This document shows positions 1 through 42,996 of a DNA stretch of 42,996 nucleotides, piece after piece. The stretch is from Porpidia crustulata (Eukaryota): NCBI GenBank assembly GCA_964255105.1, contig CAXUWE010000003.1, forward strand, positions 1 to 42,996, read 5' to 3'. The notes under the pieces are model-generated. The model did no database searches and was not told where the DNA came from. It saw only the letters and a program-made list of their open reading frames with translations. Every line of letters begins with the position of its first letter. The stretch's first letter is position 1. A program made the position numbers and the translations under genes.

Positions 1-199
1 ATATACTTGGCTTATATCGGGGAGCATGGCTATAGGGGCTTGGGCTGTGCATCTATCGGGGAGCATGGCTATAGGGGCTTGGGCTGTGCATCTTTTAGCG
101 CTGGGAGGGATGCTGTTCTGATTTCCGTCTTGTGTGTGCAAGGTGGGGGACCGACAGATTTCCGTATGAGATCTGGGTAGTATGGGGGACCATTAAACA
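1..199. mobile_element. Possible LTR end running off the left window edge
   Basis: Non-coding G-rich stretch with an internal tandem repeat, ending ...TTAAACA at 199 (TGTT on the minus strand, LTR-like terminus). No partner LTR, TSD or coding sequence visible. Confidence 0.25.
15..92. repeat. Perfect tandem duplication of a 39-bp unit (TATCGGGGAGCATGGCTATAGGGGCTTGGGCTGTGCATC x2)
   Basis: Read directly: copy 1 at 15-53, copy 2 at 54-92. Confidence 0.95.
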
Positions 200-331
200 A
201 TTGTAATTACAGTGTGATGCACGATCTCTACATTTCAGGAAATTAAGGTGTGTGAGGGCTCAACTGCCTTCAGTGCTGTCGGGGCACAGAGTACACTTAC
301 ACTCCCATTTGCGGCCACATACCTACGCAGC

Positions 332-3300
332 CTATGTTTCAGGAAAGGAAATCGTAGTTTGCCCGCGTTCGGGGTCCCGCATCCTTCATAGAAATTAGCA
401 TAGAGTGCTAAGATAGAGAGAGAATAGACCAACTTGATGATCTTGACATCAGGCCCAGAGTCGACATTGCCCATCGACTGAGGTGTTATAAGGATGAACT
501 GCTTGCCGACAGACTTTCTTGCCGCATTGACCTATGCGAGATTTGAGTCATGCTTCCAAGCTATGAGGTCTAGTGACTTACCATCAATTTCATACTGACA
601 TCTCGATTCACACTGTCCATAAAGACATCGCTGGATTATGTCAGCTTCAAACTTCGTGCAGATACAACCCGAAGGCGACAACATACAACTCATCAAGACA
701 GCGGATAGGCGCGCCCATGGCGTCCCAAAGAGAGAGCAACAGACAAATGGTCGAGAACGATTTCTCTCCACCCGAAAGCGTCTTCGTCTCCCGACCTTGG
801 CCACGCTGGGTGGTCTCGTCTGGCTCGACCTATCACAAAGTTAGAAAAAATGGGCCGCCTTCACGAAGTTGAGGATTGATGTATTACTTGTAGATCGAGC
901 TTCTTCTCTTTGTGGTTCGCTAGCAACCTGCCGCGGAAACTACGTTCACTCAGTAAGTACAGGAATTGAAGTCGGGCACGTGCTGTAATGGCTTTCTGGA
1001 AATATGTCCACCGTTCTTTGCGGTTGACGAGTGTTTGTTTGAGGACCTATCATCCATATCAGCGAAGGCAGGACACATGAAATCGCTCGCGGACGTACCT
1101 GGCCGAGTTGCTCAATTTCTTTAACTTGTTTCTTCGCTTGGGCAAAGGCATTAGCCGCAGCTGCTGCGCTTTCTGCAATCTGCTGCTTATTCCCACCTAT
1201 CCGATTTTCATATTTTTTCAAATCGGCAACGAGTTTACTAAGCTTGTGGTCGATGCTTGTGCAATTTTCGCCAGGATCAACAGACACCCGAGCACATATC
1301 GCGCTCGCCTGCTCGACAAAATCTTTCACCGTTGCAACCTTCTGCTGGCGTTCTTGCTCTTTATCTTGCTTGCGCCTTCGTTCGTCTTCGATGGTCTGCA
1401 CCGTTTTGTTCTTGGCTTGTAACGCAGTCATTCGTTGGATTTCCAAGCTCACCGCTTTACTCTCCGCTTTGAGGACCTTGGCCTCTGCTTCGGCAATCCG
1501 AGTGTCTATCTCCGTCATTTGGTGCCTGCAAGAATTCATCCGCTCGGTGGCCTTGTCAATGGCAATGACAGAATCCTCATAGGAACCTTCGTGTGTGGTC
1601 AATTCCGACCTTGCCTCGGCCAGATACGCTGTCAAAGCGTCTAAGCGGCCTTCTTCGATTGCATCACGATCTAAGGCGTCCTGTAGATCTACCACAATAG
1701 TTTCAGCTCTTTGTAGGTCGATTAGAAGGCGATTCCGCTGTTTTTGATGCCCCCCTATGGCTTGACCGCAGCGGGTCACTTGGTTTTGTTTATCTCTTCT
1801 CTCCTTTTCGAGGTCATTGACTTCAGCCTTGAGGCGTTGGAGTGCATCACGTTGAGATCTATAAGTATTAGTACCGGTCATTTGAGGTACATCGAGGGAA
1901 TTACTCACGCAATTTGATACTCAATGTCCGTCTTCATCCTTGGAACTCCCTGATACTCGGGGATATAATTTTGAGCCAGATTACCACCGTAACCATAATT
2001 TAGTCGAAGTCCAGTTCCTCGCTTATTGTTCTGACTGAATATTTGTTTTACGTTCGTCAATCTAGTAGATTTCATTGCGGCAATCGCCTTACCTCGATCC
2101 TCCATTAAGACGGTCTGCTCAACAGCTTGGTTGATAATTAGTTGCTTCCTCACAAGATCCTGGTCGATCTGATACTGAGTCAGTACTGGAAGAAAAAGCA
2201 TACTACGAGCCAAATACCTCCAGTATCCTGAGCGATGTATCAAATTCGGGGTCTGGCTCATGGCCCGTGGTATCAATTGAGGCATTGTTTCCAATGAGGA
2301 TGGGGCAATGACTGTTAGTGTCAGATTGGAACAAAAATCAGCGAAGGCTACACTAGGCAGCATCTTACCACCCAGTTTTTTGCATTAAGTCCGAGAGTCT
2401 CGCTTGGTCTTGTTTGCTTATTACTACGAAGCTGTTCAGAGCTCCTCCGAAAGACTTTTCGAGGATGCTAGACCACAGAGGCTTCAATAGACGAACATGG
2501 CTTCCTATAGGGCCCACTGGTGGTTGCTGGAAGCCATCGTCCTGTCGTATAGCATTGAGAAGGCGTGGCATAGAAGCTTGATAAGCTCCTTGCCTTTGTC
2601 CGCGGTCGTTCGTTAGAATATTTAGCCGCTGCTCGCTTTGCTGAACGTCGTCTCGTTTTGCTTTCAAGGGCCCATGCGAGCGATCTAACTCGTGTTCAGC
2701 CTGCCTCTTGCTATCTTCAAGCTTGCTCAAGCCTGTGTCGTGCTCCTCCAATTTTGCCCTAGCGTTCACCTCATCGGCTTTCTTTTCTACGAGTTCTTCC
2801 CTTCGCCTAGAATGACTTCCACCATGAATATTATCGAGCCTACGCTCTTCAGCCTCTATGTCAGTTAGACTCTTCTGAATTCTACCTTCAGCAACTTTCA
2901 TGTGGTCCTTGATTTTTCGTTGCTCTGCCTAGGTTCAAAATCAGCACGGCCTTTACAAAAGGTCCAGATAACTTTACCCGAAGACTCAGCGCTTCGGCCT
3001 TGAATGTATCGAATTGGGCCTTGGCATTCTCCTTTTCGTCCACGATTGGAGCTTGTGCGGTTTTGAGGTCTTCTGCTGCAGTTTTGGCATGCTCGTAGGC
3101 TTCATCGGCATTGGAGAATCCCTCCGCAGCCTCAGCCGCCCTGGTTTCCGCTCGTTCAATAATGGCATCCGCCTTGCGAAGATCGGTGTCGTACGAGCGT
3201 ACGTATTGTTCTTGCTCTTCTACTTGAGCCCAAGCCATTTGACACGAATAGTTCTGGATTTTGGCCCGAAGCTTGTCTTGTCTCTCGGAAAGTTCGAGTA

Positions 3301-4272
3301 GTAATCTTGCTTTATGGGCCTCTTCTTCGAATGCCTTTAGATCGGCTGTCTGTTTGAATAGATCCTGGTCAACCTTGTCAATGCTTTGTTCGATTTGTAG
3401 ATAATCTCCGTCAAGGTGCTCTAGCTGGGTTCCCTTCATGAAGAATTTGTATTTCTCCGCTGGCGACGAATTATTCAAAAATTGCCGTGCCATGTCCTGG
3501 GTTAAGACATTCATAGGATTGTCAATCTGAAGAGCAAAATAATCACATATCTCCTCGAGATCACTTTTTCTGGTGGAGATGAGCCTGCCAGTGGATGTTT
3601 TCAGTTTGAAACCACTGCTTCCAGTGCGGGAAAAACTACGTTCGACGATGATAGAGTCCCCATACACTTCGTGCTGATACGCACTACTTGCCGTGTTCTT
3701 AATTCTGACATTTAGCACACATGATCTATATGTATCAGTACCACATCGAGCGTTTCCACTCGATCAACTTACTCCTGCCCTTCCTTTATGAAGCTCTTCA
3801 GACTCTGTCCCCGGTTCGTCGCCGTTGCTTTTCCACCAAGGCATATGGTAATAGCCGTCAAGACTGCGCTCTTCCCGCTCCCATTATGGCCGATTATAAA
3901 GTTGATGAGGGGCCCGAGTGTAACTTCCAGGTAGCCATGGCACATAAAGTTAGTGCAATTGACGGACTCCAGGATACCATTGTCCGCGGGCTCATTGTCT
4001 AATTGCTTCTTGCTTCGCTGCTGTGTAACAAACTGTGTAGCCTTCTGCTCGAACCCCTCCTCGTCAGAGAGTACCTCGGACTCATGGCTATCCGAACTTT
4101 GGTAGGAGGCGCGGGCTTTCTTCCTCTTCAGAAGATCAGTATCTAGCCAAGCAATAGACACACAAAGCCTACTCACCGAATCACGTCGTGAACCTGACGG
4201 GGGGCTGTCGGTACCGGAATCTCCGACATCCTCATCGTCTAGAGGGGGTCGCGAGCGCTTCATTGGCGCCAT
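332..4272 (-). CDS. SMC6: Structural maintenance of chromosomes protein 6 (Smc5/6 complex), multi-exon
   Basis: Walker [22 protein letters not shown] motif, long coiled coils with hinge (PPVGPIG), signature [10 protein letters not shown], Walker B CLDEF|DVFMD across an intron, C-terminal MRDPERGQ with TAG at 332-334. Confidence 0.95.
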
Positions 4273-4407
4273 ATTTTATCAGGAATGGCGGCACTTGCCC
4301 GGACAAACAACAACAGAGCGCTATCAGTCTCATGAGCAACGTAGAAAGATTCTACATACCACGGGTATGATACACATAGCTCACTTTCGGAATACGAATT
4401 TGGGGTG

Positions 4408-4421
4408 ACGCGCAGACGCGT
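4408..4421. promoter_or_regulatory. Tandem MCB-like elements (ACGCG, ACGCGT) upstream of SMC6
   Basis: ACGCG at 4408 and ACGCGT at 4416, about 140 bp upstream of the ATG. MluI cell-cycle boxes are typical of G1/S DNA-metabolism genes in ascomycetes. Confidence 0.5.
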
Positions 4422-4737
4422 TGAGCTAGCGGGCACTTTACCGCTTCTGGCATCAGTCGATTCAATTCTATGCTCTTTTGGAGGCGCCTGTGTACCTATC
4501 AAGTAAAATTACACGTGCGGATCTCTTCGAGTGTCGTAGCATATCCTGATGGAGCTACGATGTCTCTACAAGAACTTCATTTTCTAGGTCCCTTGACGGT
4601 GTAGAAAAACCACCAAACAGTCCTTTTCGATATCTTCCAAAGCTCAAATGCTCCCCAAACATTGATTCATTTCAATAATAGTTGCCTTCAGCTATGGTCC
4701 AAGGATAGAAGGATACCCTTCGGCGTGTTTAGCTTTA

Positions 4738-6955
4738 CTAGCAGTCGTTGAATTTTTGAAACCCATTGTCCCTCACAGCAGCCAGGGCTCGATTGAAAGT
4801 CGCACTCAAATGAGCCGCGTCTTCGAGACCGACGCTCACTCTAATGAGATCAGCTTCCACTCCAAACTGGGCGGCCTACGAATGTCAGAGATTGTAGCGT
4901 TCTTCAGAGCGTTCGACTGACCCATTCAAGCTCCTGGTAGTGGGCTAGTAATACGTATGGTGAACTGATCGTGTCAGTTCGATCTTCGTCAGGACTGTAC
5001 AAGATTCACCTCAACGTAAAATTTGTACCAAGACTAGGACCTTTGGCTGTCTCGAGGTTGTCATAGAATATGATAGCATCCTCAGTGGAATGAAACGTCG
5101 CGGAAAGGAGACCACCATATCCTCCATTAGGATTTCGGCAGTGGTCATAGAATTGGCGAGTTTTATTATACTTGGGATAGTACACCCTTTTGACTGTGTC
5201 TCGGAATCAGCCAGGCTTTCAAAGAATAAATGCTACACCTACCGACTGGAGAAGCGGCAAGGGTCTGGCAAATAGCTTCCGCATTTTTATTTATTCGCTC
5301 TATCCTGGAAACAAAATCTCGACTATTCCTTTCCATGAATATGGCATCTTCAGCCCAATAGTTATCTTCATACTCTCGGTCCATAGTATCCTTGAATTGA
5401 TGGTAGTATTTGCTATTCGGATTGAGTATAGAGCTTGTGAATCGTTAGTATCATTTCTTTCCTTTGCTACTACCTAGTAGGCTCACCAGCCACCCATTAC
5501 ATTGCTATCGCCACTAAAGACTTTGGTCAGACTACTGACGACGATGTCTGCGTAAGGTAGTACGTGGACATTCATGAAATTTCCTATGGTCTCATCAATT
5601 ACAACAGCAAAATCGTAACGGTTGGCCAGGAATCGAATGCGCTCAAGATTGGGTGAAGCCAAAAGCGGGTTGCCAGGAAACTCGCAGAATAGGGCGAGGA
5701 ACTTTTCCCCATTCGTACAACGTTGCTCGAGGTCGTCAAGATCTTTTGAGGAACCGTGTCCGTAAAAGAGACAACCTGGTCCCCACTTTTCTAAGATCTT
5801 CAGGGTATCAATGTACGGAAATCTCGATTGGATTAGCCGGTGCATCCTCGAAAGGGCCCATTTGGAGTTCTCACCCGTAAGAGATACTTTGCATTGCTCC
5901 CCTACAAGCTATCATGATTCTGTGTGTATTAAAGATCGAGCTCATGCCACTCGGCCATAGATAAACATCATCGTCCGAAGTTCTTTGCACCTCTCTACGC
6001 AGCGGGGTTTCTATGACCTCCATTGCCTCATGCAGATCCAAGTTTACAGTCAAAGCACCAGCTATTCGTCTGCGTATAGCCAATTTCGCTTTAGAAGCGA
6101 GGGACATATCGAGATTCCTACCGTAACGCTCCTCTAAAAACTGTACATGTTCCTTGCCACCCAAGCCTTCGGCGGTAGCTGCTATTTTGCCGCCATTCTC
6201 GTGGACTTGGGTTGTGATTTGAGGTTGGCTCGACAGCGTTTCCTTTCGATACCTCCTGGGACCTTTGCGTGATTCGTGATGACTTGTCAAGGGCATTTCT
6301 ACACCTACATCTCTACAATCTTTTGCTGCCAGATAGCCATCGTCAAATGCCTTGTGGCAAAGCTCCGCATAACGACTGGACACACCATCCCCAGAGTGTT
6401 GCCAGAAGGTTTTGGCAATTTTGGAATAATCTTTCGGAAACAATACTGCAGCTATAGAAGGAATAATAACAGTCCCGTTCTCTTTACCAACGACCACGAG
6501 AGGATTCGAGCAAGGGTATAGTTCTAAAATTTTGATGTGCTTCTCTATGTCCAACGCAGGTGCTTGCTGCTTGTAGAATGCCACGCATCTAGCTGCAATG
6601 GTGTAAGATGGGAAGAGATATGCCTGCTCTGTCGAGTCGGCATACCTCTTGACAATAGCACCAGCGAGTCTTGTTATAACACTGTCTACGAAGAACCTGG
6701 ATGCATCTTCAGTAAAAAGCTATTCGCAGCGTAGGCACTGCTACCCTTATGTACCTTGGGTAGCCATTTTTCATTTCACTAATAACCCACTCCTCGCCTT
6801 CCTCATAGCCCACACATGCTTTCCATGTCGGTAAAGATACACTTACAGCCTGAAGGTTTAGATTCAGATAGACAGTTCTTTCCGGGCTATATAAGTGAAG
6901 CAAGACCTACATGTGGGGTATCTGGGGGGATTGTCTGACCAATTACACTAGGCAT
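4738..6955 (-). CDS. Cystathionine gamma-synthase (Str2/MET-7-like, PLP-dependent), multi-exon
   Basis: N-terminus [54 protein letters not shown]-lysine motif [17 protein letters not shown]-terminal [12 protein letters not shown] at 4738-4740. Confidence 0.92.
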
Positions 6956-7353
6956 GCTGGACTGAGACTCTGTAATTATTGCCGCTATCTCCAAACCTCA
7001 AGGTGATGCCTTGTGTAGACAAAGAAGTAAATCATGACTGTTTGTCCATGCGGGTGTAAGAGTCAGCATGGCGAATCCCTGCTATTCTGTACAAGCAGGC
7101 TGTCAAAATTTCGGCACCATGACGCAGGACAAGATTTAGAGTATGCGTTGAGGCTCAAAGTGATCAGCAGTCCGTGCACGACCGTTGACGTGAAAAACCC
7201 TACGCTAAGCTGCTACTCTACCCTTTAGCGAGATCCGCTTTACTACTATGTACTTACGCATTAACTGCCCTGGCCCAATAGTTCACATGAGACCGGTGTT
7301 AAAATCCTTACCATGGCTGAATAGTACCTCTGTAGCACAGAATCCTGCTCGCG

Positions 7354-10300
7354 ATGGCCCCCCATGCGATTAAGAGAAAAAAAGTGGCTCATCCGTCGAG
7401 CTTTGAAAGCGAGGATGGAGGCATACTCGATGCTGGTTCCGTAAGTTCATGTAGTGGCCATGATGCTACTATCGTACAGAAGCAAAGTATTGGTGCATCA
7501 CAGGGTAGCTATGAGAATTCAAGACCCCAGATGGGGATGGCAAATAAATTTGCAAGTAGCGTATATCAGTCCAATACGTTCAAGCTACAGATGGAAGAGA
7601 TGCTTCTCAAAGTCCGTCCTCAATACGGAACGAGGATGACGAAAGTGGACAATGCTTTACGTAAGCTTAAGACTATTATTGAAAGTATACCGGATCGAGA
7701 AGCAGTCACTTTCCAAGAGGCAGAACGCAAAATGCGAAGAGCTTACGTGCGGATTCCTTTCCCAGAGCCGCAGCCAGGTAGTAATGCGAAATATACGCTA
7801 ACCTACACAAAACCTATCAACATCAACGTGGTTGGGAGCTATTCTCGGAGGACTGCTGTAAATTCGAAGGAATCTTTGGTCATTGACCTGGCGGTTACAA
7901 TGCCCTCAAGCATTTTCCAAGAAAAAGACTTTCTAGACTACAGATATTTTCACAAAAGAGCGTATTACCTAGCTTGTATCGCTGCAGGTATTCAGGAGGT
8001 AAACCTCTCGTTACCCCGTCAGCTCCACATTATGCCTCCCCTTACGGACAAATCCTCAATCCTAGATGCCACTAATTTTGTCATAAACTTCGCCTATCAA
8101 GATGACAATTTCTTACAGCCGATTTTGATGATTGACCCAGACCCTCATGGTGGAGTGGACGACTTTACGGAGTCAAGGTGTCGAATCAGAATCATTCTCG
8201 CTGCTAAAGAGGACTTGTTTCCTGCCTCGAAGCTCTTACCTAATAAGGTTTGTATACGAACCAAGAATGACAAGACTTCATCCCTCAAGGCACCAGATTT
8301 ACCCACGCCGCTTTATAACGGAACGCTAAAATCGGATTGCTTGTCTCTGCCTTACTTGAAGCTTTTGCATGCGGCTTCTGCGCACTCTGTCACTTTTCGA
8401 GATGCATGTCTTCTCGGCAGTATATGGCTTCGGCAACGTGGCTATGGTGGAAGCCTTGGAAATGGGGGATTCGGCCAGTTCGAGTTGGCCTGCATGACAG
8501 CCCTTCTGATGCAAAGTGGTGACGCAAAGGGGAGGCCTGTCCTGTCAAGTAGTTACAGCAGTTATCAACTCTTCAAGGCCGTTCTCCAATTCCTGTCTAC
8601 AAGGGACCTAATTGTAGATCCCCTTTGTATTCAATCAAATGGCTTGCGGCTAGTAGATGCCGCGAAACCTGTCTTCTTTGATGGCTTACGGGGACACAAT
8701 ATACTCTTTAAGATGACCACGTGGTCTTATAAGATGGTAGGCTCGAGAATTCCATTATACCCAAACCGTAAGCTGAAAGTCCCTAGCTAAGGCATGATGC
8801 AAGTACCGCGCTCAGAGTATTAAGCCAGGGGCTCACTGACGGGTTTGAGTTGTCCTTCATCACGAAGATCGACAGTCCCTTAAAACGTTTCGACGCGGTT
8901 TTCAAGTATATTGCTATGATATCCCATAGTTGGGACAAAAGCTAACATACACATCAGACTGACTATAAAGCCGTCTTGGACTCCAAAGTTTACTACTCCA
9001 GATTCCGCTGACACCTGCCGGAAATTCTGCCAAGAATTATACAACGCACTGCTCAATGGACTTGGAGACCGTGTGAGCCATGTATATCTTATTTCTACTA
9101 ATACGGCTAAGTGGTCTACGGCACTTAAGAACGAATTTACTCAGTACGGATCAGACATCGTCGTCGGGCTTCTGATCAGTTCCGACCAGGTCAGCCGGAC
9201 GATAGACAAAGGACCCTCGGCAGAAGACAAAAAAGCCGCAGCTGCATTCCGAAACTTCTGGGGCGGGAAAGCGGAGTTGCGTCGTTTCAAAGATGGAAGT
9301 ATTCTAGAGAGCTTGATTTGGGACAATCCGGTGCCGAAGAGCAGTGTCATACAGCAAATTATTCAGTACGTTGTTAGGCGTCATATTGAACCTGACGTTG
9401 CAGAAAGCATCAGATTCTTGGGACTCGATTTGGACCAGTTGAGTCCTGAATCGAGTCTAAGTGATTCTCATTCGATCTCAGATTATCGACCTCTGATGAC
9501 TGCGTTCGAGGCCTTGGAAGAGGAATTGAGGAGTATGGAAGGTTTGCCGCTCCAGATGCGGCAAATCTCTGCAGCAAGCTCGTCCCTACGCTACGCCTCA
9601 CTTGAATTACCGATGTTGCGCGCTGGAGGTTTCAGGACGATACCAGCAGATTTTCACGTACAATTTGAAGGCTCGGCACGATGGCCGGATGACATTTCCG
9701 CTGTCCAAAGAATCAAAGTCGCCTTTCTGCTCAAGATCGAAGAGCTCCTAGAGAAAGCAAGTACTAGGCTGGGCTCACGTCTGGGCTTGGAGAACGAGAC
9801 CAACAAGTATCTCAATATCGCCTTCCTCGACATCCTATCTCCTGATGGCGCCTACTTCCGTATTCGCATCCACCACGAGCGAGAGCTAAGCCTGCTAGAA
9901 CGGCTGCTCAAAGACAAAACTCAGGACCAGAGACAAAGAGAAGAAATCGCGTTCGCAATTTCAGCATACAAGCGCAATTTCGTTCAAAAGCCCCTCCATA
10001 CCCAAGCTATCCGCACACTCAGCACTCGTTTTCCCCTCCTCTCCCCCTTGATGCGTCTCCTGAAACGATGGTGTAATTCGCATCTCCTTTCCCCCCACAT
10101 CACCGACGAGCTCATTGAACTCCTCGCTGTCCGCGCATTCGTGCACCCTTATCCCTATCAAGCACCTGGAAGCTTGAGTACCGCCTTCTTGCGAACACTA
10201 ACGAGCATCTCGAAATGGGATTGGCGCTCCGATCCCCTGATTGTCGATTTCACCGGGGAGATGACGACCATGGATGTCGAAGCTATCAACACGCGCTTTG

Positions 10301-10905
10301 AGGCGTGGAGACACATTGACCCTGGAATGAACCGTATTGTCATGTTTGCTGCGTCAAACGTAGATCCGGATGGTGTGACGTGGACCGAATCGGGGCCGTC
10401 AAAGGTCGTCGCGGCGCGGTTCACGAGCCTGGCGAAAGCAGCCTGCGACGTTGTCAAGGCGCACGGCCTGGAAGTAAATGCGCAAGCGCTGTTTGTACCA
10501 TCATACCAGGAATATGACTTCCTGATTCACTTGGACCTCGGAATCAGCCGACAAGCCCGTGGTCTAGAAAAGCAGCGACCTGCCTTTCGAAACCTTGAGC
10601 TGCAGTTGGTCGAGGATACTACAGTCGCCACACTTGACCCCATCCAACTGTATTTGGACGATCTCTGTGCTATCCATGGGAACAACATTGTGCTCTTCTA
10701 CAATGCTTATCACGGGTCTGTGATCGCTGGGCTGTGGAATCCGCAAACCGGACCGAGACCATGGAGGGTTAATCTGTCGTATTCGACTGTGCCGGGCGGA
10801 GGATCGGGAGACGGAGCGACGATCAGTATCAACAAGACTGGAATCCTGAATGACATTGCAAGGCTAGGCGGAGATATGGTGTCGAAAGTCGTATCCATAC
10901 GATAG
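7354..10905 (+). CDS. UTP22: U3 snoRNP / Nrap family pre-rRNA processing protein Utp22
   Basis: INVVGSY, DLAVTMP, EKDFLDYRYFHKRAYYLA, FWGGKAELRRFKDGSILES, VQFEGSARWPDD, IARLGGDMV; two GT-AG introns near 8.74-8.96 kb. Confidence 0.95.
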
Positions 10906-11080
10906 ACATGTATAGAAGCAAGACATAAGATTATGGGATCTCCATCATTTCGAAGATCCAAATATTAATGGATGGAAGAAAATTACGGTTTGGTATCGAT
11001 GTCTCAATGCGCCCAGCCTCGCTATGCATCACATAAGTACTCCACACGTTTCCCAGCAGTATCAAATTGTGTCCCCACCT

Positions 11081-14000
11081 TCAGTGGTATGTCAATAGCT
11101 TTTCACCAGCTTTTCCCTGTACCTTCTGCGAAGAAAAGGCGCAATACTTGTCTTTGATGGAGACCACTTCGTACACACCTTCGTCTGAAGCTCGGATCGT
11201 CGTAGCATAATCTCGTGAAACTTCGCTTTTAGTTTCTAGCACAATAGACTTCTTCCCCTTCGCAGCATACGTGCTCCGCGTGTACCTGTAATTCTTTAGC
11301 TCGCTTCGAAGGGACCTACTAGCTCAGGACAGACTTACGTGAATTCAAAAGGCGGCGTTCCCCCAAAGTCGAATAGAATTTCAGCCTCTCCACCCTCATG
11401 AATATCAATGACTGCATTTTTACCCTTGCTGACCCTTACGCTAGGCATCTCGTGTATCACCTTGGTGATATCCACTCGCGCTTTGCAAGCATCGGTGCTC
11501 CTTTGATCACTAATACCTGTGATGGTGAACTGACCAGGTTTTTCCGCGATTCGTCGAAAGTTTGTCGTCGGCACCGAGGCCTTCCTGTCTCGACCTTGGA
11601 AGGTGTAGAAGACGTTGAATGGCGGTGTGCCCGACAAGGCGTATGATATCCGATCGCCGACGCAGTAGTCTGTTTGTGCTTCAAGAGGAGAGATACTCGG
11701 AATATCTGCCACGCTGACTTGCACGTGAGGAGCCTCGAACTCCATCTTCCTTTGACATCCACGCGAATCTCGGATTTTGCGTAGCATAACAGCATGAGTA
11801 CCAAGCGCAAGAACCCTGTGCGGAATATGGAATTTGTAATTATTGGACTCGATATTCGGAATATTCACCACCTCGGGTTTTGATGTCGCATGATGCTTGA
11901 TTTCAATTTCCAAGTGGAATGGAGGGAGCCCACTCAAGGTTATCGGAACGACTTCATCGCCAGCTTCTTCTTCCTTGCAATATTTGTACGTCTTCCCAGC
12001 CTCACTGAAACGAGCTGAAGGCTTGGGAAGGACCCGTTGCTCCACGACCAATTGGCGGAACTTCCGGGCGTCGTGGCTGTAGTAACCATCACTAAGCTTA
12101 GTAAACTTGTATTCGTATAGTCCAGGCTGGGAGGTCTCCATTTTGAGGGAGTCGAGCTTGAGGCCAGCAGTGAATTTTTTGGAGCTCATCGATGGTGGAC
12201 CTTGCTCGGGCTTGGAATGTTGGTTGTACTCGAATGAAAACGGCGGTGTCCCGGTGAAGGAGATGTCCGTTGCGTCTTCGTCGCCTTCACATACGTCCTT
12301 CTTCACGTAATTGTCCTGGGACTTCTTTCGTGTGACTAGTGCACTGGCGGCCACATCCATACTGGGCCTTGAAATCCAACGCACCACAAATTGCGCGGCA
12401 GATTCTTCCACGGAGCCTGGACATGTTGCGTCATCTACACCAACTAGCTCGTACGTACCCTCTGAATCAACTTCAATGTGATCGTTGGTGTGTGAAAGCC
12501 TATTTGCCAAAACTTCCCCACTTGAGTCATTGAGGTTGCGGTATTTTATAGTCCACGGTCGTTCTCCTTGGAGTCTAAGAGGCAACTCAATCTTCTTACC
12601 TTCTAAAGCCAAGATATCTCGTTTGCTCTCAATCTTCCCGAAAGACACTTTGGGTCGCTGAAGATTCACACTAATCTTGGCTTCCTGCTCCAAGAAGATT
12701 TTACATCCAGACCTATCGGTCACAGCAGTGAGAGCCATAGTGTATTCTCCACCCTTCGTCAACTTCTCGGTGGTGACTGCATAAACATTTTGAAGTAGGT
12801 CCTCGACTGTGTATTTCTTCCGTCGGCCGTTATGAATGATCTCGTATTCAAGTTTCCAAGGAGGCTCTCCCAGCAAAGAAATAGCTAAGGAAAACGATTC
12901 CTCAATACATGCATACCACACAGGCTCGTGTTCCAGAAATCGAGCTGAGGCTGGGGGCTTAACATCTTGCTGTAATCTAAGACTCCCTGAGACCAATGGA
13001 CGAGGTTCCCGATATACGGCGTCTGTAATGTGGGTAAATTCGTAGGTATAATGACCTGCTCTAGGAGGCGTGAAACTCATCTGACCATTGAGCTTTTCAA
13101 AATTTTCGACTTTTCTGTGAATGTTCTTTTCGTCTCCGCGACGCACAGTATATTGTACTCGGAAGGGAGGAGTCCCAGTCAGATCTAAATCAACCAAGAG
13201 GCCGATCGAATTCCCGGCACATCTATCAGGAATCCGTTCGGATCTTATTTCTACATTTGGCTCGGGAGGATTTATGAGCTGACAAGAAGATGGTTCCAAG
13301 ACTTCACCGTTGCACCATTGGCTTCTCACAGAAAGTAAAGTATACAGTCCAGGCTCCACTATTTCGATCCCCTGGCCACTGTTTTTGACGATTACTTCGG
13401 TTGTCGTCACCTCTGTGGACTCCTGCGATCCTGGTAGTATTCTTTCTGGAGGTGTGAACACATAGGAAGCTGCGTATGGCGATTCTTCAAGTCCACTGGG
13501 TCCAGTTGAGCTGATATGCATTGGTAGTAATCTGGACTTTCCCTTTGGAATCTTAAGGGGGTGCTGCGAATCACATCCGTGCAGCGCAATTTTCGGCCGT
13601 TCGTGGACAGAGAATACCTGTGCCGGAGGGTTAGACGTCAAATACCTATGCCGGTTTGGTTGCTCTGACTTAGAATCGGTATACGTGATGATATTACCGC
13701 AGGCGTCTTGCACCTCATCAATCGTGTAACGCCATCCTCCACTTACACCGAGAGATTCATTGAGGGGGTTCTGTATAGTCTGGGCACGAGCCCAGGAAAC
13801 ATCGGTCCTTGCAGACGGGTCTAGCGTAACGAGTGCACCTGAGGTCCTTTGCCGCACAAGGGGTGAGACCAGATTCTCAGGATGTATACTAAGAGTAGCT
13901 TCACCGGTGTTCTCTTGATTCACCATCCGACTGTATTTGACCTTTAGCGGCGGCGTACCCTTAACTTCCAGGTAAAAATCCGATAGATCACCTTTACATT

Positions 14001-15054
14001 TGTCCTGTCCTACGGCTTTGACAGAGGCCATCGGACATTTAACGACCAGTGTATCTGACAGTCGTCTCTGCACTTCGAGCTTCGACTCGTCAACGACTTT
14101 CTGAAGCCGGTATAACCCGGTTAGCTTTATGGGATAGTTCAGCTTCAACGCGGTTGCACCACTGTTCTTAGCTGACTCTTTCTCTGCTTGCTTTTTGAAC
14201 CTGCTGATTTCTCTGCTTGTAATGGTAATTGTCTCGTTCACGTTAGTATCCAGATCGACTCGGAGTAGCTCAATTAGGATTGGATTTGTCTGATTGATGC
14301 GGATGGGGAGAGTGACCGATGATTTTGAGCCTCCAATACAGTATGGAGTCTGGTCGGGATTGAGCACAGCAGATCTGCATCACAATGATCAGCCGCTATA
14401 TTCTGTTCCTTATTTAGGGGCATACCCTTCAGGTAAAATGTGCACAATCTGCTTGCCAAGGATTAGTGAAGCGTTGTGTATGATGGACGCCGGTTTGACG
14501 CTTCTTTCAGATATCGCCAACTCGCGGTCGTAGAAAAGTTTTATGCAAGCTACCATCCAGGCCTGAATCGGAATCTGCTTCAACAGTCAGCCAACAGTCA
14601 TGCGCTCCTCGGTACAAAGGCTGACCGGTATGCGGAACATCAGAAACGCGTTTAGAATGGCGTGAAGGACGAAAAGTACAGTCATGGTCGAGGATGACCA
14701 TTGGAGCCATGGAATCCTCAGGCCTGGCAGGCCGTACAGAAAGACACTGTCCATGGCGACCCATTTCATGAATAGCCAAAGCGAGTCTGAGCCGCCGGAT
14801 ACCAATCTGAAGTGATCGTAGAATCGCCAAGCGTTGAAGGCAACATAAAAGCTCAATATGTAGAGTCTTTGGGTAGGAGCATCCAAAACGTTGTAAGGCA
14901 TCATTGGCGGGTTGGGTTCCTCGCTGGACTTTGCCGAGCTTGACCGGGGCGACGAGGAATCGTGCGCGTTAGCCATCGCCGCATACTGGTAGCTCCTCTT
15001 CGTATCACTCTGTGGTGTCAAGGGAAAAGCTGAATGGAGACGGGGAGTGTTCAT
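11081..15054 (-). CDS. POM152: Nuclear pore membrane protein Pom152
   Basis: N-terminal DAPTQRLY and hydrophobic segments (FLYGLPGLRIPWL), then a long run of Ig-like repeats with GxPPF motifs and conserved Cys; last exon ends KLLTYH-TGA at 11081. Confidence 0.93.
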
Positions 15055-15252
15055 GGCATCCTTCTAGATTTCAATCTCTAAACACTTTGATGGAATAAAG
15101 AAATGAAAGGATATTATTGGCTATGGTGTGCAGTGAACTCTAGCATGTTAGCAACCCAACTGGGAGATCCGCCGCCCTAACATACATGCAACATACAAGT
15201 TCAGAAACGAGGTCCAGGTCTTGTTATATGTACCGCCAGGTCAGTAACACTG

Positions 15253-15309
15253 TGACGTGAAAGGGGAACGCGGCGCGTCTGAATATTTAGCCGCCTTCGC
15301 CGCACGCGT
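15253..15309. promoter_or_regulatory. CRE-like (TGACGT) and MCB-like (ACGCG/ACGCGT) motifs in the divergent POM152/UCH promoter
   Basis: TGACGTGA at 15253, ACGCGGCGCGT at 15268-15278, ACGCGT at 15304. Motif match only. Confidence 0.35.
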
Positions 15310-15343
15310 CTCGTATTTGTGTGAGCGTTCTACATAGCGCCAT

Positions 15344-15422
15344 CAGGGGGTGTCAAAAGTCAATGGAATATTTCGCTAGGGGTGTCTCGCTTAAGGACTC
15401 CAGTGACTTTTGGCACCCCCTG
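15344..15422. mobile_element. 79-bp MITE-like element with 24-bp imperfect terminal inverted repeats
   Basis: Left CAGGGGGTGTCAAAAGTCAATGGA vs reverse complement of right CAGGGGGTGCCAAAAGTCACTGGA (22/24). CAG-G-rich terminus resembles Tc1/mariner TIRs; no clean TA duplication. Confidence 0.65.
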
Positions 15423-15614
15423 GTACTGCTAATTCCATATCGAATTGTTAGTGAATAGTGAATTCGGCGTATGAATCGAGAGGTAGTTCACTAGATGTTA
15501 CGGAGGATGTATTGGTCCTGAATATTGCAACAATGGAAGCTTTCCAGGAATCCTCTACTCAACATACTCGTCATCCTCTGCCTTTGAAGCCCCCACCTCA
15601 GGCGCATAGCGATT

Positions 15615-17372
15615 ATGGCAGAGGCTGCAAAGAGGAGACGTGCAGATAAATCAATATGCTCTGCGCCGGCCTCGGTGCCTACGGACAGTACAGATGACCC
15701 TAGAATAGGTCGAAATCAGCCAGGTAAGGCAAACCCTCATGACGCACTTTCAGCGCGCACACAAAATGCACCAGGCCCGGTTTCCCAGGAATACCTGGAG
15801 GGCAGACTGAGCCCCTCTACGTCAAGCCTTGCCATTTTAGACAAAAAAATATTTCCAAGCGATCCTTCTATTCCAGCTACGGCCAAAGACAAGCGGAGCT
15901 GGAAAGGCTTTTGTGAGGTTGAGTCGGAGCCGGTCAGCTCAGGCCCTGCATTACGCCCAGTGATCTCAAGACATATAATCTGACCTGCTTCCAGGCATTC
16001 TTCAATGCTATGCTCAAGGATTTTGGCGTGAAGGGTGTGAAAGTGCAAGAAGTGGTTTCTTTGGATGATGAAATCCTTGCTTTACTCCCGTAAGCCTTAG
16101 CTTACATCAGTCTTTGTCATAAGATTCGCAATTCTCTAAGCGCTGAAAACAGAACGCCTGTGTACGGTCTAATCTTCTTGTACAAGTGGCGCGAAGAAGG
16201 CGACGACGAACAAGTTGAAACTTGTCCCAACAATGTATGGTTCGCTAATCAGGTCAGTACAATTGACGCAGCCGTGTCTTTCGTCTCACTAATTCCTGCA
16301 GACCATCAAGGATGCCTGTGCAAGTATTGCTCTTCTGAACATTGTCAATAATGTCTCCGATATTGAGCTCGGGCCTTATCTCCATTCATTCAAGGAATTT
16401 ACTACGGATTTCGACCCAACTATGCGCGGCGAAGCAATAGCCAGCTTCGATTTTGTCAAAACCATTCACAATTCATTTGCGAGGTCAGTATGGTTTCACA
16501 ATAGGTCTTTGGATGGTAGATTCAGTCCTTTCTGTATTCTCTGCAAGTTCCGACGAAAGGTAGTGGGTCACTTACCATCTACTAGGAAGATGGATATGTT
16601 GAACGCCGACCTTCAATTGAAAGACGACGCTACCTCGTCAAAGAAACGACGCAAGAATGCAGAGCCGTCTGAACAAGGCGAGGCGGGCTTCCATTTTATT
16701 GCGTATGTGCCGGTTAGAGACCAGCTCTGGAAGCTCGATGGATTACAGCGGCAGCCGCAGAATTTAGGTGAGGAGGTCATCGTTGTTCTCGACGCGAATT
16801 TGGACTGATTCGGCTTTTTAGGCGGTGTTGAGAACCGAAGCTGGATGGGTAAAGCTAAGCCAGAGATCGAAGCCCGTATGGCGCAGTACGAGGAAGGGCA
16901 GATCGAGTTTGCGATTCTTAGTCTCGTCAAAGACCCTTTGACCGGCCGTGTTGACGCACTTGCAGGGAACGTCAAAACCATCGTAGCACTGGAGACACGG
17001 CTGGATGAAGTTCAGCCCAATTGGAGGAATTTCATGACTACCACGACAGCAGGCGGCGACATCCCAATTGACAAGGTACTGACCAAATCTGATCCTACGT
17101 ACGGCCTCTATCAAGCAATGATAGACCAAGCGGCGTATCTTCCGTCGGTGGCGGCACCGTTCAAGAACGATGATGCCCAAGAACTCATAGCTTGTCGAGC
17201 AGAAATTGCCATTGAACAGGTCACCATACGCATGGCTATCAAGGAAGAGCAACAGTCGAGGCAAGCAGATATAGAACGAGCTGAAAGCAGGCGTCATGAC
17301 CATGCTCCTTTGGTGAAGAAGCTGTTGGAATTTTTAAATGAGAAAGGTGCCCTCGAGCCTCTCTTAGCATGA
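15615..17372 (+). CDS. Ubiquitin carboxyl-terminal hydrolase, peptidase C12 (UCH37/UCH-L5-like), multi-exon
   Basis: WKGFCEVESEP|AFFNAML, YGLIFLYKW, FANQ|TIKDACASIALLN (catalytic Cys), FHFIAYVP (His), LDGL (Asp), C-terminal RRHDH coiled tail. Confidence 0.9.
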
Positions 17373-17898
17373 TCAAATGCCAATTCTATTGGACTTCTTG
17401 ATAATTACAACTCTCGTCGTCAGATTTCCCTGCAGTCCTCCCATGCGGAGAAAGCAATGCCACTTTGATGATTTGTCCAAGCAAACCCAACAGTTCTTAA
17501 GAGTAACCTCTAAGATATGTGAGATCCAACACCTTACCTTTCTTGTGCATCATACTTGACAATGCGGAACACCTACTATTCAATCACGCGAATAGCAAAA
17601 AATTCCATACCGAAAATGTCGATTTCTCTTTCGTACGATTAGACTAAGTTACTACCACTTTTGAAAGACAAACATTGAATGTTCTGAAAATATCGTTATT
17701 GCAACAAGAAACGCTGGTAGGCTCATAAAATTCGATGATTTTCTGATTTTTAGCTTTCGCAGATGTAACATGGTCTTGATTAGAGCTCGATATCATGTTA
17801 TTGAGTTGCTTTATTTGAAAATGCAGTAATACATAGATAACATTATCTAATGAGGTGAGCGAAAAATCGATACGGGTTTATACTCAAACCCCACGGAT

Positions 17899-17910
17899 TT
17901 AGGGTTAGGG
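17899..17910 (+). repeat. Interstitial telomere-type repeat (TTAGGG)2
   Basis: TTAGGGTTAGGG read directly, about 210 bp upstream of the next ATG. Confidence 0.8.
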
Positions 17911-18121
17911 CCGAACATTTAATGAATAGAAATCTGTTTCTCGTCAAATGATCTTACATTATCTATTGCGTTGCGCACTTTGCACAGTATTAATGCTGCA
18001 GTGGATTATGATACGAGCCTCACCTCGTTATTTCTGAAGCTTCCAGATCAGACTCTTACACCCTCCATCACAATCATGCGCCCAAATTCACGGCAACCTG
18101 ACTTCCTTGAAACCTTTGACA

Positions 18122-19179
18122 ATGGAGAGATGCGCCGACCCATCAACGAAGTCTGAGGTTGATGACGCTATCCTTGATTATCTCCTCTTCACTGCAACTA
18201 AAGTTACGCTGGATGAGACCAAGTTAAGGGAGGCAGGACAGGATGGAGCCAGAAACCAAGCCCGGGCGGACCTCCCACTTCAAATGGTAGACTGTAAGCC
18301 CCCGAAGACCCAAACGCGCTGCCAACCAACCCTGAAAAAGTTCTAGCATTTCTTCTGATGCACCGCTCAATGCATCCGGACAGGCTCTTTTCCGAAGAGA
18401 TGAGCTTTCGCCGGCGACTTCTAAAATTCAGCCGCCTGTTCACGACACGTTCTATGCAACCGAACGCAAGCACTTCAGGCTCGGCGTCCCGTTCTACTAA
18501 ACCCAAAGATCATGCGGATGGAAAGGACTTTAAAAATGGTCAAACTATCGACGGATACCTTGTTTCATCCTTGCCAATTGGGGTGTCAGCACCTATAGTC
18601 GCAGACAAGCTTTCAACGGCCGATTCTACGGAATCAGCGCCTTCGCTCTCTCTCCTCGCCACCCTCCCCTCCTTCATGGCAATCTCCGCAACCCACATCT
18701 CTCTCCAAGATATACGAATCACCCCCGCCTGGATGCGTCTCGCGGCCGGATACATGGCGCACGCAGCCATTGAGAAATTCCTGCTTTACGGCACCCGATG
18801 GCCTGAGATTCTACAAGAAGCGTTCGCCTACGGCTTTGATCCCGAGTCAGATGCATCGGAGGGAAGTGACAAATGGAGTGTCAATGCCATGTTCTTCGAT
18901 GACAACGCTGCAGTCGCAGGATGGGAGGAAATTAGGCGGGACCACCTCGACGCCCTATCGCCGGGACCAGGGGTAGATTTGCGAGGCTATTTGGAAGGAT
19001 TGCTGGGACAGGAGCTTCCGTTGGCTACGTTCGAAAAAGACGTGATCGGGTTTTTGAAGGACTTGCTGTTTGCCCACCCTAAGCCATTCCTAGTCCAGGT
19101 GGAGGCCGGTAAAGTTGACGGGTTCTCGAGGAGAGGAACAAAGGAGGTCAAATCTAAGGCGCGGTGGGAAGGATATTAA
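18122..19179 (+). CDS. Hypothetical protein, two exons
   Basis: ATG 18122, exon 1 with ILDYLLFTA helix, GTAAGC...TAG intron (about 18294-18346) joining in frame to a 273-codon ORF (WMRLAAGYMAHAAIE, EAFAYG). No function recognised. Confidence 0.75.
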
Positions 19180-19525
19180 ATATACAGCTGTTTCGAATCC
19201 CTACAACAAATATCCAACTAAGCGTGAACATCCTTCCTACCCACCGTGGAAGTGCTTTAATTACTGGGATCAGAAATCGTATGACAGTACTCAAAACAGT
19301 AACGAACGTGTGGTTACGAACCATTCTAGATGATGATAGAACATTCTACATGTTTATTTATGTAAGTACCGAGTAGGAAATGGTATCATTTGACCAGGGC
19401 TCGTGAAAGCTGATTCAACATGATATGCACTGCCCGTGTTTCCAGATCTACTTGCACAGGGTGTCTCAGCCACGGCAGCCTCGAGCTCGTACTGCTCACA
19501 ACGTGTCCATACTGTTGAGAGCTTT

Positions 19526-21460
19526 CTAGTCATCTGGATATTCGTCCTTGATGTTGCTGACGAACTTATTCGACAATTCATCCCACCGCTTGAAGTACTG
19601 CCCTGCTAAAGCCATCAAGGAGCTAGGAAACTGCGACGTTACGATTTCAATATTCTCCTCCGCGACATATCGGACACTCTTGTCGTCAACACTGTGGTTG
19701 ATATTAGTCAGCAGATGCCCTTCACAGAGTGTATAAGATTCGCATACATACAGTGCGTGGTAGAAACTCTGATGCCTCCCCCTTGACAGTTGATGAACCC
19801 CCATATGTGACATCCAGTCTTCGTCGGCCTCGCATTTTGCATCCCATCCAGTAATCATGGCAAAGTAGTGATATCGCTTGTGCTGGAATACTTGTCCGAT
19901 CCTGTATTGAACGCTCTTCGCCGTCTCTGGCGTACGTCTTTTGATCGTTATAGGCATCGTATCCGCCGAGCGCATTGCAGCCATCATGTCACGTAACTCG
20001 GCAGCTTCGTCTGAGCTCTGGATGAAAGGCAGTACGTACTCTTCAATAAGGCCAACATCCATAGGGAAGTTATTCTCCATTTGTCCAAGAAGGTGAGTAA
20101 GGTATTGTGCCTGCGATGCATCAACAGTAACGGAAGTGCCATCAGTTAGCAACAATTGAACCCAGAGCGCTGCGTAGAACGCATTGTCCATTTCAGGAAG
20201 AAGACGATTGCTCGGGCTGCGAGGTATCATCTGGACGGAAGCCACGATATTCCTTGCAGTACGCCTCACAAGTTCGTCCTTGGGTGCTTTACATAGTAGC
20301 AGCGCATGATCTATCTCGGAAACACCCATAGCAATAAGTTGCGATTGCAGGTCAGAAACAGGAACCTCAACTCCTGTTCGGAATGGGTCCATATACATTG
20401 GCGGTGGCGCCAGCCCCTTTTCCCTCGCACTGATGAAATTCCCGTCCAAGTCCCTGTCTCCAGAGGGGGTAACAACAGCATACACATGGAAAGGAAAAGC
20501 GCATGGCTGAGCATCAAGGCCCAGTCTTTGGGCCACACAGCAGTATATCGCCACTGATATCAGTGGCAATGATGGATGATCCTCGTCCTGAAGTGCTATG
20601 CCTATGAAATTGTTTTGCAAGTCCCGGTAGCGGTCATCGCTCCTCACACCAGTCAAATTGTGCATCCTCATATGTGCGGCAATTATTGTGGCCTTTTTTC
20701 GCTCTGACATATCGTCAAAGTCGGGCACATCAGCCCGGATTCGTAGTGCTAGACCATCGAGGTCCTTGGAAATCTAGAGCAGTAATTAGCGGTGTATCCT
20801 CGACAAAGGTCGTTAAGGTTCACTTCAATAAAATCGCCTCTTTTATCATGCAGAACGAACATGTCAAACGCTGCGAGCGCCTTTTCAAGATCAAGCCCAT
20901 GCCCATTTCTGAACGCCAGCCATGCCTCAATCGCCATTCTTCGATGGAGGCATCCTAAGACCGTGTCGCTGTAATATCTAGATTCCAGCGTCAGCTTCGA
21001 GTCGCCTATCTTGACTACCCTTCTTATAGACGCACCGTCGAGCTAATACGTCTTCGGCGTCGTCGTCTACACGCAGATGTCGTACAAGGCTATCCTTTGT
21101 GTCGTAGCCATATCTAATTATACTCTCGCTCTTCTCGATCCGATTCGTTTGACTGCGAAGAATGCTATTGAGCTCAAGCGTTGTATGCCGGTCAATACTA
21201 TGGCGTTCCGAGAAGACCTTCTTCCAATCGCACTTTGTAACATTTTCGGTAAACCTTTGGTGTATTTGATGATGATTACTCCAGTACTTGAATTGGGTTT
21301 GACAATAGTACCGCCATAATAGCGGCTGCGAGAGCTCGTTAAATCTGTGAGAGACTTGCTGCAAAATCGGAGTTGAGACTGGGGACAAGAACGTAAGGAT
21401 CTGAAAAATAATCTCGTTGGGTAAGTCACTCAGTAACGTCTTAGAATTTCCTCGTTCCAT
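19526..21460 (-). CDS. F-box protein with transglutaminase-like core and YccV/hemimethylated-DNA-binding-like C-terminal domain (FBXO21-like)
   Basis: F-box LSDLPNEIIFQIL; SLPLISVAIYCCVAQRLG..FPFHV..YMDPF; YRIGQVFQHKRYHY..ITGWD..SVRYVAEENI..AGQYFKRWD. Confidence 0.9.
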
Positions 21461-21617
21461 GATGGCTGACAACACGAGCTGAGTCTGCAGGTACGGATAG
21501 CAGGATGAGGTTCTATAAACCACGACTGTTGGATCTACCTACTTTACAAAGTGCAAGGTAGTTCTATATGTCATCATACATCAGAAGTACCTTACGGGTA
21601 CCCAGTGTCATGGGGTA

Positions 21618-21762
21618 CTCGTTCCCACCCCCAAACGGTCCGCACCCCCAAACGGTCGGCGCTAAGCAAATCAGGCAATATAACCCTAACCCTATTATAC
21701 AGCCCTAACCCTAGGTGGGGCGGACCGTTTGGGGGTGCGGACCGTTTGGGGGTGGGAACGAG
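21618..21762. mobile_element. 145-bp MITE with 40-bp perfect TIRs, TA flanks and internal telomeric repeats
   Basis: TA at 21616-17 and 21763-64; 21618-21657 is the exact reverse complement of 21723-21762; interior has TAACCCTAACCCTA and CCCTAACCCTA. Confidence 0.85.
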
Positions 21763-22200
21763 TATGCCAAGATGCCAGTATCCACTCGGCAATCTAGATT
21801 CCTCAAGCTCAAGAACCACAGCTTTCTACTTGCAGATGTTACAGTTGGTCTTAACTCACACTTACAGACCCATGGCTGTTCTTGCGATCTGAACATGTTT
21901 CAAACCTCCTCTTGATTATATCTAACTAGATATTTGATTAATTCTAAAGGGAGAATCAAAGATCTCAACGTTGAGACTCAATTTGTTAATGCTTAATCAA
22001 GCATACCTATCATACCGAGATCAAGATCATCTCTTTTGGGGAGCATCATTATGTATGGTCCTTGCTTGAAACATCGAAACCAATTCTGATCACAGAGTTG
22101 CGCTTCAAGGGGTATTCGATCAAAGACAAAGCCACCTATTACCGCCGAAATCCCCAGCCAGCCGCCCAAAGCAGATCAGGACTTGACTAATTGTGTAGTA

Positions 22201-23753
22201 TCACATCAGACTGCATCTGCTATACTCCTTACCATACTGATCCACTCCCATACTCCGCTCGTTTTCTTTCTGTTTGATCCTAACTTCATGGGGAAAGTAG
22301 TTCTCCAGAAAGTTCATCAGGGCTGGGTCGAGGTTAGCTATCCCCAGAATTAGTATTATTTTCACAACCGCCCGAAGCAAAGGTACCAACCGCTATCAGC
22401 CTGCAAAATCACAGAATCCCTGCATAGGGGACAATGATCCTCCCTAGCCCTCTGCATCACGATCATACATCTTATACAGAAAATATGACCACACCTCAAT
22501 CTTATCGGCTTGAACGAGATGTTGTAACAGACAGGGCATAAGTAGTCATCAAGCTGTGGAATAAGCAAGATTAATTCCTCGGTGATCTTTGAACACATAG
22601 CTTTGGCCATTGTCTGGGACAAAAATGCATCTCCAGAATCGAGAGCCGCAAAAGTCTGTCGAGCACCCAGAGCGGTCCGCTTGTCGAATTCTATGGTCCT
22701 CTTAGTCTGTTAATTAGGTAGGATCTCGAGGCACTCACTCTTCATTATCTTTGTCATGGCTGTCGTGTTCAGCTCTTCGAATCTAAGGTTGCGAAGTAGG
22801 ACTGAATTCAAGTGTAGGAAACGGTTCAAGACCAGATAACTTTCTCTCTTTCGAAACCTTTGGGCAATTTTAAGATCCTGCAGTTTAGATGAGAATTCGT
22901 GCAGCTGCTTCTCGGCTGTTCTTGTGTCGCGAGTCCGTTCCTCCTGCTCGTTAGTGGAGAAGAAAATTTGAGACTCGCTATAATGGCCGAAGATCTCTCT
23001 CCATGCGTACATGTCTGTCCTTGTGGAATTGCGGGACGGCGCAGCTACCCTTACTATTTCTTGGCCAATACTTCCAATCTCCTTTATTAGCTCTGTTTTC
23101 TCGTGACACTGCAGAGCCTTGAGCCTTGATACTCCTGATCTGAGCATCTGGAAGAACTCGTGATCGTGCCTCAGAGGGACTTCTACCTGATTGTAATCGA
23201 TCCCGTCCCCGGTTTCAATTGAAGCATTACTGACATGACTTATGAGCCCTTCTCCGGCTTGGCATGAAGTGCTATCTTCACGCTTAATGCCAGCTTCTGC
23301 TTCGCTCACTGGTAGTCTGTCGTTTGCGAAGACCAACTCGGCTCTTTGGCCGGAATTCTGACTATTGACGACTAAGTTTTGTAATTTAGTTCTGGTTCCT
23401 GGTGATAAGCAAGCATCTATGGGAACTCCACTACTTGAATTCACTAAGAAGATAAGTTTGGGTTCGAAAGTGGTGATGTTGCCTGCAAAATCCCTTAGTT
23501 TCACATTGTACTAGCTAGCGAAATGAAGCATACCCTCCAGCTTATATTGGAACGGTTCCCAATTGCTATAATACTGCTTAGGAGGATTCCATAGCTGCCT
23601 TAGTGTGCTTGCATCGAGGCCTATACTCGAGAGCTCATGTTCAACCTTCTTAATGCATTTTTTCAGCTGCCGATACGCTATGGCGGACAGCACCCAGTGG
23701 TCTGGGAAACCTTCGGCTATCAAGGCAATCTCATACTCGTGAGCGAACTTCAT
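22201..23753 (-). CDS. SPX domain + C3HC4 RING E3 ubiquitin ligase (S. pombe Pqr1/Spx1-like, plant NLA-like architecture)
   Basis: SPX start MKFAHEY...IAYRQLKKCIKKV, LNTTAMTKIMK|KFDKRT, RING CPVC..CGHIFCIRC..CPLCR, terminal NYFPHEVRIKQKENE. Confidence 0.9.
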
Positions 23754-24067
23754 GCCGCACGTGAACACAACGTTGCGACCGCGTTGCTTCAATCATACGA
23801 AGCCGAGAGGGACGCTCAGCGTGTACCGCTCTCTGGGGAAAATGCTCAATTGGAATGTCTGGGATTAACCGGATTTACGGGGGGGTCGATGAACAACAGA
23901 TATTAAGAGACAACATCTGAACAAAGGCATGCCTACAAGAGAATGTACTTAGATATTAATATAGAGGGTTTTGGCATCTAGTCTGGCTTAGTGGCGTAGA
24001 TAGTTCCAATAGAGGGTTCGGGTATCACCCAAACTCAAATCAGGCGGACTTTACGGCGTTATCTCTA

Positions 24068-24160
24068 CTCGCATTCACCCCTCAACGGAGCAGCTGACAT
24101 AGGGTTAGGGTTATCTCCATGGGCTTGAGCCTAGCGGTTCCGTTGAGGGCTGAATACGAG
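24068..24160. mobile_element. 93-bp MITE with 22-bp TIRs, TA flanks and internal telomeric repeat
   Basis: TA at 24066-67 and 24161-62; left CTCGCATTCACCCCTCAACGGA vs reverse complement of right CTCGTATTCAGCCCTCAACGGA (20/22); TAGGGTTAGGGTTA at 24100-24113. Confidence 0.8.
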
Positions 24161-24300
24161 TACTCTAGTGGTGAGCCCCCTTGAGCCACAAATATAGCGT
24201 TTGGTATATAATTTTTGGGAAGGGAAGCCTACCAATATACGTGTCCCGCAATACTACTTGACAAGATCATCAATATCATGCCGACGATCCTGTATCTACC

Positions 24301-26057
24301 ATGGGAGCAGATCATTCGTCGGGCACTGGCGATAGCAGTGGCACTGGAGAGAGACCGCAACAGAGTCCTCGAGAAGTGAAGACATGTTATTACGAGGTTC
24401 TTGGAGTTGAACGCCAGGCTTCAGAAGACGAGTAGGCAGTATTATGGTGTTTTACACTTCGGAGGACGCTTATTGACTCTACAGGATCAAGAAAGCGTAC
24501 CGCAAGAAAGCCTTGGAACTTCATCCAGATCGGAATTATGGGAATATTGAAGAGACTACGAGGCTCTTTGCTGAGGTCCAATCGGCGTATGAGGTGCTCT
24601 CAGACCTTCAGGAAAGAGCGTGGTATGACTCGCACCGCGATGCTATCCTTGGGAATGAGGCGGAGGTATCTGGAGGGACCTTTGAGCACAACGTACGCCT
24701 CACATCCGCGGAAGATCTAATGCGCATATTCGGCAAGTTCGCTGGGAAGGTTGATCTCTCGGATTCGAGTACAGGCTTTTACAGTGTTCTTCGAGACACT
24801 TTTGCTACTCTCGCAAGAGAGGAAGCACTAGCCTGTGAATGGGAGGATCTTGACTGTGTTGTGTACCCGTCGTTTGGGAATGCCAACGATGATCATGATG
24901 ACGTGGTCAAGCCCTTCTACACTGCATGGAGCAGTTTCGTAACTGCAAAGAGCTTTTCGTGGAAAGACGTCTATCGATATCCAGATGCGCCTGATAGGAG
25001 AATACGGCGCTTGATGGAAAAAGAAAACAAGCGATTTCGCGGAGAAGGCATCCGAGAATTCAATGATGCTGTGAGATCTCTTGTAGCTTTCGTCAGGAAA
25101 CGCGATCCAAGATTCAAACCGAATACTCAAAGCGAGGCGGATCGACAGAAGACTCTACGTGATGCAGTTGCGGCTCAAGCTGCTCGTTCAAGAGCAGCCA
25201 ATCAAGCCAAGTCTACCCCTGCAGAATCAGTACCAGACTGGATGATGAGCCAAGAGGCGTATGACGATGGTGAAAGTGACGAGAGCGGGGCCCCACCTGA
25301 CGAGCATGTCGAATGCGTCGTGTGTAAGAAGTCATTTAAGAGTGAAAAGCAATATGAAGCACATGAGAAGAGCAAGAAACATGTCAGAGCCATTCAACAG
25401 CTCCGAAGACAAATGGAAAAAGAGAACATAATTTTCGAGCTACAAAAGGACAACAATGTTATAGAAGCAAGACCTACTGAAGTCGAAACCCAGAATATTT
25501 CATGTGTACTTACAGATGGGTCTGCAAAAGAATTCAACGAAGCCAGCGAAGAGCAATCGAAAAGTAATCATACAGCCCTCCGTACTAGCGGAAGCGACCA
25601 AGTAGATGATGACCAGGCAGAGATAGTCATTCAAGCTACGTTGAGACCGAAAGACAGACCGGAACTGAATTCCGATGATGATCCATCGTCCTCTTCCAGC
25701 TCAGACGATGAGTACGCAAATCGAAGCAAGGTCGAAAGCCGAATCCTAGACGAAGTCAAAGCAGATGACTCACATCAGAACGTTTCGTCATTGGATGTCG
25801 ACGTCGACGGTGTGTCAACTGCACTCGCCGCAGATCATCAAACCATGCCACCGAAGCTCGGTAAAGCAAAAGTAAAACGCGCCAAAAAGGCTGCGCAAAA
25901 GGCTGTGAGGGTTGCCAGCTCGGACACAGAGTTCAAATGTGCAGCATGTCAGGCGGGATTCCCTTCTAAGACTAGGCTGTTTAACCATATCAAAGACCTG
26001 GGACACGCACAGCAAATATCTGAAGCCGCAAAAGGCGCAGAGGGAAAGAAGCGTTGA
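24301..26057 (+). CDS. JJJ1: J-domain protein with C2H2 zinc fingers (Jjj1/DNAJC21-like, 60S biogenesis co-chaperone)
   Basis: YYEVLGV..|IKKAYRKKALELHPDRN (HPD motif), ERAWYDSHR, RRLMEKENKR, zinc fingers CVVCKKSF..HEKSKKH and CAAC..F..LFNH; intron 24432-24484. Confidence 0.9.
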
Positions 26058-26651
26058 GGACATCGCATCGGCGCCTGGCGTTTCAAACGAGGGATAGAAT
26101 TCTAGGATTGACGGCGATAAACTTTAAAAGTGCAGTGGCGCGATGGGTTTGATGCTTTCGCGGAGCGTTCTGGTGTGCGATTTACATCTGGAGGAGGTTG
26201 CATTGAAGGACCTGATGAGCGATCGATGGTGCTGTCGTGACCGGAATCTCTCCATTTACACGCAACACACAGATCATACAGCTACTGTCAAGACAATATA
26301 GAAGCCGCCATACCTTAGTTGAATAATACCGCTTGGCTGCGATATCTACCAAACCCCTTGCTCATAGATTTTGGTTGTCACTGTCGGTGAGGGCGAGAAA
26401 TGCTGCCATAGGTTTATCAAGTGTCGAACGGACGAGCCAGATCCTTAATTCCACCCGGTAAATGCTTTTGTTGTCAATCCCGATTGTAGGTAGGCCATGG
26501 ATCGTTCTATTCACGTCAGGTTCGACAGAAACTCACTTTTTTTTCTCCGACATTTCAAAGCTTTTTGCGTTCCTGATCTTCAGCAAGGTAAGATCCTGGA
26601 GCGCGCTCATCATTCACAATTGAGGATCGAGATGGCTTCTGGCTTGAATAA

Positions 26652-26666
26652 TAGGGTTAGGGTTAG
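26652..26666 (+). repeat. Interstitial telomere-type repeat TAGGGTTAGGGTTAG
   Basis: Read directly; its flank resembles the interior of the 21.6-kb MITE. Confidence 0.8.
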
Positions 26667-27193
26667 TGCGGTATATAACCTTCGGTCAACTTCAATAGCT
26701 TAGCTGTATAAAAAGGAGGGTATCTTAAGTGTGGTAAAGCGTCTCCAAAATGTGCAAGGCATGTGAAGGAGTCCGTACGACTAAGAAAAACATAAATGGG
26801 TTTACAAAAGATCATCTCTTGATTCCTTCTAGGAACATCATGTTTATTCCATGGGGAATCATGCTGGATAAATTTCCGTGATTCTGACAAGGAATTACAC
26901 CAAGTCTGCTTGTACTTGTTCGGTAGCAACCTAGCAGTCCTTTCATTACGACGATATCATCTACATGTAACAGGCAGACAGGGGCACTTTACTTCGATGG
27001 AATATCAGACTTGCGCATCGAGCTCCAGTTCTATAGCAAAGAGAACGACAGCGCCCAGGAACCCTCTTATGCAATGTGAAAATGTCCAGCTCGCTATATC
27101 ATACAGAAAATTCTTTCCTCTCCATTTCCGAGCAACGGTACAAGCGAAACTCAGCGCGCTCTATCGTACAGTCTCATCGCCATTGCCCAACCC

Positions 27194-29795
27194 TTATCCT
27201 AGACCGGCCTTCGTAGTCTTCACAACATGTGTCACCGGCTGCATAATCCCCTTGTTGTTTAGAGCACCCAATGCGGTTCCAGTACTCCATCCCATTTTCT
27301 CTAACATAGTCCGGCCCCTATTATCCAATCCGATTTCAGGGGCTGTCGCACCGACCACCTCACCATCTCGATACGATACGCCTGTACTGCCGAAGCCACC
27401 TCCTCGACCCCTTCGAGCTGTAGTAGCACCTCTGGTGGAGCCTTTGGCCCCGTGCTTATCTGGGCGATACATAAAGCGTCTGGAATTCATCCGGACTTCA
27501 ATGCTACTTAGAGCATCCTCATCGTAGTCGGTGGTGCGAGCCGTTTTGTAAAGAGTTGGAAATCGAGATGTACCGCCACCAACGGACTTGGACTTCAAGT
27601 TGAAGACGTTGGCAATTTCATGTACCCTTTTCCGACCACGGGGGTTCATTGGTGGCAAGGGGAGACTGCAATACTTAGCAAAGCGTTACTTTGTGGCAGA
27701 ATCGAGACCCACGTTTCTTTTGAGGATACTAGGAATTCGCCAATTTCCCGCTTTACGTCCTCCCAGGACATGCCCATCATATACTTGGCTTTCAAGTCCA
27801 CGTTGCCCTTCTTTCCCAACAGACCTTGAGCGCGGAGCTCTTCACGTTCCTGCTTTCGTATTTTCTTCCTGGATCGATCTTTCTCCCAAACCGTTTGGAC
27901 TGCATTTTCTAGCTCACTGTCGGACAACTCCCAAGCAACTTGTCCTTTCGACTTTGTCCGTAGACTAGGGCGGTCACGGTCCATTATGTCAAAGTCGTTG
28001 TAAGAACTCGTTCCAATCAAATCGGTAAAATTGCCTGCTGAAATCAAGTTGTTTCGATTTCTTATTCTCTTTGTCGGCTGGGCTCTAATTCGGTTCCAAA
28101 AGGAAAGAGGACGTGGTGCCACTTCATCATCCCATCCCCTAGATGCATGTCCCTCGTCACCGTCAAAAAGGACCAGCTCGTCAGAACCTAAACCTAGCAC
28201 TTCTTGCTTGGATAGTAACCGTGCAATTTGTTCATCCGTCATCATCGCCTGTTTTCGATTCAGAAGATTCTGTTCATCATTGATGTCATCTAGCTCATCT
28301 TGGAGGTCCGCGGCTACCTTCTCGTCCATTATCGCACTGTCGTACGATTGCTCACTCTCCAGTACGGTATCTCCCATGCTTAGAAGCCCAGACTCAAAGA
28401 TGCGAATTTCTTCCACCGCATTGGGGGCGTCAAGACTACTTTGTAGGATCCAACGAGCGTCGTCAACTGTATAACCCTGCCAGACAATAAGGTACTGCAC
28501 ACCTGAAGCTCTTGTACGTTTTGAAAGAACTCTTTCCACCCTGTCCTGGACTTCATCTGAGGTACTTAGATCGTAGAAATCTTTCAAGTCCGTGCTATCC
28601 CAGCCAATAATATCCCGCGAGGATTTGTTTGATTGATGTACCGGTTCATAGTCGGATGACTGATCTTGCCATCCTTCGCTGTCTGTGGTCCCCAAGATGG
28701 GTCTCAAGCCCATGTAGCTTTTGATTGAGCCTTTCACTTGTTCGCCATCGTCTATATGTTCAATGTAGTCTGTGAGAATCTCGTCCACTCCAATTTCCTT
28801 TAGTGAGCGCTTTTTGTGCTCATCACGCCGGCTACGTTTCGAATCTGGCTTATGATCACAACCAAGTAAAGCACTCGTATGTGATTCACCAGCGGATATT
28901 CCGCTTTCCAAACATAGAGGCTGTGCTAGTGTATTTCTCTTGGTACTCATAGATATGGGATCATTGACTATGGTAACGTTTTTCTTGCTTGAGGTATGTA
29001 TTGGCTCCAAGATAGGGCAAAAGGTTGACGGCTCAGGACTTAACATAGGACGAAATGAATCAATAAGGCTTGCAGTACTCCTCGGTTTTGTCGGAGCGTG
29101 GTTCCGGCCCGAAAACAGTATGACCTCTTCATTGGAATCCAATGACGATACCGAAAGCGAGCGACCCAAAACGGGATTCGGGAAGCCGGTTTCTACCTGA
29201 TTCGATGAGCCGTCCATGTCCGTAAAGAACATTTCTTGATTTGCTTCAGGCTCAGTATAGCAATCCGCTGAGTTAATCCGTTTAAGGGCCACCATGAATT
29301 CACTATTGCTTGGTCCTGTCAAAGATTCTAGAGATGGCTTCTTAGGTAATTCTTCTTCTAGTGTTAGATTTGCCATAGATATTTTAGATTGCGTGTCATG
29401 TAGCATAGTAATCTTTCTTCCTGTGCTGCTGCCTGCCTCCCGATCAGGTTGTACCGCCTCCCCCGGGGTAAACCGACCCGCGTTCACAAAGTTGACTTTA
29501 GCGTGCCGCAATTTAAGATCCGAATTCCAAAGGTGGTGAAGCTCGGTGTTTCTCGCCTCTTCCGCGAGAGAAAATGTAGCTGGATAGTGGCCTTAAATGC
29601 ATACGTAGTCAGCACTGTTTTCCATGAGACTTAGAGTCATTAGAACCAACTCTTATTTGACCGCCCATTTGGCTGTCCGGTATGGTTCAGAGATACACGA
29701 TTCTTGTTAAGCCCATTGTCAACTGTTGCTCTGCTTCTTGGTGTGCCACCGCGGCCACCGCGACCTCCTCGACCTCCTCGTCCCCCTCTACCCAT
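27194..29795 (-). CDS. SQS1: R3H and G-patch domain protein (Sqs1/Pfa1-like)
   Basis: N-terminal MGRGGRGGRGGRGGRGG, SLAEEARNTE, R3H (PPMNPRGRKRVHEIANVFNLKSKS), C-terminal G-patch NRGRTMLEKMGWSTGTALG...KAGLG; two introns. Confidence 0.85.
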
Positions 29796-30467
29796 ACAAA
29801 GATATTTTTAAGTTGAATAAGCCGAGGGTATTTGTGCTAATTGACAGTAAGTGCTAATTGTTCTCTGTGAAATGACATGCAAACAGAAGGAATGAATATA
29901 TGCTGCAAAGCTCGTGGTAAGTAAGACTAGTACATATTTACTACGATCGGCGCGCGGGACGGGATGACGCCCGTTGGCCGATAGCAATCAGAAGCGTGCC
30001 CTAGGCAGCTGAGCCTCGAAGCTTTACGCCATCTCTTCTACGATTAAATACTTGAACTTTCGCCTTCCTCTTCTCATCAAGCTGTTCAAGACGAGCCTAT
30101 GATTTGAGAACAAATCAAGGCTGGACAAACAAAGTACTTTTCCACCTTCATCTTGATCGATGAAACTCGCTAACATCTTGTCGAGTCAACAGCCGCAGAG
30201 CCGGGCTTGCGCTATTGAGGATGTAGAATGACAGCATATTCACATCCTCGTATCTTCAATATACCGGCTTCTGGGAGTTCAAGCGTCTCGTGTAAAGCTG
30301 TACGCGCCAACGGGAAGTGAGACCGCGTGTCGACGCTGGTCTTGGTTTCTATAAGCGTAACGGCCAACGCCCTCAGGCTTTCACCTTTGCTGAACTCTCT
30401 TTCGTGATTTCGCCCCTCCGATCACCCTAGGTTGTCTCGTGTTTTCAATTCTGTTGGACGCAAAACC

Positions 30468-31908
30468 ATGTCGAACGTCGATTTCAGACCATATAAGCGG
30501 ATAGTACAATACTTCTGGGACCCGGAACCCAAGAACGATGAAGCCTCCAAATCTCCAATATGGTGTCTAGGTACAGAGTATGGTGGCCCTACAGACAACA
30601 TAGGCGCAAAGCCTCCTACTCCTCAAATCCAGCCTGATGTTGAATTCCGCTCTATATCAAATGGGCATGATTCGGAACGATCGCCGAAACGGACTAAGCA
30701 TGCAATATCCAATGGCGATCATGAAGAAGCGATGAATTCTCGCGGTGACGCGACTCATCAAGATCATGAATGGCCGAGTGAGTTCCTAGACGACTTCGGA
30801 TCACGAATGTGGTTTACTTATCGTTCGAACTTCCCGGCCATTATGAAGTCGCAGGACCCAAGTGCACTGACTGCAATGTCCCTCTCGGTACGATTGCGTA
30901 GCCATTTAGTGGATCAAGGAGGGTTTACATCAGACACTGGATGGGGTTGTATGATTAGATCAGGTCAAAGCCTTCTTGCGAACGCCTTGGTAATGATACG
31001 ATTGGGAAGAGGCATGATATACCTCCGATGATTACTTGGCAATCCTCGGGCTGACCATCAATAGATTGGCGACGTGGAATGCGGCAGCAAGAAGAACGAC
31101 AGCTCATTTCTCTATTTGCTGATGACCCCAACGCTCCTTTCTCCATACATCGGTTCGTAGAATATGGCGCTTTGGCTTGTGGAAAGCACCCTGGCGAGTG
31201 GTTTGGGCCTTCTGCAACTGCAAGATGTACCAAAGCTCTTTCTGAAGAATGCTCAGATACTGGACTGAAAGTGTACATCACGGGTGATGGTGCAGATGTA
31301 TATGCCGATAGCTTTCACAAAATTTCAAAGGCTGTGGATGGGACATTCACACCAACACTTATTCTCGTTGGCATTAGACTAGGCATCGATCGTATCACTC
31401 CAGCGTATTGGAACGCGCTGAAAGGGTCGCTACAATTGCCTCAGTCTGTTGGTATCGCAGGGTATGCCATTCATAGTTCTGATACATTGCAGACTGACAT
31501 CCCGTTAGTGGGCGTCCATCCTCGTCCCATTACTTTGTCGGTCTGCAAGGCGATCATTTCTTTTATCTAGACCCACATCAGCCTCGATCCGCCTTACCGT
31601 TCCATAAAGACCCTACTGTGTATACTGAGGGAGAAGTAGATTCGTGCCATACTCGGCGGTTGCGCCGCCTGTCTCTCAAAGATATGGATCCTAGCATGCT
31701 CATTGGATTCCTCATCAAAGACGAAATGGATTGGGAAAGCTGGCGATCCGCGATATGCAAGATTGAAGGAAAACCCGTGGTTCATATAGCAGATACGGAG
31801 CCTGTGCTTCAAGGCAATGGCCATGAGCGGCAAAGTGCAGTGGACGATGTAGAATCATTCGATGATGACGAAGGTGATGGTGAGCTAATCGAGCATCCTT
31901 CGTCGTGA
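30468..31908 (+). CDS. ATG4: Autophagy cysteine protease Atg4 (peptidase C54)
   Basis: RIVQYFWDPEP, WFTYRSNF, SDTGWGCMIRSGQSLLANA (catalytic Cys), GEWFGPS, IAG|GRPSSSHYF, YLDPH, MDPSMLIGF; two internal introns. Confidence 0.95.
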
Positions 31909-32444
31909 AGGATGCTCTTTACTGCTCCTTAGAAGTGGGTCATAGGCTCTTAATATTTCTGTAGGAATGCCTTCAGAGACTTGACAGTTTTTTACTTGTT
32001 ATGTAATACATCATGAAGGTGTAACCAGCTGTCCACGCAAACAATTTCTTTGCCACAGGTCCAGCTCTTGGAGTACGGGCATGATTCCATGGAACATTGT
32101 TGCAAACGACCGCGCAAAGCCTGACCAAGTTCAACGCACCCAAGCAACGAGTCTATCTGTCAAGTTATGAATATCCTAGAAGTTGGGAGGAAAATAGCAC
32201 AAGATCGAATATTAGTTCAATCGAATGACATGAATCGGAGAAGTTTAGTTGGAAAATTGTTCGTCACATGCTTTAGTTCCTCGGGTATTGTTATTGTACA
32301 GGCAGAAGCTCACCCCCGATGCGAACCGTGCAGACATTTGGCTCCAGATATGCCGTCCCGTACCACATTAGAAATCCCTATGAACACCAGTGAAAACAAC
32401 AGCCGTCGCTTCTTCACAAAATGTAATTCCAAGTATCGGTCACT

Positions 32445-33036
<592 letters not shown>

Positions 33037-33494
33037 TCTTGGTGGATGCGACTGAGAAGTGGAAATCTGGTATGAGTGAGTACTAAAACCTGGGTTAAAT
33101 TGATACGGCGGCGCGTGATAATTTGGTCGAGAGATTGATGGATGAAAAGAAAAGGAATGCGGGCGGCGAGGGAATATATAGTCGTTGGCAGGCAGGCGTG
33201 ATTCCCTTGGCGCGCTGGGCTTAAATGCGCTAAGCGAGCAATAACATTTTGCGTGTTGGAAAACCAAAACATAAAAACACCTAATACTGCGTGACTAAGC
33301 GAGGTGTTAGCACCACCAACTCGCTCAAATCATTAGGTTCGCGTTGATACTACTTAAATCCATCCGCCCCAATCCTTCTTCCTCTCCTCCATCCATTTTC
33401 AACTCATATCAACTTCTACGCAACGCACGCTCTCAGCCTTTAGCGACTCACGTAAACACAGATCCAGTTTCTCCAATCAACCAAACCTATCAAC

Positions 33495-34115
<621 letters not shown>

Positions 34116-34633
34116 AGGGCGCTGGGTCCATCTTGCGTGGGTGTGGAAGCTATTCTTGCTTTTTTCATACGGTAATGGGGTTTGGGGGAAACCAGGTTCA
34201 TGATACCGGGCTCACGGCTTTGATTTTTTGAGGGAATGTACATTACGTCTACGGCAACGGCATGATTCTAGGCAAATAGGAATCGGATTACTTCAAATGT
34301 CGCCTATTCCTAGTGGCCTCCAGTCATCTTTACGTGACAACTTCTATTACAACACCAATTTTGTGTCAAGATGTGTCAATTTCGTGGTTATACTGGAATA
34401 TCCCCAAATCCTCCACCACTATAGTCGCTACATTATGATTACTGGGTCATGATAGGTGGGAAACATTGTACTGTAGACTCGAACAGCCCAGTAATTCTAG
34501 GGATCTACTTTCGCCTGGCAGATATCAAGATACTTTGGACTTTCGTTCAACTGTATGAAGAAGTATGTATTTAATATTTACAAGACACAAAGACAACTGT
34601 AGACTACAAGCGTCCATTTAGCAATGACCCACA

Positions 34634-35165
34634 TCACAGTGTTGCAGGAGGTGGAGCTGGGTGAGAGCTTTTTGTCAGCGCGATTTTTGCTTAGGGTACT
34701 TTTGATACATACGATCGAGTATCGGCGGTGGTAGGTTTCTCTCAAATTTGGAACCTAATAGATTTTCAGCTTATTTTGCCCCTTTGAGGGAGTAGTATCA
34801 ATTACCTCCTGGTGCTGTGGGTGCACGATACGGATCGGGATGCTTCCATTTCTCAAGCAGGTCTTCGGTCTCTTGGAAAAGAGCCTAGCCAATGCTAAGC
34901 AGAAGTTCCAAAATGAAATACAAATGCTCAATGCGTATACCAACCCGTTGTTGTCGCGGCTCTCTCAAATTCTTGTTGGCATCAAATAATGACCGGATGT
35001 AAACGGCTTGCCCGCGCCAAATGTATCGATGAACCGCCCAATCGAGGGAAAGCTTTAAACTTCGGCGGTATAGAGAGCTGAGAGTGCTGTCAGCATAGAC
35101 ACATACATTGACAGCTGTAGCATCTTGGAATACCAAACTGCCTGTTTGCTTGCCATGCTTGCCAT
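34634..35165 (-). CDS. NDUFB9: Mitochondrial complex I subunit NDUFB9/B22 (LYR family), multi-exon
   Basis: SLYRRSLKLSLDWAVHR..IRSLFDAN, LLEKWKHPDPYRAPTAPG|GSKFERNLPPP. Start ATG is either 35165 or 35156; TGA at 34634. Confidence 0.88.
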
Positions 35166-35483
35166 CAAGGGCGTTTAAGAGTGGTGACACACAGCGTCAG
35201 TATCGCTAGTACGATCTGCCCCAGAAAGCAGACGAACTTAAGGGTTGATCGCTCCTCTAGACATTCGTTTGTCGCATGCTTGCTAGAGAGTGTCGTTTGT
35301 CGCGCGCTTCGGTGCAAAGACATTCCTCGGCTGCTGAGCTGCCAGTCCTAGCCAAATAACTTAGCTTCGTATCCAATTGAATACGCAAGATCCCTATCAC
35401 TACACCAACTCTCATATTGTCGCTCATTTCATATGCCTCTTCTTCAATATTAGCATCACCATATTGTTGGCCTCTTCGTCAAT

Positions 35484-37538
35484 ATGGCAAGCCGGCAATG
35501 TTGGGTCCGGATCGACCGTCTTGGAGCTCAACGATGTAGAAGATCACTGCTTCTGGGGAACGCTACAAGGACTTATGCGTTTGCTTGCCTTCAACCGAAA
35601 AACCCCAGCAGACTGATGACTGTATTTTCCTTGTTTCCAGGAATGCAATCAAGGTACTACTTCCCTACGCATGCGGTCTATGTTGGGCTTAGGTTTACCT
35701 AATGTGAATGCAGGAAATTCAAGTCTAGAACGAGCCAAGTCTGCCCGTCACCTATCTGTCGACGCTTCTATGGTCTGCGTAAGAGTATCCTGAGGTTCTC
35801 TGGGGGCTAACATTTCTTAGCGGACAAGGTCGTTAAGGTTCCTGACATGGCAGAGTCAATCTCGGAAGGCACTCTAAAACAATGGTCCAAGAGTCGGTTA
35901 CTTCCCTTTGCTCAGTATTACACCAAGACTACAGCTAAGACAGAGTCCAGAAATTGGGGACTACGTCGAACAGGACGAAGAAATTGCAACAATTGAGACA
36001 GACAAGGTATCAAGCCGGTGCTCGTCATATCAATCAGCACTACATCGCTTATCAAAATAATGTTGGTAGATTGACGTGGCAGTGAATGCTCCAGATGCCG
36101 GTACCATTAAGGAATTTCTTGCGAATGAAGAGGATACTGTCACCGTTGGGCAAGATCTCCTGAAAATGGAGGTTGGTGGGGATCCGGGAATGGGTGGGAA
36201 ACAGAAGGGTGGTCAAGAGCCCAAAGCACCGGCTTCGGATGATCAACCAACGTCCTCCGATCCCAAGCCTTCGGAAACAGAAGCCGGTTCTCCTCAAGAG
36301 CCTCCTTCAACCACATCGCCATCACCAAACAATAAAGACACAGAGCCTCGGCAACAAGAACGCGAGCCGAGTCCGCCAAAGCAACAGCCATATCCGCAAT
36401 CAAGCTCACCCAGGCCGGCAGATGGAAAGGCTCCAGACACTAAGGGCTCAGATGGTGAGGTTGCCTATGGCAGCCGCGAGGAGCGACGGGTGGGGTTTCC
36501 ATAATCATTGCCGAAAGTGCCGATGCTAAATTTCTTTGCAAGGTGAAAATGAATCGGATGCGTCTACGTATCGCTGAGCGTTTAAAACAGTCTCAGAACA
36601 CTGCGGCCTCACTAACAACATTCAATGAAGTGGACATGTCGTCTTTGATGGAGTTCAGGAAGCTGTATAAGGATGACGTGCTGAAAAAGATGGGCGTAAA
36701 ACTTGGCTTCATGAGCGCTTTCTCGCGTGCATGTGTACTTGCGATGAGGGAAGTTCCAGCAGTTAACGCGTCGATAGAGGGCCCAAATGGCGGAGACACC
36801 ATAGTCTATCGAGACTATGTTGATATTAGCGTAGCTGTGGCGACGCCAAAAGGCCTAGTCACACCGGTGGTTCGCAATACGGAGGCCATGGATTTGATAC
36901 AGATTGAAAGTTCTATCGTAGACCTAGGGAAGAAGGTAACCATCATTAGTGCAAAACGCCTTCGTGGGAATCTAACTTCAGGTACCAGGCTCGTGATAAC
37001 AAATTGACGATTGAGGATATGGCTGGAGGTACCTTCACCATTAGTAATGTAAGGAATTCTTAACAGTCCAATTAGTCGCCAGCTCACAGGTAATGAATAG
37101 GGTGGTGTTTTTGGATCGCTTATGGGTACTCCAATCATCAATTTACCACAGACTGGTACGATTTCAGGGCCATATTGCCCTCTTCATATGATTGATTATA
37201 TTTTTAGCTGTATTGGGTCTGCATGCAATCAAGGAGAAACCAGTAGCCATCAACGGCAAGGTCGAGATTCGCCCAGTATGTTCTTCTTCTTCTTCTTCTT
37301 CTTCTTCTTCTTCTTCTTCTTCTTCAGCAGCATCCTCCTTCAGCTTTTTCTTCGCTTACCGGCAACTAGATGATGTACCTGGCACTCACTTATGATCACC
37401 GGCTTTTAGACGGCAGGGAAGCAGTGATCTTTCTCGTGAAGGTAATTTACCAACTAATAACTTCGTACGAGCGAATACTGACATCACCCACAGGTGAAGG
37501 AATACATTGAAGATCCAAGGAGAATGCTTCTCGGTTGA
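35484..37538 (+). CDS. KGD2: Dihydrolipoamide succinyltransferase (E2 of 2-oxoglutarate dehydrogenase), multi-exon
   Basis: Arg-rich presequence, [13 protein letters not shown], lipoyl motif [40 protein letters not shown], catalytic [12 protein letters not shown]. Confidence 0.96.
37281..37325 (+). repeat. (TTC)15 microsatellite within a KGD2 intron
   Basis: 45 nt of perfect TTC directly after the GTATG donor of intron 37276-37369. Confidence 0.97.
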
Positions 37539-38020
37539 ATTCAGACACGGACAATAGGTCCGAGGTCCGAGTCGTACTATGTGTGCTCCAACTTAGGCAT
37601 CATGTAAATAGCAGCCTCTCTAGCCTGATAGGCAAGGAAATCCTGGTTTTCTTCTACTGCAGATTCTTGCAAGAAGTCCATGCCAAATAAGTCCTCTACT
37701 ATTAAACTATGAATTTTCAGCAGCATCGAACCAGTTTCTACTCACAATCGTGTACGCCATGTGTTTGCTTCGAAGCTTGCGCTCAGAATGCAGACATGAG
37801 CAACTTCCAGGTCGCTCGAATTCAAGAGCAACTTCCACGAACTTTCGTCCAGTCGGTGCTTTAGGACTTTCCTATCAGCCGTGTGTACTTATGCTCCTGT
37901 CCTGTATACATCTTGTGCACAGTGCAAATAAGCATGGTGGAGTAGGCCTCGTTCAAAGAAATTCATTCCTACCCTAATTTGAATATCAATTGAGGGCGGA
38001 GTGAGCTCCAAATCATCAGA

Positions 38021-39700
38021 ATGCTTGCTGATATGATTGTCCTCGAACTGTATATGGCGTCAGCTACAGTCGATAAGTATTTCGAATTCATAGAAGTAGC
38101 ACCAGAGAGTATTAAGACATTGGATGTTATTAAGGCAGACCAATCTGAATTCTGTAACGCTTCAGATGGCGCTGAAGTTAACTTACATGGAGATGATGTG
38201 TCTCATCGATCCCACATTGGTTCCGAGCACTATTCTACGCTCCCGCTGCGCGGGAATCTATCGTTGTGTTCAAAATTTCGAGTTGCGAGAAGCGATGCAA
38301 AGCAAATATATTAAATTTGCTCTTTTTTTCGCTCGAATTCGCTGAATCCTGAAATCGGGATCAAAGTTTTGAATACAACGATAGACAGGTCGCCTGACGG
38401 CAGAGGCCGGTCAGTAAGCAAGTTGATGGAGTAGGATGAAGATCTTGTAATCGCAGAGGAAACGATCAAGCTGCTCAAAAAATTTGGTCCTCGAAACGCC
38501 GAAGTCGAAGGTATGACAGAACGGATTCGACTAAGTGTACTTGTGGAGGGATCGCTTCCTGATAAAGTCCAGGCCAAAATCACATAAAGCCGGAACACAT
38601 CGTCAATCTTGAGGGGAATATGCGTTGCTGAACAATACGATGCAGTTTGAGGGTCCATAATGCTGGTATACGTGGTGCTTCCTCAACGTCAATCGTCGTA
38701 ATGACAACAGCCAGCTGATGTTCGATTTTTTGATGGACCGTCGGGTGACGGACGATATCAATAAAAATAACCTTTGAAGCTCCGCATTGGGACGCTATAA
38801 TTAATGGGATTCCTGTCATTGACTATACAGAGATGAGCAACATTGAGAACGTTCAGGCAATATATAATATCGAGGTTAAGCACGACCGCCGCAAAATGAA
38901 AAAAAGTACATCCTGGGACAAGGATGCTATTTACACGGGAAGCGTCTTGTGCGGCATTCGAAACAGATGGGACTGGAAGGGATGAAAGCGAGGAAAGCTC
39001 GTAAGGGTTCATCTAAAGCGACCGGTAGCGACAAGTCAGCGGGCAGGATGCATGAGGCGAGCCCGCGAAAAGGCATGCATCTTAATATAGAATGTTTTAG
39101 CAGACTTCCAAGTTGCAGTGCAAAAAGTCCTCGTGCAGCAATCGCGATTGGCTACTGCGATCTGCTGTTAGAGAGCTTATGGATAATCTTCAAAGGTCAC
39201 CTTTCCCTCCGCTCCGCGACTTTGGACAGTGTCAAAGATAATGGGGACAGCGAAGTATGCAAGTTCGACCTATCTGGTCGGAAGACATGCTGGCTCTACC
39301 CTGGACTGGAGAAAACTAGCTGGTCCCCATCAAGTAGGGCACACGCTTTGGGGTTTTAGGATGGTCGAAACAAGAAGACGAAATCTTTCACAAATTCCCT
39401 GGCGATTATTGCACATCACTGATACAAAACTTAGATGACACGAGGGAGTATCTAACCTGTTCAAAGGCTCTCAAAGAGCTATAGCTACTTTGTATAAGAC
39501 TTTGCATAATGTACACTGACGGGAAAAGGCAACGTACCATGAATATCAATCGACGAATTTCCAGACTCGTTTCCGACCTCATATCTAGGGGATAAGCAAC
39601 TGCTGTCGTTTGTAGATCTTGAATCTTTGAAGACAGCGACGGCCCAACTCCACTTAGCATATTTTCTCTATCGGTAGGAAGAGCGCTGGCATGATAGAAC
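38021..39700 (+). pseudogene. Probable decayed repeat-containing (ankyrin-like) gene
   Basis: One frame from 38021 to about 38650 reads as protein across isolated stops; later fragments QLMFDFLMDRR, RLVSDLISRG* and EDSDGPTPLS resemble ankyrin-type repeats. Boundaries uncertain. Confidence 0.35.
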
Positions 39701-40505
39701 AAATGCACGCAAGGCATAGGTATCTGAGGCGAAAATTATCCCGCCAGATACCTAACGCTAATAAGTCTCGAGAACAACGGGAGATGGTCAAGTCCAGAAC
39801 GGATCAAGGTCTCCAACGATGTTGAGCTAGCCTGTCTGCAGCGCAGCGAGCACTTAGGGTCAAGAATCAAAGCGACTACATAAGAAAGTACAGTGCAAGT
39901 CTCCATCCGTACGAGAGAGCCGCTATTATAATGCGGCAGCTTAGAAGTCGCGAGGAAAATAACGCGCGGAGAACACCCAAGGAATTCTATCGGAGGATTG
40001 GGGGACATCCTTAGACTGTTAGATGGTCTTTCGCCTCAAGGCACTAGCACTAGGTAGGATACAATATTCCGCATCGACGCCCTCGAGAGGGAGAGAGGGT
40101 AAGTATAAGCTTCGACCTAAGTATCACTCTAGGGCGTCTTAATTCGTCTTTGAAAGAAAAACTGTAACCCAGCGCGCATGAACAGGGATCAGTTGAATAG
40201 TAAAGTCTCTAAGTATGTAAGCATTATCAAAGCCAGTGTCCGCGGGAAAGGGTCATACGGCGAAATCATGCTAAGATAGCAGGTCTCTCTTGGCTTTTCA
40301 TTAAACAACCGTAGCTGGTTATGGACTACCAATTCTTTGTCCATACTGCATCCGGCCATGGTGCTGAATGGCACTGCATGCTTGGACGGAATCAGACGGG
40401 GGGTCGCATAGGAGCGGAATGGGCGAGAGAGAAGCAATGTTTTACTTCGCCTTCATATCCACAATGTTGCTAGTGTAAACCAAACTCTCGTCATTCCAAT
40501 GATAT

Positions 40506-42505
40506 TCAGTCGTTGAAATTATGCAAGCTGATATCCTGGCTGGTCGGAGCAACCAAAGAATGAGCCGTTTCCAGTTTTACGCTTGCTACGGCTTGGCTCA
40601 GATTTTCTACCACTGTTGTACCTTTAACAGTGGGTCCCGCTGCCTCCAGAATCTTAGATTTCTTGTATCCGCCACGGACCCGCTCGAGGTGCTCGAAGTA
40701 ACCATCAGGAACGCCAGTAACGTAGCAGCCCGAGAAAACGCCAGATTCAAAATGACAATCTCGACCTCGTGGCGAGAGTTCGGCGCACGCAGCCACAAGA
40801 TCAGAAAGAGTTTGGTAGATAACCGTGTCCGCGCCGATTGCTGTTGCAACCTCAGCCGGGGTCTTGGAGTATGCAATCAGCTCATCCGAGATTGCAAGAT
40901 CGACCCTGTCTAACTAGTCATTTAAGATTCTATTGTATTGGAATAATGCACTGCTGGGTATAGTCAAGATTTGATCTTTGCAACTTGCAGCTAGAGCTTC
41001 CATACGAAAGAGTGACACTGACCCGTAGATATGACTGTGTCGTACAGGAGGCGAAGCAGACGCAAAGATAATAGACTTCGCGCCTGCTTCCCGCGCCATT
41101 AAGCAGATCTCGAGGCTAGTGTTACCTCTCACGATACTATCGTCGACGAGGAGCACAGTTTTGTTCTTGAACTCGGCGGACATGGCATTCAATTTCCTCC
41201 GCACACCTGACCTGCGGAGTCGTTGTGAACTCATCAAGAAAGTTCTAAATATATAACGGTTCTGGTACAATTAGTCATGTACATTGAATGCACCATACAT
41301 CGCTTGCCTTCACAAAGCCACTTGCGAGCTCTTTTCCCAAGTACTTTGCGACGGCACGAGCAGACGTATTCGAGGTCTCTGGTATCGGAATCACAACATC
41401 TACCTGCGCGAGTCTCTCAGGCCCCAACTCGATTTTGATGGTTGCAGCTAGTTTCTCGCCCATCTTGAATCGAGCATTTTCCACACTGATACCGTCTGCC
41501 AGAGAATAAATATTGGCTTGAGGTTGTGCTGCATATACATACCAATGATTGAGTCAGGTCGTGCAAAGTACAAATACTTAAGCTAGCGTAAGCGATGGAA
41601 GTGGACTTGCAAGAAGGCGAATTACCTCAAATATATCAGGAGTATAGCTTGCCGCAGGTTGCACTTGCCGGAACTGTGGCTCTAAACCTTTGACGATAAT
41701 CACGGCCTCGCCAGGTAAGACATCTCGAATATCGTCGGGACGGCACCCAAAAAACTCCAAGGCGACACTTTCTGAGGCAATCATATAGTCTGTTCCACCT
41801 TCAACCTTCCGAGAGCCAATGACTATTGGTCTGATGCCGTATGGATCCCGGAAGCCCATGAGCCCCAATCCTGCAATCATCGCTGTGCAAGCCCAACTAC
41901 CTTGGCATTTCTTGTATGTTTTCTCCAAACTCTTGAAGCAATCTTCCGCATTGACTCTGGCCTTCCCGCTCTCGTTCAACTCATTTGCAAAAACATTGAG
42001 GAGAATCTCCGAGTCGGAATCTGTATTTATGTGACGGTGTGCTTCTTGATCCAGGAACAATTTGAGCGGTATTGAGTTCAAGAGGTTTCCATTGTCTGCT
42101 TGTGCTTCGGAATCAGCCATGTCCAATCAAAGGGGTGATCAATGTCTTGAAGATTTTTTAAGAGTCCATCTCTGATGGGAAAGACGAACGACTTATGCAA
42201 ATTCCATACGGTGAATTGACGAACAGAGGCTGCGCTTCCGACCCAGAAGCTGACCCCATTGTAGGGTATCGTAGATGGCCGACCCCCATGAAGCCTGGCA
42301 GCTCCGCAATTCGCTCTCCATCGTTGAAGACCTTGGTGGCTAAGCCATTTCCCTTGCATTGATAGATCCGTCCGCCAGACCCGCATGTCGCAATACCACA
42401 TGCATCCTGCCCACGGTGCTGAAGGAGGTAGAGGGCATCATGCAGGTCCGCCGCTGCTGAATCTGAGGAAGTGTCGGCGTGGATCACCGCAACAATCCCA
42501 CACAT
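40506..42505 (-). CDS. ADE4: Amidophosphoribosyltransferase (glutamine PRPP amidotransferase), multi-exon
   Basis: MCGI N-terminal nucleophile Cys, [55 protein letters not shown] loop [14 protein letters not shown]. Confidence 0.95.
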
Positions 42506-42703
42506 TTTGTGATTTACTTGCCACAAAGAGATTCTTTACTAGAAGTGCTCGTTGAATGAGACATACCAGAACCATTGAGTAGTTGAGCACTCCAGTAAAA
42601 ATATAAGAATATACTATAATGACATGGCTAAATAAGATCTTAAATGCTAGACGCACTCATTTCATGATAATAATAAATTAACATCTTAAATTTTTTCCTT
42701 TAT

Positions 42704-42811
42704 CGTGCTTGTGCAGTCTAGACCTATACATATTTTTTGCTTCATTTCTTTATTTTTACGTGCTTATGCAGCCTAGGGCTATAAAGCACGGTGCTATCTA
42801 ATAATAAATAA
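42704..42811 (+). repeat. Degenerate direct repeat with stem-loop and TAA-rich tail (possible non-LTR retroelement 3' end)
   Basis: CGTGCTTGTGCAGTCTAGACCTATA (42704) vs CGTGCTTATGCAGCCTAGGGCTATA (42759); second copy folds CGTGCTT/AAGCACG and is followed by CTAATAATAAATAA. Confidence 0.5.
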
Positions 42812-42835
42812 CACAGTTTTCTGTATGTATGTGAA

Positions 42836-42996
42836 TGTTAGAACCCGCTTAGAACGGTAAGACATCTACGGCGTAGATGTCAGAACGTGACAGGACCCTG
42901 ATCATAAGAGGATCACGGTCACGTGTCAATGACCCTAGGGGAAAGGGTCAAGGGGATCACCAAGCGACCTTGGTGATCCAGGATCAGGTTCGCCAG
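42836..42996 (+). mobile_element. Possible LTR start running off the right window edge
   Basis: Abrupt switch from AT-rich to balanced sequence at TGTTAGAAC, followed by three short inverted repeats; no coding sequence or partner LTR in the window. Confidence 0.35.

Follow-up and report, generated by a model that had tools for sequence, protein, structure and literature searches.

Transposons of the TcMar-Fot1 group, such as Fot1, Tan1, Aft1 and Trem, are about 2 kb long, duplicate a TA, and encode a transposase that combines HTH_psq, a CENP-B-type HTH and DDE_1. Direct repeats of 17 bp are typical of Fot1-like TIRs (PMC2836289), and most described Sclerotinia families end in ACGT (PMC4188875). 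Small, TA-flanked, multi-copy elements with a bias toward the 5' ends of genes include EFT-25m and EFT-29m of Epichloe, Guest of Neurospora, and mimp of Fusarium (PMC3227409). In the germline of the ciliate Oxytricha, the TBE elements form Tc1/mariner families with distinct TIRs, nearly all of which contain the host telomeric repeat, and they carry three ORFs of 42, 22, and 57 kDa (PMC4724952). The same repeat is also known from host promoters. Teb1 of S. pombe binds AGGGTTAGGGTT in histone promoters with a KD of 53 nM (PMC4839565), and Tbf1 is described as a nucleosome-excluding, insulating factor, with mobile elements having been proposed as a source of interstitial repeats (PMC6410037). The roles of the Tay1 family are treated in PMC7952879. 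Each of these sources is cited here from excerpts of its text.

The window, meaning the whole 42,996-nucleotide stretch of DNA that was analysed, is gene-dense fungal DNA. As had been predicted, it contains two elements with a TA at both ends (TA/21618-21762/TA and TA/24068-24160/TA), here called copies 1 and 2 (Table 1). They do have a telomeric sequence in common: ATAACCCTAACCCTAT, a 16-mer around (TAACCC)2, occurs in both, and the two elements lie in opposite orientations. We take the host telomere repeat to be TTAGGG, as is general for filamentous ascomycetes, and refer to (TTAGGG)2 as the doublet. Matches to TAACCCTAACCC number three in the window, against 0.07 expected. Copy 1 is made up of a 97-bp unit plus two 17-bp duplications and one 19-bp duplication, and its 17-bp modules are putative transposase sites. 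Its arms are perfect over 42 nt with the TA (40 nt without), 44 of 45 nt matching overall, and those of copy 2 match at 22 of 24 nt. A twin of copy 1, identical in sequence, lies between unrelated flanks on contig C1748. The TIRs had been described as 40 and 22 bp long and as diverging after a few bases. These lengths are right, and they differ because the 17-bp module has been duplicated on each arm of copy 1. The divergence did not hold up: 17 of the first 25 nt agree between the elements, and both sets of TIRs share CACCCC(T/C)(C/A)AACGG. On sequence grounds, the TIRs of copies 1 and 2 are homologous, not unrelated.

Table 1. Coordinates of the two elements, their parts, and the neighboring genes in the window.
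Feature	Position	Strand	Remarks
MITE copy 1, including both TA	21616..21764	.	149 bp; young sublineage, module ACCCCCAAACGG
Copy 1, left TIR arm	21616..21660	+	TA, 9-nt terminus, 17-bp direct-repeat modules 21627-21643 and 21644-21660
Copy 1, doublet (TTAGGG)2	21681..21694	-	Plus strand reads TAACCCTAACCCTA
Copy 1, second doublet, one mismatch	21700..21713	-	Product of the 19-bp core duplication
Copy 1, right TIR arm	21720..21764	-	Modules 21720-21736 and 21737-21753, then terminus and TA
MITE copy 2, including both TA	24066..24162	.	Canonical 97 bp; older sublineage, module ACCCCTCAACGG
Copy 2, doublet TAGGGTTAGGGTTA	24100..24113	+	34 nt from outer TA
F-box gene, first exon	20978..21460	-	Neighbor; ATG at 21460, 155 bp from copy 1
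SPX-domain gene, first exon	23511..23753	-	Neighbor; ATG at 23753, about 310 bp from copy 2
JJJ1-like gene	24301..26057	+	Neighbor; zuotin-homology domain and C2H2 fingers; ATG (presumed) at 138 bp from copy 2

The distances of the elements to the F-box, SPX, and JJJ1-like genes had been given correctly. The ORF at 24301..26057 is taken to be JJJ1-like, and its first 44 aa have no Pfam match. Rfam gave no match in window positions 21300-27000. Elsewhere in the window, a third doublet (26654-26665) stands alone, with no TIR nearby, outside any element and within the chance background. A short hairpin element at 15335-15431 has 33-nt arms that are 82% complementary and an outer TA at both ends; its sequence is unrelated, and it is probably a different MITE. 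An inverted repeat at 38257-38385, with 25-nt arms 79 nt apart, is possibly a degenerate MITE.

The elements had been placed in a dispersed family of Tc1/mariner-type MITEs, and the genome bears this out. Each recovers dozens of relatives in the 22.9-Mb assembly, these counts being lower bounds, and the TIR pattern has 184 matches at up to 1 mismatch versus none for a control. Complete two-ended copies number 75 and measure 70-159 bp; they were called without using the core (the conserved telomeric stretch), although many of the fetched loci in which they were called had been picked via the core. TA is present at both ends in 66 of them. The copies are short, non-coding, and dispersed, with TIRs, a TA duplication, and homogeneous subfamilies, and in sequence both window elements fall into a single MITE superfamily. 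Its base unit measures 97 bp; common variants gain 17 bp where the module of one arm or the other is duplicated, or 19 bp where the core is. There are from one to four modules per end, the modules include ACCCCTCAACGG, ACCCCCAAACGG, ACCCCTCATCGG, ACCCCTAGTTCG, and ACCCAGCAACGA, and both arms change together; the termini are CTCG or CTCA. A young copy has been inserted into an older one, where a single TA is now doubled (L020 compared with L032). Identical copies are found at unrelated flanks (one pair and one trio) and many young ends are located at contig breaks, which suggests recent movement. A search of public sequencing runs found the window locus in one run, with none of RNA among those listed.

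Family copies are often nested in or adjoining other copies (L003, L013, L020, L169, L179). At L106:57-430 (G000:C758), a copy is broken by another, unrelated element that measures about 250 bp and whose own TIRs start with CACGCGGGAG. The short element at L229 (G000:C1381:2387-2499) has TACTCRT ends and a different module, and is without the telomeric core.

The core, TAGGGTTAGGGTT, is present within 2 mismatches in 71 of the 75 copies, mostly at a distance from the end of 34 nt, to which multiples of 17 or 19 may be added. Three copies are without it, four have it on both ends, and in the youngest sublineage it is duplicated. Most MITEs have the doublet on one end only, whereas the parent described below has it on both. 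As a check on selection bias, copies were sought by their terminal 7-mers alone, giving 45 matches versus 17 for a control. Here too, family members keep TTAGGG as predicted: the core is found within 2 mismatches in 27 of the 29 copies that pass a two-end filter, and by eye it can be seen in five more family matches that fail this filter. Sixteen of the 29 copies can be collapsed to a 97-nt frame, yielding 11 lineages. Across these, pairwise identity is 0.84 in the core, 0.61-0.65 in the modules, 0.52 in the spacer, and 0.50 in the interior (column permutation, p 0.00015), in line with the proposal that the core is kept as the TIR modules turn over. Comparison of the sublineages shows that they swap the module, presumed to be a transposase site, but hold the doublet at a fixed spacing.

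The doublet was also followed from the genome side. There are 180 exact doublets in the genome versus 13 matches for a control, and the first 100 of those listed were classified (97 after de-duplication), with 4% false calls on random DNA. The expected enrichment in elements is clear: 81 of the 97 show at least one character of the family and 71 show two, and a stricter membership score, which misses ends with 37-nt spacing, still assigns 63 of the 97. The elements thus supply most of the (TTAGGG)2 among the doublets examined.

Where does the doublet come from? Some doublet-bearing ends run into longer sequence, and a pogo-type transposase ORF is joined to family ends at loci L057 and L193. 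At L193 and L140, the family end and doublet are followed by a short leader and then by a pogo N-terminus matching the L057 ORF; for L140, a Tc1-like reading of this N-terminus is ruled out by the pogo-like match. The single pogo-type ORF of L057 contains HTH_psq, HTH_Tnp_Tc5, and DDE_1. Its 5' end has two modules and is degenerate, as is the doublet there, which lies about 55 nt ahead of the ATG; it was through this end, not through the window module, that L057 was linked to the family. L057 is defective: its first catalytic Asp is replaced by Val, a portion of the C-terminus is deleted, and its probable 3' end is degenerate, with no doublet seen there. In the assembly, the parent is represented by this dead copy and by a truncated 5' end. 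A relative, P0002 (67% identical), keeps all three catalytic Asp. The relatives of the protein are pogo/Tan1-like (710 matches at E below 1e-20 among 2,420 candidates); those that are named come from filamentous ascomycetes, including lichen fungi, and the named Tan1-like matches are 36% identical. No relative of the transposase was found in viral contigs.

The two ends of the parent can be seen in a collapsed 2,165-bp contig, found by matching public contigs to the end at L236, in a run that is probably from the source sample. The contig starts with a match to L236:1-162, the transposon 5' end, and its other end is identical to L236:134-180 read on the opposite strand, where the doublet and the module are found. 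A multi-copy element of about 2.2 kb therefore has the doublet in both TIRs. Known from its ends alone, the contig has a depth of 189, versus 10.5-11.7 in neighboring contigs, which is a rough guide to copy number. The parent has a long TIR of about 56 bp made up of the terminus, a 17-bp module, a spacer, and (TTAGGG)2. The original prediction had the doublet as internal cargo enclosed by the elements; from L193, L140, L057, and the 2,165-bp contig, it instead lies within the long TIR of the parent transposon. In its module the parent is unlike the youngest MITEs, and because long ends carry other modules, further unassembled parents are suggested. It is highly probable that the window elements are MITEs that derive from a lineage of Fot1/pogo-like DDE_1 transposons, were mobilized in trans, and went into TA sites.

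Beside the doublet in the parent TIR, at L236:140-166, a third telomere repeat lies in inverted orientation and makes up a small head-to-head palindrome. Two AT-rich, non-coding derivatives of about 400 bp (L176:1-475 and L178:3100-3500) are partly palindromic, carry doublets at both ends, and are about 85% identical to each other. The long doublet-bearing ends at L137, L145, L155, and L140 are interrupted 130-250 bp in by repeats starting with TG, the same repeat in three of them; these are possibly LTRs. Other candidate parents were set aside: around 13 DDE_1/DDE_3 loci, no end with the window module was found at up to 3 mismatches, and the Tc1-like DDE_3 elements at L063:1285-2753 (with an open 377-aa frame) and L064:607-1894 have their own, different TIRs.

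Outside this genome, a metagenome scan for the family gave five matches. Three are chance matches in prokaryote-like DNA, and a fourth (L089) is one-ended and near a contig end. The fifth is a true relative on a metagenome contig from another source (L091:2779-3023); this element is 245 bp long, shares the TIR of the family, and has its 17-bp module duplicated. It has a single TTAGGG at the doublet position, which suggests that some relatives do without the doublet.

Why the doublet has been kept can be approached by asking what might bind it. A gene for a TTAGGG-binding factor had been anticipated, and a Tbf1/TRF-domain gene is indeed present, with a Myb-like stretch seen by eye. In the model that we propose, a host Myb/telobox protein of the Tbf1 or Tay1 type would bind the doublet next to the transposase site. 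Once bound, it could keep the element end nucleosome-free or help the transposase to assemble, and it may at the same time activate the transposase promoter, which is 55-70 bp downstream. If such binding raised mobility, lineages that kept or duplicated the telobox would spread, and selection would act on the mobility of the element rather than on the genes of the host. Incidentally, this would have scattered telobox sites numbering on the order of 150, most of them upstream of genes. That a host telobox protein binds the doublet beside the transposase site and raises mobility is given an even chance here. This reading is favored because the core is kept across lineages and duplicated in the youngest sublineage, and because the TRF-domain gene is present. 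Counting against it are the presence of the doublet on mostly one MITE end, its escape from RIP, and a parent module unlike that of the youngest MITEs, and the single TTAGGG of L091 and the three copies without a core argue against the doublet being a necessity. A broader version can only be put forward tentatively: the transposon would use a host telomere-binding Myb as cofactor, and its MITEs, having made most of the interstitial (TTAGGG)2 sites of this genome and placed them in promoters, would alter the Tbf1/Tay1 regulon or serve as mobile insulators that exclude nucleosomes.

The doublet could instead be an accessory site of the transposase itself, either an inner binding site or an end enhancer, its telomeric identity being due to origin or chance and no host protein being involved. 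Its location inside the parent TIR at a fixed spacing from the module would fit, as would the two HTH domains of the transposase. However, a transposase site should drift along with its protein, and it is the module that varies strongly across lineages, not the doublet. The doublet also equals the known Teb1 site, and L091 does without it, so that an accessory site is possible but doubtful.

Less probable again is that the doublet is an element or relic of the parent's transposase promoter, passive in the MITEs, and only appears to be conserved for lack of RIP/CpG targets. It does lie 55-70 bp before the transposase ATG, and one MITE end has lost it. It also contains no CpA or CpG, and so escapes RIP and deamination. 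Immunity to RIP alone is nevertheless insufficient to account for the conservation of the core, since the A/T columns reach a conservation of only 0.68 in the interior versus 0.92 in the core. Moreover, MITEs that have no ORF keep the doublet across module types, one sublineage has duplicated it, and the parent has it at the 3' end too, all of which makes a passive relic rather improbable. If the doublet were passive, this would be an ordinary new pogo/MITE family.

Another explanation is that the host retains the copies since the telobox regulates or insulates neighboring promoters. The position of the copies in the genome bears directly on this. Gene context was obtained from a home-made hexamer coding model, a rough annotation, the null being drawn from TA sites of the window and of unselected stretches totalling 200 kb. 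None of the 142 element sites overlaps a called coding segment, and 49 are flanked on both sides by coding segments within 1.4 kb, the other 93 being unclassifiable. The placement upstream of genes seen in the window recurs in the genome: among the 49 copies that can be classified, 45 have a gene's 5' end as their nearest, versus 51% for the null (interval 43-59%), and none lies between convergent genes, versus 26%. Three other thresholds agree. These figures would suit exaptation, as would the 81 of 97 exact doublets borne by elements. However, fungal MITEs usually show such a bias (PMC3227409, excerpt), and because a weaker 5' bias is published there for Epichloe MITEs, function is not implied by the bias alone. 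The orientation of the elements relative to the gene is random (23:22). After insertion, in the 29 copies found by 7-mers, the core is off consensus at 6.4% of sites (4.0% leaving out the two copies that lost it), versus 4.9% arm asymmetry. The core thus decays at much the same rate as the arms and shows no sign of being selected or protected by the host once inserted, and retention by the host is very improbable. Finally, it is hardly credible that the repeats cap or heal excised ends as telomeres do, even though the layout of the ciliate TBE might suggest it and telomeric repeats in Tc1/mariner TIRs have this precedent (PMC4724952, excerpt), since there are only two repeats, they lie 34-37 nt inside the end, and their G-rich strand points into the element, the reverse of the arrangement at a chromosome end.

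Whichever reading of the doublet holds, a concrete origin can now be given for short interstitial telomeric repeats in a fungus, as most of those examined belong to one transposon family. The 97-bp element is an easily mutated substrate for asking whether a cut-and-paste transposon recruits a host telomere or chromatin factor, and the same substrate bears on whether elements seed general-regulatory-factor sites in promoters.

The original prediction of an undescribed system has to be narrowed, as the elements belong, as a variant, to the known class of Fot1/pogo transposons with MITEs. In the literature searched, mostly the main texts of open papers, there was no fungal pogo element or MITE with telomeric repeats in its TIR, and excerpts of PMC4522978 and PMC3585121 describe no such MITE. 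Judged from this literature, the doublet inside the TIR would be a new feature within that class. With Fot1, Tan1, Aft1, and Trem, the family shares the TA duplication, the domains of the transposase, and the length, and the 17-bp repeats of Fot1-like TIRs (PMC2836289, excerpt) are present here too. The CTCG termini set it apart, as far as sequence goes, from the named Sclerotinia families with their ACGT (PMC4188875, excerpt), but not from the Fot1/pogo clade. What distinguishes it from Fot1-like elements is a TIR that extends to (TTAGGG)2, with one to four modules per end. The Epichloe EFT MITEs, Guest, and mimp are alike in size, flanking TA, copy number, and 5' bias; compared by description only, they come with no mention of a telomeric core in the main text of PMC3227409. 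The Oxytricha TBE share the telomeric repeat but are ciliate germline elements with three ORFs, whereas L057 has a single pogo-type ORF, the parent is about 2.2 kb, and the family has MITE derivatives, with a repeat that is internal to the TIR and points inward. The S. pombe HisBox bound by Teb1 and the yeast Tbf1 sites have the same AGGGTTAGGGTT doublet upstream of genes (PMC4839565, excerpt). Those sites are host promoter elements, whereas the motif of the window family is borne by a mobile element, as a putative binding site.
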